From: Escherichia phage APECc02
Length of the DNA: 64,000 nt
Strand: one strand, 5' to 3'
Sequence record: NC_041869.1
Positions 1 to 64,000 of the stretch are shown piece by piece. Below the pieces are notes generated by a model that worked only from the letters and a program-made list of their open reading frames with translations, had not been told where the DNA came from and did not search any database. Every line of letters begins with the position of its first letter. The stretch's first letter is position 1. Both the position numbers and the translations under genes were made by a program.

Positions 1-501
1 GTGAAAATTAAGATCTTTGCTATTATTTTGAGCGCATTTTTATCGCTGCCTGTTGTTGCAGCACCAAAACAAAAAGTATATCATACTTGCAAGCCCTCAG
101 ATACTAAGGAAAACATTCTGGCATGCAATATCTACAGGGAGGCTAGAGGGGATGGCACGATGGGTATGCTGGCATCAGGATTTGCCACACTAAACAGGAA
201 ATCTCACCCCAAATACCCAGACACTATAAGAAAGATTGTCTACCAACCTAACCAGTTTTCGTGGACAAACCACGGCAAAACTTTTAAGGTGACAGAAAAA
301 GATTCATGGGATCACGCTAAAAGTCTTGCAAAGATGCTTCTAAAGGTCTATAATAACAACCATGTTGCATACATGGCTATGGACATAACAGGTGGAGCAA
401 CACACTACCATACAACCAAAGTACGACCGAAATGGGCAAAAAAGATGCAGAGGACAGCTCAATTCGGGAGCCATATCTACTACAAGGAGCGCAATAAATG
501 A
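1..501 (+). CDS. SleB-like cell-wall hydrolase with signal peptide
   Basis: GTG-initiated ORF at window edge (could extend upstream); N-terminal hydrophobic signal peptide MKIKIFAIILSAFLSLPVVAAP; motifs NIYREARG, LNRKSHPKYPDTI, QPNQFSW typical of SleB/Hydrolase_2; stop overlaps next ATG. Confidence 0.6.
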   Translation: MKIKIFAIILSAFLSLPVVAAPKQKVYHTCKPSDTKENILACNIYREARGDGTMGMLASGFATLNRKSHPKYPDTIRKIVYQPNQFSWTNHGKTFKVTEKDSWDHAKSLAKMLLKVYNNNHVAYMAMDITGGATHYHTTKVRPKWAKKMQRTAQFGSHIYYKERNK

Positions 502-2480
502 TCGTAAACAGTAATGAAACTAAAGCGGTACTAACCGGGAATATGGAGGTCACCAGGGGCTCAATTTCTCTGAACAAAGAGACTTTTGGGCTAATCATTA
601 AAGGGATTTACGAAGATAAGGTGCTGGCAAGCTGCCGTGAACCAATCTTCAATGCCGTGGACTCCCATGTTGAGTCTGGACGGGGTGATGTACCGATCAT
701 TATTCACTCTCCTACAGACCTTGAACCATACTTCTTTGTGCAGGACGTTGGATTGGGCATGTCAGAAGAGATGGTCCGCAACACTTTCATGAACCTCGGG
801 GAGTCAACCAAGCGCAACAGCAACGCTCTGGTAGGTAATAAAGGTGTTGGTTCAAAGGCTCCGTTCAGCATGGTGGACACTTTCGATGTTATCAGTGTGC
901 ACAATGGTGTTGAAAGCACATATCTATTGTTCTTGGATCAGGGTATCCCAAACGTTACCAAGATCCGCGAGCGGAAGACTGAAGAGCACAACGGGGTAAA
1001 AGTTCAGTTCCATGTTAAGAAAGAGCATGTCCTGAAATATCGCACTGCTATTGCATCGTGCTTACGCTATGCGAAGTTTCCGTTCATCGTCACCGATCCT
1101 ATGACCAGTAAGATGTTAGAAGGTGACAAGGTTGAGGCACAGTATCATTACGAGAAGGATGGCTGGAAAATGACCATCCTGAAAGGTTATACCAGTTCTG
1201 ATGAGAGCCGTGTTGTGATGGGTCACCAACCTTACCGCTCCAAGTTCCTGGAGACATTGACCGATTACCCTGCAATCTGCGTGGAAATTCCTATTGGGGA
1301 TTGCAATATTAACCCTGGGCGTGAATGGACCATAGAGGGCCATGACGACGGTGGATTCCAGGATCGCCTGGAGGCCTTTGTCAAAGAAGGTATACGTCTT
1401 CGCGGGGCAGAAGTTATTGCAGAACTGGAGACGGCAAAAACCTCCGCAGAAGCACGTGAAATGATGAAGAATAGTGGAGTGTTCGGACACATCTTCGGCA
1501 AAAACTTTATGTGGAACCGTTGGGAAGAAACAGGGCTTGGCGACTTAGGCGATTGTGAAATTTTCGCTGGCGGCTTAAATAAAGGCCGCATAGGCTATGC
1601 TCGTTACGGAAAGTCGGAGTTCTTACGAGGTGTATACCTTGTATTTAACGACGGAGATGGTAAATATAACCGAAATAAGTGTAACTACTTAAGCGAAATC
1701 ACCGGACGCAACGTTTTCTATTGCCGGAACACGGATCTGGTGAAAGAGTTTAAAGAGGCGGCACACCATCCGTTCTTTGCAGATACTGTCAAATTGTTAT
1801 CAGAGCTCCCTCGCCGACCTGCGAAGAAAGGTGAAACAAAAACTCATTACGAGCCAGGTTATTGGGTTAAAAAGCTTGAGAAGGATGGTTACTTCCGTCG
1901 TGAACGTATTACTAAGGCAGAGTTCAAGAAGATTAAGCACTGCATTCCTTATGAGGGTGATATCCAACGTGGAAGTTGTTGGCTGGGACAGCTGAGTAAC
2001 ATCTACCAGCAAAATTATGACCGTGTGCGTGCTGCACTCCAGATTCCTGAAGGTGAAGATCTGTACTTGGTATCAGAATCTCGTCTGCTTTGGACTGATC
2101 CTGATTGCCAGTATGTTACAGAGAAGAATGTGGAACATTTGTTGAAAGAGGATGCTTGGAAATTCTTACTGACTCGCGCAGCAAATGAAACTTCATATGA
2201 CAGCTTGTATAGACAATTAGGGAAAATTATCCCCATGCAGGATTTTGGAAATTATCGGCCACATTTCCACAAGTGGGAAGGTAACACCGCGTGGAAGCAC
2301 AGTGAGCTAAATCATCGTGCCAAAATCTTAATCGCCAACCGGGTTAAGTGCGGGAAGGCCTATATTGCAAGATTGGAAAAGAAATATCCACTTTTGAAGC
2401 ATGTGGGCTTGAAATATTGGGACACCCCTGCTATGATTGAATACCGTGAGCTGATCGATACAAAGAATAACATCAAATAA
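498..2480 (+). CDS. GHKL-family ATPase (MORC/Hsp90-like Bergerat fold), 660 aa
   Basis: N-box EPIFNAVDS, G1-box DVGLGM, G2-box GNKGVGSKAPFS in the first 150 residues; RBS AAGGAG upstream; remainder of protein unassigned. Confidence 0.6.
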   Translation: MIVNSNETKAVLTGNMEVTRGSISLNKETFGLIIKGIYEDKVLASCREPIFNAVDSHVESGRGDVPIIIHSPTDLEPYFFVQDVGLGMSEEMVRNTFMNLGESTKRNSNALVGNKGVGSKAPFSMVDTFDVISVHNGVESTYLLFLDQGIPNVTKIRERKTEEHNGVKVQFHVKKEHVLKYRTAIASCLRYAKFPFIVTDPMTSKMLEGDKVEAQYHYEKDGWKMTILKGYTSSDESRVVMGHQPYRSKFLETLTDYPAICVEIPIGDCNINPGREWTIEGHDDGGFQDRLEAFVKEGIRLRGAEVIAELETAKTSAEAREMMKNSGVFGHIFGKNFMWNRWEETGLGDLGDCEIFAGGLNKGRIGYARYGKSEFLRGVYLVFNDGDGKYNRNKCNYLSEITGRNVFYCRNTDLVKEFKEAAHHPFFADTVKLLSELPRRPAKKGETKTHYEPGYWVKKLEKDGYFRRERITKAEFKKIKHCIPYEGDIQRGSCWLGQLSNIYQQNYDRVRAALQIPEGEDLYLVSESRLLWTDPDCQYVTEKNVEHLLKEDAWKFLLTRAANETSYDSLYRQLGKIIPMQDFGNYRPHFHKWEGNTAWKHSELNHRAKILIANRVKCGKAYIARLEKKYPLLKHVGLKYWDTPAMIEYRELIDTKNNIK

Positions 2481-2490
2481 GGAGACCAAG

Positions 2491-3699
2491 ATGATTTTCA
2501 TCTACGAACATTTCAAAACCCGTAAAGAAGCACGAGACCGCCGTGCAGAACTTGAGAAGAAGGGTTTCACATGTGCCATTGAGAAAGGCGACACAACCTG
2601 GACACTGGCAGTTGGTGCCCCAGAGTTGTTCGATCCTGACCGTGACAGCGTCTGCTACACCCGTGAGGATTTTGAAACCCGCGAAGAGGCCCGTTTATTT
2701 CGATACGGTCTGGAAGATAACGGTAAGTACGCTATGATCTTAGATTTAGGCGAAGGTTCCGTTAAACGTTGGGGCGTGGTATACCCACTGTGTGTTGTTC
2801 ACGGTGTGGGGTTCACTGGAGTAGCAATCAAGTCAGAAGAACCTTTAGTAGAAGTCAAAGATCCGGTGCTGGAAGTGGTGAGTAGTGTGTCTCAGCAACA
2901 GACTCGAAGCATCGAACCTTTGGTAGTTATTTGCGGGGAACTCCTCCAGATCACCTGCAACGAAGGCATTTTTGAAATTCGCCGCAGCGAAAGTGAGGAA
3001 GTTTACCAGAAAGTCTTCGACCATATCTCTGTTCAGGAATATGATGAGGCAATTGGTGAAATCCTTGTCTGGCTGGAACGCAAGAATGAGTTCACCACAC
3101 TTGCAGACAACCTGATCATGAAAGATGGTAAGCTCTACTACTACGGTGTAGAGATGCGATCCACCATTGCAAAGAAAATTGAGAAAGATTATGCAGACGG
3201 AACACTGGATGACCGCTATGTGAAATTCCTCGTTCGCCTGCTACGCAATCCTTCTGCAAAATCTGTAAACATGCTCTACGACTTTATGCAGGCCAACGAT
3301 ATCCAGATTGCAGAAGATGGTCGAATCATTTGCTACAAAGGGGTTCAGTTTAACGGCAGCAAGTGGGTGGATTGGCACAGTGGTAAAGTCCCACAATACC
3401 AAGGTGCTTTTGTATCCATGCCTCGTAACTTTGTAGAGGATGATCCTGAAGCTGCGTGCTCCTATGGCTTACACTGCGCCAGCAAAGAGTATGCAAAGAG
3501 CTACGGCACTGTAATGACTGTTATGGTTGACCCTGCAGATGTGGTTAGTGTGCCATACCAACACAATAGCGCTAAGTGCCGTGCATGCCGCTATGAGATT
3601 GTGGTAGCTCCTCCGGAAGCACGCAAAGATGGAGACCCTATTGAATATGTAGTTGATCGTGACGGTAACACTATCGACATTCTTTACGAGGAGGCGTAA
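2491..3699 (+). CDS. hypothetical protein, 402 aa; two N-terminal SPOR/RRM-like repeats and Cys/His-rich C-terminus (tentative)
   Basis: ATG 11 nt after GHKL gene with AAGGAGA RBS; internal duplication of F.TR.EAR...L...G...W motif; C-terminal CSYGLHCASKEY and KCRACRY; function not assignable. Confidence 0.55.
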   Translation: MIFIYEHFKTRKEARDRRAELEKKGFTCAIEKGDTTWTLAVGAPELFDPDRDSVCYTREDFETREEARLFRYGLEDNGKYAMILDLGEGSVKRWGVVYPLCVVHGVGFTGVAIKSEEPLVEVKDPVLEVVSSVSQQQTRSIEPLVVICGELLQITCNEGIFEIRRSESEEVYQKVFDHISVQEYDEAIGEILVWLERKNEFTTLADNLIMKDGKLYYYGVEMRSTIAKKIEKDYADGTLDDRYVKFLVRLLRNPSAKSVNMLYDFMQANDIQIAEDGRIICYKGVQFNGSKWVDWHSGKVPQYQGAFVSMPRNFVEDDPEAACSYGLHCASKEYAKSYGTVMTVMVDPADVVSVPYQHNSAKCRACRYEIVVAPPEARKDGDPIEYVVDRDGNTIDILYEEA

Positions 3700-5069
3700 T
3701 GGAAAAAGGGCAGTATGATGTAGGCACAGATGCTGCCCTCGTTGCAATCATGAGTGGTGAGAATGTCTTCGTTTCAGGACCCGCAGGTTGTGGGAAGACG
3801 TACCTCATCAACATGATCCAGTCAATGTATGGAGACTCTTGCATAACGGTTGCCCCGACAGGGGTAGCCGCTTTAAACGTTAATGGAGCAACAGCACACC
3901 GAACCTTCGATCTTGCAGCAGGTGTGAGCATGGAGTCAGACTGGACCGCAATAAGGGCAAAAACAGCAAAGCCTTTGAAAAGCAAGGCATTTACCATCCT
4001 AATTATCGATGAAATCTCTATGATCCGTGCTGATAAGTTTATAGAGATGGATAGGAAACTCCGCTTCCTTCGAAAAAATGACAAACCTTTCGGAGGCATA
4101 CAGGTCATATTGTTTGGCGATTTTTACCAGGCCCCTCCTGTTGTCTCTTCTATGGAGAAGGAGGCCTATTTCAACTTCTACCATACGGACCTGTGTTGCT
4201 ATACCGAATCTTGGAAAGAGCTTGACCTCCACAACATAGCCCTAATAGATCAGTTCCGACAGGAGTCTATTCGATTTGCCACAATGCTCAACTGTGTTCG
4301 TGAGGGTCGTCGCATAAAAGAGGTTGTAGCAGAACTTAATGCTCGCTGTTACAAAGGAGGTGTACCAACAGACGCTCTCACAATTTGCGCCACCAACAAA
4401 CAAGCAGAGGAAGTGAACAGAAGGTTCTATGATGCCATCAACGCCCCAGAGAAGGTATACACTGGTGAAATGAAGGGTAAGTTTCCCTCCACCTTGCCAG
4501 TTGAGCAGGAGATGAAGTTGAAAATTGGCATGAAAGTTATGATAACCGCCAACGATGTTGACCCGACGCACAAAGTACCTTATTATGTTAACGGAACACG
4601 TGCCACAATTGTTAAATTTAAGAACAAGGCAGTGGTGGTAGAGCTTGAAGATGGAACACAGGTTGACATAGAGCAAAGGTTGTGGGAGAATAACGAGTAT
4701 AAGCCATCTCAGAGATACAACATTGCAGAAAGGAAGATGGAGAAGTTTATAGAGAGGGTAGTGATTGGGTCATACAGGCAACTTCCTCTGAAATCTGGGT
4801 ATGCCGTAACATCTCATAAAAGTCAAGGACTTACGCTAGATTGTTACAACCTGGACCTTGGAAAGAACGGAGCTTTCTCTCCTGGGATGACGTATGTTGC
4901 TTTGAGTCGGGTTAAGACAATACAAGGAATAAACTTGTTGCGTCCACTAAGAGAAGTTGACATTATTGTTGACCCGCGAGTCGTAGAGTTTTACAATACA
5001 ACATTCCCTGACTTAGACAAAATTGTCAGGAAAGATTTTGAAACCAGAGCCGAAGAGGGGGACGTATGA
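3699..5069 (+). CDS. SF1B DNA helicase, Dda/Pif1/RecD-like
   Basis: Walker A GPAGCGKT near N-terminus, C-terminal VTSHKSQGLTLD motif, size and motif order as T4 Dda; start overlaps upstream stop (TAATG). Confidence 0.75.
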   Translation: MEKGQYDVGTDAALVAIMSGENVFVSGPAGCGKTYLINMIQSMYGDSCITVAPTGVAALNVNGATAHRTFDLAAGVSMESDWTAIRAKTAKPLKSKAFTILIIDEISMIRADKFIEMDRKLRFLRKNDKPFGGIQVILFGDFYQAPPVVSSMEKEAYFNFYHTDLCCYTESWKELDLHNIALIDQFRQESIRFATMLNCVREGRRIKEVVAELNARCYKGGVPTDALTICATNKQAEEVNRRFYDAINAPEKVYTGEMKGKFPSTLPVEQEMKLKIGMKVMITANDVDPTHKVPYYVNGTRATIVKFKNKAVVVELEDGTQVDIEQRLWENNEYKPSQRYNIAERKMEKFIERVVIGSYRQLPLKSGYAVTSHKSQGLTLDCYNLDLGKNGAFSPGMTYVALSRVKTIQGINLLRPLREVDIIVDPRVVEFYNTTFPDLDKIVRKDFETRAEEGDV

Positions 5070-5407
5070 GTTTGTGGAGAAATATAGTTAACTACGTGTG
5101 TGGCAATCCAACTCCTGAAGAGAAGGATGTTGTGATTCACGATTTTACTAAAAGATCCCGTGAAAAAGATCTACTGTTAACAAAGGTGACTGATAAAGAC
5201 CCTGCAGTAGGGGACTGGGCAGGTTTTGCGTTTACATCGGACAAATACACCTTTAACAAAGGTGACTACCTTGTTGTGGATTTTAACGAAGACATTGAGG
5301 GTGCTGAACCTTACTATCAGACCCTTATTGTTGCAGGGTGTGTTAATCTATCTGCAGGCATGCACAGTTTGATTCTTTTTGAGCTTGACTCTGAAGACCT
5401 TGAGTAG
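5066..5407 (+). CDS. hypothetical protein
   Basis: 113-aa ORF, ATGA overlap with helicase stop; no recognisable motif. Confidence 0.5.
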   Translation: MSLWRNIVNYVCGNPTPEEKDVVIHDFTKRSREKDLLLTKVTDKDPAVGDWAGFAFTSDKYTFNKGDYLVVDFNEDIEGAEPYYQTLIVAGCVNLSAGMHSLILFELDSEDLE

Positions 5408-5413
5408 TAAGAT
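5385..5413 (+). promoter_or_regulatory. putative sigma70-like promoter TTGACT-N17-TAAGAT
   Basis: -35 TTGACT at 5385-5390 inside end of upstream ORF, 17-nt spacer, weak -10; would drive MTase gene. Confidence 0.3.
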
Positions 5414-5424
5414 GTGAGTATAAA

Positions 5425-5441
5425 GGGGAGGCCTCCTCCCC
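5425..5441 (+). promoter_or_regulatory. 5' UTR stem-loop GGGGAGG/CCTCCCC
   Basis: 7-bp GC stem with 3-nt loop followed by CA-rich leader and SD AAGGAGA before ATG 5469; same architecture as the early-gene leaders downstream. Confidence 0.4.
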
Positions 5442-5468
5442 ACAAAAAACTAAGGAGAGCACCAAACG

Positions 5469-6794
5469 ATGAGCAAAACCAAATTAGAACTTACCTGGAT
5501 AGGTAAAAACGAGCGCAAAAAGTTAGAGCCACACATTTTGTTAGAAGATTCTAGCAAATCTTACCACAGCCAGAAAGTGACCGAAAACGATATTTTTGAT
5601 AATAAACTGATTTTTGGAGATAACTTATTAGCATTGAAGGCGCTAGAGCAAGAGTATGCAGGCAAAGTGAAGTGTGTTTACATAGACCCACCATTCAATA
5701 CCGGGAGGGCTTTTGAGCATTACGATGATAGCCTGGAGCATTCCATTTGGCTGGGCTTAATGAGGGATAGGTTAGAAATAATTCGTAATCTTCTAAGTGA
5801 TGATGGGGTAATATTCGTTCACTTAGATGATTGCGAAATGGCGTATTTAAAAGTTTTGATGGACGAGATTTTTGGTCGTGCAAATCAGTTAAATACTATA
5901 TCGATGACCACAAATTCCCCTTCGGGATTTAAGGCAACAGGAGCCACAGTTTTCTCCACAGCAAACTTTTTGCTTGTATATGCAAAAGATCGCACCCAGA
6001 AACCGCTTAACAAAATCTATATACCTAAAGGGTATGATACAGGATATAACAAATACCTATTAAACCCGGATGACCATTATAAAAATTGGACGTGGTGCGG
6101 TATTGCCGATGCGTTTGCAAAGGCCAATGGCTATAAAGATGCAAAAGAAGCCAAGAAAAAACTGCCTGATACATTCGATGATGAATTAGCACAATTCGCA
6201 ATTGATAATGCAGAACGTGTATTTCAATCTGTTGCAATTGGTGGTGGTGCTAAAATAAAGAGAAAAGAAACTATCGAGAAGTCAAAGAAAGATAGGGATA
6301 AGGTTTATGTACATCCAAATGAGGATGTTGAAGGATTTTATATCGCAAATGGTAGGCAAATGGTCTTTTACTCCAATAGGCTTTTGGAAATTGACGGTGA
6401 GATGCAACCTGCGGAACTAATAACTGATGTTTGGACAGACATTAGTTGGAATGGAATAGCAAATGAAGGCGGCGTTAGTTTCAAAAATGGGAAAAAACCA
6501 GAAGCGCTTTTGAAGCGGATTTTCGAAATGTGCACGCGAGAAGGCGATTTGGTATTGGATTCATTCGGTGGTTCGGGAACTACTGCTGCTGTAGCTCATA
6601 AGATGAAAAGACGCTGGATCTCAATCGAGCTAGGTGATCATTGTCATACCCATATTATTCCGCGCTTGGAAAAAGTGATCGATGGCGAAGATCAAGGTGG
6701 TATTTCTAAGTCTGTAAACTGGCAAGGTGGTGGTGGCTTCCGTTATTACAAACTTGCCCCGGCCTTAGTTGCGAAAGATAAGTCTGATCAATAA
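5469..6794 (+). CDS. DNA methyltransferase, beta-class amino-MTase (N6-adenine or N4-cytosine)
   Basis: motif IV DPPFNTG precedes motif I DSFGGSGTT (circular permutation typical of beta class / Mod-like MTases). Confidence 0.75.
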   Translation: MSKTKLELTWIGKNERKKLEPHILLEDSSKSYHSQKVTENDIFDNKLIFGDNLLALKALEQEYAGKVKCVYIDPPFNTGRAFEHYDDSLEHSIWLGLMRDRLEIIRNLLSDDGVIFVHLDDCEMAYLKVLMDEIFGRANQLNTISMTTNSPSGFKATGATVFSTANFLLVYAKDRTQKPLNKIYIPKGYDTGYNKYLLNPDDHYKNWTWCGIADAFAKANGYKDAKEAKKKLPDTFDDELAQFAIDNAERVFQSVAIGGGAKIKRKETIEKSKKDRDKVYVHPNEDVEGFYIANGRQMVFYSNRLLEIDGEMQPAELITDVWTDISWNGIANEGGVSFKNGKKPEALLKRIFEMCTREGDLVLDSFGGSGTTAAVAHKMKRRWISIELGDHCHTHIIPRLEKVIDGEDQGGISKSVNWQGGGGFRYYKLAPALVAKDKSDQ

Positions 6795-6807
6795 AGAGTA
6801 CAATCAA

Positions 6808-7113
6808 ATGATGAAACGTTATAAACCATACACTTTTGAAATCGATTTTGAACTTGACGATATGTTCACTGTGGAAGCTCAGGCAGTTGTCCAGTTGCCA
6901 GACCCAGAGTGTCGTGATTCTGATGTTGACTATTATGGATTTAGACAGATCACTGATGTGCATGTTTACCACAACGGTGAAGAGGTGGACTTCCACAAAC
7001 TGCCAAACGATATGCGCCACTCAATTTACAAACGTGCAGCCCGTGAACTAGAGTCCTATCTTGATGCAGCGACGACAGCAGCTGCATTTGCCGAAGAAGT
7101 GGGAGGTTTCTGA
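6808..7113 (+). CDS. hypothetical protein
   Basis: ORF track 6769..7113; start moved to first ATG after MTase stop (in frame). Confidence 0.45.
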   Translation: MMKRYKPYTFEIDFELDDMFTVEAQAVVQLPDPECRDSDVDYYGFRQITDVHVYHNGEEVDFHKLPNDMRHSIYKRAARELESYLDAATTAAAFAEEVGGF

Positions 7114-7508
7114 TGATTACAGATGTGAAGATTGTCCAATACCACTTAACCAAGTTGGAAGATGCTGAGAAAGAGCTTGCAGAAGTTCTGAATAGTGGAT
7201 ATACTTTGCTATCATGCGCCTGCTCAGACACCTACGCTGTGTGGACACTTATCAGGAAGGAAGAGCCTGCAGGGATCTTGGTGCCAAACCCTAAGATTAT
7301 TAGTGAGGTGGATGACTACCCCCAGGACGGCCTGCCAGAAGGCTGGGAAGTATGGGAAGGTGGTGAAAACCCTGCACCAGGTAAGTGGGTAAAATACAAA
7401 CTACGTAGTGGTGCACAGTACGCTGACTACTCTGATGACCTAGACTGGAGTCATTCTTCACCAGGATCATCTGCAAGTTCATATGATATCGTTGCTTTTC
7501 AGGAATAA
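7113..7508 (+). CDS. hypothetical protein
   Basis: 131-aa ORF, GGGAGG RBS, ATGA overlap with upstream stop. Confidence 0.5.
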   Translation: MITDVKIVQYHLTKLEDAEKELAEVLNSGYTLLSCACSDTYAVWTLIRKEEPAGILVPNPKIISEVDDYPQDGLPEGWEVWEGGENPAPGKWVKYKLRSGAQYADYSDDLDWSHSSPGSSASSYDIVAFQE

Positions 7509-7520
7509 GGAGAGGGTGTT

Positions 7521-8003
7521 ATGTCAGATTTTATGTGGAAAGTAGGCTATGCCACTCCTGAAATGTGCGAGGCTTGCTTTGTGAAAATAGGCCGCGAGGA
7601 TATCGACAAAGTGATCCTTAAGTTTCGTGATGTGGCTGTGATCGGCAACCGAGTGCTTAAGCACTTAAAGAATCTGAAGCTCACCAAAAAGAAGTTCTTC
7701 GGGCTTTTCGAAGAGAAAGTTGATGCTTGGACCCATTGCATTCAGGAAGCTAAATCTCACTACAGTGCTATCGTTACTCCAGAACGGGTAGCTAAGATGG
7801 AAGGATTCATTAACAGCACAGAATTTGAGTGTCTGAAAGCTGCACTCGATAGTTATCCGAAATGCCTTAAGCACTTGGACAAGTATGCAGAAAAGGATGG
7901 GGAAATGTATCTAACCCTGGACGCATATTATGAGATGCAAGAAATTTTAAATTTAGATTTGACATTGGTATCCACCGAGTATACAATAGGTATCCGGGTT
8001 TAA
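7521..8003 (+). CDS. hypothetical protein
   Basis: 160-aa ORF with GGAGAGGG RBS; followed by terminator. Confidence 0.5.
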   Translation: MSDFMWKVGYATPEMCEACFVKIGREDIDKVILKFRDVAVIGNRVLKHLKNLKLTKKKFFGLFEEKVDAWTHCIQEAKSHYSAIVTPERVAKMEGFINSTEFECLKAALDSYPKCLKHLDKYAEKDGEMYLTLDAYYEMQEILNLDLTLVSTEYTIGIRV

Positions 8004-8010
8004 CACTAGG

Positions 8011-8036
8011 CCCTGCCCGAAAGGGTGGGGCTTTTT
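8011..8036 (+). terminator. rho-independent terminator
   Basis: hairpin CCCTGCCC-GAAA-GGGTGGGG followed by CTTTTT; near-identical copy at 19032. Confidence 0.65.
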
Positions 8037-8054
8037 GCATTAGGAGACAGCAAA

Positions 8055-8819
8055 TTGAAATTTATCTACAAAGAACACTACCACAAAGGTGTTGTGTGGA
8101 GTCTATTTGACGGGTCTGGTGGTGCAGTCATTGACTGGGCAAAAGCTGGGTACCTGTGCCTGTGCTTTAATGCAGAAGGCGCTGATCACGGCAGTTATGC
8201 AGAGGTGATCACCGATCATCCCAACATTCACTATGTGGACTATTGGATTGACCCGTGGTTCCCTCAGGAAACTTTTTGCATGTATCCGGCTCCAGATTTT
8301 ATTCTTGCATTTCCTCCGTGCACGCATTTAGCGGTATCAGGTGCTGCACATTTTAAGAAAAAACTGGCTAAGGACCCCATGATCCAAATTAATGCTGTAA
8401 AGGATGCTCGGGTTGCGGAAGAGCTGGGAGAGATTTACGATTGCCCGTGGCATGTAGAGAATCCTGTGGGTGTTATGTCCACACTGTGGCGCAAACCTGA
8501 TTACCGTTTTCACCCTTCGGATTATGGCGGGTATTTACCGGAAGATGATGTAAACCCATGGTTTCCTGAATTTATAGCTCCACGTGATGCCTATCCAAAA
8601 ATAACTTGCGGCTGGATAGGTAATGGATTTATAATCCCAGCCACAAAACCTGTCCCGCAAATAGTTGACGCGGTTAGCGGGTATTCCATGCAACACGCCA
8701 AGCTGGGTGGGAAGAGTGCAAGAACGAAGATGATCCGAAGCCTCACACCACGTGGCTGGGCAAAAGCTGTATTCTTAGCAAACGAGCCTGTAGTAAGGAG
8801 CAGAATTAATGGGAAGTAA
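8055..8819 (+). CDS. DNA (cytosine-5) methyltransferase
   Basis: motif I LFDGSGG, PC motif FPPCTHLAVSG, ENV motif HVENPVG; likely TTG start at 8055 after GGAGA (track start 8025 is a GTG inside the terminator hairpin). Confidence 0.6.
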   Translation: MKFIYKEHYHKGVVWSLFDGSGGAVIDWAKAGYLCLCFNAEGADHGSYAEVITDHPNIHYVDYWIDPWFPQETFCMYPAPDFILAFPPCTHLAVSGAAHFKKKLAKDPMIQINAVKDARVAEELGEIYDCPWHVENPVGVMSTLWRKPDYRFHPSDYGGYLPEDDVNPWFPEFIAPRDAYPKITCGWIGNGFIIPATKPVPQIVDAVSGYSMQHAKLGGKSARTKMIRSLTPRGWAKAVFLANEPVVRSRINGK

Positions 8820-10887
8820 ATTTATGGCATCTGCATACAACCGTTTCGGTGAGCCAAACCCGAAAGCAACTAAGTATAAAAGTGGGGGAAGTGTGAAACG
8901 AGACTATCGTGATGAAAAAGAAGTTGAAACTGTAGAGACTGTTTTAGAAAATACTAAAATTGTCCCTGTCCCACAACAAAATATCGGTCTGATGGCTGCA
9001 CAATATTTTGGTGTGCGATCAGCATTGTCCCAAGAAGACGGTGTGACAGTCACTGCAACATATTTCCCATATTACGACCGCTACGGAAATCTGTCCGGTT
9101 TCAAAAAGCGCGACTGGACGATTCCTAAAGAGCAAAGGGGCCATTTCTCCGTTGTTGGCATCGTAAAGGCTAACTCCCAGATGTTTGGTCAAAAGCTGTG
9201 TGCATCTTCCAACAACCGTAAGCAGATTAACGTTTGCGAGGGAGAAGGTGATGTTATTGCAGCATGGCAGGCTGCATATCAGATACAAGTAAAAGGGATT
9301 CTCACCAACGCTAAAGCCCCGGCAAAGGTGAAGCAGTGGGCTAAAGAGGTACAGGACGGGATCGATGCAGTTATCAACGGTGGTGATCTGGCAGGAAAAC
9401 CCTGCCTACCTTTTGTTGGAATTAACTGCGGATGTGCAAACGCAGTAGATACTTTTGCAAACAATGAGAAGTTTATCCGTAGCTATGGAACAGTTGTGCT
9501 GGCAATGGATAACGATGCAGCTAACGAGGTAGAGAAGCAAAAACACGTCATTAAAGGTGTTGAGGCTACGCACAATATCGCAGCATTTTTGATGGCTGAT
9601 AACGTTTACCACGTAGAGTACCCTGGTGAAGTAAACGATCCTGACGGTGTAAAAGATATCCGTGACATGCTGAAGGCTAAAAAGCTGGAAGATATTGTAA
9701 ACATGTTCCGGCATCCTGTTAAGTATGTACCGGATGCTGTATCGGATTTAGAAGACTTCTCTATCGAATCTTTGCGGAAAAAGACTTCCAACGGGGTAGA
9801 TATCAGCGCAGAGTTCCCAAAACTGCAAAAAATGCTAAAAGGCTTGCACAAAGGGACACTCGTAATGCTTACAGGTCCATCAGGAGGCGGTAAAACAACT
9901 GTAGCTAAAAAACTGGAACACTGTATTGCAAGATACCTAATGGACCCGACATGTCCAAAGGCTGATGATTACGAAGAGGATGATCGTCTATGCATGATTC
10001 ATCTTGAGGAGGACCCAGAGGAAGCAATTAACTCCTTGTATGCAAACCAGTTAGGGTTTGATGTTAAAGAGTTTGTTGAAGATCCTAGCCAGTTTTTAAC
10101 TGATCAAGAACACGCAGAGATTCACCAATCATGGGCAAAAGCTGGAAAAATCAAAGTGTTCAAACATTTCGGGTCTATTCCAGTGGACGAGTTGATTACC
10201 AAGCTTAAGCAAATGGTTTGCCTGTACCATTGTCGTTATATTGTGCTGGATCACCTGTCCATGGTAATTTCAGGGCTTAATGTTAAGGATGAGCGAAAAG
10301 AACTGGACATGGCTATGACCCAACTGGCTGCGTTTTGTAAGCAGTTTAACGTGTTTATCTTGGTGATCGCTCACCTCAAACGTACAGAGATTGTGCCCCC
10401 TAAGGACAAGGATGGTAACCCATTACCTTTCTGGTATCCTGTGCGAAAAGAGAATTTGCGAGGATCGGCGGGGCTTGAACAGTTGAGTTGGGTAGTCATA
10501 GGTGTCGAGGCCGAAGAAATGGTGGATCGTTCTCGTGGACGTGTCCGTCTGGTAGGTCTTAAAAACCGTCCAGCAAAAACTCTAGGTATTGCTGACACTT
10601 TGGTTATGGACCCGCACACAGGTAAGTTCCATGATGCCAGTAATTGGTACTGGGACAAAGAAATGCAAATGTTTACAGACGGAGAAGGTGGGGAGGTTGT
10701 TTGGAGACCTCAGGCTATGTTTGAGGATCAGGAGCATGCAGTTGTAGAAACACCTATGGGCAAGGTTGTGGCTGATAAGGTTGTAACTCCTACTGTTAAG
10801 CCTGTTGACACGCAGGAAGACCTCCAGTACGATGATCCATCCTCTGACCCGGTCCCTGGTTTTGAGGATGATGAAACGCCTTTTTAA
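8809..10887 (+). CDS. bifunctional primase-helicase (TOPRIM primase + DnaB-family helicase, T7 gp4-like)
   Basis: acidic TOPRIM-like motifs EGEGD and MDNDAAN in N-terminal half; Walker A LTGPSGGGKTT and helicase C-terminal half; acidic tail ending EDDETPF; RBS AAGGAG; start overlaps MTase stop. Confidence 0.75.
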   Translation: MGSKFMASAYNRFGEPNPKATKYKSGGSVKRDYRDEKEVETVETVLENTKIVPVPQQNIGLMAAQYFGVRSALSQEDGVTVTATYFPYYDRYGNLSGFKKRDWTIPKEQRGHFSVVGIVKANSQMFGQKLCASSNNRKQINVCEGEGDVIAAWQAAYQIQVKGILTNAKAPAKVKQWAKEVQDGIDAVINGGDLAGKPCLPFVGINCGCANAVDTFANNEKFIRSYGTVVLAMDNDAANEVEKQKHVIKGVEATHNIAAFLMADNVYHVEYPGEVNDPDGVKDIRDMLKAKKLEDIVNMFRHPVKYVPDAVSDLEDFSIESLRKKTSNGVDISAEFPKLQKMLKGLHKGTLVMLTGPSGGGKTTVAKKLEHCIARYLMDPTCPKADDYEEDDRLCMIHLEEDPEEAINSLYANQLGFDVKEFVEDPSQFLTDQEHAEIHQSWAKAGKIKVFKHFGSIPVDELITKLKQMVCLYHCRYIVLDHLSMVISGLNVKDERKELDMAMTQLAAFCKQFNVFILVIAHLKRTEIVPPKDKDGNPLPFWYPVRKENLRGSAGLEQLSWVVIGVEAEEMVDRSRGRVRLVGLKNRPAKTLGIADTLVMDPHTGKFHDASNWYWDKEMQMFTDGEGGEVVWRPQAMFEDQEHAVVETPMGKVVADKVVTPTVKPVDTQEDLQYDDPSSDPVPGFEDDETPF

Positions 10888-10945
10888 TGTTTAACAAAGA
10901 GTGGGAGGGGTAGTACAACCGCCTCCCCTTTAAGGAGAACTGTAT

Positions 10946-13369
10946 ATGAGTATGTGGTCTTTCGATTTTGAGTCATCCGGTTTGCTGGAAGACCCAGATC
11001 TTTATTATCACTGCGGTCTGTTTAAAGAGCTGAATAAGAACCGTTTTATGCTGTTCCTTCCTCTAAATGACCGCACACACTACTCCGAGGAGGATATAGA
11101 AAAGGCTAAGAACTTCATTCTGGCAAAGAAAACTCTTTATAAAGATTTTGAAGTTCGCATAGCAGATTTTTCGGAGTTGGAAGGTTGGCTTACAGGCAAT
11201 TCTGACTGGTCACCAACAGCTTTGAACTGCCATAACTGCTACAGTTATGACTTTATGCTAATGGAAAGATTATCCGGTATTCATTTTGATATGTTCCGTG
11301 ATCCTAAATGCATGGGGACTATCAACGACCACCAGGTTAATCTGTTTGATACGTTGGCTATGAGCCGAATATTGTGGCCTGATCGCCCTTTACCAAAAGG
11401 TTGTCCGGACGCTGTATTCAACCCGGTTACTAAGAAAATGCAACCTGTTGGTCCTCACGGCCTTATGGCATGGGGCTACGCCCTTGGTAACCAGAAAGTT
11501 CAAATTGATGACTGGCGCGATCTTCCGCTGTGGAAATATGTGGATCGTGTGTTCGAGGACGTTATCATCCAGGAGTTGCTCTGGAAAGAGCTGGTAGCGG
11601 AATCAAAAGGTGTATTCTACGGCAAATCTGACATGCAGAACTTTATGTACGATCCAGCCAAAGAGAAGCCGAAAGGGTTCAAGAAAATCACCTGGAAGAA
11701 CGCATTACGCCGAGGCATGCTGCAGCACTTCCTGATGGAGCTGCAGGCCCGTCAGGGTGTGTATTTCGACATAGATGGGGCTATTGCTTTACGTGACCGT
11801 TGCGATGCGTGGATGAAAGAGATCGCTGATCGTGTTGAACCTCAACTTCCTTTAAAAGAGTTGTCAATGTCTCAGCGGCCCAAGTTCCCTGAAAAGCCGT
11901 TTAACCAAGACGGGACAATCTCCAATAATGGTTGGAAATGGTTAAAAGATAAGCTTGGCTATCCTGTAGACATGAGCGCTTTAGAATTCAAAGCCCCGCC
12001 TAAGCGAGCATTTACCTCCACAGGAGATGTCAGCAAGATGGGGATAAAATGGTGCGAAGAGATGGGCTGCAAAGACCCCGACAAGATGGCTGATTTCTTG
12101 AGAGGTTATATTAAGGGCACCTCCACACCACAACCTTTACCTAAAGAGCTGATGGATCAGGCAATAAGTGATCTGCAGCAGAAGCGAATGCCTGACTGCA
12201 AGATACCTATGAAAATCAGCAATCAGGACGACATTAAGCGATACCTGATCAGTGCTGGTTGGCTTCCGACAATGTGGAGAACTAAGGATGTAACTAAGGA
12301 CAGCAAGAAGAAAGCTCTACCTGATGCAGATGTTGATGCACGAGTATATGCATACATGGACGAGCTTTTAGAGTCAGAGTATTGTGACCTAATTATCAAC
12401 TTCTGGAACAAAACTGATGCTAAGTTTCAGACAACAGTGCACAAGTTCCGAAGCTTTCCTAACTCCGAAAGGATTAAAAAGGAAGTGTTCGGGAAAATAC
12501 GCAGAAAAGCCAGGGCACTTATTACTTCTCCGCAACTGAAAGATACGTTTGGACACCTATGTCCGAATCTTGAAAAATTGAACGGAGAGATGGCTAAAGA
12601 TATCGTCTTGTGGTTATCATTGCGAAACCGCAGATCGGTCCTTGATCCAATCAAGGAGGATAAGGTTGATACTGGTCTTCTTAATCACCCACGTTTGAAG
12701 ATTGACCATAAGCTTCCTGCTAAAAGCTCTGGATTAACAAACACTTCCCGACAGAAACACAGTATTTGTGCAAACATGCCTAAACCATCTCCTAAAGTGG
12801 TTATGGGTAAAGAGATGCGTAGCTTGTGGGGTGTTCCTCCTGGATACTTTGAGATCGGTATTGACGGGTCCAACTTGGAGCAGCTTATCGGGGCTTGGGG
12901 TGCCTTTGAGTTCGACAACGGCTTGTACTATGATGTTGTAAGTAACGGGGACGCACACCAAAACAATGCTGAGGCATATACAAAAGTAGCAGGCAGAGAG
13001 GTGTCTCGTAACGACGGTAAACCTATCACGTATGGGGTTATGTACGGGGCACAAAAAGATAAAGTTGCAGATATGCTGGATATCTCCCCAGAGTTGGGGC
13101 AAAGGGTGATCGATGCACTTTGGGATGCCAACCCCGGTCTTAAGGGGCGCAAAGAGGATCTGGAGAAATTCTGGGAAGCAACAGGTAAGAAGTTTATCTA
13201 CTCTTTTGATGGTCATGCTATCTGGACCCGATCTAAACACTCTTTACTTAATGCATACCAACAAAATGGTGGTGCATCGCTGTGTGACTTAGTTGGGATA
13301 CTCATGCACCACCAAATGGTGAAGCGTGGGTGGTACGATGAAGGTGTCCGTCGTATTATCTATTACCAT
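10946..13369 (+). CDS. DNA polymerase family A, exon 1 (3'-5' exonuclease and polymerase motifs A and B)
   Basis: Exo I FDFESSG at N-terminus, motif A GIDGSNLEQ, motif B KPITYGVMYGAQ; RBS AAGGAG; track ORF runs 6 nt further to an in-frame TAA that I place inside the intron. Confidence 0.8.
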
Positions 13370-14211
13370 AAATAACATTGTGGCTTCGTGCAGTGATGCA
13401 CGTCGAAAACCTCTTTAATTGACGGGAAGGCTAAGTTGACTTTTACACCTGAACATGGTAAAAGCTCAATATGCTAATCCGCAGCGAAGACTAAAGGGGT
13501 GTAGTTAAAATGGCTAGATCAGCTGATTATCACGGGTATACCGTGTTTGATGATGGAACAATACCTTTATCGAAACGTGATCATACAACAATGTTTTGTT
13601 TTGATAATGGTAGAGGTTACCTTTGCGTAACCATGCTCATCGAGGGGAAGCAGTGCACAAAAGGTGTCCACCACTTGGTTGCTGAATGCTTTGTACCGAA
13701 CCCTGATCCTGAAAAGCTCACATGGGTGAACCATAAGGATGGAAATAAGTACAACAATGCACACTGGAACCTGGAATGGACTACCCCTGGTGGAAATATC
13801 AAACACGCCTACGATAATGAACTCAGAGTAAGGCCAGTCGGTGAGTATAATGCCAACGCTGTGCTGACCGAGGATGAGGTAACGGAGATTTGCGAACTGT
13901 TGCAGAGTGGTCTACGACAATGCGAGATTAGGGATCTTGGGTATCCTTATGAGACGGTCAGAGCCATAAAGCAAAGAAGACAGTGGAAACATATCTCTAA
14001 AAACTACACCTGGTAGTAACGTTCAGAGACTATCGAAAGCATAGCTCCAACATAGTTTGGTGTGAAGAAGCGAGTAGAGTAGGCCAGCAAGTGCGGTCGA
14101 AATGAGAGGTGCCTTGGTAACAAGGTAATGAGATAGTCCGATCCATACAGGAAACCGTATGGCTGTGCACGTAATGGTGCGGGGTAGCTTAACGACCTAC
14201 CTGAACTATTG
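13370..14211 (+). mobile_element. group I self-splicing intron with embedded HNH homing endonuclease ORF
   Basis: P1 pairing CCAU(13366-13369)/GUGG(13380-13383) with U.G at 5' splice site; conserved P-like AATTGACGGGAAGG (13417-13430), Q AATCCGCAGC (13476-13485), R GTTCAGAGACTA (14021-14032), S AGATAGTCCG (14131-14140); terminal G at 14211. Confidence 0.7.
13510..14016 (+). CDS. HNH homing endonuclease (intron-encoded)
   Basis: motifs VHHLVAECF and VNHKDGNKYNNAHWNLEW; lies between intron Q and R elements. Confidence 0.75.
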   Translation: MARSADYHGYTVFDDGTIPLSKRDHTTMFCFDNGRGYLCVTMLIEGKQCTKGVHHLVAECFVPNPDPEKLTWVNHKDGNKYNNAHWNLEWTTPGGNIKHAYDNELRVRPVGEYNANAVLTEDEVTEICELLQSGLRQCEIRDLGYPYETVRAIKQRRQWKHISKNYTW

Positions 14212-14565
14212 GATGAGTACCAACTTCAGGTCCCTGACACGCCTAAGTATAAGACTGTGTACACCTTCGACACAATTGAAGAGCTGGAAGCATTTAAGGC
14301 AGAGCAGGAAGCCAAACTTCATGTGTTCGACGGTCATAAGTACAAAAAGGCACGCAAGGATGAAGACGGAAACGAAGTGGTTGACAGAGACGGAAACACG
14401 GTGTACGATCCTATCCTGAACGATGACGGAAAGCTTGAACTTATCTGGAGCCCTGTGGGTGAAATGGTGGTGCATTGCTTCTGGCAAGCTTCTAAAATGA
14501 TGGGCGTCCCGTTCCAGATCACAGGTGAATACCTGTGTGGTCGTAATTGGGGTGATTGTCACTAA
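14212..14565 (+). CDS. DNA polymerase family A, exon 2 (motif C and C-terminus)
   Basis: predicted splice junction gives ...IIYYH|DEYQLQV, restoring the HDE motif C; C-terminus GRNWGDCH matches the PolA terminal NW...H; track ORF begins at in-frame TTG 14209. Confidence 0.7.
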   Translation, partial: DEYQLQVPDTPKYKTVYTFDTIEELEAFKAEQEAKLHVFDGHKYKKARKDEDGNEVVDRDGNTVYDPILNDDGKLELIWSPVGEMVVHCFWQASKMMGVPFQITGEYLCGRNWGDCH

Positions 14566-14614
14566 TGTAAACTATCAACACATGGAAGTGTTGTTGAGCA
14601 AAGAGGAGACTTTT

Positions 14615-14932
14615 ATGGTAGTAGAACCAACAAAAACATTTACATCCATGACTATCCCTGTTATTATGCAGGTGGAGTGTGTTCAGGTATCTCAAGTGTG
14701 GCCAGGCACTAAAATCCCAACAGGGCCTGATTTCTTTCAGGTTGGGAAAGTGTACAATGTCTGGAAGGCACCAGATTGTCACCCTTTCATTAAAGAGAAG
14801 GCACCAAATTGCTACCCTTTCATCAAAGATGACCGTGGAATGCTGTGGTATCTTGGAAATGATTTGACACTGCACCTTGGGAATGCTATTATTGCAGTAT
14901 TCAGACTTAACAAGAAGGAGACTGATCAATGA
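14615..14932 (+). CDS. hypothetical protein
   Basis: ATG with AGAGGAG RBS just after polymerase stop; track ORF 14525..14932 trimmed to this start. Confidence 0.5.
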   Translation: MVVEPTKTFTSMTIPVIMQVECVQVSQVWPGTKIPTGPDFFQVGKVYNVWKAPDCHPFIKEKAPNCYPFIKDDRGMLWYLGNDLTLHLGNAIIAVFRLNKKETDQ

Positions 14933-15156
14933 CGACTTTGGTTAAAGCTACCTTTGTAGAAGAAAAGATGACAGACCTGTCATTCTTTAAAGAAGGAAAG
15001 ACCTACGAGGTTTATTACGATAAAGCTCGTGCAAACAAGATGATTAAAGACGAGGAAGGGATTGCCTGGTTTATCTCCCATCTGGCAAACGGTGAGTATC
15101 ATATCTACGGAACCACCCTGCTTGCCAAGTTTGTAGCTGTTGAAGAGGACCTATGA
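14929..15156 (+). CDS. hypothetical protein
   Basis: 75-aa ORF, AAGGAG RBS, overlapping stop/start. Confidence 0.5.
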   Translation: MTTLVKATFVEEKMTDLSFFKEGKTYEVYYDKARANKMIKDEEGIAWFISHLANGEYHIYGTTLLAKFVAVEEDL

Positions 15157-15347
15157 AAGTAAAGTATCTGGCTGAGGGTATGAGTAGGTATTTTACCCTT
15201 GGGGAAGAATATTGGCCCTTTACAAACAACGGTGATGTCTACGTGAAAGATAATTTCGGCACGCCGTGGTTTCTGCACTCTAATGGGCTGGGATACTCCA
15301 TTTACTGCGGTGCAGTGAACAACACAACTCTTGCAGAGTTCGTTTAG
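15153..15347 (+). CDS. hypothetical protein
   Basis: 64-aa ORF, ATGA overlap, GAAGAGGA upstream. Confidence 0.45.
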   Translation: MKVKYLAEGMSRYFTLGEEYWPFTNNGDVYVKDNFGTPWFLHSNGLGYSIYCGAVNNTTLAEFV

Positions 15348-15357
15348 AGGAGGTAGG

Positions 15358-15729
15358 ATGTTAGTAAAAGGTACCCACACAGTCAAACAACGTATTGAAG
15401 TTGAGATTGATGATTGTGAGCTGAAGCATATTTTACGGTCATGCTCCAACGTTTTGCTCCTTAGTATTCTTCAGGAGCGAGCGGAGAACGAGTTCTTAAA
15501 TGCATTGGCAGGCCGTCCCGGTGACTTCTGTGTGCGTAAGCGTGGTGACAACAAGTCATGGCTGTGGGAGATAGACGCAGAATGGGATTACCACAAAAAT
15601 GAGGGTATAGATGAACCTATTCGTGAATTGACGGACAACGAGGTTCAGATGTACAATGAAGTTTGTCAGTGGGCAAAAAGTCAACAAACTTATCTTGATC
15701 CTTGGTGGATGATCGAAAATAGTCGTTGA
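15358..15729 (+). CDS. hypothetical protein
   Basis: ATG after GAGGAGG RBS; track ORF 15331..15729 trimmed. Confidence 0.5.
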   Translation: MLVKGTHTVKQRIEVEIDDCELKHILRSCSNVLLLSILQERAENEFLNALAGRPGDFCVRKRGDNKSWLWEIDAEWDYHKNEGIDEPIRELTDNEVQMYNEVCQWAKSQQTYLDPWWMIENSR

Positions 15730-15805
15730 CAGGAAGTAAGATTAGATATAAGATGCTTCACACAAACAGAGCGTTGATTGTTTAACACTTAAGGAGACCG
15801 CTAAG

Positions 15806-16060
15806 ATGAAAATTACTCTGAAGCCAGAATGCGTTGAAAATGACCGAGCTTTTAAAGATTGCACAATCGGTGCGATTTATGAAGCAGAGTTTTGTGAGAA
15901 CCCTTTGGTAAAAGCCCTTTTGGAAGAAGGAGCTCCTCTATCACAGGAAGAGCTTGATGAGTTGGAAAACTCAGCACAGTGCCTTACCTTTAAAGATGAT
16001 GAAGGAGACTCTGTCTGGTGCACTGTTAATGAAGTAGTTTTTGTAAAACCTGAACATTAA
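15806..16060 (+). CDS. hypothetical protein (paralog of 16124..16396)
   Basis: shares KP.x.EKD.AF.DCT ... KDD.GD.V.CT motif with the next gene; RBS AAGGAGA. Confidence 0.55.
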   Translation: MKITLKPECVENDRAFKDCTIGAIYEAEFCENPLVKALLEEGAPLSQEELDELENSAQCLTFKDDEGDSVWCTVNEVVFVKPEH

Positions 16061-16063
16061 TGC

Positions 16064-16092
16064 TTGACAACAGTCATAGGGCCTACTATAAT
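16064..16092 (+). promoter_or_regulatory. consensus sigma70 promoter TTGACA-N17-TATAAT
   Basis: perfect -35 and -10 hexamers with 17-nt spacer between the two paralogous genes. Confidence 0.7.
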
Positions 16093-16123
16093 GGCCCTAT
16101 CAAAACGAAAGGGGACCACAGCA

Positions 16124-16396
16124 ATGACCAAACAATATCAACGAATTAAAGCCAAGGTTAAGCCAGACTATCTGGAGAAGGACTCTGCTTTTCGGGACTG
16201 CACAGCTGACAAAGTTTACACAGGGGCCGTCCTGTTGAACGATGAACTTGAAGTAGATATTCTGGGTAAAGAGGCCACTATTAAGGACGACCAAGGCGAT
16301 TATGTTTGCTGCACCACACGTGAGCTAGAAATCTTAGAATACTTCGGTGAAATCTTCACCTCTCTTGATGATTACTTAGATGATGAGGAAGCGTGA
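16124..16396 (+). CDS. hypothetical protein (paralog of 15806..16060)
   Basis: ATG downstream of consensus promoter with AAAGGGGA RBS; track ORF starts at TTG 16064 inside the promoter. Confidence 0.55.
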   Translation: MTKQYQRIKAKVKPDYLEKDSAFRDCTADKVYTGAVLLNDELEVDILGKEATIKDDQGDYVCCTTRELEILEYFGEIFTSLDDYLDDEEA

Positions 16397-16785
16397 TGAA
16401 AAATATTTGGGATATCGATATCTTTGAAGCCTCTAAGCTTGATGGTGCTGATGGAGTGATTATGGTGTCTGATAGCAAGGCAACACTAACTTCTGGAGAT
16501 ATCATCTATGCCTTGGACGAGCTGGCGCTTCTGAAATCTACCGGTAACACTTTGGAGGAGCGTCTCCAAGGCTTCGCTTTCAAAGAAGGTACAAATACCG
16601 CCATGATGTGCACCACACGGACAGTTCAGGTTGGTAACGGTGTCTATATGATCATTGCGGTGTGTCCTAAATTCAGCAACGTCAACAAAGATGATGCTGA
16701 CGCTGTCAACGATGTGGTTGTTCTCTTCGTAGGTGACGCTATGGCAGATCTGATGAATGCAGGAGAAGCAGCAAATGAAGACTGA
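16393..16785 (+). CDS. hypothetical protein
   Basis: 130-aa ORF overlapping upstream stop. Confidence 0.5.
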   Translation: MMKNIWDIDIFEASKLDGADGVIMVSDSKATLTSGDIIYALDELALLKSTGNTLEERLQGFAFKEGTNTAMMCTTRTVQVGNGVYMIIAVCPKFSNVNKDDADAVNDVVVLFVGDAMADLMNAGEAANED

Positions 16786-17077
16786 AAACATCACCCCCAC
16801 AGGGTTCTTAAAAGTATACCGTGAACTGCTATACACTACAGAGGACAGTGTTCTAGAGTATCCAGAATATCTTTTGCTGTATAAGTATATGCAGGAGGCT
16901 GGTGAAAATCTACCAGTTAGTGCAGAAGGTGGTCCGAACTGGATATACAGCGCATGGAGAAAGGTTGACATTCTCCCAGATCCAGGTAAAGATATGGTAG
17001 TTTGGCAGCTTATCAACAACATTGGGATTCCAATCTTTGATGAAGCTGTTAAAATCTATTTTGAACTTGACGATTAA
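16775..17077 (+). CDS. hypothetical protein
   Basis: ATG 8 nt after AGGAGA; track ORF 16757..17077 trimmed. Confidence 0.45.
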   Translation: MKTENITPTGFLKVYRELLYTTEDSVLEYPEYLLLYKYMQEAGENLPVSAEGGPNWIYSAWRKVDILPDPGKDMVVWQLINNIGIPIFDEAVKIYFELDD

Positions 17078-17094
17078 TATCAGGAGACCTTAAG

Positions 17095-17340
17095 ATGACT
17101 GAAGTAGTTGCTCGCGCAGGACAGAAAGTACGTTGTGTTGAAGTAGGTTTTGGTGGCAAAGGGTGTCAAAACTTGACTCAAGGTAAGGAATACGCTGTTA
17201 TTTCTGGTGGTGGCGACGAAAGTATTGTGTTCGAGGGCCACATCCTGGATGCTGAAAACTTTGAAATCTTTGACGACGATGGGGATCCGATCACCTGCCT
17301 GCTGGACGGGAATTGGGGAACTTTCGAAGTGATTGGCTAA
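17095..17340 (+). CDS. hypothetical protein
   Basis: 81-aa ORF with AGGAGA RBS. Confidence 0.5.
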   Translation: MTEVVARAGQKVRCVEVGFGGKGCQNLTQGKEYAVISGGGDESIVFEGHILDAENFEIFDDDGDPITCLLDGNWGTFEVIG

Positions 17341-17423
17341 CAAATACCTATTGTAATTTGCAGAAGGGGATGCTAAAATAGTGTCTCCTTCTATGTTGTT
17401 CAAATAAAATCGGAGATTCCATA

Positions 17424-17789
17424 ATGGAACAAATGAACGATCAAGCGTCGGTTGCGATGAACGAGCAAGAACAACCTCAAGAATTTTTCTTAGGGTTAAG
17501 TAAAGATCAAGTGTCTCTTCTGCTAGTGCTTTCTTCTTTCATGGGAAGACTTCAGGAGCTCACACAACAACCAGAGGCTGAACAATTATTTCAAGCTCTG
17601 CGTGAAGAAGAAAAATATCGTCGTTTGGACTATGCCTTAGGTTGGGTAGCTCAACAACGAGATATGCTGATGGCCCTCTCTGGGACCACAAGTTTTGCAA
17701 TGGGGCTGTTGGCTCAAGTTCAGGACAAATTAATTCAAGCAGGGTTTGCACACACGGCAAACACTAACGAAGAACAAGGAGACAAATAA
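17424..17789 (+). CDS. hypothetical protein
   Basis: 121-aa ORF, CGGAGA RBS. Confidence 0.5.
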   Translation: MEQMNDQASVAMNEQEQPQEFFLGLSKDQVSLLLVLSSFMGRLQELTQQPEAEQLFQALREEEKYRRLDYALGWVAQQRDMLMALSGTTSFAMGLLAQVQDKLIQAGFAHTANTNEEQGDK

Positions 17790-19015
17790 TGAGCGTTATT
17801 CAACAATTCGCTAACCCGATGAATCCGCGTGAAACTGTTTTACTGGCTCACGGCATGATTAAACGTGTCAGCATCAAGCCTATCAAAGGTGCTGATCCTA
17901 CAACAGGTATTAAAACCACTGTGTGGCAAGGTAAGAAAATTGAATCCAGCCACACCATCTCTTTACTGATTTCTGAACTGGATTCCTCTGATAACCTGCT
18001 TCAAGGTGGTGAAGAAGTTTGGATCAGCATGGGTGATAAGCTGCTTAAACCTGGTCATCAAGACTCTGTCTCTGTTAAAATTGATGACAAGTGGGAAACC
18101 GTAACGCCGGGATGGATCGTAAATATCCCTTTGAAGGCAAACGAGCATAACGGTAAGACCTATTACAAAGGCTCACTGGCTAAGATGGTCAAGCTGGGTG
18201 CAGGAGAGGCTCCAGCAGCGACTCAGCAGCAAAAACAGCAACAAGGTGCACAATCACAAGGCCAGAAGCAGAAACCTCAGCAGAATGCCAATCAGGACGT
18301 TTTACGCATCTATGGCGATGTGACTCAGATTGTTGGCAACGTGGTTACTGTTAATGACCACAAGATTGGCGAAGGTGCTATGGTTGTAACTGATGAGCAG
18401 CTTAAAGACCTGGTGGTAGGTGGTCGTGTTGCAGCCATTGTTGACAAAGACACCGGAAACATTATCAGTGGTTTCAAAGCCTATCCCCCTAAGGCAGAGA
18501 ACGGCACTCAAGGCTCCGGTGGCAAGCGTAAATCCTCTTACGACCCTATCGGTGTGGAAACGGGGCATAGCATCAATGCGTTGCAGATCATCCTGGATCG
18601 CGGGTTTAAGGTAGACGACCCACTGGGCGTGGCTAAAACACTGCACGTAGTCACCATTGAGCTTAAGAAAGAGTATGCTCAAGCCACCAACCGAACTGAA
18701 GATGAAGTAGGTGCCAGTGTCGGTAATGCGGTGTTGAACGCTTGTCGCCGTATTGACAAGAAAACGAAAGTTGATGATTTTGCAGCGGCAATTACTGCAG
18801 AAGCAAAAGATGTCTTGACTAATCTGGCTGAACCGTTGTACGATTGGATCAAGAACGGTGCTGGGTCAACTGACTATCAAGAACCCCAGGCTGCCAAACA
18901 GGAAGCAGCTCCACAGCAAAACACTGTAGACGCTCCTCCTGTAAATGATGAGGAAGATGACCCAATGGATCAGAATCCAGCACAGTATACCTTTGATGAT
19001 GACATCCCTTTTTAA
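17789..19015 (+). CDS. single-stranded DNA-binding protein-like, acidic C-terminal tip DDDIPF
   Basis: 408 aa; Gln/Gly-rich linker QQQKQQQGAQSQGQKQKPQQ; last residues FDDDIPF have the form of the bacterial SSB tail; sits in replication module. Confidence 0.55.
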   Translation: MSVIQQFANPMNPRETVLLAHGMIKRVSIKPIKGADPTTGIKTTVWQGKKIESSHTISLLISELDSSDNLLQGGEEVWISMGDKLLKPGHQDSVSVKIDDKWETVTPGWIVNIPLKANEHNGKTYYKGSLAKMVKLGAGEAPAATQQQKQQQGAQSQGQKQKPQQNANQDVLRIYGDVTQIVGNVVTVNDHKIGEGAMVVTDEQLKDLVVGGRVAAIVDKDTGNIISGFKAYPPKAENGTQGSGGKRKSSYDPIGVETGHSINALQIILDRGFKVDDPLGVAKTLHVVTIELKKEYAQATNRTEDEVGASVGNAVLNACRRIDKKTKVDDFAAAITAEAKDVLTNLAEPLYDWIKNGAGSTDYQEPQAAKQEAAPQQNTVDAPPVNDEEDDPMDQNPAQYTFDDDIPF

Positions 19016-19031
19016 CATCTAGTTAACATAG

Positions 19032-19058
19032 CCCTGCCCGAAAGGGTGGGGCATTTTT
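19032..19058 (+). terminator. rho-independent terminator
   Basis: same CCCTGCCC-GAAA-GGGTGGGG hairpin as at 8011, followed by T-run. Confidence 0.65.
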
Positions 19059-19077
19059 GTATAAGGAGATCTGAAAA

Positions 19078-19494
19078 ATGACATTAGAAGATATCATTGT
19101 TAAGCCTGAGAACTATGACCAATACAACCTGTCAACTCAATCTGTAGACCTTGGATGCGCCACGGTCAGTGCGTGGCTGCTTAACGGAAAAGAGCTGGAT
19201 AAATGCTTAGAAGCTCACATGTCTATTAACAAGTTTCTGGATGAAAATACTCACTGGCTTGAGGGTGCAGGCGTATATGCTTCATGGTTGGAGAGTATGG
19301 GATTCGACTACCAATCTGAAGAGGGGTGGTGGAGCTATTTAGCTATCTGTCCAGAGACGCTACAATGCTTCATGAAATATTCTGAAGATTTGGAGTACCG
19401 GGCGGTGGTTGATAGTGCTATTGCCCGTTATAGCCGTAAACCTTTTTCCCACGACATTAAAACTGTGGAAGAATTTGTTGAAGTTTTCTGTTGA
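19078..19494 (+). CDS. hypothetical protein
   Basis: 138-aa ORF with AAGGAGA RBS. Confidence 0.5.
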   Translation: MTLEDIIVKPENYDQYNLSTQSVDLGCATVSAWLLNGKELDKCLEAHMSINKFLDENTHWLEGAGVYASWLESMGFDYQSEEGWWSYLAICPETLQCFMKYSEDLEYRAVVDSAIARYSRKPFSHDIKTVEEFVEVFC

Positions 19495-19590
19495 CACAGA
19501 TTGAAAGGTGTGCAATTATAACTTCATAGAACGGGAGGACGTGATGAACGAAGAAAACTGGGATGTATAACTAACAGGAGGCCACTGCCC

Positions 19591-19788
19591 ATGATTTATC
19601 GAATCCGTGTAAGAGAAGATGCACCAGGCTGTTACTTTGACTGGCGTGGGTGGTGGTTTATCCACCCAATGGATGGACTCACAGATAGAATGCTGGATGC
19701 TGCCCTTTACACAGATACCGACATAGAATATAATCTCTATCTGAAGGACGGTATAGATAACGGCCTGTTTGAAGCAATTCCTGTGTAA
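19591..19788 (+). CDS. hypothetical protein
   Basis: 65-aa ORF with AGGAGG RBS. Confidence 0.45.
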   Translation: MIYRIRVREDAPGCYFDWRGWWFIHPMDGLTDRMLDAALYTDTDIEYNLYLKDGIDNGLFEAIPV

Positions 19789-19856
19789 GAGACTGTGATA
19801 GCTATGTTTTATGATCTTCCTGTAGCGCCACCACCTGTTGAACCAGGAGAACTAAG

Positions 19857-20282
19857 ATGATCTATGAAATGCCAAAACTGATTCGTGACGATGCCCAAAA
19901 CGCTCACACCATTATTATGGGCAAACGCATGGATATTATTTGTCATAAAGATTTCTGGGAAGGAAGTTACTTCACAGAGTATTTTGGTAAACTGGACAAT
20001 GGTCTGCTGATCCAGTTCTACACCGATGCGGAAAACAACATTCCCTGGGAGTTCGAAACTGAAGATGTCCATAAACTTTTCACCTTCCTCGGTATTAAGG
20101 TTAAGGCCAAGTTTGAAGAAGGTGAGTGCGACGATTGTGGATTTTATGAGGTAACAGATTTCTACCTTCCTAGCGGTAAGAACCTTTACTATGAAAGCCA
20201 CTTCGGTAACTCCAATATGCCACAGTGCTGGACTGAGTTTTTTGAAATTGCGGAAGAGGAGCTGGCTTACCGTGATTATTGA
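19857..20282 (+). CDS. hypothetical protein
   Basis: 141-aa ORF with AGGAGA RBS. Confidence 0.5.
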   Translation: MIYEMPKLIRDDAQNAHTIIMGKRMDIICHKDFWEGSYFTEYFGKLDNGLLIQFYTDAENNIPWEFETEDVHKLFTFLGIKVKAKFEEGECDDCGFYEVTDFYLPSGKNLYYESHFGNSNMPQCWTEFFEIAEEELAYRDY

Positions 20283-20730
20283 TACTGTAGAGGGAGATTT
20301 AATCTCCCTTTTTAAGAGCGGTGCTGGTCACCTGATCCACGGTTGTAACTGCTTCCACACAATGGGCAAGGGTATAGCAAAACAGATTGCCCGTGAGTTT
20401 CCTCAAGCACTGTCAGCCGACAAAGAGACTAGATACGGTTGCCTAAGTAAACTGGGTGCGTTATCCCGATGGGAGCACTTATCTCCGATAGGTATTGTCT
20501 ACGGAATCAATCTATATACCCAGTTCTACCCAGGACCTAATGCTGAGTATTTCTCAATCCTGAAAGGCTTTGAGCTAGTCAATGAAGTATTCAGCGGATC
20601 GACTTTACCATTCTACATCCCTAAGATCGGGTGCGGCATAGGCGGTTTGAAGTGGGAACACGTAGAGGACGTTATTAACCTTGCCACTTTCGACATAGAT
20701 ATTGTCGTGGTGGAGTACAAAAAGTGTTGA
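20272..20730 (+). CDS. macro-domain protein (putative ADP-ribose binding/hydrolase)
   Basis: motifs GDLISLF, HLIHGCNCFHTMGKGIAKQIAREF and IPKIGCGIGGL fit the macro-domain signature; probable GTG start at 20272 with GAGGAG 10 nt upstream (track ORF 20191..20730). Confidence 0.6.
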   Translation: MIIDTVEGDLISLFKSGAGHLIHGCNCFHTMGKGIAKQIAREFPQALSADKETRYGCLSKLGALSRWEHLSPIGIVYGINLYTQFYPGPNAEYFSILKGFELVNEVFSGSTLPFYIPKIGCGIGGLKWEHVEDVINLATFDIDIVVVEYKKC

Positions 20731-20981
20731 CGACCATCTTCTGAGGTGATATAGTTTCCACGACAACTAAGAGAGGAGAGCACTGTGGAGACTAAAATCT
20801 TAATTCTTGCTGTGGTAGATACAACCGAAGGAGCTATATTCGAATCTGCAGGAGGGTATTTCTACCTACCATACGGAAAAAGAACTTCCGAGCCAAGTAA
20901 AGATTCAATCCTCAAAGTGTTCCCGTGTGCTTTCTGGCTGGAGATTTTGGTATAAGATTGCAGAGGATTTGGGAGAGAATT

Positions 20982-21176
20982 ATGAGAAACAAGAAAGAAC
21001 TTTACTCCGGTGAGTGGATCAACGATCAACAGGTGGGAGAGGTAACCTGCTTCCGATGTTTTACCAGGTACAATCTTAAAACTGCACCAAAAAGTGTTCC
21101 AAAGACTGACGGTTACTACATAAAAGAACCTCATTGCCCAAAATGTAAATGCCGATTGTACTGGAGCAATCTGTAA
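20982..21176 (+). CDS. small zinc-ribbon protein
   Basis: CFRCF and CPKCKC pairs; ATG after GGGAGAGAA; track ORF 20925..21176 trimmed. Confidence 0.45.
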   Translation: MRNKKELYSGEWINDQQVGEVTCFRCFTRYNLKTAPKSVPKTDGYYIKEPHCPKCKCRLYWSNL

Positions 21177-21180
21177 GAGG

Positions 21181-21209
21181 TTGACATCTGAAAACTGCAG
21201 TGTATAATA
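21181..21209 (+). promoter_or_regulatory. sigma70-like promoter TTGACA-N17-ATAATA
   Basis: -35 TTGACA directly after upstream stop, 17-nt spacer, TATAAT-like -10. Confidence 0.65.
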
Positions 21210-21239
21210 TACGCATAAACTAACAGAGGGTGATGTATT

Positions 21240-21431
21240 ATGGTAATTTTTAACCGGGATGGTATCATAGTTAGACAGCACCCGTTCCTTGAATACTATC
21301 AAATTGAGCAATGGTGCTACGGGGATTGCAGTCACTCCTATGGGCAAAGTTGGGGATATCGTACAGTTTTTGAATCCACAGACCTTGACAAAGTAAAACA
21401 GAAAGTTTTAGAACTTCTTAACAACAAGTGA
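21240..21431 (+). CDS. hypothetical protein
   Basis: 63-aa ORF downstream of promoter, AGAGGG RBS. Confidence 0.45.
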   Translation: MVIFNRDGIIVRQHPFLEYYQIEQWCYGDCSHSYGQSWGYRTVFESTDLDKVKQKVLELLNNK

Positions 21432-21441
21432 GTATCGTGCC

Positions 21442-21774
21442 ATGGTAACATTGGAAAGACGTAAAGCTATTGCCGCCACACTGGCAGACATCTTTTGGGA
21501 TTGTAATTTAAAATCTACCCGAAATTGTGGTGCATCTGTAGATGTATTATTCCCACGGCCTACTATTGTTGCAATGGGCAACCTGCTCGATGTGGTATAT
21601 GGAGCATGGGACAAGGAAGGTGGATTCTATATCTGGCAACCTGACTACGGGACTTGGAAAGAGGTTAGTGGTTCTTCGGACTTCACTCCTGCAGTGGCTA
21701 AAATGGATGGCTGGAAAATCTATGTCGGTAACGACATGGAACTGAAAGGCGAAATTGTTTACTGGTTACCTTAA
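21442..21774 (+). CDS. hypothetical protein
   Basis: 110-aa ORF in co-directional array. Confidence 0.5.
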   Translation: MVTLERRKAIAATLADIFWDCNLKSTRNCGASVDVLFPRPTIVAMGNLLDVVYGAWDKEGGFYIWQPDYGTWKEVSGSSDFTPAVAKMDGWKIYVGNDMELKGEIVYWLP

Positions 21775-21795
21775 GAAAGTCCAGGAGATAAAGTT

Positions 21796-22041
21796 ATGAA
21801 CAAAGGGTGGACATTTGTAGACGGCGTTAAAAACATGCCTCTAGGAAAGTATATTGTAGCCATGGCAGATGAGAATGGCAAGGTTGATTTCGGAGTTTGC
21901 GAGGTTGTTCTTGCAGGATCTGGTGACTATGCTCACAAAACTGGGATAATTAACGGTCATTTCTACTTTGATTACAACCCTGTTGTGGCGTATATGGCTA
22001 TGCCAGAGTTCGAGCTCCCAAAGGAAGGTGCAGATGTTTAA
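21796..22041 (+). CDS. hypothetical protein
   Basis: 81-aa ORF with CAGGAGA RBS. Confidence 0.5.
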   Translation: MNKGWTFVDGVKNMPLGKYIVAMADENGKVDFGVCEVVLAGSGDYAHKTGIINGHFYFDYNPVVAYMAMPEFELPKEGADV

Positions 22042-22231
22042 GCTTAAATCTGCATGGAACATCGCTGTGGGGGACGAGATCCGTATCCCAGGTGGAAAGA
22101 CCATTATGAAAATATCTCGTATCGAGTACGAAGGTGATCGTGTATTTCATATCTTTGCAGAAGATGGTCGAGAAATTTATATACAGGCAGGCTCTCACAT
22201 CTATATTCGTAAGAAAGGGGAGGACAAATGA
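22034..22231 (+). CDS. hypothetical protein
   Basis: ATG overlapping upstream stop with AAGGAAGG RBS; track ORF 21968..22231 trimmed. Confidence 0.45.
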   Translation: MFKLKSAWNIAVGDEIRIPGGKTIMKISRIEYEGDRVFHIFAEDGREIYIQAGSHIYIRKKGEDK

Positions 22232-22557
22232 CAGAGATCATCATTTCAACTGCAGGGTATGTATTCCTGACAATCATTGCGCTGGCTATTCTGGTGGCGG
22301 TGTATGGATTTGTTATCCTTCCTATCCTTGAGACATTTAGTTTGTGTCGGTGTTGGAGAAAAGCTTACGGTCCACAACCATGGAAGGACTGGCCCCACCT
22401 GGTGCGCTTAGCGTTCTCTTATGCTTACGATCACTCCAGTAGTGCATGCATAACCGGATACCACGCCCACAACTGGAGCTGGGAAGGGTTGAGGAAATGG
22501 AATGTTACAAAGACCATACCTCTGCGCATGTACAAACCTAAAAACAAAGACAGCTGA
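22228..22557 (+). CDS. hypothetical membrane protein
   Basis: N-terminal hydrophobic helix YVFLTIIALAILVAVYGFVILPIL; GGGGAGGA RBS. Confidence 0.5.
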   Translation: MTEIIISTAGYVFLTIIALAILVAVYGFVILPILETFSLCRCWRKAYGPQPWKDWPHLVRLAFSYAYDHSSSACITGYHAHNWSWEGLRKWNVTKTIPLRMYKPKNKDS

Positions 22558-22869
22558 TACTTGAAAATTCCTGGCATATCAAGTGTAAGGGGGATTTCTA
22601 AAATGGATTTCCTCCTTTTGATATTTCACCAGGCTGGATATTTTAAAATTCTTAGAAAATCAGAAAATGGATCGAAAACTAAAATGGATTTTTCAGAGTA
22701 GGCGCGACAAGCTGAATAACTCATCCTATCGTTTGCACCATATTCCAGGCCACCATTATAGATTTCCCACACATGCTAACCTCCCTCTACTAGAACTTCC
22801 TCCACTTGCCCTTGACCTTCTATGGTAACAATCTAACCACTATCTTGAAGTTGCGGTGCAGCTTTCCAG

Positions 22870-22980
22870 GTACTCGATCTACTTTTCATTTCAGGGCTTG
22901 GATTTTCTGAAAATTTTTCTCGATAAATTTCTCAGTACTCGATCTGTTTTTCGTTTTCTGAATCGGATTTTCTGGAAATC
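22870..22980. repeat. about 65-bp imperfect tandem duplication in AT-rich ORF-free region
   Basis: GTACTCGATCT at 22870 and 22935; GGATTTTCTG(A/G)AAAT at 22900 and 22965; AAATGGAT repeated at 22601, 22665, 22682, 23035. Confidence 0.6.
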
Positions 22981-23165
22981 GTTCCGGATCTCGACCTGAA
23001 ATTTTTGGGGACGAAATCGATTTTTCGTTTTCAGAAATGGATTTTTAAAATTTCTATATGGGAATATTTTATGGGATACTGTTTTATAGGAAATTGTTAC
23101 GGAGGGTAATTAGCATGCTAACTAAATTTATGAAATGCGAAAAGTTCTCATTTAGAATTTTGAAT

Positions 23166-23352
23166 GATAATCATTCTCGTTTGCAGAATAACGGGCACCC
23201 CCGGTGATTGTCTCCCGGCCCCTACTGCCCCAGCTTGTTATTATAGTAACACACAGGACAAAGAAAGCAAGAAGTTTTTGCATAAATTTTTAGACGATAA
23301 TGATAATCGTTCTCATTTTATGCAGCGCCCATCCCCGGTGGTTGTCTCCCCC
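23166..23352. repeat. two copies of about 55-bp direct repeat
   Basis: GATAATC.TTCTC.TTT..GCAG...CCCCGGTG.TTGTCTCCC at 23166 and 23302. Confidence 0.55.
23278..23307 (+). promoter_or_regulatory. sigma70-like promoter TTGCAT-N17/18-GATAAT
   Basis: good -35/-10 pair reading into the second direct repeat; no ORF with RBS follows for about 250 nt. Confidence 0.4.
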
Positions 23353-23572
23353 GTCACCGGTGCCTGCCGTCCTTTCGATAGGTATATTGTGCCACCTGGC
23401 GTGGCCGCTGTCAACACTTTTCAAAAAATTTTTCTAACCTGATGCGCTAACCGCTGCAACCTGGCGGGGCCAGCCTGGCAGGACCTAACTGACCAGGTAG
23501 GAGAGAATGAAGGCTTATAATCTGGTGGGCCTATGCTATAGGATAGGTAACAATTGAAGAGGAGGTACAAAA

Positions 23573-23695
23573 ATGAAAGGTAATATGATCCCCCTGGAAA
23601 ATGTAGCGATTAATGACGCTGAGGCTATCGCCATGGTTGAAAGGCTATGGCGGGAGCGTTGGAACATAAAGAAGAGTACGAAAAATGGTGGTTAA
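23573..23695 (+). CDS. small protein, 40 aa (below ORF-track cutoff)
   Basis: ATG 8 nt after strong RBS GAAGAGGAGG; MKGNMIPLENVAINDAEAIAMVERLWRERW... Confidence 0.35.
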   Translation: MKGNMIPLENVAINDAEAIAMVERLWRERWNIKKSTKNGG

Positions 23696-23832
23696 CCTGG
23701 CGGGGGCGGCGGCTGGAGAATTCTGCCCAAAAAATAATTTTAACTAATGGTTGACAGCTCGGACAGTTCTTGTTATTCTTATCCTCGCAAGGTGAACAAC
23801 ACCAAACTAATTAACAGAGAGGATAAAAAATC

Positions 23833-24030
23833 ATGAACGCCTACGGAATCAAAGTACGTCGCAGCACTCGCCAGGTGGTCACCGATCAAATGGTTTGCCA
23901 GGTGGACGTAACCATCAACAACGGGCAAGGCCTTTATAAATTTCGTCGCGGTCATAGCTATACCCTGCAACAGCTTAATCGTTGCGCCCTGACAAAAGGT
24001 CAGATCAACCACTGGTTTAATAAAAAATAA
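23833..24030 (+). CDS. hypothetical protein
   Basis: 65-aa ORF with AGAGAGGA RBS. Confidence 0.5.
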   Translation: MNAYGIKVRRSTRQVVTDQMVCQVDVTINNGQGLYKFRRGHSYTLQQLNRCALTKGQINHWFNKK

Positions 24031-24033
24031 GTA

Positions 24034-24062
24034 TTGACATACAGTCTGAAACAAAATATACT
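24034..24062 (+). promoter_or_regulatory. sigma70-like promoter TTGACA-N17-TATACT
   Basis: -35 begins 4 nt after upstream stop; ATG 24095 lies 32 nt past -10. Confidence 0.65.
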
Positions 24063-24094
24063 GAAAGCACAAAAGACGCTAAGAGGATAAAATC

Positions 24095-24493
24095 ATGAAA
24101 ACCACAACCTTTAATTTTAATAATGCTGACTTCTCTTTTTCTGATGTTAAAAGCTGCCGCCGTGATCGCGGATTCTACAAGGCCTATAATCTGGTGGGCC
24201 TGGACGATGACAATAATTTGCACGAAGTAGCTGAGATCCGGTATTATGCCGCCGCCAGCGGTAACACTCATTACTGTGTATTTTGGATTCACGACAACAA
24301 GAACAATAAGTACGGTTATACTGGCGGCAAGGCGAGCGGTCACGGTTATGATAAAGCTAACGCAGCACTTGAGAGCGCATTAAATGCTATGGGGATCACT
24401 GCCGACGGCTGGATCTACGAAGAAGAGTTTTTGTCGGCACTTGCTGACCACCTAGGCTATAAAAAGCACATTGTAACATGCGCCCACGAATAA
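24095..24493 (+). CDS. hypothetical protein
   Basis: 132-aa ORF with AAGAGGA RBS. Confidence 0.5.
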   Translation: MKTTTFNFNNADFSFSDVKSCRRDRGFYKAYNLVGLDDDNNLHEVAEIRYYAAASGNTHYCVFWIHDNKNNKYGYTGGKASGHGYDKANAALESALNAMGITADGWIYEEEFLSALADHLGYKKHIVTCAHE

Positions 24494-24575
24494 AAATCAT
24501 TGACACGCTGCAAAATTTAAGTAAACTAGACACAAAAGGCGGGAATGTTTCCCGCCAGCACAAAGGAAAAAGATC

Positions 24576-24980
24576 ATGAATAAGAACGTACGCCGCATCA
24601 TGAACGAGTTGGCAAACGATGAAAAAATTATTGACATGCATTTGATCAACATTTGCCGCCGTTGTGTAACATATAACAACCGCGCCGCAAAAGCGCGTGA
24701 GATGAACGCAAAAGGCACCTTAAAGCCATTCCAGGTGGTGGTAAAGGCCATTAAAGATGTAACTAATACGGCAAACCAGGTACAGGGGAACACCAACGAG
24801 AGTACCAATATTGATCCGGCTTACATCATGAAACGGATCCGGACCTGCAAGAACAAAGAGCAAGTGTATAATGTCATAGACTGGTTGGATTCTATGGGAG
24901 ATGTGGTTTACAACAGGTTTTCTGCAGCTATCGAGATCCAGCTTGACAGGTTGGACGGTAAAGTACTGAAAACTTACTAA
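24576..24980 (+). CDS. hypothetical protein
   Basis: 134-aa ORF; upstream TTGACA, GGCGGGAA/TTCCCGCC 5' hairpin, AAAGGA RBS. Confidence 0.5.
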   Translation: MNKNVRRIMNELANDEKIIDMHLINICRRCVTYNNRAAKAREMNAKGTLKPFQVVVKAIKDVTNTANQVQGNTNESTNIDPAYIMKRIRTCKNKEQVYNVIDWLDSMGDVVYNRFSAAIEIQLDRLDGKVLKTY

Positions 24981-24982
24981 GT

Positions 24983-25028
24983 TTATTTTTAGATGGCCTT
25001 GACTTCAGGGCCATCAATAAAGTAAACT
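24983..25028. repeat. conserved palindromic intergenic element, copy 1
   Basis: TTATTTTTAGATGGCC-TTGACTTCAG-GGCCATCAATAAAGTAAACT; 7-bp arms GATGGCC/GGCCATC with TTGACT in loop; directly after stop codon. Confidence 0.7.
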
Positions 25029-25061
25029 AATCTCAACTAAGCGAAAAAGGGGGGCTTTAAG

Positions 25062-25181
25062 ATGAGCACTACACGCCAATACACAAAGGTAACTATTATC
25101 GTTTGCGTTGTCGGTTACATCCTGGCGCAAATGTTAATGAGTAGCGCTAACAGTTTTGCAAAATTTTTCTTAAATTTTTAA
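25062..25181 (+). CDS. small hydrophobic peptide, 39 aa (below ORF-track cutoff)
   Basis: ATG after AAAGGGGGG; MSTTRQYTKVTIIVCVVGYILAQMLMSSANSFAKFFLNF, one predicted TM helix. Confidence 0.35.
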   Translation: MSTTRQYTKVTIIVCVVGYILAQMLMSSANSFAKFFLNF

Positions 25182-25209
25182 TTGACAAACTAACTTAGAT
25201 CGATATACT
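25182..25209 (+). promoter_or_regulatory. sigma70-like promoter TTGACA-N16-TATACT
   Basis: followed by GGGAA/TTCCC hairpin, CA-rich leader, AAGGAGA SD and ATG 25261. Confidence 0.6.
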
Positions 25210-25260
25210 TAAACACGTAAACGGGAAAACTTCCCAGAGCACACAAAAGGAGAAAACACC

Positions 25261-25602
25261 ATGACTACTATGACCGCCGCAGAAAAAGCTATGCAGATCG
25301 CCGCGCTGAAAAAACAGATCGCAGACCTTGAGAACAAGATCGATAACTTTGAAATCGACGAGGACAAGTACGACGAAAACTATGATGAATGGTTAGACGA
25401 GATCTACGGCGAAATTATGATCGGAAACATTTCTTTTCTTCCGTCGCGTATCCTCAAGGAGCTAGATCCTATCGCTTACCGCTGCGGATTTAGCGACTAC
25501 ATCGACAGCCTGGATATTGAGGACGATGAAGAATACCAGGAACTACAGACAGAGTTAGAAGAAGCAAAAGAAGAGCTTGCGGAGCTGGAAGAAAACGAGT
25601 AA
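25261..25602 (+). CDS. hypothetical highly acidic protein
   Basis: 113 aa, Asp/Glu-rich second half (DIEDDEEYQELQTELEEAKEELAELEENE). Confidence 0.55.
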   Translation: MTTMTAAEKAMQIAALKKQIADLENKIDNFEIDEDKYDENYDEWLDEIYGEIMIGNISFLPSRILKELDPIAYRCGFSDYIDSLDIEDDEEYQELQTELEEAKEELAELEENE

Positions 25603-25604
25603 GA

Positions 25605-25650
25605 TTATTTTTAGATGGCCTTGACTTCAGGGCCATCAATAAAGTAAACT
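25605..25650. repeat. conserved palindromic intergenic element, copy 2
   Basis: identical to copy 1 over about 46 bp; directly after stop codon. Confidence 0.7.
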
Positions 25651-25691
25651 TTATACCGTTAACACTGAACTAATACAGAGGAGTTAAAACC

Positions 25692-25937
25692 ATGGCAGCA
25701 CTAATCACCAAATATTATGCCCCTACCAACACCAAAAGCGCCCGTATCATGGTAAAAGGCTTCGGACGTAAAAAGGTTTACACCTGGGATTATTCCCTAG
25801 ACATGGAAGACAACTACACCAACGCAATGACCGATTTTATTAATGAATTAAATAAGCAGATCTTGACAAGTTATAAAGTGACAGATATTGCTTATATAGG
25901 TGAAGGCGGGATCTGTTTTGTAGGCATTGTGAAATAG
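25692..25937 (+). CDS. hypothetical protein
   Basis: 81-aa ORF with AGAGGAG RBS. Confidence 0.5.
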   Translation: MAALITKYYAPTNTKSARIMVKGFGRKKVYTWDYSLDMEDNYTNAMTDFINELNKQILTSYKVTDIAYIGEGGICFVGIVK

Positions 25938-25985
25938 TTATTTTTTCGGTGGTCCTGGCTGCAGGGCCATCTATAAAGATAATTT
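25938..25985. repeat. diverged variant of the palindromic intergenic element
   Basis: TTATTTTTTCGGTGGTCCTGGCTGCAGGGCCATCTATAAAGATAATTTA; same position after stop codon, same flanks. Confidence 0.45.
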
Positions 25986-26011
25986 ATTAACACCATGAAA
26001 GGAGAAAGTAC

Positions 26012-26359
26012 ATGATCAGCGGGGCTAGTTTTATTATTGGCGCTATTGCTACGACTTTAATTGTAAACAAGATCCAATCTAAAAACGAAAAAGATAGCAA
26101 CGCGCTCACAGAATACCCATTTTGGGTATTCAACGACAACGAAGACTACATAATCAAGTACAAAGATGAGAGAGGCGACCAGGTAACACCGCGACCGATC
26201 CCAGCTTACAAGATGCAAGAAACACTCTACCGCCTAAAGGCCGGAGGCGCAAAGATCGTAGACTTTTGGGGATATGATTGCAAGGATCAGGAGGTCATAA
26301 AACGTCGTATCCGGGCGATTCAGGCAAATATTGAAATTAGTAAAGGGGGAAATTTATGA
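26012..26359 (+). CDS. hypothetical protein with N-terminal TM helix
   Basis: 115-aa ORF; AAAGGAGAAA RBS. Confidence 0.5.
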   Translation: MISGASFIIGAIATTLIVNKIQSKNEKDSNALTEYPFWVFNDNEDYIIKYKDERGDQVTPRPIPAYKMQETLYRLKAGGAKIVDFWGYDCKDQEVIKRRIRAIQANIEISKGGNL

Positions 26360-26553
26360 AAATTAATTTCGAAAAAATTGTAAAGCGCCGCCGCGATTCC
26401 GAAGAGCTGCCGGAACGCCGCCAGCGTAACAATAAACTGAATAAACCGAAAAGGTTCGGGAAGATCTGGAGGAATCACTATGATCGCAAATTACCGGGCC
26501 TGCTTTTGGAACGTGAACGACAGGCGGAACGATACCGCCACAAAGGCAAATAA
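26356..26553 (+). CDS. hypothetical small basic protein
   Basis: 65 aa, Arg/Lys-rich; ATGA overlap. Confidence 0.5.
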   Translation: MKINFEKIVKRRRDSEELPERRQRNNKLNKPKRFGKIWRNHYDRKLPGLLLERERQAERYRHKGK

Positions 26554-26561
26554 CAACCAAC

Positions 26562-26590
26562 GCCCCGCCATTGTGCGGGGCTTTTTATTT
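26562..26590 (+). terminator. rho-independent terminator
   Basis: hairpin GCCCCGC-CATTGT-GCGGGGC followed by TTTTTATTT. Confidence 0.65.
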
Positions 26591-26734
26591 CTATCCCGCC
26601 GATAGCGCCCCTGGTTGGCCCTACAAGCGCCATAAAGGCCCCTACCTATGCAATCCCCTTTCTTAACCTGAAAACAGCGTCTAGGGCCGTTTTATGGCGT
26701 TAAAAATATTATTGACAGTGATTCTATTTAAAGC

Positions 26735-26763
26735 TTGACACCTTGGGATAGTCCGGATATACT
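26735..26763 (+). promoter_or_regulatory. sigma70-like promoter TTGACA-N17-TATACT
   Basis: second of two tandem TTGACA boxes (first at about 26713). Confidence 0.6.
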
Positions 26764-26798
26764 AACCACATCAAAGCAAGAAGGAAGGAGTAAACGCC

Positions 26799-27059
26799 AT
26801 GCGTAAATTAAAAAATTTTGATAAAGTCGATGTTGTCCTGAATAATTTTTACTACTGCAATAATAAAGCCGTTTGGTGGCGTGATAGTTCCACCGATAAA
26901 GTTAAAGCGCGCTTTCTCCAAGGGCACTGGCAAGGCCGTCCAGTGATTAAAATCCTTGGGCAATTGGTAGCGTTTAAAAATTGCCGCCGTGTTGATGACG
27001 TTGAAGAGATTCTAAACATTTTACGCCACAATAATTTAAAAAATAGTGTTGACAAGTAA
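26799..27059 (+). CDS. hypothetical protein
   Basis: 86-aa ORF with GGAAGGAG RBS. Confidence 0.5.
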   Translation: MRKLKNFDKVDVVLNNFYYCNNKAVWWRDSSTDKVKARFLQGHWQGRPVIKILGQLVAFKNCRRVDDVEEILNILRHNNLKNSVDK

Positions 27060-27076
27060 GTCTCAATAAGTATACT
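27049..27076 (+). promoter_or_regulatory. sigma70-like promoter TTGACA-N16-TATACT
   Basis: -35 overlaps end of upstream ORF; followed by GGCGGGAA/TTCCCGCC hairpin and CA-rich leader. Confidence 0.6.
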
Positions 27077-27133
27077 TAAACACACAGGCGGGAAGTTTTC
27101 CCGCCACTAACAAAGAAAATAGGAGAAAATATC

Positions 27134-27757
27134 ATGACCACCGTTAACATTACTACAGGTTACAATTTATCTTTCGACGTGCTGACCGACGAACAAAAAG
27201 AAAAAGCTGTTGAAATGGTCCGCGAAAGAGAAGAACACAGCGGGGATAACTTTTTTGCAGAAAGTGTAATTGAGTACTATAAAGAATATGTTTTTCCAGA
27301 GTATGGCCTTGAAGATACCGAAATACATTGGTCCGGCTTTTGGTGTCAAGGCGACGGCGCATCAATTAGCGCTGAAAATGTAAACTTAGAAAAATTCTTG
27401 CGTAAAGTAAAGGCCCTGACCAAGTTCCGATCAATTCGTCACTTGTTCGGCACAATGCACGATGGCGAGTTATCAGCCAGTGTTGAACGCGACAAGTACA
27501 GCCATTATAGCCATGAAAACACTGTAAGCGGATACATTGATACCACCTGGCTAGATCTGACCGCCAAACAAGAAAACAAAGTGGAAGACCTGGAAGAGCT
27601 GATCACCGAGACGGTACGGGAGCTATCCCGCAAGGTTTACGTAGACCTGGAGGAGGCCTATCTTGAACAGTTTACTACCGAAAACCTGATCGGCCTTATT
27701 GAGGCCAATGATTGGCGGTTTGATGTGGATGAATATGGCGAGATGACTTTTTCATAA
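27134..27757 (+). CDS. hypothetical acidic protein
   Basis: 207-aa ORF; conserved-looking WSGFWCQGDGA segment; no confident family assignment. Confidence 0.55.
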   Translation: MTTVNITTGYNLSFDVLTDEQKEKAVEMVREREEHSGDNFFAESVIEYYKEYVFPEYGLEDTEIHWSGFWCQGDGASISAENVNLEKFLRKVKALTKFRSIRHLFGTMHDGELSASVERDKYSHYSHENTVSGYIDTTWLDLTAKQENKVEDLEELITETVRELSRKVYVDLEEAYLEQFTTENLIGLIEANDWRFDVDEYGEMTFS

Positions 27758-27765
27758 ATAAAGTG

Positions 27766-27793
27766 TTGCAATAACCTAAAAACCTGCTATATT
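27766..27793 (+). promoter_or_regulatory. sigma70-like promoter TTGCAA-N16-TATATT
   Basis: followed by GGGGCAA/TTGCCCC hairpin, CACAAAACAAAGAGGAA leader. Confidence 0.55.
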
Positions 27794-27846
27794 AAAACTC
27801 AAGGGGGCAAGACGTTTGCCCCACACAAAACAAAGAGGAAAACATT

Positions 27847-28227
27847 ATGAAAAACACTACCAAGGCTATTGACACCGTTATGTTTAACCTGGTTACCTTT
27901 CGCGAGGATATGAAAGATCTTCCACGTGAAACAGTGTGCGATCACATTGAAAACTATCGCAAACTAATCAAAGAGTTGCCCCTAAAACGTGACCAGTACG
28001 CGGCTAATGCTATGCTTAATGCCATGATCAAAAAGATGATTCAGTGTGATTTAACTCTGGCCTATGATTATGCAGGCGGTCGTTTTGCAGTATACAATCA
28101 GCCCGTGCCCGGTATGGGCACCACCGAAGAATTGCACGCGCTTAATCTAAAACAAGACGTATGGGATAACATGCCCCGCGTGGTGGTGTGGGCAGAAAGC
28201 GGAAAGATTTACGGCGATAATTTTTAA
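27847..28227 (+). CDS. hypothetical protein
   Basis: 126-aa ORF. Confidence 0.5.
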   Translation: MKNTTKAIDTVMFNLVTFREDMKDLPRETVCDHIENYRKLIKELPLKRDQYAANAMLNAMIKKMIQCDLTLAYDYAGGRFAVYNQPVPGMGTTEELHALNLKQDVWDNMPRVVVWAESGKIYGDNF

Positions 28228-28291
28228 TCAGGTAACAGGCGGCATATTTGCCGCCTTATTGTTAAACAGAACTGCAAAAGAGGTACATAGA

Positions 28292-28663
28292 ATGGAATTT
28301 ATTATTTTGGCTGTAGTAGTTGCCTTGTTCAACGCCTGGATCGCTGGCAAGATGGGTAGATCCGCCTTTTTATGGTTTATTATATCTATTTTCCTGGGGG
28401 TGGTTGCAACTATTGTACTTGTTATCCTTGCAATTGTTGACAAGGGGAATAATAGAAAGGGTAAAGTATTTTCAGACCTGTACGACGCTCAAACGTTTGT
28501 CAACGCCTATTATAGTGATCTTCCAGTCTCCCTACGCTGCAGCCTGGCACAACAGGTTTTTGATGAGGCTAAAACCAGAGATCAAGCCCATGAGATATGT
28601 TTAACTGAGGCGGATCGCCTATTTGAGAGGAATAGAAAATATGTGGGCCAACCGTTTAAATAA
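28292..28663 (+). CDS. hypothetical membrane protein
   Basis: two hydrophobic helices; ATG after AAAGAGG (track ORF 28259..28663 trimmed). Confidence 0.5.
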   Translation: MEFIILAVVVALFNAWIAGKMGRSAFLWFIISIFLGVVATIVLVILAIVDKGNNRKGKVFSDLYDAQTFVNAYYSDLPVSLRCSLAQQVFDEAKTRDQAHEICLTEADRLFERNRKYVGQPFK

Positions 28664-28886
28664 TGCCACGTTAATTAATCCCTTTAGTGAAGATTTGAAG
28701 CCAGCCGCCTGGCGTGACGGATTCAATAACGAACGCTTTATTTTCAAGCCTGATCTTGAGGAATTTTATAACAATGGATCGAACAACAGCGGAGATAATT
28801 TTTCTTGGGATGTGCGTGGTGATGGTACTCCTGGGGGCCATTGTAAACCACGTCACTACTACCAGGAGGAAAGGGGGAGACGATGA
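28641..28886 (+). CDS. hypothetical protein
   Basis: ATG after GAGAGGAA overlapping upstream gene end; track ORF 28623..28886. Confidence 0.4.
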   Translation: MWANRLNNATLINPFSEDLKPAAWRDGFNNERFIFKPDLEEFYNNGSNNSGDNFSWDVRGDGTPGGHCKPRHYYQEERGRR

Positions 28887-29002
28887 CAACCAAGGATAAG
28901 CCCCGTACCGATAAGGCGCGCCGGGTTATGGTATGGCTTGAGATCATCGCCCTTGAAATATTGCTAGGCGTAGGGATGTACTTTATCGCTGTAAGTAACT
29001 AA
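28883..29002 (+). CDS. small membrane peptide, 39 aa (below ORF-track cutoff)
   Basis: ATGA overlap with upstream stop; hydrophobic core VMVWLEIIALEILLGVGMYFIAV; followed by terminator. Confidence 0.3.
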   Translation: MTTKDKPRTDKARRVMVWLEIIALEILLGVGMYFIAVSN

Positions 29003-29006
29003 GAAC

Positions 29007-29034
29007 GGCCCCCGATCATGGGGGCCTATCTTTT
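29007..29034 (+). terminator. rho-independent terminator
   Basis: hairpin GGCCCCC-GATCAT-GGGGGCC followed by TATCTTTT then a 12-A run. Confidence 0.65.
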
Positions 29035-29060
29035 AAAAAAAAAAAATTTCTTCCGGGGTG

Positions 29061-29089
29061 TTGCAATCCGGTCCGGAATGTGGATAATA
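29061..29089 (+). promoter_or_regulatory. sigma70-like promoter TTGCAA-N17-ATAATA
   Basis: spacer contains TGTGGATAA (DnaA-box-like 9-mer); followed by GGGGA/TCCCC hairpin and leader. Confidence 0.6.
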
Positions 29090-29144
29090 ACAATCAACGG
29101 GGAGCTAATCCCCACCACCACAAAAACCAGAAAGGAGAAACAAA

Positions 29145-29345
29145 ATGAGCAACAATATCCGCGTTATTAACTTCAAAAAAGAAGAAAAAATTGCCGTGCT
29201 GATTGACGGTCAAGAAATCTTCAAGGGCGACTATGAAGATCATCAAACGGCGATTAGTATCACTCGCGTGATTGGTTACCATAATTTTTACCCCCAAGGC
29301 GCTGAGGCAGCGGTTAAACGAATCAAAGAGATTGTAGGCCTGTAA
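29145..29345 (+). CDS. hypothetical protein
   Basis: 66-aa ORF with AAAGGAGAAA RBS. Confidence 0.5.
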   Translation: MSNNIRVINFKKEEKIAVLIDGQEIFKGDYEDHQTAISITRVIGYHNFYPQGAEAAVKRIKEIVGL

Positions 29346-29348
29346 AAT

Positions 29349-29393
29349 TTATTTTTAGATGGCCTTGACTCCAGGGCCATCAATAAAGTAAAT
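29349..29393. repeat. conserved palindromic intergenic element, copy 3
   Basis: as copies 1 and 2 with one loop substitution (TTGACTCCAG) and AAAT end. Confidence 0.7.
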
Positions 29394-29439
29394 TTAAACC
29401 CTGTTAAAAATACCACGCAGTTAACAAGGAGTGATAGAC

Positions 29440-29739
29440 ATGTTTATCCAGGCTAATAATCTTTATTTCTTTGATGGTCAGATCGTAGACGGTGTGGAAG
29501 TGGAGATCACCGGGTGCCCTGGCGGTCAGGCTATGACTTTTCGGAATAATGCCTTTGATGATTCTCATATCGTTATGAGAATGGAAGTTACGAAGCTGGA
29601 CGACAAGAAAACACTTATTGACTATTCTGTGAAAGATCATCCAGACTACCGCATGATCCATGGCGATTTGTGCATTGTTGACCGTGACAAGGTGGGCGGC
29701 ATTGTGATCGCTATTGTGAACGATGTTTTCTCAAACTAA
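29440..29739 (+). CDS. hypothetical protein
   Basis: ATG 8 nt after AAGGAG; track ORF 29431..29739. Confidence 0.5.
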   Translation: MFIQANNLYFFDGQIVDGVEVEITGCPGGQAMTFRNNAFDDSHIVMRMEVTKLDDKKTLIDYSVKDHPDYRMIHGDLCIVDRDKVGGIVIAIVNDVFSN

Positions 29740-29756
29740 TTTCAGCAGGTGATTTT

Positions 29757-30107
29757 ATGAAAGTCAAACTATATTACCTTAATGAGCTTAACCCCCTTGC
29801 CCAGGTCCGCGCCCTGGCTAATACCTTGATTTGTGAGAAATCTGCATATTGTGTTGAGCTTAACGCCATGCGTGAACGTCTCAAAGGGGGTTACTTTGAC
29901 ATCCATGCTGCAATCAACGGCCTGAATATGGAATTTATACGCTTACGTAACAGCCGCCGGAATCTGGCAAGAATGGAACAAGATCCGGCCCACCTTCGTA
30001 AGCTGGTTATTGAAAATCATCTGATGTTTAATGCCGAGGGTGATTATTACCATTTTCACCGCAAACGCTGGTACCGTGGCGGCAATACAGGCAAGAATGC
30101 AAAATAA
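29757..30107 (+). CDS. hypothetical protein
   Basis: 116-aa ORF. Confidence 0.5.
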   Translation: MKVKLYYLNELNPLAQVRALANTLICEKSAYCVELNAMRERLKGGYFDIHAAINGLNMEFIRLRNSRRNLARMEQDPAHLRKLVIENHLMFNAEGDYYHFHRKRWYRGGNTGKNAK

Positions 30108-30142
30108 GGCCCCAGGCAGGGCCTGCAGCGATATAATCACAT

Positions 30143-30176
30143 AAAGGCTATGCGGTTGCATGGCCTTTATTATTTT
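30143..30176 (+). terminator. rho-independent terminator
   Basis: imperfect hairpin AAAGGC(T)ATGC-GGTT-GCATGGCCTTT followed by TTTATTATTTT. Confidence 0.5.
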
Positions 30177-30223
30177 AGCGTTACAGCGGCCCCAAGGCGC
30201 TTAAAAAATTTTTAAAGAAGTAC

Positions 30224-30252
30224 TTGCATCAAGTCCTACAATATGGATAATA
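30224..30252 (+). promoter_or_regulatory. sigma70-like promoter TTGCAT-N17-ATAATA
   Basis: followed by GGGGGC/GCCCCC hairpin and leader before ATG 30309. Confidence 0.55.
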
Positions 30253-30308
30253 GGACGTGTCAGGGGGGCGGCCCCCAATCATTAACCGGATAGATAGGAG
30301 TTAAAATC

Positions 30309-30593
30309 ATGGCTATTGTCACCGTTGGCGATGTAGTGGAAATGGAAGCAAAATACTTAAAAGCGGGTATGCATATCCTACGGAATGATCAAGAATTGTT
30401 ATTAACGATGGTAGACTATAATCCCGGCCAGGATTATCCAAGCATCGACTACTTTTTTGAGTATGTTGATGAAGAATTGAAAGAGGATGAGGCTTATCGG
30501 GGTGAATTCTGCAATTTCTTTTGCCCTGATGAGGTTGTAAAAGTTATCTATCAACCTGGAGTACCTTTCCCGCTGCACGCTATCAATAAATAA
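30309..30593 (+). CDS. hypothetical protein
   Basis: 94-aa ORF with ATAGGAG RBS. Confidence 0.5.
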   Translation: MAIVTVGDVVEMEAKYLKAGMHILRNDQELLLTMVDYNPGQDYPSIDYFFEYVDEELKEDEAYRGEFCNFFCPDEVVKVIYQPGVPFPLHAINK

Positions 30594-30647
30594 ACCTGGT
30601 GGGGCCGAAAAGGCCCCAATTATGAAAATAAAGAGAGGTAAATCATC

Positions 30648-30881
30648 ATGATGGAACAAATTAAACGCGCTGAGGCTATTAATGGCAATGTGATCTATTT
30701 TGTCAGCAAAAACGAAAAAGGCGTACCATATGCGGCGGTAATAGTACAACCTGACGGCGATTATTGGTTTACTGTATACGGATCTTATTCTTTCGGGCGT
30801 CCGGTTCATGATAGAATTTTGAAAGTAGCAAATCCGACCGGGAAAAATATCACAGCAGAAAAATTTTTTGAAAATAGTTGA
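30648..30881 (+). CDS. hypothetical protein
   Basis: 77-aa ORF with AGAGAGG RBS. Confidence 0.5.
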   Translation: MMEQIKRAEAINGNVIYFVSKNEKGVPYAAVIVQPDGDYWFTVYGSYSFGRPVHDRILKVANPTGKNITAEKFFENS

Positions 30882-30905
30882 CATGACCATATAAGACTGT
30901 AATAT
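30878..30905 (+). promoter_or_regulatory. sigma70-like promoter TTGACA-N16-TAATAT
   Basis: -35 overlaps upstream stop codon; followed by GGGGC/GCCCC hairpin and CACAAAGAGGA leader. Confidence 0.6.
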
Positions 30906-30957
30906 ATAAATCAAAGAGGGGCAACAAGCCCCACCAACCACAAAGAGGATAAAAATC

Positions 30958-31137
30958 ATGGCTATTATTGCAAAGACTGAGATCGTAGGCTTAGATTCTA
31001 TTCTCCTCGCATATGAGGAAGCTATAGAAATGTATGTGGTTTCCTATGGTGAGTATATTCGTGAATATAAATCTATTGATCTGGCTTTTGAATGTTATAT
31101 TCGCCAGGTAAATAAAGCATATGATGATTATCGTTAA
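30958..31137 (+). CDS. small protein, 59 aa (below ORF-track cutoff)
   Basis: full promoter-hairpin-leader-SD architecture upstream; MAIIAKTEIVGLDSILLAYEEAIEMYVVSYGEYIREYKSIDLAFECYIRQVNKAYDDYR. Confidence 0.45.
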   Translation: MAIIAKTEIVGLDSILLAYEEAIEMYVVSYGEYIREYKSIDLAFECYIRQVNKAYDDYR

Positions 31138-31143
31138 AATAGT

Positions 31144-31171
31144 TTGACAACAATTACAAATCGGGTAGAAT
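31144..31171 (+). promoter_or_regulatory. sigma70-like promoter TTGACA-N16-TAGAAT
   Basis: 6 nt after upstream stop. Confidence 0.6.
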
Positions 31172-31223
31172 GTATTTCGTAGGGCGGGGCAATAAGGCAA
31201 CGCCCATTAATGAGGGTAGAATC

Positions 31224-31328
31224 ATGTTAGAGAAAATTTTCACGGTTGTAGTAGTTGGCCTGGCATTATCGGTTGGATGGGTTGCAACTATGGCTAACAT
31301 GATCCTATCTTCCCACGGTATCGGTTAA
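31224..31328 (+). CDS. small membrane peptide, 34 aa (below ORF-track cutoff)
   Basis: ATG after GAGGGTAGAA; MLEKIFTVVVVGLALSVGWVATMANMILSSHGIG. Confidence 0.3.
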   Translation: MLEKIFTVVVVGLALSVGWVATMANMILSSHGIG

Positions 31329-31338
31329 GGTGAATCAA

Positions 31339-31554
31339 ATGATCACGAATAAAACAGGTAAAACGGAATTCTTGCGCGGCTTGCAGGTCGGCAAGCCTGA
31401 GATCTGGCATTGCACTAAAACACCACGTGACGAAATGAAAGACTTCACCGCCACGCTGCAACGGGTAAAGATATCCATCACGCAGAAAAAGGCCTTGATA
31501 GTGGTGGAAGGTGAGATCCCTCAAACCGTTGTTATAGTTGAGCGTACAGCATAG
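31339..31554 (+). CDS. hypothetical protein
   Basis: ATG after AAGGTGA; track ORF starts at GTG 31330. Confidence 0.45.
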   Translation: MITNKTGKTEFLRGLQVGKPEIWHCTKTPRDEMKDFTATLQRVKISITQKKALIVVEGEIPQTVVIVERTA

Positions 31555-31645
31555 TTTAATTTATACCGATACCCGAAAATTAACCAACAAAGCATAAACA
31601 GGCGGTTACCGCCGCCTTAAACGTAGCAGAAAGAGGATAGACACA

Positions 31646-31930
31646 ATGAAAAAGATGATCGCAGTGGTTGCCCTGGTTGTTGGACTTAATGCGCCTGTAA
31701 TGGCTAAAGAGCTGGCAAAAGAGGTTAATCTAACGGATATTCATGCCGTCAATCAAATCGGGGTTACTTATCGCTTATGCCTTGCCGCTAAAACTTTTAA
31801 TGACGGCACAACAGAGTACTACGGATTCGAGGGTATCCGGTGCGGTGAGCTTGCTCGCGACCTTAAGGAAGATCCAGACCTGGAAGATCTGCCCATCACC
31901 GTAAACGGTAAAGCTTACGTAAACCGTTAA
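31646..31930 (+). CDS. hypothetical secreted or periplasmic small protein
   Basis: signal peptide MKKMIAVVALVVGLNAPVMA; AAAGAGGA RBS. Confidence 0.55.
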   Translation: MKKMIAVVALVVGLNAPVMAKELAKEVNLTDIHAVNQIGVTYRLCLAAKTFNDGTTEYYGFEGIRCGELARDLKEDPDLEDLPITVNGKAYVNR

Positions 31931-31932
31931 CC

Positions 31933-32067
31933 ATGAGAAAGATAATCATCACCTTGGGGATTGTGGCGGGATCGCTGGCGCTCTTTCCCCTTATGGTTAG
32001 GCATGTGCTGATCAGTATTGTCCTGATGGTCAGTGATCTATTGGAAACGGTTGGCACCTTGTTTTAA
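31933..32067 (+). CDS. small membrane peptide, 44 aa (below ORF-track cutoff)
   Basis: ATG 2 nt after upstream stop; MRKIIITLGIVAGSLALFPLMVRHVLISIVLMVSDLLETVGTLF. Confidence 0.3.
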   Translation: MRKIIITLGIVAGSLALFPLMVRHVLISIVLMVSDLLETVGTLF

Positions 32068-32079
32068 AGAGCGGTAAAA

Positions 32080-32271
32080 ATGAATATCGAACAAGTTAGA
32101 AAGGTATTAGCGGTACTGCGTTACCATAATCATAGAAAGGTCATAGACGATCCTGATTATGTTGATTCAAGCCTGGAAGGGGATACACTACAAGCCATAA
32201 GTAACATGCAAGAATTGCTAAAGCGCATGACAGAGAAAAACCGACCGGACTACATAGGCGAAAAAATATAA
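32080..32271 (+). CDS. hypothetical protein
   Basis: 63-aa ORF with AGAGCGG RBS. Confidence 0.45.
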   Translation: MNIEQVRKVLAVLRYHNHRKVIDDPDYVDSSLEGDTLQAISNMQELLKRMTEKNRPDYIGEKI

Positions 32272-32288
32272 TCCTTATTGACTAGAAA

Positions 32289-32315
32289 ACAGGGCTTGCA
32301 ATGGTCCTGTTTTTT
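32289..32315 (+). terminator. putative rho-independent terminator
   Basis: stem ACAGG/CCTGT around TTGCAATGGT loop followed by TTTTTT. Confidence 0.4.
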
Positions 32316-32399
32316 GTTATACTTATTCCACGGCAGGCACCTGGTGACGGGGGGAGACAACCACCGGGCCTGCCTGTCATATAAGAACTATAAAAACCG

Positions 32400-32428
32400 T
32401 TGACATCTGCCAGGGGGTGGGGTAACAT
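32400..32428 (+). promoter_or_regulatory. sigma70-like promoter TTGACA-N17-TAACAT
   Basis: followed by GGGCA/TGCCC hairpin and CACACAACAACCAGAAGAGAGGAAAA leader. Confidence 0.5.
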
Positions 32429-32482
32429 TTATCTTGAAGGGGCAAAAGTGCCCACACAACAACCAGAAGAGAGGAAAACATT

Positions 32483-32755
32483 ATGTCAAGCTGGATTAAT
32501 CAAGAAGTCGAATCACGTTTTAATGCTATTTGGGATCTCATCGAAAAAGAAGACGGCACATCAAGCCCCTACCTCAACAATTTGGAATTCCATTTTGTGG
32601 AAGCGATGAACGCAGAACATGATCACGAAGGTGGCGCGGATGAGTTCGCTAAAGGTTATGGCTTTAACAATGCCAACGAAATGATCGAGGCGGTAGTACT
32701 CCAGGCTGAGGAAGATTATCAATTAAAAACGCTTGAATTCTGCCGCCGCAAGTAA
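32483..32755 (+). CDS. hypothetical acidic protein
   Basis: 90-aa ORF. Confidence 0.5.
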   Translation: MSSWINQEVESRFNAIWDLIEKEDGTSSPYLNNLEFHFVEAMNAEHDHEGGADEFAKGYGFNNANEMIEAVVLQAEEDYQLKTLEFCRRK

Positions 32756-32815
32756 TAAGATAATGACACGGGCCAAAAGGCCCACTAATCAGAACCACAC
32801 AAAGAGAGAAAGAAA

Positions 32816-33034
32816 ATGACAACCCGTAAAATTAAAGTTGTTTGCATTGAATCGACTGGGGGCGCTTTTGTAGTTGGTCAGGAATATAATGCGGTTTTAA
32901 TGGGTACGGATTGGAAGGTTAAAGGCCTTAATGGTTACGAGTACGGCACTACTTGCGGCTTGCGTGGTCGAATCGGATACGTGAGTTTAGACAATAAAGA
33001 AAAATTTGTTTTCGACACCGTTGTGAGTAAATAG
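32816..33034 (+). CDS. hypothetical protein
   Basis: 72-aa ORF; GGGCC/GGCCC hairpin and CACACAAAGAGAGAAAGAAA leader upstream. Confidence 0.5.
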   Translation: MTTRKIKVVCIESTGGAFVVGQEYNAVLMGTDWKVKGLNGYEYGTTCGLRGRIGYVSLDNKEKFVFDTVVSK

Positions 33035-33111
33035 CATGAATTGCTAAAGACTGATCTGCGAACTGCTGTATTATCAACTAATCAAAACGAACCACATAAA
33101 GAGGAAACATC

Positions 33112-33375
33112 ATGAAACGTCTGGATCAGCTTAAATTAGTTCAGTACATGGCCTACAGAATTCTTGAAGTCCAGAAAGGTAGCAAAAAAGAGGTTTGCGA
33201 GAAAGCTTATAAGATCTTCACTCGTAAAAAAGATGATTGGATGTTACGCCAGACCAAAAAGGCTGACATCTTGGGGTACCTGGAAGAAGAGATCCGCCTT
33301 GAAGAGCAAGAAGAGATCCGCCGTAGTGAGGCAGATTATCAGGCAGCTTGGGAAAACTGGATGAGCAACAAATAA
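33112..33375 (+). CDS. hypothetical protein
   Basis: 87-aa ORF with AAAGAGGAAA RBS; last plus-strand gene of the block. Confidence 0.5.
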   Translation: MKRLDQLKLVQYMAYRILEVQKGSKKEVCEKAYKIFTRKKDDWMLRQTKKADILGYLEEEIRLEEQEEIRRSEADYQAAWENWMSNK

Positions 33376-33394
33376 TACAACAAGGTGCACGGTC

Positions 33395-33420
33395 AGGGGC
33401 TTAAAGCCCCTTTCTTTTTG
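33395..33420 (+). terminator. rho-independent terminator
   Basis: hairpin AGGGGC-TTAAA-GCCCCT followed by TTCTTTTTG. Confidence 0.65.
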
Positions 33421-34028
33421 TCTCCTCTTTTCCTACCACAAATGGCCCCGCCTGGCAAATGGAATAATCAACAAGCCAGCAATTAACCCCACTGTACAAA
33501 CATACATATAAAATAACTATTGCATAATTTTTCATTGTGTGGTAGCAGGGCCATTTTTACACGTTTTTCCTTCCAAAATTGCACGTAATGCAGCATTTGC
33601 ACAAAATTTAACCTGATGCATATCTTCAATAGCTTGTCAACAACTAAAAATCTTTATAAGTCATACACTTACATAACTACAAAAGCGTTTTCTACGTGAA
33701 AAATCGAGTATAACTATAGCCGCCAGATCTCAGAATTTACGTACGCTCGCCATTCTATAGCCTGCTAAGCATTTATTCCAACCATAGAATAACGGAATAG
33801 TCAATACCTGCATAAAATAATTATTCGTGTAAACTGCATAACATAAATCGGCCCAGGTGTCAACATTTTTCGTAAACAGTCTGGAATTGTCACGTTAGGT
33901 TACCATAAGCAGAGAAATCTTTAGTCGTCTAATGTTTACTGTACGTTACTATACTAACTGAAATCATTAGATGACTAATAGAAAGATAAGAAATAATTAA
34001 CAATACAATTATTTTATCTGTAACAATA

Positions 34029-34205
34029 AGGCAACTATGCAAACGAATGGCATGGCGCGACGGAGTCGCGACATAATATAAAAGCAGTAACCATCACCCC
34101 CGTGATAGTTTGTCTGCAAACTATTAATCAGATCATAGTTGCCTTGTATTTAGTTAATCATGACATAACAAGCAAGGCAACTATAGATCTGCTAATAGTT
34201 GCCCT
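34029..34205. repeat. four copies of 11-mer AAGGCAACTAT in alternating orientation (candidate protein-binding sites)
   Basis: plus-orientation at 34029 and 34174, inverted at 34136 and 34195; 34135-34146/34173-34184 form a 12-bp perfect inverted repeat 26 bp apart. Confidence 0.6.
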
Positions 34206-34317
34206 GCTTTTATATTATGTCATAGAAACACCCGAAGGGGTGACCAAAGGTTACCTGGCATAGCCAGTGAAAGATTATTAACTTGCTAATCTTTATCATG
34301 CAAACGAATGGCATGGC
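34037..34317. repeat. 20-bp perfect direct repeat ATGCAAACGAATGGCATGGC
   Basis: copies at 34037-34056 and 34298-34317. Confidence 0.65.
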
Positions 34318-34338
34318 TTATCATTTCTGTGTAAATAG

Positions 34339-34390
34339 TCTATGCGTAAACTGTCAAGGCGTAAACAATCTATGCGTGAACAGTGAAACA
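34339..34390. repeat. short direct repeats TCTATGCGT(A/G)AAC and GCGTAAAC
   Basis: TCTATGCGTAAAC at 34339, GGCGTAAACA at 34359, TCTATGCGTGAAC at 34369. Confidence 0.5.
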
Positions 34391-34423
34391 TGAAATAATA
34401 ACAGTTGTTATTGTGTCATATTG

Positions 34424-34505
34424 TGCTGCAGCGTGTTGAGTATGTTTAAGGTGCCCAGTATGTCACCATTATGTCACTATTGTGTCATAGTGTCATAGTA
34501 TGTCA
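34424..34505. repeat. iteron-like array of TGTCA(C/T) pentamers at about 10-11 bp phasing
   Basis: TGTCA at 34424, 34461, 34472, 34483, 34491, 34501 (plus 34362, 34525). Confidence 0.6.
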
Positions 34506-35083
34506 GACAAGTTTTTCCCCTCTTTGTCAAGTGCTGCATGAAAAAATTTACAAGCTGGTATGGTAGCATTTTTGCGGCCTTGTTTACATTCAGTAATGTA
34601 TGTATAACCCTTGATGTGTGGGCGTTTAGACGTCTAGACGGTCAGAAGTCTGCAGGTCAATATCTAATCTATTGGCTGCTAACTATATCCCCCACAAATA
34701 ATAAGAAATATAATTGTTATGTGCGTAAACAGTAACTCATGTTATCAATCCCTGTATGGATCGCCAGTGGTGCGCATAATGGGTATTATGTTAAATTGCC
34801 CGTAATGATAACTATTCTCACAATGATAGGTATTCTCATTCACCCCCACAAGATAGGTTGCAAATGTTGTGCCACTGTGTGAACGGCCTAGCCTATTAAT
34901 TTGCCTCACTGCCTTGATATTTGAGAATTGTTATAAGAATGAGAAGTATTCCCATTTCGTCCGCCTGGCAGCACTCCTGTAGGTCCTGCAAGGACTCTAG
35001 CTGAAAGCTAGACCCTTCGGGCCTCCCTGTAGGTCAGGTCAAAATCGTGGTAGAATTGGGCCTGTTCAGATATTTCTGGCTGA

Positions 35084-35643
35084 CTCTTCAGGTCTGTGTG
35101 GGAAAAGCCAACCTCTCCGGCGGGGCAGGGGGTCATGACGGGAAAATTGCAGGTCAATTAAAAAATTTACGTGGTGTATGAAGCGCTCTTCAGGTAAGGC
35201 ATGTATTATGGGATGAAACCCTCTTCAGGCAATGATATTTGTGGGTGTGATATTTGCTGGAAAGCCAGATATGACGGGACTCCCGGCGGGGCAGGGGTAG
35301 TACAGACAGGGAAAATATGAGAATGTAGTTGGGGAAATTGATCAGACAGGTAGAGTATGGAATATGTTACAAGTATGTTAAATATGGAGGTTGAATATCT
35401 GTAGGATTTGTGTGTAAAATCAAAGACTTAAGGGGTGTTGTGGTATTTTCTATAAATAATTCAAGTTTAATAGGCAATATTTGTCTCTATCCGCTTTGTG
35501 TGGTAAACAGATTCAGATTAGATTGGTTTACAAGTGTATACATAATATACAAATTAAAGATACAAGAAACCCCCCTCCCCCCTTCGGCTACCATTCACCT
35601 TTTCCTCTGACTGGTACTTAAACACTTATTCAGACTCTTCAGG
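35084..35643. repeat. dispersed direct repeats CTCTTCAGG (x4), CCGGCGGGGCAGGGG (x2), CCTGTAGGTC (x2)
   Basis: CTCTTCAGG at 35084, 35186, 35221, 35635; CCGGCGGGGCAGGGG at 35117 and 35283, each followed by G-rich GGGAAAAT. Confidence 0.55.
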
Positions 35644-35993
35644 TTATCACCCATATATCATATGGCAGTGACTGGTGTCCTCCGGCCCCTCTTTCGTCAC
35701 CCGTCCGCTTCGCCATGCTAATGCCATAGCTAATGGTTCGGTTGTTCACCCTGTTCACTCAGGTGTATCTCTATACCCCTTCAAACCGAAGAGAACAGAA
35801 AACCCGAATTACTCGGTAAAAGAAAAGAGAAGAACTTAATTTTATCAGGATAGGCAAGAATGTCAAGGCATGACTGCTCACTAAACAAGCAAACAGTCAT
35901 GTGTGGGAGGTAAGTGATTGTGGTGGTAGGAAATTTAGTTGAAAGATGTGTTATAGGTGCTTCCAGCACTTTAGCCGGGCAGCTAATTGTGTG

Positions 35994-36209
35994 TCAGTCC
36001 AGCGGTTCATCCTCTACTTCACTGAAATCAATGTTCATGGTCTCTTCCCAACCATCGATCTCAGCACAAGAGTGGAGTTCTTTAGGGTTTACTCCCAAAG
36101 CCTCAGCAACAGAGTCTATATTTAACACCTCTGGCAGGTATGATTCATCGAATTCAAGGTAAATCAGGCCACGAGTGTTGTCAGCTCCACCAAATATCTC
36201 TATCTTCAT
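35994..36209 (-). CDS. hypothetical small acidic protein
   Basis: 71-aa ORF, last gene of minus-strand block. Confidence 0.5.
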   Translation of the reverse strand: MKIEIFGGADNTRGLIYLEFDESYLPEVLNIDSVAEALGVNPKELHSCAEIDGWEETMNIDFSEVEDEPLD

Positions 36210-36330
36210 AAAATCTCCTCTGGGAATGAAAGTGTGAACAGGGTTTTATACGTTCTAATGCACAGGAATTATACACGTTTGCCTCTTCAGGCCATGCTTC
36301 AGCATGAGGAACCTGTGTGGGCTCGGTGCT

Positions 36331-36744
36331 TCATAGTCTACCACCCCTGAACTCTTCGTGCTCAGGCATAATAGAGAACCAGATATCTACGATGTCTTCC
36401 CACGTCAGGTCATCAGCCTCAGGATCTACCTGGAGCGAAGATGAAGAATCTTCAGAATCGAAGTTTTCCTCTTGCACTGGCTCAGTCAAGGGACATATAG
36501 TCACTCCTTTGGATGTCTCTTCAGATGCATGTGTGTTTATCATGTTCCACCCGTGAGTATTCCGGCAACAGCCACTATGGACGTAATGATCATCAGGATC
36601 ACCACCAAAACCTCTGACAATGTTTTCATTGTGTATCCCATATTCTCCAAACGATGTGTGGATACTATCACTGGATCGGTAATGTGTCAACAGAAACGCC
36701 GCGAGGGTTTGGTTAAAATCCGAGCGTATGGTGATTTGGGTCAA
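36331..36744 (-). CDS. hypothetical acidic protein
   Basis: 137-aa ORF co-directional with neighbours; overlaps plus-strand shadow ORFs. Confidence 0.4.
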   Translation of the reverse strand: MTQITIRSDFNQTLAAFLLTHYRSSDSIHTSFGEYGIHNENIVRGFGGDPDDHYVHSGCCRNTHGWNMINTHASEETSKGVTICPLTEPVQEENFDSEDSSSSLQVDPEADDLTWEDIVDIWFSIMPEHEEFRGGRL

Positions 36745-36903
36745 AACGGACGTGCGTTCTCGCTACGCTCGAAATATGGAGTTGTTTGTAGGGAGCTCTT
36801 AAACGCTCTGTAATGAAATTAACTACCCAAGGTATGCAATCGTGCACCAGACAAAGAAAAGGACGCCACAGAGCGTCCTAGGTGTCTTAAATTTGATATT
36901 TTG

Positions 36904-37203
36904 CTATACCCACGAGGGCTTATCAAGGTTGGAGTAGCTGAAAGGTGTCAAAAGGTGACTGTCAAAATCTCTCAAACTATCCAAATCTTTTTCCTCGTCC
37001 TGACACCATCTGTGCCTACATTTGTTGTTGTAGTGCATGGAATGCATAGCGTTCTGCAACTTAACAGGCACAAGTGATTCAGGAGTAGATAGTATTGTTG
37101 GGTATGCCAGAACCACCTCAAACAGTGGAAACACATCGAAACTAAAGTCTACCTCTGCAGAGGTTGATGGCATATAGGAGTATTTAGCCGCCTTTGTAGA
37201 CAT
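36904..37203 (-). CDS. hypothetical protein
   Basis: ATG with GAGGTGG RBS; track ORF 36904..37215 trimmed. Confidence 0.45.
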   Translation of the reverse strand: MSTKAAKYSYMPSTSAEVDFSFDVFPLFEVVLAYPTILSTPESLVPVKLQNAMHSMHYNNKCRHRWCQDEEKDLDSLRDFDSHLLTPFSYSNLDKPSWV

Positions 37204-37211
37204 AATCCACC

Positions 37212-37544
37212 TCACACAGGTTTGATAATACCTTCACCGAATAGCTCTTCGTATCTAATCTTGTCCGGATCCCACTCCTGTATAATTTCGAAGACAATAT
37301 CCAACCCAGGAACAATCACTTCTCCAGTGTCAAGCTTAGCAAGAACAAAACCGGAAGGTTGAATGGTTTCCCAGTTACGGCGATCAGAATAAAATACTTC
37401 GAAAATATCACCAACCTCAATCCGTTTCTGTTGCTCAAGATGCTGAAGGTTCTCTTTCATACGGATGCAGCGTATTTTTCGTGCAGGCCATAGACCACCT
37501 GCATCACGTTCATTCAATTCTTTTACAGTGATCGGTATACCCAT
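37212..37544 (-). CDS. hypothetical protein
   Basis: 110-aa ORF with GAAGGAGA RBS. Confidence 0.5.
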   Translation of the reverse strand: MGIPITVKELNERDAGGLWPARKIRCIRMKENLQHLEQQKRIEVGDIFEVFYSDRRNWETIQPSGFVLAKLDTGEVIVPGLDIVFEIIQEWDPDKIRYEELFGEGIIKPV

Positions 37545-37561
37545 CTCAAGTCTCCTTCATG

Positions 37562-37595
37562 GATAGTAAAAAGAGGGGCCTAAGCCCCCCCTCTT
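37562..37595 (-). terminator. putative rho-independent terminator (minus strand)
   Basis: 8-bp stem AAGAGGGG/CCCCTCTT followed on the minus strand by TTTACTAT. Confidence 0.45.
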
Positions 37596-37600
37596 TGTCA

Positions 37601-37906
37601 TTATTCTACAGAGCGTTTGAACAGAATGTCTGCCTCAGACATGTGCTCAACCTCTTCTTCGATTTTAGCTCGACGTTTTTCAGCCTCATATCGAATATCG
37701 AACTCGGTAGCCACCAGAGATTTGATGAATTTAGGAGAATACAGATGATCCTGCTTCTCAACAAGAATGATATCCTTGATGGCATCTTTCAAATCTTTAA
37801 TCTGAAGCTGGAGTTCCACCAGTTCTTCAATTGTTTTGCGAAGGCGATCACGTTCTGCAGTGTCAGAAGGAAGAGAGGTGAACAGTTCAACTTTAGATTT
37901 AGCCAT
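37601..37906 (-). CDS. hypothetical coiled-coil protein
   Basis: 101 aa, heptad-like charged sequence. Confidence 0.5.
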   Translation of the reverse strand: MAKSKVELFTSLPSDTAERDRLRKTIEELVELQLQIKDLKDAIKDIILVEKQDHLYSPKFIKSLVATEFDIRYEAEKRRAKIEEEVEHMSEADILFKRSVE

Positions 37907-37934
37907 AGTAAGAGTCTCCTTATGTTGTTTTAAA

Positions 37935-38186
37935 TTAACGTTCTACAAAAATACCGTTCAGTTCAATAACCAGGAATTTCTGGTCTTCACTATCGTCTCG
38001 TGCCAGCACCTCACAGACGTATCGGTCATCCCCATCATCATCGCAGTCAAATACAAGACTGAGGACTTTATCATGATAAACCTTCGCCACTACCGCCTCG
38101 TAAGTATTGCCGATTGTGAATCCAAGATAATCTCCAATGCATTTGACAACAACATGATCACCAGCATTCAAGTCAATCTTCGTCAT
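37935..38186 (-). CDS. hypothetical acidic protein
   Basis: ATG after AAGGAG; track ORF 37935..38252 trimmed. Confidence 0.5.
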   Translation of the reverse strand: MTKIDLNAGDHVVVKCIGDYLGFTIGNTYEAVVAKVYHDKVLSLVFDCDDDGDDRYVCEVLARDDSEDQKFLVIELNGIFVER

Positions 38187-38341
38187 TACTGCGCTCCTTG
38201 GGTAATAATACTGTATGTAAAACTTTAACCAGAGATGTGAATAACGCCCCAAAACACACCGATAGCGCTAAAACAGACAAGGCCATCATTAAAGCTTCAG
38301 TAAAATCAGTCACTCCTCACCTCTTGTTAGTCACTATACTG

Positions 38342-38605
38342 TCATTTATCCTTGCCGTCAAGAACTTTTTTAAATCTTTCAGGGATATCGCCTGTTCTTA
38401 GATAGCTCATGACCTCACAAGGTTCCCACTTGAATTTCTTACAAAGCAGGGCGGCTGAGATTGTTTCATTGCGAAAAGAAAGGATATTAATATCCCATTC
38501 TGAGAATCCCAACTTCCGAAGGGTAGCTACAGAAATCCTCACCGCAACCCAGCAGCAAAAACATGCAACAAACGCCACTGCTATAACCCACATCAGGATG
38601 TTCAT
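38342..38605 (-). CDS. hypothetical membrane protein
   Basis: N-terminal TM helix MNILMWVIAVAFVACFCCWVAV. Confidence 0.5.
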   Translation of the reverse strand: MNILMWVIAVAFVACFCCWVAVRISVATLRKLGFSEWDINILSFRNETISAALLCKKFKWEPCEVMSYLRTGDIPERFKKVLDGKDK

Positions 38606-38694
38606 ACAAGCACCTCACTGAAATACAAGACACAGTGTTAAGGTTACAGACCAGCAAATAATTAACAGTGCCGTTGCAACCTTGGCAAGATTTA

Positions 38695-38982
38695 TCATAG
38701 TGCCTCTAAGATTTCATATCCTTCGGGTCGGAATACAAGCCACTCCGTGGCTCCGTTTGGTCGATACGCTTTATACAGAACAACCTGATCTCGGCACATG
38801 CACATAGCTACATAGTTTTCATCCACACCTGCAGCCTGCATTGCAGCTTCTTCTCCGGCAACTGCTTTGCTTACAACCTCCTTAGTAGGCAAGTGTGCGA
38901 TCAGCTCGTCACCATCCTTAATTCCAAAATGGCTGAGTTCTCCATTGGTATCTTTAATCTTAATCTTAACCAAATCTTTCAT
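38695..38982 (-). CDS. hypothetical protein
   Basis: 95-aa ORF. Confidence 0.5.
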   Translation of the reverse strand: MKDLVKIKIKDTNGELSHFGIKDGDELIAHLPTKEVVSKAVAGEEAAMQAAGVDENYVAMCMCRDQVVLYKAYRPNGATEWLVFRPEGYEILEAL

Positions 38983-39311
38983 TAGTCTTCCTCCAGGTTC
39001 AAAGGTCCTAAGATTTCATATGCCAGATTAGAAGTTACCAGAGGGTCTTCTGCATCTTTAGTATTATACCACCCGTGAATAACCAGAGTCCCACTTTGTT
39101 TCATGTCCAACTGTAACTCTTCTGCCGTTTCCTCATCCAGCTCCAAGATTTCCATAAGGTATTTGATGTTAGGAAGGTATGCAGCTGTTACAGTTCCCTC
39201 CACCAAACCTTCGGGCCAACCTACATCTGGATGACAAGTAGGAACCAGGTTGGTCAGCTTAATGGTGTACGCTTTTTCTGCACGAGCCTTCAGTAACGGG
39301 TCAATCTTCAT
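38982..39311 (-). CDS. hypothetical acidic protein
   Basis: 109-aa ORF, overlapping stop/start. Confidence 0.5.
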   Translation of the reverse strand: MKIDPLLKARAEKAYTIKLTNLVPTCHPDVGWPEGLVEGTVTAAYLPNIKYLMEILELDEETAEELQLDMKQSGTLVIHGWYNTKDAEDPLVTSNLAYEILGPLNLEED

Positions 39312-39661
39312 TATTCGTCCTCCTCTTCGGTGCCTGCTTCCAGTAATAAGTTAAGAATATCTTCTGCACAAGGCTCATAGAACTCTTGGCCTTCATTATC
39401 GATGATTTTGTAGTCATCTCCGCGAATAATCAGAGGATCACTCTCAAAATTATCGAGACCTTTAACAACGACAACACGATCGATTGCCATCATTGTAAGA
39501 ACTTTATCGACATCTTCCTCTGCTACACCATACTGCAGCAGAATGTCTTTGGTAGGAGGAACAGCATCCACCACAACACCGTTACCAAAACCTTCCGGTA
39601 AGTTAGCTAAAATATCTTCCGGAACCACACTAACATCAAAACCAGTAATTTCTACTTTCAT
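39311..39661 (-). CDS. hypothetical acidic protein
   Basis: 116 aa, C-terminal EAGTEEEDE. Confidence 0.5.
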   Translation of the reverse strand: MKVEITGFDVSVVPEDILANLPEGFGNGVVVDAVPPTKDILLQYGVAEEDVDKVLTMMAIDRVVVVKGLDNFESDPLIIRGDDYKIIDNEGQEFYEPCAEDILNLLLEAGTEEEDE

Positions 39662-39922
39662 TTACAGCACCTCTTCGTCAACTACTTCATAAAAATGGCC
39701 TGGGATTGCAATAGCGTTCTCACCTTCACCTACAAACACAGTTCCGTCAAGAATCAACATCATAAGAGTTTCTGGAATATCCTCTTCCTGAACGTTGCCA
39801 AAACCTTTAATCAGCTCGTAGGTTGGAAGATTTACCTCTAAGATGTCACCATCTTTAGAGCGGAAATCAACACCATCCTGAATCTCTGCCATTTCAAGGT
39901 TTTTCAGTTTAATCTTCATCAA
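39662..39922 (-). CDS. hypothetical acidic protein
   Basis: 86 aa, MMKIKL N-terminus, acidic C-terminus. Confidence 0.5.
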   Translation of the reverse strand: MMKIKLKNLEMAEIQDGVDFRSKDGDILEVNLPTYELIKGFGNVQEEDIPETLMMLILDGTVFVGEGENAIAIPGHFYEVVDEEVL

Positions 39923-39998
39923 TCAGTCTCCCGTCTTGTTAAGATGAAGGTATTATTTCACACAGGGTTGGTGTTGTCAACACCTGTGTGCAAGAAAA

Positions 39999-40394
39999 TT
40001 ACTGAAACAGTGCGGATAAATTACCTTCTGGTGGGAACTTATCTGCCAAAAACGGTGTTAGCACAGTAGCCTTCTGAAGATCTGGGGTCCACTCGTTGTT
40101 CAGAACATCCCAGTAGTACGCAATGTTGCTGTGTGGGTGCCGCATTACGAACTTTTTCCCTTCGTAGTCATCTGAAACCTCTACAGAAGAAATAACAACA
40201 GAATCTTCAAGGGTTTCTTCATAGAAAGATCCGCCTTCAAATTTCCAACGAGATGCAAGAGCCCCTGCCTTGAACGCTGCAGATAACGGACTGTCGGCAA
40301 GAACATACATTTCTTGCACTCTGTCGCTGCGATCTTTGCTTCTTACGTTGTATACAGTATCTGAGCTATACTCAACACGGTATAGGCTTACCAT
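39999..40394 (-). CDS. hypothetical protein (paralog of 42202..42612)
   Basis: shares V..HP.S....YW......WTP motif with 42202..42612. Confidence 0.55.
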   Translation of the reverse strand: MVSLYRVEYSSDTVYNVRSKDRSDRVQEMYVLADSPLSAAFKAGALASRWKFEGGSFYEETLEDSVVISSVEVSDDYEGKKFVMRHPHSNIAYYWDVLNNEWTPDLQKATVLTPFLADKFPPEGNLSALFQ

Positions 40395-40726
40395 TACCGC
40401 ACCTCCTCAATAACTTCCACATCTGAACCCACCACAAATGCAAAAGGACAGGTTTCATGAAAGACATCCGGATCGCCGCCAAGCTTGCTAACAATTTCTC
40501 CACCACTAATAAACACAAGCTCACCGATATTCATCAGATTGCTGAAATAGTATCCATAATGATTAAAGAATGCAGCAGGGTCAGGTAGACTAGTGGCCTC
40601 AAGCACTACATCGGTTGAGGTTACTTTCTTATCATAGCCTCTCGCCTTCTGAGATGCAAGATCTGCAGAATCCTCAGGCGACCGGAGATGCACAGGAATT
40701 GTTTCACCAATAAAGCGTACTTTCAT
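40394..40726 (-). CDS. hypothetical acidic protein, MKVK-family paralog
   Basis: likely ATG start giving MKVRFIGE (track start 40753 is TTG); VGSDVEVIEE tail. Confidence 0.5.
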   Translation of the reverse strand: MKVRFIGETIPVHLRSPEDSADLASQKARGYDKKVTSTDVVLEATSLPDPAAFFNHYGYYFSNLMNIGELVFISGGEIVSKLGGDPDVFHETCPFAFVVGSDVEVIEEVR

Positions 40727-40730
40727 ATTA

Positions 40731-40994
40731 TCACCCAACAACCATAGCTTCAAAAGGGGTCATGAACGAATAAACGGCATCATCATCTGCTTCAGGGAAT
40801 GCTCCCAAAGACTTCATGTCTGAGCCCTTGACAAATACAAGGTTTTGATCAAAGGCTTCTTGGGGGTCAATCCGATACATATCTCGTAGGATATCACTTA
40901 CCTCCTCATCAAGAGGTGAGTATGCTGTGCACGTTTTTCCGATCAAGCTTTGAGAATCAGGGTATCCACCTGAAGTTTTAAAATAAACAATCAT
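40731..40994 (-). CDS. hypothetical acidic protein, MKVK-family-related
   Basis: VFVKGSDMKSLGA resembles the G.DL(I/L)AAGA core of the family. Confidence 0.5.
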   Translation of the reverse strand: MIVYFKTSGGYPDSQSLIGKTCTAYSPLDEEVSDILRDMYRIDPQEAFDQNLVFVKGSDMKSLGAFPEADDDAVYSFMTPFEAMVVG

Positions 40995-41085
40995 ATAGTA
41001 TCACCTCTGGTAAGAGATTGGGATTCCTTTCCCACAAATAATTACAAACCTTCCTTGTCGAGGAAGTATGCTAATCCAAGCAGGA

Positions 41086-41355
41086 TTATTCCTCTACAAT
41101 CTCATACACATCCGGAGTTACAATCAACTCTTCTCCGTTACCCGGTGCAACAAACACCACCATTCCTTCAGGTGTGTGCTTTTTAGCCATCTCGATAACA
41201 TCTTCTCGCAGAGCTGGCTCCATCAGATCAAAACCTTCACCAAGGGCATCACGAACCACCTTCATATAGTCAACTGGTTGTGCTTCGACAATCATGCCTT
41301 CAACCAGTCCACAATTTTTGTCTGCCAGCTCAGTTTGGAATAATTTAATTTTCAT
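41086..41355 (-). CDS. hypothetical acidic protein
   Basis: MKIKLF start, YEIVEE end. Confidence 0.5.
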   Translation of the reverse strand: MKIKLFQTELADKNCGLVEGMIVEAQPVDYMKVVRDALGEGFDLMEPALREDVIEMAKKHTPEGMVVFVAPGNGEELIVTPDVYEIVEE

Positions 41356-41505
41356 TTAGAGGTCTCCTCAATTATTTGATATTAATAGCCGTAACCTAAC
41401 ACATTAACTACAACTGCGATTGCAAACATAATTTCAAAGCATGCAATCTCTACATTTGGGACTAATTTCTTAATCACACCCATTGTAGCACCTCATTCTC
41501 CAAAG

Positions 41506-41811
41506 TCAATCTTTACTTTGCCTCTCCCCCTTACCTTTCTTTCTACCGCACTTAGCCAGTTGACGTGCTGCAACATCTACCATACGGTCAGTTGCCTCGT
41601 AAGCATCACTGCCTTTAGCTTTGGCAATAACTTCTTTTCCAGAATTGTCAAAAATGAACGCCATAACTTCCTGGTGATCATTTTCAACTTTTACACTCAC
41701 ACGTGCATAGTTGGCAGAGGGGTGCAAACGCTCCAGCTTAGACATTTTGTTGGAAATGAAAGACACCATACCTTCAGTGATTTCTACGTTGCCAGTGATT
41801 TCAATTTGCAT
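41506..41811 (-). CDS. ribosome hibernation promoting factor / RaiA (YfiA) family protein
   Basis: MQIEITGNVEITEGMVSFISNKMSKLERL ... VSVKVEN ... NSGKEVIAKAKGSDAYEATDRMVDVAARQLAK aligns along its length with bacterial HPF (MQLNITG.NVEITEAL...KL...VKVEK...G.E..A.A.G.DMY.A.D...DKLARQL.K). Confidence 0.7.
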   Translation of the reverse strand: MQIEITGNVEITEGMVSFISNKMSKLERLHPSANYARVSVKVENDHQEVMAFIFDNSGKEVIAKAKGSDAYEATDRMVDVAARQLAKCGRKKGKGERQSKD

Positions 41812-41893
41812 AACGTGTTCCTTTTAAAGAAGAGGGGACCAAACCCTCTTTGAAAACAATGATACTAAATCTGAAGCGTTGTGTCAACAGTTT

Positions 41894-42184
41894 TTACAGA
41901 TTGTTGTCGATAGTTTTTAAAATATCCACAGCAAGATCTGCCATTTTTCGAACATACTCTGCAAACTCAACAGGATCCTTGATCAAAGAATTCACAGGGT
42001 CGTACCCTAGAGCGTTCAAAATGGTTGCAGCATCTACAACCTTCTCATCATTTGCGAAGATCTCTCCGTCAAACTTGTAGGTCCATTTTGAGTCAACCTT
42101 AGCAGAGCAGGGTTTGTCCATGCTTGTTACACCATCGTCTTTAAACTCTCCTGCGTTATCAATATTCAGAACTAAATCCATCAT
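41894..42184 (-). CDS. hypothetical acidic protein
   Basis: 96-aa ORF. Confidence 0.5.
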   Translation of the reverse strand: MMDLVLNIDNAGEFKDDGVTSMDKPCSAKVDSKWTYKFDGEIFANDEKVVDAATILNALGYDPVNSLIKDPVEFAEYVRKMADLAVDILKTIDNNL

Positions 42185-42201
42185 AGTGGCACCTCACTGT
42201 T

Positions 42202-42612
42202 TCAGTTTAGCTTTTCTTCAACAACCCCATAACTTGGGGCAGAGTCAAGAGCTTTCTGGTTTAAAAGTGGTGTAGCAGAATCTGCAAACGGTGTCCAAGT
42301 TTTTGTTCTGGCATTCCAGTAATGCTTCACTCTAGAATCTGGGTGCACTATAACAAAAACTTTTTCACTTGTCAACACATTAATTTCTTCCACACCTTTG
42401 CTGATAATTTCTCCGTCATATCCCCCGGTCTGGTATCCTTCGTACCAGGTTCTTGCATAGGCATAGCCAGCCTGCCAGCATGCAGCCTCCTCCGAGGTGG
42501 AGACTACGTAGAAGTCTTTCTCAAATTCTGGGATACGCCCTTGCTTTACGCTCCAAGCTCCGCGAATTTTCATTGTAACTTTGAACAGTTTATTTTTCAC
42601 AACGGTTACCAA
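42202..42612 (-). CDS. hypothetical protein (paralog of 39999..40394)
   Basis: VIVHPDSRVKHYWNARTKTWTP motif shared with 39999..40394. Confidence 0.55.
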   Translation of the reverse strand: MVTVVKNKLFKVTMKIRGAWSVKQGRIPEFEKDFYVVSTSEEAACWQAGYAYARTWYEGYQTGGYDGEIISKGVEEINVLTSEKVFVIVHPDSRVKHYWNARTKTWTPFADSATPLLNQKALDSAPSYGVVEEKLN

Positions 42613-42867
42613 TCACAGCTCTACAATATCTGCATCTGACCCTGCCCCAAAGGCATAATAGGACTCTTCCCCGAAATAATATTCCGGTGCACCAGCAGCG
42701 ATCAGGTCTGATCCCAAGATAAACACCACGTTGTGGCCTACATAACTGTGATGTTGCCGCACAGGATCATCCCACGGCAACCCTTCAAAGTATACCGCAG
42801 GAACGACCTTTCCCTTCAGGAAGGATTGTCCCAAGTAGACGTTAGAATCAAGAATTTTAACCTTCAT
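42613..42867 (-). CDS. hypothetical acidic protein, MKVK-family paralog
   Basis: MKVKILD ... GSDLIAAGA ... DADIVEL. Confidence 0.55.
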   Translation of the reverse strand: MKVKILDSNVYLGQSFLKGKVVPAVYFEGLPWDDPVRQHHSYVGHNVVFILGSDLIAAGAPEYYFGEESYYAFGAGSDADIVEL

Positions 42868-43084
42868 GATCGTCCTCCACTATCTCTACATCCTCACCAA
42901 GGGCAAAGTTGTAGGTCCACTGACTGTCAAAGCAGTCCTGAGATGCACCAGCGGCAATAAGATCTGCACCTTTTATTTTTAAAAGGTCAGGATAATCTTC
43001 GTTAGGGATAGCGGTAAACACTTTCCCCACTAAGGGCTCCTGACCAATATAGAAGCTTGAATCTAAAACTTTAACTTTCATCAA
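42857..43084 (-). CDS. hypothetical acidic protein, MKVK-family paralog
   Basis: MMKVKVLD ... GADLIAAGA ... EDVEIVEDD. Confidence 0.55.
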   Translation of the reverse strand: MMKVKVLDSSFYIGQEPLVGKVFTAIPNEDYPDLLKIKGADLIAAGASQDCFDSQWTYNFALGEDVEIVEDDHEG

Positions 43085-43368
43085 CGGTCTCCCTCAGGCG
43101 GTTGTGGGACGTAAACACTGTTACGAATATCGTCAGCAGTGTAGTAATAAGTGGTTCCAACCCTGTCTCGGGCTGCAATGTACTCTGCTATACCAATAAG
43201 TGCCATTGATTTGGTGGCGTATCTTCCCAACTCGTTAGCTCCCCAGTAGAATTTAGACCAGTAGGGAATAAGACCGAACAAATATACCTTTTGACGAACT
43301 TCCCAGTAAGTGCCTTTTCCGACAAGTTTAAACTCTACTTCACTACTGTTAATCTTTTTCATTATCAA
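43081..43368 (-). CDS. hypothetical protein
   Basis: 95-aa ORF. Confidence 0.5.
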   Translation of the reverse strand: MIMKKINSSEVEFKLVGKGTYWEVRQKVYLFGLIPYWSKFYWGANELGRYATKSMALIGIAEYIAARDRVGTTYYYTADDIRNSVYVPQPPEGDR

Positions 43369-43661
43369 TCTCCCTCTACCGTGGTCGGATTGTCAGTAAG
43401 AAATTGAGCATTGGCTGGAGGCACGCCTGACATTTTCCACACAACCATAAGTTTGTAACCAGGCACTCTATTAAGTGCAGATCGAGTAGAGTTTGTGCAC
43501 GTATACTTTCGCTTTCCAAACCCGTTCTCCATCATAATCCAGTACCCAGTATCTTTGTCACCAGGTATCGGTAGACCACCTTCATCAACCCACTGAATGG
43601 ACCACGGCACGATGGCTACAGCTTTATATTTAAACTTTTTAAACCACTCAAAAAGTTTCAT
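43365..43661 (-). CDS. hypothetical protein
   Basis: 98-aa ORF. Confidence 0.5.
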   Translation of the reverse strand: MKLFEWFKKFKYKAVAIVPWSIQWVDEGGLPIPGDKDTGYWIMMENGFGKRKYTCTNSTRSALNRVPGYKLMVVWKMSGVPPANAQFLTDNPTTVEGD

Positions 43662-43756
43662 AATTCAGCCTCGCATAGACATAATCACTATAAACAGGCA
43701 AACAATGAATCCGAATGCCACGCCACCCATAAACGTTAATATTGATGCAATCATAG

Positions 43757-43942
43757 TCAATCAGCCTCGCTTGGCAACTCTTCTACCTTAACATGCCGAA
43801 AAGTGTTACCGTAATGGTTGATCCATGACATCAGCTCGCTTTCTTGCTCTTCCTCTGGGATGAACTCTCGAATGCTGACAAGTTTTAAGAAAACCCAATC
43901 ACAATCTGCACCCATTCTACCAGACAGGCAATAGTGCTTCAT
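43757..43942 (-). CDS. hypothetical protein
   Basis: 61-aa ORF. Confidence 0.4.
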   Translation of the reverse strand: MKHYCLSGRMGADCDWVFLKLVSIREFIPEEEQESELMSWINHYGNTFRHVKVEELPSEAD

Positions 43943-43960
43943 AAAACCCTCCCGCCTGGT

Positions 43961-44155
43961 TTAGAATATTGCTTCTTCCATTGCGCCTGAGAGCAACAAA
44001 GAGGTGATCTGGCTAACATTCATCTCAGACTCTACTTCCTCCCCTTTGAAAGGTTCGCGGCAGAATAGGACTGTTTCAGGACTTTTACTTCGAACAATAT
44101 AATACAAATCATTCAATGTGTTGTAGTAATAAGTGTTAAAACGTAAGTTTTTCAT
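43961..44155 (-). CDS. hypothetical protein
   Basis: 64-aa ORF. Confidence 0.45.
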   Translation of the reverse strand: MKNLRFNTYYYNTLNDLYYIVRSKSPETVLFCREPFKGEEVESEMNVSQITSLLLSGAMEEAIF

Positions 44156-44439
44156 TTTCTAGTCCTCTTCTTAGATTTTTGGGGAGAAACGCTTTCTGCA
44201 ATACGAGACAGACGTTCTTCTGAAGCCTTACCTACTCCAGGTTTTTTGAGTGGATTATCTTTATGACCACAATCCAACTGGATATTGGATACCTCTCCAA
44301 CTTTGTAAGTCAATTCTAGCAAAAGGTTGTCGTCCTTGTCAAATGTTTTTACGATAAATTTTTTATCGTTCTCCTGAACTTCATATCTGGTACCTGCAGT
44401 ATACAGCATGGTGCCATCAGCATAGGATATCCAGATCAT
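44152..44439 (-). CDS. hypothetical protein
   Basis: 95-aa ORF with basic C-terminus. Confidence 0.5.
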   Translation of the reverse strand: MIWISYADGTMLYTAGTRYEVQENDKKFIVKTFDKDDNLLLELTYKVGEVSNIQLDCGHKDNPLKKPGVGKASEERLSRIAESVSPQKSKKRTRK

Positions 44440-44783
44440 TGAGCCTCCTTTTGCTGCAACAGCATTAACTCTTTGTTAGAGATCTTTACTGCTGTTTTTA
44501 TTGTTCCATCTTCACGAAACCACGACCAGAACTCTACAGTGTCACCACTATCAAGTAAAGCATGCCCATGGTAAAAATCTTTGTCCTTAGACAGTTTCTC
44601 ATCTATATCTGCATCAACACATTCGTGATCCATAGCATTTTGCCTGAACGCATCGGTTATGCCAATGCACGCCTTGCTCTCAAGACTGGTATATCCGATA
44701 TCTTTTAATTCAGTTTCCCAAGTCCAGTACCCTATAAAAGCTAAAACAGCTACCCACAGTAATAACGTTTTAATCTTTGGCAT
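44436..44783 (-). CDS. hypothetical protein with N-terminal signal/anchor
   Basis: N-terminal hydrophobic segment LLLWVAVLAFIGYWTW. Confidence 0.5.
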   Translation of the reverse strand: MPKIKTLLLWVAVLAFIGYWTWETELKDIGYTSLESKACIGITDAFRQNAMDHECVDADIDEKLSKDKDFYHGHALLDSGDTVEFWSWFREDGTIKTAVKISNKELMLLQQKEAQ

Positions 44784-44845
44784 TCTCTCTACCTCTTTCT
44801 TAGTTTATTTCACTATGGCACATCCTTTGTGCCATATCTCAACTA

Positions 44846-45316
44846 CTACTTAAATAGTAGTTCAAAATAGTGCAAAATTAACAGAAGTTGAACTACACCT
44901 AGTGCAACGGCAAGTATGTTAATCTTAGAATCGAAAAACTTCTTAACTTTTACTCTAAAAGGTTCCTTAATGTCCTTTACGATCCTATCTATAGATGACC
45001 TCATATCTCTGATTACCATCCTGAACATTAAAGACGGATGCTCCCCCATCTCTGTAACGGAATCGAAAACATACTCTCTTCGGTCATAAGGGCCGCCAGC
45101 TCTGCGTATTAACCTCTCCACAGAGACCTCGAACGTCACACCTGTAACGTAATCATCTATAACAAGTCGTGACGGGTCTTTACCTTTACTATCAAGAGGT
45201 ATCAAAGTTATCTTTCCAGATTTTGTTAAAATTTCCCCTTTTTCAAGCAAGGTGTACCAATGCTCTCTGCCAAGACTGTTGAGGCACGTTTTTACATATT
45301 TAACAAACATCGTCAC
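44846..45316 (-). CDS. hypothetical protein with C-terminal TM helix
   Basis: 156 aa; C-terminal ILAVALGVVQLLLILHYF. Confidence 0.5.
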   Translation of the reverse strand: MTMFVKYVKTCLNSLGREHWYTLLEKGEILTKSGKITLIPLDSKGKDPSRLVIDDYVTGVTFEVSVERLIRRAGGPYDRREYVFDSVTEMGEHPSLMFRMVIRDMRSSIDRIVKDIKEPFRVKVKKFFDSKINILAVALGVVQLLLILHYFELLFK

Positions 45317-45718
45317 CCCTCATCGCACGTCTGATATAACCACTCTATAAAATCTTGATACCATTCGCCCTCTGAGCGCTCCGTAGGCCAATAATCTTCA
45401 CCCTCTCGTGCATTAAAATCTGAGTATTCAACTTTCCACTCCTTTACCAGCTCGTGGAGAAGGTTTTCAGCCTGCTCTAAAGATTTATTTTTTTACCATT
45501 GCTGTCTCCTTTTTCAAGATAGTTATACATCAGAACTGCACCACCTAAGATGGCTACCAGTAACAATACCCCAGATAGCATCTCAATAAACATGGCTTGA
45601 AACACTGGAAGGCCTCCCTAAATTAACGCACCATTTTAAATACATGCTCTTTTCCCATAAAGGTGCCTGGCTAAGATCTGCGTAGAACGCAATCTCTTTA
45701 AGAACAGTATAAACAGTT

Positions 45719-45955
45719 TTAGGTGCGGTCTCCATCCCTACCCTCCTTTTTCTCCTTACGGATATTCTTGTAGTAATCAACCAAGCACATTATCACGATG
45801 AAGATAACAACAGGCCAAAAAGGTGCAGCAGTGATGATGGTGATAAAATCATCAAACTTCACCCTTCGTCTGGACACGATGCATACACCTGTCAAGAATA
45901 CCGCTGTTATAACGGACATTACCAGGTAACCTATTAGCACAACATTTATACTCAT
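45719..45955 (-). CDS. hypothetical membrane protein
   Basis: 78 aa, two hydrophobic helices. Confidence 0.45.
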   Translation of the reverse strand: MSINVVLIGYLVMSVITAVFLTGVCIVSRRRVKFDDFITIITAAPFWPVVIFIVIMCLVDYYKNIRKEKKEGRDGDRT

Positions 45956-45985
45956 TGGTCCTCCCTTTGTAGGTTAAATTGTATA

Positions 45986-46519
45986 CTACAAATGGTCGCT
46001 GAGGGTGTCAAGAAAATTATCCCGTTCTTTCTCAGAGTTTTCATGTGTGTAGCTGAAAAACATATCGAGAATAACCTTATTGATATATTCCAGCTCCTCT
46101 GTGTTCAGATGCTTAGCAGGATCTACAATGACATCCCAAATATCATACAGACCGCACTCATGATACCCATAACGCCACTCAATTGTCAAGCTGAGCGGCA
46201 AATCTTTACCTTCACAAACAACCTTCCATCTACATATGTTGGTATCTGGTCGTACCTGTGCACGGTACACCTGCACAAAATCCAATTTGAATTTGAGGTA
46301 CTCGTCATACAATTTAAGCACAAAGCTCTCGATTTGTGGAGACACTTTTGCAGCAAACTGTGCGTATTTGTACTTGCACTGGATGATCTTTCTGCGTTTT
46401 GCAGTTAAATTTTTTGCCGCCAGTTGTTCTTCAGTGTATCTCCACCTACGATCAACAAACGCAACAGGGTCTTTGTCCCCATAGAGGTCTTCCCAGTTAA
46501 TCAGAAGCATACCTGTCAC
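45986..46519 (-). CDS. hypothetical protein
   Basis: 177-aa ORF. Confidence 0.55.
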   Translation of the reverse strand: MTGMLLINWEDLYGDKDPVAFVDRRWRYTEEQLAAKNLTAKRRKIIQCKYKYAQFAAKVSPQIESFVLKLYDEYLKFKLDFVQVYRAQVRPDTNICRWKVVCEGKDLPLSLTIEWRYGYHECGLYDIWDVIVDPAKHLNTEELEYINKVILDMFFSYTHENSEKERDNFLDTLSDHL

Positions 46520-46749
46520 TCCTCCACAACTTCAAGGCCTTTACCGCCTCGCTCTGGCAGATTACTTAAAGATAGGTAATACATATAATCAGGAGAGATC
46601 CTGCCAGACTCTGCACCTGCAGCTAGTAAATCCTTCCCTTTAACCAGGACAACATTCTCGTTTGCAGATAGCCGTTTTGCTTCCACAATTTTACCAACAC
46701 AGTCAACCAAGGAAGGGTACCCTAAATCTGTAAGAAATTTAACTTTCAT
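46516..46749 (-). CDS. hypothetical acidic protein, MKVK-family paralog
   Basis: MKVKFLTD ... GKDLLAAGA ... GLEVVEE. Confidence 0.55.
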   Translation of the reverse strand: MKVKFLTDLGYPSLVDCVGKIVEAKRLSANENVVLVKGKDLLAAGAESGRISPDYMYYLSLSNLPERGGKGLEVVEE

Positions 46750-46786
46750 GCTACCTCCTACCTACCATCCCTGGTAAGATAAATTA

Positions 46787-47185
46787 TTACTGAACAGAGC
46801 GCGGTGCTGGGAAGGATAACTCTTCTAAAGAGAAGATTTCATTTCCTACCACCCAAGTTGCTGGGTCATCTGGATCAACAGGTTGGATAATCATTACCTC
46901 ATCCGCCTCGCACACACGTTTCCCACCCATAGTAGCGTCAGCCACTAACATACGCGGCTCTTCAGAAATGCACAGGTAGCCACCTCGGCCCACTGTTCCT
47001 TCCACGGGATCCTGCCCTTTGACCACAATGAATACCTTCTCTCCTGTGGCGATATTACTTTTCACACTAACAGTTTGACCAACTTTAGATGTACCGATCT
47101 TGGTGGCTTCAAACATTAAATCCCGAATTACTGTTGCATAGTTGCCGGACACTTTCTTACCTTCTTTAGTAATCTCAATCTTCAT
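46787..47185 (-). CDS. hypothetical protein
   Basis: 132-aa ORF, MKIEIT start. Confidence 0.5.
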   Translation of the reverse strand: MKIEITKEGKKVSGNYATVIRDLMFEATKIGTSKVGQTVSVKSNIATGEKVFIVVKGQDPVEGTVGRGGYLCISEEPRMLVADATMGGKRVCEADEVMIIQPVDPDDPATWVVGNEIFSLEELSFPAPRSVQ

Positions 47186-47457
47186 AATCTAGGCTCCTTA
47201 AATGAATCTATGTAATCAATTAAATCCCAAGCATCGCGATGGGCTGTCAGAGGGTATACTTCTCCGAGAGGGATCATAGCAATAAGTCTATCAAAAACCC
47301 AGTCTGGACGCAACATTTTATGGTGATATTCCCACTCACCTTCCACAGATTTTTTCTGAGTTATCAGGATCTCTGTGTAGTGTTTCTCCTGTCTTGAGTA
47401 GATTGAAAATGACTTGTACATAAATGACCCCCTCTTGTTGAAAACAACAATACACAA
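47182..47457 (-). CDS. hypothetical protein
   Basis: 91-aa ORF. Confidence 0.5.
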   Translation of the reverse strand: MCIVVFNKRGSFMYKSFSIYSRQEKHYTEILITQKKSVEGEWEYHHKMLRPDWVFDRLIAMIPLGEVYPLTAHRDAWDLIDYIDSFKEPRL

Positions 47458-47742
47458 CTACCAGGTTACTGTCAAGTAGGCAACCGTATTATTTTTCTCT
47501 GGGGAGATGCCAACAACATCTACCTGCAGACCTCCTGCCCTTAAATCTCCAACAATGTGAGGGAAGTAATCTGAGAGATGCGAGGGTAGATTTATCGAAA
47601 ATCCGCACCCCAGAAAGCCTGCTAACGCTTTATTTTGTATCTCCCCCACAATCGCATCATAAATGGAGTTAAGCTCGTCAGGGAGCGTTACAGGACGTTT
47701 TAGCGCTAACTGGTGTAATTTGTCCTTAGCACTCATTTTCAT
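47458..47742 (-). CDS. hypothetical protein
   Basis: ATGA overlap with MTase stop; track ORF 47458..47772 trimmed. Confidence 0.45.
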   Translation of the reverse strand: MKMSAKDKLHQLALKRPVTLPDELNSIYDAIVGEIQNKALAGFLGCGFSINLPSHLSDYFPHIVGDLRAGGLQVDVVGISPEKNNTVAYLTVTW

Positions 47743-48272
47743 TTCAGGTCTACCTCTGGAGGTGCCAACCACATAAACGGCGGCAAGTCTAAACGGTTTT
47801 TCTTATCCCACACAAAATATGCATATGCTTGCCCGTCAGTTCTGCCGTTTGATTGAAATGATGGACGCTTAGATATTGTGATCACAGTAGTAGGTGCATT
47901 ATCAAGCCACCATTCAAATCTGGCTTTGCTTTCCAGAAAATTAAGACGCAAAAGCATAATAACTACGTCAGCATCTTTCAACGCCTTGTCTACAAACTCA
48001 CGAGCCAGGCTGTATGGTGGGTTGGTGATAATACAGTCAACATGGTTGTATTCTGTATTCAGATAGTCAACACCTTCTTGTATTTCTCCCCATGCAGATC
48101 CTAACGGCATACGGGAGTAGAACACACCTGAGGCACTATTCCTGCAAGGCTCTAAGTAGGTCCAGTCTTCTGGGAACGGAATAAGGTCATACAGCCCTTC
48201 TGCACACCACTCCGGTGTCACATACTCATCGTAGGCGTTACGTTGTTCATCAGGTTTTCGAGCACAAGTCAT
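47739..48272 (-). CDS. small DNA N6-adenine methyltransferase (phage T1 Dam-like)
   Basis: catalytic motif DCIITNPPYS; 177 aa, size typical of phage stand-alone Dam-type MTases. Confidence 0.6.
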   Translation of the reverse strand: MTCARKPDEQRNAYDEYVTPEWCAEGLYDLIPFPEDWTYLEPCRNSASGVFYSRMPLGSAWGEIQEGVDYLNTEYNHVDCIITNPPYSLAREFVDKALKDADVVIMLLRLNFLESKARFEWWLDNAPTTVITISKRPSFQSNGRTDGQAYAYFVWDKKNRLDLPPFMWLAPPEVDLK

Positions 48273-48282
48273 GCAAATCTCC

Positions 48283-48312
48283 AGATCATAAAAGCCCTCC
48301 GAAGAGGGCTTT
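48283..48312 (-). terminator. putative rho-independent terminator (minus strand)
   Basis: hairpin AAAGCCCTC-CGAAG-AGGGCTTT followed on minus strand by TTTTAT. Confidence 0.5.
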
Positions 48313-48323
48313 AGAATTAATGT

Positions 48324-49373
48324 TTAAGCTTCTTCGACAATTCCTGCACCCAGGATTTTTTCATTGAGCTCTTTTGCTGTTTTAATAATATTGTCCACCA
48401 GACGCTTGCGAGTCTTATCTTTTACCTTAACCTCTTCACCGCCGTTTAGGGTTGTCTTCAATTGGGACAAAATGTCTTGAAGTTCAACGACAGAGAATCG
48501 CTGCAGATCTTCTGAGGTAATCTCACCTAAGGCAATCTTAACGGTCTCACCACTTTCCATCTGCAGGTTCAGGAACACAGTGTGAACATCACCTTTCGAA
48601 CCACCAGCTTTTGCAGATTCAACAGCATGAACTAACTCATCTAAAGAGGTACACTGGTGAATCTCCGGGAGACCTGCTTCACCTAACACACCTTCTTCAT
48701 CACCTTTTGCCAGAAGCTTTTTCGGTTTTTGTCCGTTCTGGATGCGTTGTATGTTACCTTCATCCAGAATGATAGCTCCAGTTCGAGCTGCCAGCTCCTC
48801 TCCGTCCAACCACACTTCACCACCAGCTGTGATGGATGCGATCTCATCTTCTGTCAGCACCCAACCGTAGTATTTTTCGATCAGGCGTTCGAAACGCTTT
48901 TTCCAGTAGCTGACCTGAGTATTCATGTTCACACCGTTACCATAAGTGCCACCTTGATAGTAGTGGAACATAAATTCTGTGTCCGGAGCCACAGTACGTT
49001 CTTTGCAACCCAGCCATAAGATTGTTCCCGCAGAGCAGCACATCCCTTCCGCATGTGCAACAACGCTTGCCTGAGACTCGCGGAATGCCTGCAGATAAGC
49101 CATCGCAATGTGCACGCAACCACCAGGGCTGTTAATGATCACTCGAATGCTTTCTTCAGGCTGAGCCATACGGATCGTCTGCAGGCGAGACATATGATCC
49201 TGCAGGTCTTCCAAATCGTCGATATAAAGAACGTGGTCAACAACAGGTGTTGGGTAGCTGTATGTCTCCATAATACCACCCGGCATACCGAACATTTTAT
49301 TACTCATAGGTTCGAAACCGTTCTGTTTTTCTTTCATGCCGTGTACCATGGTGCTGCGAGGTGTTAAATTCAT
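48324..49373 (-). CDS. ClpP-like serine protease with C-terminal extension of about 120 aa
   Basis: INSPGG motif, catalytic-Ser context GMCCSAGT, His context FMFHYYQGG, as in ClpP/S14 peptidases. Confidence 0.65.
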   Translation of the reverse strand: MNLTPRSTMVHGMKEKQNGFEPMSNKMFGMPGGIMETYSYPTPVVDHVLYIDDLEDLQDHMSRLQTIRMAQPEESIRVIINSPGGCVHIAMAYLQAFRESQASVVAHAEGMCCSAGTILWLGCKERTVAPDTEFMFHYYQGGTYGNGVNMNTQVSYWKKRFERLIEKYYGWVLTEDEIASITAGGEVWLDGEELAARTGAIILDEGNIQRIQNGQKPKKLLAKGDEEGVLGEAGLPEIHQCTSLDELVHAVESAKAGGSKGDVHTVFLNLQMESGETVKIALGEITSEDLQRFSVVELQDILSQLKTTLNGGEEVKVKDKTRKRLVDNIIKTAKELNEKILGAGIVEEA

Positions 49374-49433
49374 GAGAAATCCTTAATATTGGAAGTTGAA
49401 AGCTATTTATTTAAACCTGATTCACATTTACCT

Positions 49434-49745
49434 TTATTTAGCAATCACTAGTGAATACTTACGATTGTCAGAAGCATCACAGCTCAATGATTGCCAGTCT
49501 ACCACATACCACGTATCATTGTCAACAATTACTTTATCGCCTGTTCTGTAGCAGGTACTGCTTTCAATAATCCGAGACTCGATAAAGAATCTGTGTCGGC
49601 GCTCACGTAGCAACGCTAAGTTGATTATATTACCACCGCTGTCCTTGATCCACACATTCTTGGATCCTTTATTTGCCAAAATTGTCTCGCCGTTGTAGAC
49701 AAACAGGCAGTATATTTTATTCAGTTTCTCTTGTATTGTAGCCAT
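49434..49745 (-). CDS. hypothetical protein
   Basis: 103-aa ORF downstream of minus-strand promoter. Confidence 0.5.
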   Translation of the reverse strand: MATIQEKLNKIYCLFVYNGETILANKGSKNVWIKDSGGNIINLALLRERRHRFFIESRIIESSTCYRTGDKVIVDNDTWYVVDWQSLSCDASDNRKYSLVIAK

Positions 49746-49773
49746 ACTGTCCTTCTCTCTGTTTTGTCCGATA

Positions 49774-49802
49774 ATAATATCTAAAGCTTACCTATTTGTC
49801 AA
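49774..49802 (-). promoter_or_regulatory. sigma70-like promoter (minus strand) TTGACA-N17-TATTAT
   Basis: read on minus strand; -35 at 49802-49797, -10 at 49779-49774; hairpin GGGTGG/CCACCC at 49821-49841 just upstream. Confidence 0.55.
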
Positions 49803-49846
49803 CAACTGTTTTAGATATTTAAGGGTGGAATAACCACCCTTCTGTA

Positions 49847-50635
49847 TTACTCGGAAACAGGGGTCCAAATATGATTTGCACGATCCTCAATAAGATTGAG
49901 TGCGATCTGACGACCCAACCCGGAACGAACGACATCGTCTGGACTATCAAAGCTGATCATTCCAACCTCAGGATCTGGATGACGAGTAAAGAAATCCGTC
50001 ACCCATGCAAGGCCAGATTTACCAGGGATGTCACGTTGGCTATTATCACCCATAATTACAAGGGTGGCCTGATCAGAGATCCTTGTGATAATTGACAACA
50101 TTTCTTCAGGGTTAGTTTGCTGTGCCTCGTCAATCAGGACAAAGCATCGCTCATCGAAACTACGACCACGAATGCTTTCAACTTCACAAATCTCGATACG
50201 ACTGTTCTGACCGTCTCCCAGCATTGCGGCAAAAGCACCTTTGCCAACACGACGACAAATCGTGTCCATCATGCTTCGAAGATAGGGCCACAGTTTCTGC
50301 ATTGCATTTCCGGGTTTAAATCCTGAAGTCTTTCCTGTCTGGACGTAAGGACGTGCAACAATGATCTTATCAATCTCGTTCTTACGCAGAAGATCACCTG
50401 CATATGCAGATGCCATAAATGTCTTACCGGATCCAAACACACCGTTTACAATAATAATCTTACGTGACCCCAGATAATCAAGATACTTTTGCTGCTTCTT
50501 ATTCATTGGTCGGAGAGCTGGAGCGGTGTGCTCTCTTTCGTCAGCAAATTTCTCAGCAGCCTTACGCAGGCGATCAGATTTGCGAGCCTCTCTAGCTTCA
50601 TCACGCATGCGTTTTGTTTCTTTAGCTCGACCCAT
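49847..50635 (-). CDS. phoH: PhoH-like ATPase
   Basis: Walker A GVFGSGKT, Walker B VLIDEAQ, PhoH-family length and motif spacing. Confidence 0.8.
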   Translation of the reverse strand: MGRAKETKRMRDEAREARKSDRLRKAAEKFADEREHTAPALRPMNKKQQKYLDYLGSRKIIIVNGVFGSGKTFMASAYAGDLLRKNEIDKIIVARPYVQTGKTSGFKPGNAMQKLWPYLRSMMDTICRRVGKGAFAAMLGDGQNSRIEICEVESIRGRSFDERCFVLIDEAQQTNPEEMLSIITRISDQATLVIMGDNSQRDIPGKSGLAWVTDFFTRHPDPEVGMISFDSPDDVVRSGLGRQIALNLIEDRANHIWTPVSE

Positions 50636-50673
50636 GTTGGGACTCCTTTCAGATTGAGATGTGCCAAGTACTT

Positions 50674-51024
50674 TTACTGCAACAGTTTTTCAATAGCCGC
50701 TTCCATGCTGCTTGCAACAGCCTGAACTCGGATATTCATCTCTTCTTGGTGGATCAGCTCCTTAAGCTCTTTAATGGTAAATTCTTTAGAGAAACCTTCC
50801 ACCATAATCTTGTGCAAGGCTTCTTGCGTGTCTACTTGCAAGAACTTTTCCAGTTTGTTGGCAGAGGCTTCTAAATCAGCCCGAATACGAGGGTCATCTG
50901 TGCGATTCAGCATTAGGCGTAAGCCATCAAGATTAGTAGAAATAGCATCTGCATGTTGAGTAACTAACCGTGGCAAAATGAGGTCTACAAACTTATTAGC
51001 CAAATCGATACGTTCTTGTGTCAC
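50674..51024 (-). CDS. hypothetical protein
   Basis: 116-aa ORF with GTG start overlapping upstream stop (GTGA). Confidence 0.45.
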   Translation of the reverse strand: MTQERIDLANKFVDLILPRLVTQHADAISTNLDGLRLMLNRTDDPRIRADLEASANKLEKFLQVDTQEALHKIMVEGFSKEFTIKELKELIHQEEMNIRVQAVASSMEAAIEKLLQ

Positions 51025-51134
51025 TGTTGCACCCCCTCTTCATCTTCATGATGTTTCTTTTCACGCTTGTGTTTTTTCTTAAGCTCAAGCGCAATCTCTT
51101 TCTTGTACGCCTTCTTCAAGGCTTTTTTAGCCAT
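51021..51134 (-). CDS. small Lys-rich basic peptide, 37 aa (below ORF-track cutoff)
   Basis: ATG 6 nt after AGGAGG, downstream of a minus-strand consensus-like promoter; MAKKALKKAYKKEIALELKKKHKREKKHHEDEEGVQQ. Confidence 0.45.
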   Translation of the reverse strand: MAKKALKKAYKKEIALELKKKHKREKKHHEDEEGVQQ

Positions 51135-51163
51135 TTGGCACCTCCTCTGCTTTCATTACGCTA

Positions 51164-51204
51164 ATTATAACCAACTTAACAAAACTTTGTCAACAATTAG
51201 TCAA
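51164..51204 (-). promoter_or_regulatory. sigma70-like promoter (minus strand), tandem -35 boxes TTGACT/TTGACA and -10 TATAAT
   Basis: read on minus strand: TTGACTAATTGTTGACA-N18-TATAAT; overlaps 3' end of nrdG. Confidence 0.55.
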
Positions 51205-51670
51205 CCTGAACCCAACCACCTGCTGCCTTTTTAAACATTCTTTGGTTATCACTACCTCTGAAGGGTTTTTTGGTTGGGTTATCTTTTTCGTACTTACCAT
51301 CCATAATGTAATCGACACTATCTTTAATGTAATCGGGAACCTCTTCAAACAAATACCCTGTGTACACCCAGATAGTTTTTGTGTTGCCGAAGTGTTCACG
51401 GATAGCGCTAATGATCGAGTACATACCCTCAATATTGTAAGGCGCTAAAGGTTCGCCACCGCATAATGTAACGCCAGTAATGTGTTTCGGCTCTATAGAG
51501 TGAAGTATACTCTCAATAGTGTCATTTGTTAACGGTTCCCCTTTAGCTGGTGACCAAACACTTTTGTTTTGGCAACCGACGCAGTGATGTGGGCAACCAG
51601 AACAGAACACCGTTGTCCTAATGCCTGGGCCGTCAACCATGCTACACTCTATAATATTAACAACATTCAT
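51197..51670 (-). CDS. nrdG: anaerobic ribonucleotide reductase activating protein (radical SAM)
   Basis: radical-SAM cluster CSGCPHHCVGC; adjacent to nrdD. Confidence 0.8.
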   Translation of the reverse strand: MNVVNIIECSMVDGPGIRTTVFCSGCPHHCVGCQNKSVWSPAKGEPLTNDTIESILHSIEPKHITGVTLCGGEPLAPYNIEGMYSIISAIREHFGNTKTIWVYTGYLFEEVPDYIKDSVDYIMDGKYEKDNPTKKPFRGSDNQRMFKKAAGGWVQVD

Positions 51671-51903
51671 TCCTTATCCTCTTTTAGGTAAGGATATTCA
51701 GGCCCACAATAAGCTCTATCCAAGAAAACAGCTTCTTCCCCTCTGGAATCAGTAGATCTATAATACCCATCACCATGGTAACTAACGAACCAGTGGCACC
51801 CATCATCGCTTTCTACTGTTGTGGCTCTGTCCGAATGAAAGATAATTTCGTAATCCTTACCGAATGTAAACCATCTGTTAGCTTTTACACAGACACCTAT
51901 CAT
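51667..51903 (-). CDS. hypothetical protein
   Basis: 78-aa ORF between nrdD and nrdG. Confidence 0.45.
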   Translation of the reverse strand: MIGVCVKANRWFTFGKDYEIIFHSDRATTVESDDGCHWFVSYHGDGYYRSTDSRGEEAVFLDRAYCGPEYPYLKEDKE

Positions 51904-52235
51904 AAGGAACCTCTCTTCTGTGGTGTGCTTCTATTCAAGATAAACCTATAAAAGTCCATTTGATGAAGCCGTATAACTTTTTATACTTACGCTTCAGTGC
52001 TAACAATTTTATCTTGATTTTCTTGATAGATTCCCGCATTTCGACCCCTTATGCTTATAAGTACTCCGCATCGCATTCAGGGCAATGCCAAATAAAATCG
52101 TCCAGTGCCTTGCACCAACGAAGATTGCAACGACAACCACACTTGCAAATTTTATAAATACCTTTAGACATACTGTACCCCCCTAGCTCACTGTGTGTCA
52201 ATAATATGCCACATCCTTGTGGCTTTTGTCAAGTA

Positions 52236-54359
52236 TCAGCAACTACAACTTCCATAGTGCTTAACTCGCTCGATAACTTCCGCTTGCTTACCTTTATTGT
52301 AAGGACGGGAGTTAGGACTGGAAAGGTATCCAGACACACGTCGAATTACACTGATCGTTCCCTCTTCATGGTTTCCACACTCTGGGCATACAAAGCCTTT
52401 AGCTGTTGCACTGAACTCACCAGAGAAACCACACTTGAGACATTTATCCACAGGTTGGTTAATACCAAAATACATAATATGTTTATACCCGAAGTCAACA
52501 AGAGCCTCTAAAGCATCCAGGTTGTTTTTCAGGTTAGGTGTCTCTACGTATCCAATGTTGCCACCAGAGGAGATCATAGCAAAACCTTCCTCATACTCCC
52601 ACTTATCAAAAGGAGAGCTATTTATCCACACTGGCTGATGGAAACTGTTGGTGAGATATTCATGCTCGTGCTTTAACACTTCTGGATATTCACGATCCAG
52701 ACAGGTTGCAGCTTTATAGCATAGACTCTCAGAAGGAGTGCCGTACAAGCTAAATGCTAGTCTACTTTCCTTCTTGTATCGCTCACAAGCATCTCTCATG
52801 TGCTGAAGGATTCCAAGAGCTAAAGCCTTGTCACCTTCTCTGCCCAAAATCTGACAGGTTTCATACACACCAATATACCCAATACTGATGGAAGCGTACC
52901 CGTCATAGAAGAGTTTATCAATACTTTCTTCGGGATCCAGGCGAGCAAGAGCGCCTTCACACCACATGATGGGGTTCTGCCCTGCCTTTGTTCCTTTTAG
53001 ACGGTTAACCCTTACAAGGTGAGCCTCGTATGCAAGATCCAAGTATTCGTCAAGAACTGCAAAGAAATCAACACCTTCCGTCTTAGCTTTTGCCGCAATC
53101 ATTGGCAGGTTAAGGCTAACAACGCCTAAGTTAAATCTGCCAAGGTATTTCTCCTCGCCTGTTTCCAAGTCATTGTATTTACTAAGAAAACTCCTGCAAC
53201 CCATGCTAGTTACTTTGCCATCTGTCGAGCCTGTCACTTTTCTATTTAGTGGTACAGATACGAAGTCAGGATAGATACGTTCTGCACAGCATTCCAGAGC
53301 TAATCGTTTCAAATCATAGTTAGGATCCCCAGGGTTCATGTTGACACCCTCTTCCAGGAAGAACAGCACTTTAGGGAACACAGGTGTGATACGTTCTTCA
53401 CCAAGACCCATTTTGTGGACTTTCAAGTAGTTTTTGGTAATCATTCTACCAAAGACCGAGGTATCTAGTCCTAAACTTAATGTGATGAATGGAGTTTGCC
53501 CGTTGACAGAGGTTAACGTATTGATTTGATAGAGCAAAGTCTGCATGCTGTCAAATACATCTTTATCTGTCATTTGCATTGCAACAGTTTCAGCATCCGG
53601 CAACCAATGTTCCTGGCAAAATTTAAGGTTCTTCTCATAGGTTGCTTCAGCATACTGTGCCAGATAATGATCAATATGGCTCATAGTCTGACCACCATAT
53701 TGAGCACTAGCTACCGCGCTAGAGATTTGACTAAGGATTGTTGTTGCAACCCCTATTGACTTCGGCTTACTGACATGGGCGTTGCCAATGTTGAATCCGT
53801 TTTCCAACATATCTGGATAATTTACCAAACAACAGTTTGTTAACGGGCTGATCAAGTAGTCAAGATCATGCACATGGATGAAGCCTTTATTGTGCTCTTC
53901 TGAAACACGGTCTGGCAGGATCTGTGTTGATGCAAGGTGTTTGCTAAGGATGCCTGCAAGCAGGTCACGATGAGTGTGTACATGATTAGTGGGCTTATTT
54001 GCGTTTTCTTTTGTAAATTCATCACAAGTTCGATCCAAGAAGCCACTAATATCTGCAAGCAGTTTTCCACCTGCCTCTCTGTTATTATCTCTTGTCTGTC
54101 TATACTGGATGTATTCTCTGGCTGCACATTTTAAACCCATATCCATAAGAGCATCTTCAACAAGGATATGGATATTTTTTACAGAGATCGTGCACTGGTC
54201 GGTTGGCAGATTGTTAGCAACAACTTCATTAACCGCACAAGCGATCCGGTAAGCTTCTTCTTCAGTATGCCCAGACTCAAGTAAGGCGGACTCTGCCGCC
54301 TTGATCACCTTAATTCCGTTATAGAACTCTTCTCTACCGTCCCGTTTTACAACTTTCAC
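52236..54359 (-). CDS. nrdD: anaerobic ribonucleoside-triphosphate reductase
   Basis: 707 aa; glycyl-radical motif RVSGY near C-terminus; C-terminal Cys cluster CLKCG...CPECG. Confidence 0.85.
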   Translation of the reverse strand: MKVVKRDGREEFYNGIKVIKAAESALLESGHTEEEAYRIACAVNEVVANNLPTDQCTISVKNIHILVEDALMDMGLKCAAREYIQYRQTRDNNREAGGKLLADISGFLDRTCDEFTKENANKPTNHVHTHRDLLAGILSKHLASTQILPDRVSEEHNKGFIHVHDLDYLISPLTNCCLVNYPDMLENGFNIGNAHVSKPKSIGVATTILSQISSAVASAQYGGQTMSHIDHYLAQYAEATYEKNLKFCQEHWLPDAETVAMQMTDKDVFDSMQTLLYQINTLTSVNGQTPFITLSLGLDTSVFGRMITKNYLKVHKMGLGEERITPVFPKVLFFLEEGVNMNPGDPNYDLKRLALECCAERIYPDFVSVPLNRKVTGSTDGKVTSMGCRSFLSKYNDLETGEEKYLGRFNLGVVSLNLPMIAAKAKTEGVDFFAVLDEYLDLAYEAHLVRVNRLKGTKAGQNPIMWCEGALARLDPEESIDKLFYDGYASISIGYIGVYETCQILGREGDKALALGILQHMRDACERYKKESRLAFSLYGTPSESLCYKAATCLDREYPEVLKHEHEYLTNSFHQPVWINSSPFDKWEYEEGFAMISSGGNIGYVETPNLKNNLDALEALVDFGYKHIMYFGINQPVDKCLKCGFSGEFSATAKGFVCPECGNHEEGTISVIRRVSGYLSSPNSRPYNKGKQAEVIERVKHYGSCSC

Positions 54360-54634
54360 TTTTTCTCTCCAAAACCATTCTTAACAAAAGAGATGAAATC
54401 GTCGGCACCGCCTATATGGATACTGTCAAGATTGCTTTCTAAGAAGATTTGCGGCAACGTTCTGGGGACAATTGGACTACACTTCTCAATAAGCTCTTCT
54501 TTTGTGTAGCCCTCGCCAAGTGTCTTATATACAAAAGGCAGACCTTTGCTGATTGCAAATTCTTTTGCTCTGACACAATGTGGGCAGTTATCCTTACCGT
54601 AAATGATGATGAAAAAAGATTTTTCGCAGCTCAT
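54356..54634 (-). CDS. glutaredoxin-like protein
   Basis: active site CPHC, TLPQIF and GGADD motifs; located between nrdB and nrdD. Confidence 0.7.
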   Translation of the reverse strand: MSCEKSFFIIIYGKDNCPHCVRAKEFAISKGLPFVYKTLGEGYTKEELIEKCSPIVPRTLPQIFLESNLDSIHIGGADDFISFVKNGFGEKK

Positions 54635-54637
54635 ATA

Positions 54638-55726
54638 TTAAAACTCCCAAATTTCTTCTTCAGCGTCGTTAACAGTTGTGTTGACGCGGTAGTCAGTGTT
54701 CGACATTTCTTGGTTCGCCGTCTGTTGCAATGAAGGTTTCATCCACACCTGCATAAACGGTAGCGGGTCCTTTGCTGGCGGCACAAAGTCTTTGTCGATG
54801 TCGTAGTAATCATAAATTGGTGAGCAGTTATAGTCAACCCACTCTTTAAGCAACGGTGAGTTAAGACCTATAATCGCTCTTCCTTCGCTGAAAATATAGT
54901 CACTCCAACCGTACTCTTTGGTTCGTACTTCATCAAGAATCTCTTTTAACTCCCCCTTTATCTCAAGGAAGCTTTTCTCCCATGCGGGATCATTAAGCAG
55001 GATATCAATGATGGCAAAATCACCTTTCGAATGTAGCATTTCGTCAAGCATGATTTTTTGAACAAGCTGCGCCACCTGAACAAAGATACCCTGTTCAGCT
55101 ACTGCGAAAGTGCATGCAAAACTTGCAATAAACTCAATACTTTCCAGAGCTAAAAGTGCAAAAAGCGCTCTAAGAATGCATTTCCGCACAACATCTTCTT
55201 CAACACTAGAAGGATCCAGTCGGTATTTTGCACCAATAACCTCTAGCTCTTGCATGTATTTGACAATAACACCGGATCTGCTCAGAACGTTTTGGTTTTC
55301 CTGAATCTCTTCTATAATCTCACGGGCATTGGGGAGGCATTGTCTAACAATCTCTGAGTAAGTTAGTGCGTGAAGAACTTCAATCTCCGACTGTTTCATC
55401 AATAGAGTGAAAAGCTCACTATTAGTGATGAACGGTGAAAAGAGGCAGATGATCGATCTTGCCGCAACGCTATCAGCCTCCCATTGCCACATCAAGGTCT
55501 GTACCATCACGTCATAAGTTGACTTTGAGCATGTTACAAAATCTGAAATAGATTGCGACAAATCCACTTCATCCTCTGCCCAATCTTGTTCTTTTTGTTT
55601 TTTGTATAGTTCAAACAGTTGTGGATATTTTTTGTTGATAGAGTCGTACATACCCATTTGCTGTCCTAAAAACAGCGGATAGTCACCAGTTTTATGAGCG
55701 GTGTTCTCAGCATTAAATACAGCCAT
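54638..55726 (-). CDS. nrdB: ribonucleotide reductase class I beta subunit
   Basis: 362 aa, ferritin-like; immediately downstream of nrdA. Confidence 0.75.
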   Translation of the reverse strand: MAVFNAENTAHKTGDYPLFLGQQMGMYDSINKKYPQLFELYKKQKEQDWAEDEVDLSQSISDFVTCSKSTYDVMVQTLMWQWEADSVAARSIICLFSPFITNSELFTLLMKQSEIEVLHALTYSEIVRQCLPNAREIIEEIQENQNVLSRSGVIVKYMQELEVIGAKYRLDPSSVEEDVVRKCILRALFALLALESIEFIASFACTFAVAEQGIFVQVAQLVQKIMLDEMLHSKGDFAIIDILLNDPAWEKSFLEIKGELKEILDEVRTKEYGWSDYIFSEGRAIIGLNSPLLKEWVDYNCSPIYDYYDIDKDFVPPAKDPLPFMQVWMKPSLQQTANQEMSNTDYRVNTTVNDAEEEIWEF

Positions 55727-55765
55727 TATTCTAACCTCTAAAATGGGGCCGAAGCCCCTTTAAAA

Positions 55766-58081
55766 TTATAGTGCACAACTTTCGCAATACGGATCTTCAA
55801 CTGAACTATCTGCAATCAAAGGATAGTTCTTTCTGGTTTCATCTTCAGCCTGTTTCTTGGCATGAAGTTCCTCTGCCAAGGAGTCACCAGCACCAACCCT
55901 AGAGTTTAAATAATACCATGTCTTCATCCCGAATTTAGTGGCACGGATAAGGTACCCTAGCTGCTCCTTCATTGAAATTTTACCATCTTTCAACTTGGTG
56001 TAGTCTATGTATAAATCCGCGCTGATTGCCTGACCTGTGAATTTTTGAATCACGGCATACATATCGATCATGTCGTTAGTATCAACGTCCCAAGCCGAAG
56101 TGTAATACTCTTTCAACTCATCATAGTCAGGAACGATAAACAGCACCTGCCCTTGTGGCGACTTTTTAAAGATAATGTGCTCACGGACAGGATAAACCCC
56201 GTTAGTGGTGTTTGTTGCCAGCGAAGAGCTTTCATTAGGCATATATGCTTCAAGAACGCTATTACGTAGCCCACCATTCTCAATGATTTCTTTACGTAAC
56301 CCTTCCCAATCCTGTTTAAGAGAAGGATCTTTCACCACGCTATCGACCTCTTTGTTATAGGTGTCGATTGGTAACCAACCTTCTGGATATTTTGTTTTAT
56401 GCATCCACTCGCAGACACCACGCTCTTTTGCCAACCGTAAACTTGCCTTATGCAAGCTGTAGCTGTGAAGTTCTGCAAGATCGTGAACGAGCTGTTTACT
56501 TTCAGGAGACCCGTAAGTAACCTTGTGGCTGGCAATAAAATGTGCAACATTGGTAAGGCCAACCCCGATGGATCTGCGTTTTTTAACTGTGCTTTCCATA
56601 TTTTCATACGGATATGTCATGATTTCCATAACATTGTCAATCATAAGCACCGTATAGTATGCAACATCCTCATACTCCTCTGGAGTAACCCTCCCAGCTA
56701 CAAGAGATGACAGGAAGCACAATGCAACCTCTCCATCATCAGCATCGTACTTGAAGATATTACGCATATCTGAATAGCCTTTTGTCGGGAGGGCTATTTC
56801 TGCACACAGGTTGCTTGAATAGATCACATCTTTAAAAGGTGTATGTCTATTCATCTCATCTGTCCAGTATACGTACAGCCTTCCCACCTCAGTGCGCTGC
56901 GTGATCAGTTCAACAGCAAGATCTCTAGCTCGGATCCATGTTTTAGGAATACTGTCATCTTTAGCAATACGATCAACCTCTGCATCAAACTCCTCCATAG
57001 ACATGGTGAAGATACCCTCATGCAGTTGAGGCGCGTGCTTATAAGAAACAAGCATCCAATCTAAATTCTTAGCCACACGGTTGATAAACGACCTATTAAT
57101 ACCGATGGAGTAGTCCATGGTGTTGATTCTTTTTGAAGCAACAGTCATAGGGTTTCTCAAACGGATTAGCTCATCAATCTGCGGGTCCAGTGCAAGGAAT
57201 GATACTGTTGCAGAACCACCACGTGATTGTTGTCTGTTCTCCTTAACCCCAGCATCAATACCTCGATAATATGGAATCTTACCCATGTGTTTAATAGTGT
57301 TACCACGAACACCATCGCCTGCAGATCTTGAGGATAAGTAGTAGCCGATACCTGCTTGATTAACCGTCATTGTGTACGCAACTTCACGTGCCACACCAAT
57401 AGATTTTGCTGTATCGTCAGCTTTTATTACACAACAAGATGCATACCCTGTCTTACCTGTGCGCAGCCCGTTTAAGTACGGTGTCGGGGCATTGATCTTT
57501 AAGTCGGACAGATACGTGTATAATTTTACAACATCGTTGATACGACGTTCTTTCGGCATATTCTTCATGACAGCCATTGCTATCCCCATAAACATCATCT
57601 GGGGAGATTCAAACAAGGTGTCTTTAAGAGTATCCTTGATCCCATATTTGTCGCGAAACTGTTTAAGGACTGCATAGCCATAACCGAGATCTTTACTGTG
57701 GTCAATAACAGCGTCTAAAGTGTTTAGCTCGGTAAAGCTATAGCCCATATCCTCCCAATACCCTTTCTCAACCATGGTATTGTAAAATGATGGTAAGGAA
57801 GGGATCTTTGTAAACCCTCCAAAAGCCTCTTTATAAATCTGACCAATAAGAACACGACCAGCCATACGGGAATGTGCTTCGTCTTTACGGCTAACACAGG
57901 AGTCTATGATAGCTTGGTTAACTTCTTTGGTTGTACATCCATCATACAGTCGTTTGTATGCATCCAGTGCAATGTGTGACCAATTGCCGTTACCGTCGTC
58001 ACCGAAAATAGCTGCCTTATTTAAACGTTCTGGATCGAATGCCACTTCACATCCGTTGCTTTTAATTACCTTGGTGATCAA
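55766..58081 (-). CDS. nrdA: ribonucleotide reductase class I alpha subunit
   Basis: 771 aa; active-site NLCAEIALPT; C-terminal Cys pair YCESCAL. Confidence 0.85.
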   Translation of the reverse strand: MITKVIKSNGCEVAFDPERLNKAAIFGDDGNGNWSHIALDAYKRLYDGCTTKEVNQAIIDSCVSRKDEAHSRMAGRVLIGQIYKEAFGGFTKIPSLPSFYNTMVEKGYWEDMGYSFTELNTLDAVIDHSKDLGYGYAVLKQFRDKYGIKDTLKDTLFESPQMMFMGIAMAVMKNMPKERRINDVVKLYTYLSDLKINAPTPYLNGLRTGKTGYASCCVIKADDTAKSIGVAREVAYTMTVNQAGIGYYLSSRSAGDGVRGNTIKHMGKIPYYRGIDAGVKENRQQSRGGSATVSFLALDPQIDELIRLRNPMTVASKRINTMDYSIGINRSFINRVAKNLDWMLVSYKHAPQLHEGIFTMSMEEFDAEVDRIAKDDSIPKTWIRARDLAVELITQRTEVGRLYVYWTDEMNRHTPFKDVIYSSNLCAEIALPTKGYSDMRNIFKYDADDGEVALCFLSSLVAGRVTPEEYEDVAYYTVLMIDNVMEIMTYPYENMESTVKKRRSIGVGLTNVAHFIASHKVTYGSPESKQLVHDLAELHSYSLHKASLRLAKERGVCEWMHKTKYPEGWLPIDTYNKEVDSVVKDPSLKQDWEGLRKEIIENGGLRNSVLEAYMPNESSSLATNTTNGVYPVREHIIFKKSPQGQVLFIVPDYDELKEYYTSAWDVDTNDMIDMYAVIQKFTGQAISADLYIDYTKLKDGKISMKEQLGYLIRATKFGMKTWYYLNSRVGAGDSLAEELHAKKQAEDETRKNYPLIADSSVEDPYCESCAL

Positions 58082-58308
58082 TTTGCTTCCTCCACTTCAT
58101 TAACGTATTTATCAAGGCAGGTATCAGTATCTTGCTGGATAAAGGTATCCTCTTCTACAGAGATATTTATAATTTTACCTGTATACTCGTCATAATAAAC
58201 ATCATCATACATTTTAATATCGTTTGTCAGGCCGTTGAACCAAAGCCAACCAACATATTCTGCCCGACTTGCAAAACCAAGATCCTTCCACTTGGAGTTA
58301 TGACTCAT
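58078..58308 (-). CDS. hypothetical protein
   Basis: ATG after GGTGGTGA; track ORF 58078..58386 trimmed. Confidence 0.45.
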   Translation of the reverse strand: MSHNSKWKDLGFASRAEYVGWLWFNGLTNDIKMYDDVYYDEYTGKIINISVEEDTFIQQDTDTCLDKYVNEVEEAN

Positions 58309-58318
58309 CTTCACCACC

Positions 58319-58792
58319 TTAGCTTTCAATACCGAATAATTTTTCCAGGCGATGCAGATCTTCAAAATTGAAAGGTTCATCAACAATATGAATATCTTCA
58401 GCCTTTTCAGATTGTTTTGTATACTTTCTTACATTAACACGATCCTCTACGGGGATATCATACGGGAGATCTTGAACAAGCATTGCCTCACCAGGTGCTT
58501 TATCTACATCTAAAATATCTACACCGTTATACATTTGTGGGTATCTAAAGTCTGCACGCATGACACCAGCAAATACATCTGCCTTTCGATAATGTGTTGG
58601 CTTATTTTTGCATCGAACGTTTTTTCCACGAAGAACATCAATACTTTTTAAATCAAACCCTACGGCAAAGAGTGCAGCTCGGAGACCGTTTCGTGTGCGA
58701 ACGTTAAACCCGGGGACGGTAGATAGAAAATCTAAAGTAACTGAAATAAATGTCTTTTTAGGAATCATAACATTACTCATATCTGTCTCCAT
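58319..58792 (-). CDS. hypothetical protein
   Basis: track ORF 58319..58819; start moved downstream of the predicted transcription start of the promoter at 58821-58849. Confidence 0.45.
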   Translation of the reverse strand: METDMSNVMIPKKTFISVTLDFLSTVPGFNVRTRNGLRAALFAVGFDLKSIDVLRGKNVRCKNKPTHYRKADVFAGVMRADFRYPQMYNGVDILDVDKAPGEAMLVQDLPYDIPVEDRVNVRKYTKQSEKAEDIHIVDEPFNFEDLHRLEKLFGIES

Positions 58793-58820
58793 TTCTGGCT
58801 CACCAACAAAGTGAGCCATT

Positions 58821-58849
58821 ATTATAGATTATCTAATACTATTAGTCAA
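58821..58849 (-). promoter_or_regulatory. consensus sigma70 promoter (minus strand) TTGACT-N17-TATAAT
   Basis: read on minus strand: -35 at 58849-58844, -10 at 58826-58821; lies between thyX stop and next gene. Confidence 0.65.
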
Positions 58850-58878
58850 CACAAAAGTTACCTATCGCTGTGATAGGA

Positions 58879-59862
58879 TTAACCTTTCACGAAGTGGTTA
58901 TTAAGCAGTTGTCTGTGCTGAACCCACCCACAAAAGTTGGCAGACCAGAATTTACCATCACGGTCTTGATGGGTTACACCTTCCTGCCAAGTACTGATGT
59001 CTTGTGTGATTTCACATGAAGACAGGTAGTAGTTTAAACGTTCCATTGCGTTATCGTGATCCATAGGTGTTGCCTGGTGCTCGTAAGGGCTTGCATGAAT
59101 ACGATCCCCACCAATCAATTTTTTAGCCACACTATCTGCCTTTTCAAACGTGCTGTCAATATTTCGATAAGATACTTGTGCACAGCAACTAGCACTGATA
59201 GACAGAGCTTCTTTAGTATCGAGAATGCAGAGCTTTCCTTCTGTGTCACGTACAGCGTAGTTAAACTCTCCGTCCAAATAAACGTGCTCTACATATGGGG
59301 TGTGCCATTGACCCGGTTTAAGGATTTCAGGAGTGCTATTCTCAAGAGCCTCCCACATACAACTAGCTAACATCTGAATCGTAGGATCCGCATCGTGCCA
59401 GCAACGGAGGTGGAAAAAATTATTCCACTCGGTGCTTGTTACAACTGTTTTCATGCGCTGGAACGGCTCCACTAAGCGGTTACATACTTGCTTATGGTAA
59501 CCAGCAAGGGCGAACTTCTCTGCATGCCAAGCGGCGTTTTTTGCAGCTTCTTTCCAAAACTCTTCAGGAGTTAGCTCCATGTCAGTGTACTCTACACGGA
59601 TCTTTTGATCGTGTTCCCCACCATCTTCCATTCCTCGCTTATTTACACCGAAGCGAACTGGCATTGCCGGATTCTCCACAATCTGTTGCAGCATCTTGCC
59701 GACAGGTACTGCACGGGAAGACATGGCGTTTCGGCTGAACACTCGGTGCGTCATAAGCTCTGAGTGAATAATTCGAGGATACTCTAGTTCAAAAGTGGTG
59801 ATACGCTTACCTTTCTCGGAAATGCTGTCAGCAATAATCTTTGCAGTGCACAGTTTTAGCAT
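58879..59862 (-). CDS. thyX: flavin-dependent thymidylate synthase
   Basis: ThyX signature HRVFSRNAMSSR (RHR...S.R). Confidence 0.8.
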   Translation of the reverse strand: MLKLCTAKIIADSISEKGKRITTFELEYPRIIHSELMTHRVFSRNAMSSRAVPVGKMLQQIVENPAMPVRFGVNKRGMEDGGEHDQKIRVEYTDMELTPEEFWKEAAKNAAWHAEKFALAGYHKQVCNRLVEPFQRMKTVVTSTEWNNFFHLRCWHDADPTIQMLASCMWEALENSTPEILKPGQWHTPYVEHVYLDGEFNYAVRDTEGKLCILDTKEALSISASCCAQVSYRNIDSTFEKADSVAKKLIGGDRIHASPYEHQATPMDHDNAMERLNYYLSSCEITQDISTWQEGVTHQDRDGKFWSANFCGWVQHRQLLNNHFVKG

Positions 59863-60062
59863 TATTTAGCTCTCCTTGTTTTAATTTTGGAAATTTCGTC
59901 TGGGTTTATGTTGGCCTTAAATGCAAGGTATCTGTTGAACATGTCAGAGCACATATCTTGGGTGATCCTAGAGGCATACACTAGCTTACCTCCTAGATCA
60001 TACACCTCTAGCCAGTCACCGTATCTGACTACAGGATCGCCACCTTTAGAACATCTGCCCAT
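59862..60062 (-). CDS. hypothetical protein
   Basis: 66-aa ORF. Confidence 0.45.
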   Translation of the reverse strand: MGRCSKGGDPVVRYGDWLEVYDLGGKLVYASRITQDMCSDMFNRYLAFKANINPDEISKIKTRRAK

Positions 60063-60063
60063 T

Positions 60064-60657
60064 TCAAATACCTTCTAAAAATTTTCCTATTTTATACCAG
60101 CTATTAGCGGTATAGTCAACACTGACCTTTAACTCCTCGAATTGCTCATAAGGCGTATCTTTTAGGATTTTAATAACTTCAGGTCGTGAAGCGAATTGGT
60201 TCAGGTATTCATGCCTGTCATCAATTATAACATCTACAGCCACATTTCCTTTGAAATGTGTGGCGTAGAATCCGTGGCCCTGGGTGTGATCGTCCAGATC
60301 CATAAAATCACTGGTCCAACGCTTTAAGAACCTTGATTTAGATGCAAGGTGACCTTTCTTGCATACCGAGATAAATGCAAGCTTGTGACCACGAGCCACC
60401 AAATCTTTCATAACCTCAATAGCCCCCTCTTCAGGCTTAAGGAAGTCGTAGAGGAACGGATCACTCCAGAAATCAAAAGGTCCTATGATGTTTTCTTTGG
60501 GACGATCAGGCCAATACTTTGACAGATCGTAATACATTAGCCCATTAGAAGGTTTAGCTACTGTCTTACTGGCTGGACCATACAAACGCTCCAACCACTC
60601 CCACCATGCTGTTCCTGAATCTACCAGTGTCAGATCTACATCAATTCCGATTAACAT
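60064..60657 (-). CDS. HAD-family 5'-(deoxy)nucleotidase
   Basis: HAD motif I DVDLT at residues 6-10; nucleotide-metabolism neighbourhood. Confidence 0.6.
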   Translation of the reverse strand: MLIGIDVDLTLVDSGTAWWEWLERLYGPASKTVAKPSNGLMYYDLSKYWPDRPKENIIGPFDFWSDPFLYDFLKPEEGAIEVMKDLVARGHKLAFISVCKKGHLASKSRFLKRWTSDFMDLDDHTQGHGFYATHFKGNVAVDVIIDDRHEYLNQFASRPEVIKILKDTPYEQFEELKVSVDYTANSWYKIGKFLEGI

Positions 60658-61265
60658 TCTTCTTGGGCCTCTTTAGCATCAATATACTTGCACACAATCT
60701 CCGATGCACACTCCCAAGGTGCACCTTCAGGGTTTACAACATCAAACTCAACCCCTTTTATTCCGTTCTTTTCCAGACTTAGATAGGTTCTGGAATCATT
60801 TCCCCAGTCATATCCTACACGGTGAATACGGAACAACAACAGATCTCCACCTGTGCTGTATGCGTACTCGCTAAGGCATGCCAGCTCCTCTTTGAATCCC
60901 CCATCGGAGTAAACAATAACCCCTTTACCTTCAGGGAAATCTTTCTTCAAAGATGCGACTGCGGCTTTACCGAAAGCATCTTCACCAAAGATAGGTTTAA
61001 TCAGATTTTCACTACAATGGATCATCCATTCTCGCGGAGAAACATGCTTGCCGTCTATCATTAAGAAAGGGCAAGGCTCTTCTTTGTAGTGACGGTCATA
61101 AAGTGCATTCCAGAGTTGAGGAGTTACACCAGCTGCCTTAATTGCCACACTGAAGAGCATTTCCTTAACCTCGCGGTGGTGTGAGTTAGGAATAGCTTCC
61201 AACAAGAGATCTGCAATGTGATCCTTACCACTGCTGGGTGGGGCGTTAAGAACAATAATATCCAT
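60651..61265 (-). CDS. deoxynucleoside monophosphate kinase
   Basis: P-loop NAPPSSGKD at N-terminus as in T4 gp1-type dNMP kinases. Confidence 0.65.
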   Translation of the reverse strand: MDIIVLNAPPSSGKDHIADLLLEAIPNSHHREVKEMLFSVAIKAAGVTPQLWNALYDRHYKEEPCPFLMIDGKHVSPREWMIHCSENLIKPIFGEDAFGKAAVASLKKDFPEGKGVIVYSDGGFKEELACLSEYAYSTGGDLLLFRIHRVGYDWGNDSRTYLSLEKNGIKGVEFDVVNPEGAPWECASEIVCKYIDAKEAQEEC

Positions 61266-61468
61266 TAAAAACCTCCGTGGTATTCTTCAACTGCATCAAT
61301 AATACTTTTACACTTATCTACCAGCTCGTTAGCCACTACAGAATCGTCTTCCCAAACAGCCTCCTCAATCTGATCAAGCAATGATCGCATCTTACTCATC
61401 ATTTCTGGGATAAAGTTTTCTGAAAAGCTGTCTGGAATTGTTAACTCTAGTGTCATTTCGGTCTCCAA
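61265..61468 (-). CDS. hypothetical acidic protein
   Basis: 67-aa ORF. Confidence 0.45.
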   Translation of the reverse strand: METEMTLELTIPDSFSENFIPEMMSKMRSLLDQIEEAVWEDDSVVANELVDKCKSIIDAVEEYHGGF

Positions 61469-61483
61469 TCATACTATGCGTTA

Positions 61484-61942
61484 TTAGAAGTTTGTTTTTA
61501 CACGTCCCTTCTCATCAACCTCGTTGTTAGCTAAAAGCGTTACAAAGTCTGTGAAACGAACATGAAGAACCCTTTTCTTATCAAGGTATCCTAAAGCCAC
61601 CCCTGAGAAATTTAGCATCAAAGGGGCTAAAGAAGCTCTGGCACTGAAATGCTGTTGTTCTACCCTTCCAACACCCTTAGTGTAGGATGGGTTAAGATTG
61701 TAAGTTCTGAATCCCAGTTTTGTTGGAGCTTTAGAATTAAAAACGACTTTATAGCGTTTCTTACTCAACTTATGCTCCAGGATAAGCATTCCCTTATCAC
61801 CTTTGATAAGTTGAAAATCTGTAAAGTGCTCTTTTAAGACGAAAGGTAGTGCCAGTCCCATCGCCTGTCCTCTTTGTACCGCTGTCTCACCAAAAGCTTT
61901 TGCATCAGTAAGTTCTTTGGTCAAGTCTATGCTTTTGATCAT
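61484..61942 (-). CDS. hypothetical protein
   Basis: 152-aa ORF; start may be downstream of track start (overlaps MTase end by 38 nt). Confidence 0.45.
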   Translation of the reverse strand: MIKSIDLTKELTDAKAFGETAVQRGQAMGLALPFVLKEHFTDFQLIKGDKGMLILEHKLSKKRYKVVFNSKAPTKLGFRTYNLNPSYTKGVGRVEQQHFSARASLAPLMLNFSGVALGYLDKKRVLHVRFTDFVTLLANNEVDEKGRVKTNF

Positions 61943-62753
61943 ACCTGGTCTCCAAAATGTATTGTAGTTCTTTCTTACCTATACTCTTCATTCCAGCAGT
62001 CTTACCTGCTTCTTCTTGAAAAGAAGAATAGCATTCAGCAAACACTCTGTCAACACCGTTAACTAAAGATTTTATGAAATATGTTGATTCTTCAGATTTT
62101 GGGTCATCATCCCCCAATACTTTTCCAGCATTATACCCAACACGTCTTACACAGAAGTCGTAGTCATCTGGTGTGCTAAAAGAAAATAACTTATTCTCTC
62201 CAATCTCTACAGGATCCCTATTGCACGCCTTTTTCTCCCAAATTTGGAAAACACATGGCACGTCATAAGGTTTGCCATTAAGTAAAAACGAATTCTTAGG
62301 GCACCTTTCGCTGTAGACAAGGTGCATCGACATGTCCAGTTTGTTTGCAAAAAATATTTTTTCAAATGTCCGTGGCAAGATGAAGGCTATAGCCCCTCCA
62401 AGCTCTAGCAATGATGCACAATGGTTAAAGAATTTGCAAGCTAAGGATGAATTCTTGCCAAATGGTGGGTTACCTATGAAGACATCTGCCTTGGGATGCA
62501 CCTCCAAGAAGTTTGCCTGAATGCACGGTGTTGGTCCTTCAAATTCAGGATCTGGTACTAAATCGTACGACAGTATCTCTGAAAATAGTTTTGAAAAAGA
62601 ACCCCTTCCAGCAGAAGGCTCAACGTATGCACAATTCCCATACTTATCTTTTACTTTACCAACAAGATATTCTGCATACTCAGGGTTTGTGTAGTATTTG
62701 TCGTTGGACTCTTTCTTGCTCAAAGTGCCTCCAAAAGGAAAAGGGAGGCGCAA
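61905..62753 (-). CDS. DNA N6-adenine methyltransferase, gamma-class
   Basis: motif I VEPSAGRGSF precedes motif IV GNPPFG. Confidence 0.7.
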   Translation of the reverse strand: MRLPFPFGGTLSKKESNDKYYTNPEYAEYLVGKVKDKYGNCAYVEPSAGRGSFSKLFSEILSYDLVPDPEFEGPTPCIQANFLEVHPKADVFIGNPPFGKNSSLACKFFNHCASLLELGGAIAFILPRTFEKIFFANKLDMSMHLVYSERCPKNSFLLNGKPYDVPCVFQIWEKKACNRDPVEIGENKLFSFSTPDDYDFCVRRVGYNAGKVLGDDDPKSEESTYFIKSLVNGVDRVFAECYSSFQEEAGKTAGMKSIGKKELQYILETRYDQKHRLDQRTY

Positions 62754-62768
62754 GCCTCCCTATAATTG

Positions 62769-63752
62769 TTAGATTATCTGAATCAGGGTATTTTTCATTT
62801 CTTCTCTGGTTCGGATGTTGTTACGGTCACGAACAACAGATCCACAACCTTCGCAGCGGTATGTTTTAAATGCACTCAGTTGAGTATACGCCAAAGCTTC
62901 TTCCTCGTGAAGGTGTTCTCCACCACAGCGTGGGCAACGAACTTTTGGCTCCTCATCCTGGTAGTACAATGACATGTTGGGGTGCTGCTTAGCAAACGGG
63001 CGAGCCAGCAAATACAGGCCTTCCAGAGATAGGATATCGCCAACATTGTACTCCCGCATCTGTTTAAACGCCTCAAGATCACCGTGAACACACTTGATCC
63101 ACATTTCAAATGTGTGGTCAATCAGTTTCTGTCGGGCAAGTTGGAAGTATTTGCATGCATACTCCAAAGTGTTTGCATTCAAACGGAATGCCTTCTTGAT
63201 CATTTTAAGGGTGTCAACCTCTTTGTAGGGGCTTGTTGGAGGCAATCCGTGAAATGCAAATCGTTGGTTGGCCCACCCACAGTCAAAACCTGAATTGTGG
63301 GCTACTGCGATATCACATTTATCCAGATAATACCACAAATCCTGAATCAATTCGAGATCATTGTGAATATCCTCATCCCACATTTTGTAATCAGGAAGAG
63401 CGCAGTCAACCACACTAGGACTGTCTAACCACTTACCTGCGAAAGTTAGCATGTAGGGCATAATTTCAATACCGCAGGTTTGAATGTTGGTCTTATAGTG
63501 CCCAAAGAACCAGCCGTTTGTTGGAGATGTCTCTGTATCATACACCCAAACTTTAGCACCTTTGTGCTCTTCAAGGAAACGCTCCGTTGCTTCTCCTACA
63601 ATCTCTGACATATTCTCTTGTGCACGTTTAAGCTGTAGTCGGATCCAGCTCTCACGTGACTCACGGCCTAAAAATTCACGAGCAATTTGTCTATTAGTGT
63701 ATCCCTGTTGCTTTAGTGTTAAAATTTGCTCAAGAGTTAACTTTGTCATCAT
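62769..63752 (-). CDS. DnaQ-like (DEDD) 3'-5' exonuclease with N-terminal HTH and C-terminal zinc ribbon
   Basis: HTH-like YTNRQIAREF; Exo I VYDTETS, Exo II VAHNSGFDCGW, Exo III-like HGDLEAF; CPRCGG...CEGCG. Confidence 0.6.
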   Translation of the reverse strand: MMTKLTLEQILTLKQQGYTNRQIAREFLGRESRESWIRLQLKRAQENMSEIVGEATERFLEEHKGAKVWVYDTETSPTNGWFFGHYKTNIQTCGIEIMPYMLTFAGKWLDSPSVVDCALPDYKMWDEDIHNDLELIQDLWYYLDKCDIAVAHNSGFDCGWANQRFAFHGLPPTSPYKEVDTLKMIKKAFRLNANTLEYACKYFQLARQKLIDHTFEMWIKCVHGDLEAFKQMREYNVGDILSLEGLYLLARPFAKQHPNMSLYYQDEEPKVRCPRCGGEHLHEEEALAYTQLSAFKTYRCEGCGSVVRDRNNIRTREEMKNTLIQII

Positions 63753-63764
63753 CGTTAAGATTCC

Positions 63765-63986
63765 TTAGTAAAACTGAAGAATGTCTTTTAAAGCGAAGTC
63801 ACGATATTCGCCCTTGTCTACATCGAAGGCACGCATCAACCACTGCTCTTCTTTATGATACTCTGTAGAGCCAAACCATAAATTAGGCTCAGTAACGCAG
63901 CGATCTGCAACAACACCTTTCCAGTTACGGTATTTCATCCTGATCAGGACTGAGTCGCAAGGATTGAATACCTTTTTCATCCCCAT
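63765..63986 (-). CDS. hypothetical protein
   Basis: 73-aa ORF near window edge. Confidence 0.45.
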   Translation of the reverse strand: MGMKKVFNPCDSVLIRMKYRNWKGVVADRCVTEPNLWFGSTEYHKEEQWLMRAFDVDKGEYRDFALKDILQFY

Positions 63987-64000
63987 AGAAATCTCTCTCC

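Follow-up and report, generated by a model that had tools for sequence, protein, structure and literature searches.

Bacillus subtilis MrfB (YprB) is, to our knowledge, the only characterized protein of Pfam family PF13482, and it works together with the helicase MrfA. Its published description presents it as a DEDDh 3'-5' DNA exonuclease of mitomycin C repair (PMC11194089). According to Majorek et al. (2014), an uncharacterized phage cluster of PF13482 adjoins the cluster of PolB exonucleases (PMC3985635). Literature on rV5, phiKMV gp24, ICP1 gp189, DEDDy phage exonucleases, and phage PF13482 proteins yielded annotation-level mentions, and no assay was found there. A second point of comparison is DnaQ, whose C-terminal tail contacts the alpha subunit and which also carries a clamp-binding motif. 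Here, we compare with these systems a phage protein in which a DEDD exonuclease is joined to a helix-turn-helix (HTH) and a zinc ribbon.

A complete gene of a widespread phage family

The window (the whole 64,000-nucleotide stretch of DNA that was analyzed) contains the gene as a complete open reading frame (ORF) that starts with ATG and has exactly the limits given in a preliminary description made from the sequence alone (Table 1). An AAGGA ribosome-binding site lies 8 to 9 nt 5' of the ATG, just beyond the stop codon that ends the 73-aa ORF upstream. The gene shares 99.7% nucleotide identity with its counterparts in the Escherichia phages slur16, rV5_ev147, nimi, JohannBauhin, and WalterGehring (Vequintavirus), and with a cutoff of 90% identity it is present in 119 phage records. 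Because of this near-identity with Vequintavirus genes, the window is assigned, on sequence grounds, to the genome of an rV5-like myovirus. The gene is already in the databases, where it is labeled "hypothetical protein," "DnaQ-like 3'-5' exonuclease" (as in slur16 and JohannBauhin), or "DNA polymerase exonuclease subunit," and the fusion is not new.

Table 1. Positions of the gene, its parts, and the adjoining small ORF in the window
Feature	Residues or motif	Position	Strand	Remarks
Small upstream ORF between endonuclease VII and exonuclease genes	73 aa	63765..63986	minus	phrog_3715; throughout rV5-like group
Complete ORF, HTH - DEDDy exonuclease - zinc ribbon	327 aa plus stop	62769..63752	minus	PHROG 403
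N-terminal HTH	5-45 (LTLEQILTLKQQGYTNRQIAREFLGRESRESWIRLQLKRAQ)	63618..63740	minus	Model helices and profile matches
Linker, helix 3 continued	46-62	63567..63617	minus	pLDDT 82-85; poorly conserved in homologs
RNase H-like DEDDy 3'-5' exonuclease core	66-255	62988..63557	minus	
ExoI motif	D72-T-E74	63531..63539	minus	D and E in 157/159, remaining 2 are gaps
ExoII motif	N153-S-G-F-D157	63282..63296	minus	D157 in 159/159, N153 in 154/159
ExoIII motif (DEDDy type)	Y235-N-V-G-D239	63036..63050	minus	Y and D each in 158/159
C-terminal four-Cys zinc ribbon, then basic R-x-R-x-N stretch	270-313	62814..62945	minus	
First Cys pair	C273-P-R-C276	62925..62936	minus	158/159 and 156/159
Second Cys pair	C300-E-G-C303	62844..62855	minus	157/159 and 156/159

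Residues 2 to 326 of the window protein align with profile positions 2 to 320 of 321 in PHROG 403, a family named "DNA polymerase exonuclease subunit," at an E value of 6e-111. This end-to-end match shows that the three-part architecture is the normal form of a phage family that was already defined. When 1.84 billion cluster representatives (50% identity) were searched with a profile, 4726 matched at E ≤ 1e-3, of which 1800 reached E ≤ 1e-30. Among 50,697 deposited phage genomes, tblastn located the family in 1526; ICP1, phiKMV-like Pseudomonas phages, and phages of Acinetobacter, Xanthomonas, and Ralstonia are among these, as are several hundred mycobacteriophages. The LKD16 and ICP1 homologs align across residues 11 to 326. 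A word-indexed homolog search with the single window protein retrieved 9 relatives only. A distant subfamily lacking the second Cys pair dominated the word-indexed profile search, and its alignment was not used for our conclusions.

Scanned against Pfam, 138 of 150 homologs match PF13482 (at E < 1e-3), 58 match PF10108, defined as "exonuclease related to the PolB exonuclease domain," and 22 match PF03104. LKD16 gp24 scores 38.2 bits against PF13482 (RNase_H_2; gathering threshold, 22); the window protein itself has no match to this family at E ≤ 1 and is linked to it only through its homologs, by transitive homology. The family profile also matches the MrfB structure 8un9, at an E value of 0.009. 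RNase_T aligns with residues 135 to 209 at 21.7 bits, which is below its gathering score of 24.

Exonuclease core and zinc ribbon

The structural model used here was built by AlphaFold from 150 diverse homologs (pLDDT 95.0, pTM 0.83); a model from an 8-sequence alignment reached a pLDDT of 50.6 and was not used. Residues 68 to 253 form an alpha/beta core with an RNase H-like fold. The top match in a viral fold library is a Pseudomonas phage LKA1 protein annotated as "YprB ribonuclease H-like domain" (E value, 6e-29; TM, 0.75), which agrees with the Pfam families of the homologs (PF13482, PF10108, and PF03104) and with the grouping of Majorek et al. (2014).

Conservation was counted in an alignment of the window protein with 158 homologs from 50%-identity clusters (159 sequences). 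The four acidic residues of the DEDD superfamily (D72, E74, D157, and D239) are present, each of them in at least 157 of the 159, and the three exonuclease motifs read from the sequence in the preliminary description are thus all confirmed. A Tyr stands four residues ahead of the last Asp (Y235-NVG-D239) in 158 sequences, as in the DEDDy subclass. The DEDDh form of ExoIII (H-x4-D) is absent from the window protein, since H213, which lies roughly at the position of the DnaQ histidine, has no Asp after it. Membership in the DnaQ epsilon family was rejected because of this Tyr in place of His in ExoIII and because the NCBIfam dnaQ/epsilon models score only 16 to 27 bits against cutoffs of 72 to 223 (NF004316, 26.8 versus 196; TIGR01406, 22.9 versus 222.7; TIGR00573, 15.8 versus 71.5). 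By fold and active-site residues, the protein falls in the DEDD (DnaQ-like) 3'-5' exonuclease superfamily; as a refinement of the earlier label, its type is DEDDy and close to the PolB exonucleases, not the DEDDh type of DnaQ.

Three strands of the C-terminal ribbon are predicted in the model, at residues 281 to 289, 294 to 300, and 306 to 312, with a pLDDT of about 98. About ten zinc-ribbon families of Pfam (at least 8) match residues 265 to 320 weakly (E values of 2e-3 to 5e-3), and the family consensus at the ribbon end reads YRCxxCGxxxRxR. Two CxxC knuckles, a predicted three-stranded sheet, and Cys residues kept in 156 to 158 of the 159 sequences bear out the ribbon with two CxxC pairs that had been proposed. 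The DEDD site and the four-Cys ribbon are nearly invariant, which rules out a chance occurrence and indicates strong constraint. The conserved core of the family is the DEDD exonuclease plus the zinc ribbon; unlike the N-terminal module, the ribbon is taken to be an inherent component of the enzyme.

A variable N-terminal module

At the N terminus, the model has helices at residues 7 to 15, 20 to 28, and 31 to 62, the third of which extends as a long linker. When the window protein alone was compared with Pfam, residues 7 to 27 gave weak matches to HTH_38 (E = 0.033) and HTH_7 (E = 0.093). A profile of 34 homologous N termini matched solved HTH domains, namely, 2lvs (5e-6), the PAI subdomain of the Sleeping Beauty transposase (8e-6), and the LuxR-type HTH of NarL (2e-5). 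Because of these profile matches, the N terminus is judged from its sequence to be a genuine HTH of the transposase/resolvase and LuxR/GerE type. With three predicted helices in the model and profile homology to solved HTHs, the HTH of the preliminary description stands, but its attribution to sigma region 4 does not. The Pfam scan of the window protein at E ≤ 1 returned no Sigma70_r4 family, and Sigma70_r4 is absent from the 25 listed Pfam families of the 150 homologs. Membership in sigma-70 region 4 was rejected, the nearest matches being transposase/resolvase and LuxR/GerE HTHs. LuxR/GerE-type HTHs fold like sigma region 4, and it is only in this loose fold sense, by way of the LuxR/GerE likeness, that the label "sigma-region-4-like" is acceptable.

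Fewer than 20 residues precede ExoI in 22 of the 159 proteins (about 14%), and most have 50 to 90; the N-terminus-poor homologs retain an intact active site and ribbon. When scanned individually, the N termini of homologs match HTH_23, HTH_38, HTH_SB, HTH_7, HTH_29, or HTH_3, and others match NUMOD1, Myb, or InsA- or IS1595-type zinc ribbons. Along the leaf order of a neighbor-joining tree of the core, the N-terminal class switches 48 times, compared with 84 ± 5 times when the labels are shuffled; N-terminal class is thus clustered on the core tree, yet it has changed many times. The clade of the window protein has the N-terminal pattern "G-x-S/T-x-R-x-I-A ... S-T-V/I," and the rV5-like phages and ICP1 carry a three-residue insertion ("LGRESRES") in the HTH turn. 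Because 22 proteins have nearly no N-terminal extension and other clades differ in module, we regard the HTH as an accessory module, in place of which other clades carry unrelated small DNA-binding modules. A module that varies or is missing fits general tethering to DNA at least as well as it fits sequence targeting.

Gene neighborhood

The block that contains the exonuclease gene is on the minus strand and is made up of genes for DNA and nucleotide metabolism. The gene order in JohannBauhin is 5'-exonuclease, two hypothetical genes, endonuclease VII, the 73-aa ORF, and the exonuclease gene, past which follow genes for an N6-adenine methyltransferase-like protein, a P-loop NTPase, an NT5C-like nucleotidase, ThyA, and class I and III ribonucleotide reductases (RNR). 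The protein annotated as a P-loop NTPase in JohannBauhin is a dNMP kinase according to the PHROG match of the window ORF (phrog_139). Among the rV5-like loci in IMG/VR, 16 keep the JohannBauhin nuclease order, and a seventeenth has the genes in a rearranged order; the 73-aa ORF takes the same place in these loci as in JohannBauhin. In the rV5-like lineage, the exonuclease is a member of a conserved trio with the FEN-like 5'-exonuclease and endonuclease VII. A distant rV5-like contig has a separate Rv2179c-like (PF16473) gene beside endonuclease VII.

Pseudomonas phage LKD16 gp22-gp23-gp24 follow the same nuclease order. So do gp21, gp22, gp23, and gp24 of Burkholderia phage JG068 (PMC3765740), where a 60-aa ORF takes the phrog_3715 position. 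Three distant, podovirus-like loci have the 5'-exonuclease and endonuclease VII genes directly upstream of the family member. Other contexts differ: ICP1 gp189 is followed by ThyA and NrdA, the family member of mycobacteriophage Bipolar comes after the lysis cassette, and those of environmental loci adjoin PolA, portal, large terminase, lysis, primase/helicase, or homing endonuclease genes. The association with the nuclease module is thus not family-wide, and the context is mixed outside the rV5-like and phiKMV-like groups.

Proposed function and alternatives

Our analysis establishes the fold, the conservation of the active site and of the Cys residues, the HTH homology, and the synteny; from these we infer the catalytic activity, what the enzyme acts on, and the parts played by the ribbon and the HTH. 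The reading that we prefer, with roughly even confidence, is that the protein is a stand-alone, metal-dependent DEDDy 3'-to-5' DNA exonuclease belonging to the replication and recombination nuclease set, and not a polymerase subunit. By analogy with the DEDDy class, D72, E74, D157, and D239 would coordinate a pair of divalent metal ions and Y235 would position the attacking water, and the 3' end would lose its nucleotides singly. The zinc ribbon and the conserved basic stretch most likely hold the nucleic acid substrate or a partner protein, while the N-terminal HTH, on its long helix, most likely tethers the enzyme to duplex DNA. The exonuclease may act with the neighboring FEN-like 5'-exonuclease and endonuclease VII on nicked, gapped, and branched DNA, on flaps, and on junctions, during replication, recombination, and the processing or resolution of concatemers.

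The nearby genes for dNMP kinase, the NT5C-like nucleotidase, ThyA, and RNR fit nucleotide salvage equally well. Because of these neighbors, we treat as a serious, though unlikely, alternative that the enzyme degrades host or competitor DNA from its 3' ends to dNMPs, for recycling by the nearby dNMP kinase and further enzymes, and so feeds the phage nucleotide pool, as a functional counterpart of T4 DexA. The dNMP kinase (phrog_139) and nucleotidase (Pfam) genes lie no more than 3 kb downstream, ahead of ThyA and RNR, and the placement of ICP1 gp189 before ThyA and NrdA is similar. However, temperate phages and small genomes without salvage genes commonly carry the family as well, and the T4 DexA/Rv2179c-like family (PF16473), membership in which was rejected, is absent from the Pfam matches of the window protein at E ≤ 1. 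The separate Rv2179c-like gene of the distant rV5-like contig suggests that the role may already be filled. Mycobacteriophage Girr gp37 (273 aa, a "DnaQ-like exonuclease") was moderately toxic when overexpressed in M. smegmatis (PMC11075535), and its size and phage cluster make it a probable relative. This toxicity would favor DNA breakdown for salvage, but it fits DNA processing as well, and toxicity on overexpression is non-specific. The toxic "DnaQ-like" proteins of cluster K mycobacteriophages (Amelie gp49, 183 aa) probably belong to a different, shorter family and were set aside.

We consider it quite unlikely that the protein works in trans as a proofreading or accessory subunit, either of the family A polymerase of the phage or, where a phage polymerase is absent, of the host replicase. 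The names in PHROG 403 and GenBank point that way; the core is similar to the proofreading domains of polymerases and also matches the DNA polymerase profile phrog_17 in its exonuclease region (E value, 1e-9). A related PolA is common to rV5, ICP1, and the phiKMV-like phages (PMC3606486), all of which also have the exonuclease family. The catalytic type, DEDDy and not DEDDh, and the low dnaQ/epsilon scores argue against such a subunit, as does the position of the window PolA gene, about 50 kb away in the opposite strand block. No clear ExoIII motif (Y-x3-D) was found in the window PolA, and its own proofreading might therefore be weakened, but it retains ExoI (FDFES) and an ExoII-like HNCYSYD and aligns weakly with the exonuclease region of T7 gp5. 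A sequence search of the PDB with its N-terminal 260 aa returned no match, nor did these residues match the exonuclease family profile in hhalign; the exonuclease domain of the window PolA is supported by motif inspection and the weak T7 gp5 alignment only. Two further cases weigh against a subunit: in one environmental locus, the PolA that lies two genes downstream of the family member has all three motifs complete (DxE, NxxFD, and YxxxD), and mycobacteriophage Bipolar carries a family member, but no DNA polymerase is annotated in any part of its genome. The view in the preliminary description that this is not a simple proofreading subunit is supported by these points against a subunit. Because the family is DEDDy and PolB-exo-like and occurs both in a phage without an annotated polymerase and beside a PolA with its own editing domain, the routine polymerase-subunit label is probably wrong.

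The preliminary description had favored a sequence-targeted or regulated nuclease, for which we see only a slim chance. The HTH would then read a specific site, such as an origin, a genome end, a promoter, or foreign DNA, and place or control the exonuclease there, possibly as an autoregulator. By its profile matches, the N terminus is a bona fide HTH of the transposase/resolvase/LuxR type, other clades swap in sequence-reading modules (NUMOD1, an InsA-type zinc finger, Myb, and HTH_3), and the type of module switches many times along the core tree. However, none of our tests supported the proposal: the HTH is accessory, and the homologs that do without an N-terminal module keep their active site and ribbon. 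No target site was found, a single small HTH is usually of low specificity, and an exonuclease requires an end rather than a site. A broader form of the idea, similarly improbable in our estimate, is a modular, site-tethered exonuclease in which a constant PolB-type nuclease and ribbon are steered by an exchangeable, sequence-reading N-terminal module. The kinds of module involved (HTH, NUMOD1, InsA-type zinc finger, and Myb) are those of homing endonucleases and transposases, and if this reading is true, each phage lineage would direct 3' resection at its own origin or genome ends, at host DNA, or at a competing phage. The variety of gene contexts, often at boundaries between modules, would be in keeping with an accessory gene that is semi-mobile.

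An exonuclease for RNA or oligonucleotides, acting in RNA processing (as had also been suggested) or in the removal of short oligonucleotides or signaling nucleotides against host defense, is hardly probable at all, given that every one of the top structural matches is an editing domain of a DNA polymerase, that the gene context is one of DNA metabolism, and that no link was seen between the exonuclease gene and a defense or counter-defense locus.

Returning to the stand-alone DNA exonuclease that we prefer, the family is among the commonest nuclease families in tailed phages, with members in ICP1, phiKMV-like therapeutic phages, rV5-like coliphages, and mycobacteriophages. The outcome is a modest correction of annotation that leaves current understanding unchanged and would not surprise a specialist. 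The interchangeable N-terminal DNA-binding modules are the sole mildly intriguing aspect of an otherwise common, annotated family, and a core with a ribbon and an exchangeable DNA-binding head offers a clear entry point for biochemistry.

Comparison with known systems

E. coli DnaQ is a DEDDh enzyme with an alpha-binding tail, whereas the C terminus of the window protein is a zinc ribbon, and no equivalent of that tail or of the clamp-binding motif was seen in it. T4 DexA is, like the window protein, a stand-alone DEDD 3'-5' exonuclease of a phage, encoded among genes for DNA and nucleotide metabolism, and may be a functional analog, although DexA and PF16473 have no sequence match to the window protein. 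MrfB is described as DEDDh, whereas the window protein is DEDDy, combines its core with an HTH and a zinc ribbon, and has no helicase partner close by. The core of the window protein resembles the editing domains of family B polymerases (archaeal PolB, Pol epsilon, E. coli Pol II, and RB69 gp43), at an identity of only 12 to 17%; the window protein differs from them in being a free-standing protein of 327 aa without a polymerase domain and in having the HTH and the ribbon. The closest likeness is to the members of PHROG 403 itself, including JohannBauhin bas53_0194, slur16, LKD16 gp24, and ICP1 gp189, which have the same full-length architecture. Between that family and the window protein there is no substantive difference, except that the family name implies a polymerase subunit, whereas the evidence presented here does not.

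A probable mobile intron in the polymerase gene

In the window, the PolA gene for the family A DNA polymerase is split by an 842-nt insertion that is missing from the close relative JohannBauhin (Bas53). The insertion site lies exactly between "...RRIIYYH" and "DEYQ...", that is, within the H-D-E of PolA motif C, and the inserted segment contains an ORF for an HNH endonuclease. The whole length of RF00028, the group I intron model of Rfam, aligns to 13360..14161 of the insertion at 41.1 bits, which falls under its gathering score of 50; in a search space of 1.1 kb, the E-value is 8e-9. The insertion probably represents a mobile group I intron, encoding a homing endonuclease and polymorphic among Vequintavirus phages.

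Features of the window and of related loci
Feature	Coordinates	Strand	Basis or match
PolA gene, interrupted	10946..14565	+	window
Insertion inside PolA gene	13360..14211	+	comparison with JohannBauhin
HNH endonuclease ORF within the insertion	13510..14016		phrog_59, E 8e-38
PolA exon 2	14212..14565		
NT5C-type 5'-deoxynucleotidase-like gene	60064..60657	-	Pfam PF06941, 27.1 bits vs 24.8
dNMP kinase-like gene	60651..61265	-	phrog_139, E 4e-44
282-aa gene, directly downstream of exonuclease	61905..62753	-	phrog_5172
73-aa ORF, function not assigned	63765..63986	-	phrog_3715; JohannBauhin L001 8767..8988
Rv2179c-like (PF16473) DEDD exonuclease gene	L006 4724..5347		Logan contig SRR23012395_17730, distant rV5-like

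Strand layout and the genes downstream of the exonuclease

GC skew, tabulated over the whole window, is positive from position 1 to about 36 kb and negative from there to 64 kb. The switch near 36000 coincides with the change from plus-strand to minus-strand genes, where two blocks of transcription converge. At the corresponding junction, JohannBauhin has about 2.5 kb without an annotated coding sequence (locus L002, 30001-32522).

The counterpart of the 282-aa gene is annotated in JohannBauhin as a putative N6-adenine methyltransferase. An NPPF motif occurs at residue 95 of the window product, which also matches DNA methyltransferase PHROGs weakly; its comparison with Pfam gave no family at E 1e-3. 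The gene overlaps the next ORF (61484..61942) by 38 nt. Farther downstream, the dNMP kinase-like and nucleotidase-like genes overlap by 7 nt (60064..61265, minus strand); by sequence, this adjoining pair would encode a putative kinase and a putative nucleotidase with the same substrates.

Relatives of the exonuclease and its upstream neighbor

The exonuclease gene recurs at about 98 to 99% nucleotide identity in 20 GenBank "Campylobacter phage" records with Campylobacter jejuni as the stated host, among them MG065635, MG065654, MG065666, MG065676, and MG065684. Because these records carry an E. coli rV5-like gene at such identity and their genomes are of rV5-like size, it is suggested that the deposit contains mislabelled or contaminating coliphage sequences.

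The distant rV5-like locus L006 has the PF16473 gene immediately after that for endonuclease VII and separately carries a PHROG 403-family exonuclease, so that some rV5-like phages would have two different stand-alone 3'-5' exonucleases within a single module. An abundant environmental subfamily (alignment A3, proteins P0159-P0271) shares about 24% identity with the window protein and keeps the DEDDy residues. Only the first of its four zinc-ribbon cysteines is invariant (consensus "CPVSGS...YCEDS"), and the ribbon of this branch may have lost metal binding.

In rV5-like phages, the slot between endonuclease VII and the exonuclease is always filled by the conserved 73-aa ORF, whose phrog_3715 match is confined to positions 121-189 of the 251 in the profile. 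In JohannBauhin, this ORF and the 3' end of the gene for endonuclease VII share 62 nt. Burkholderia phage JG068 has a 60-aa ORF in this slot.
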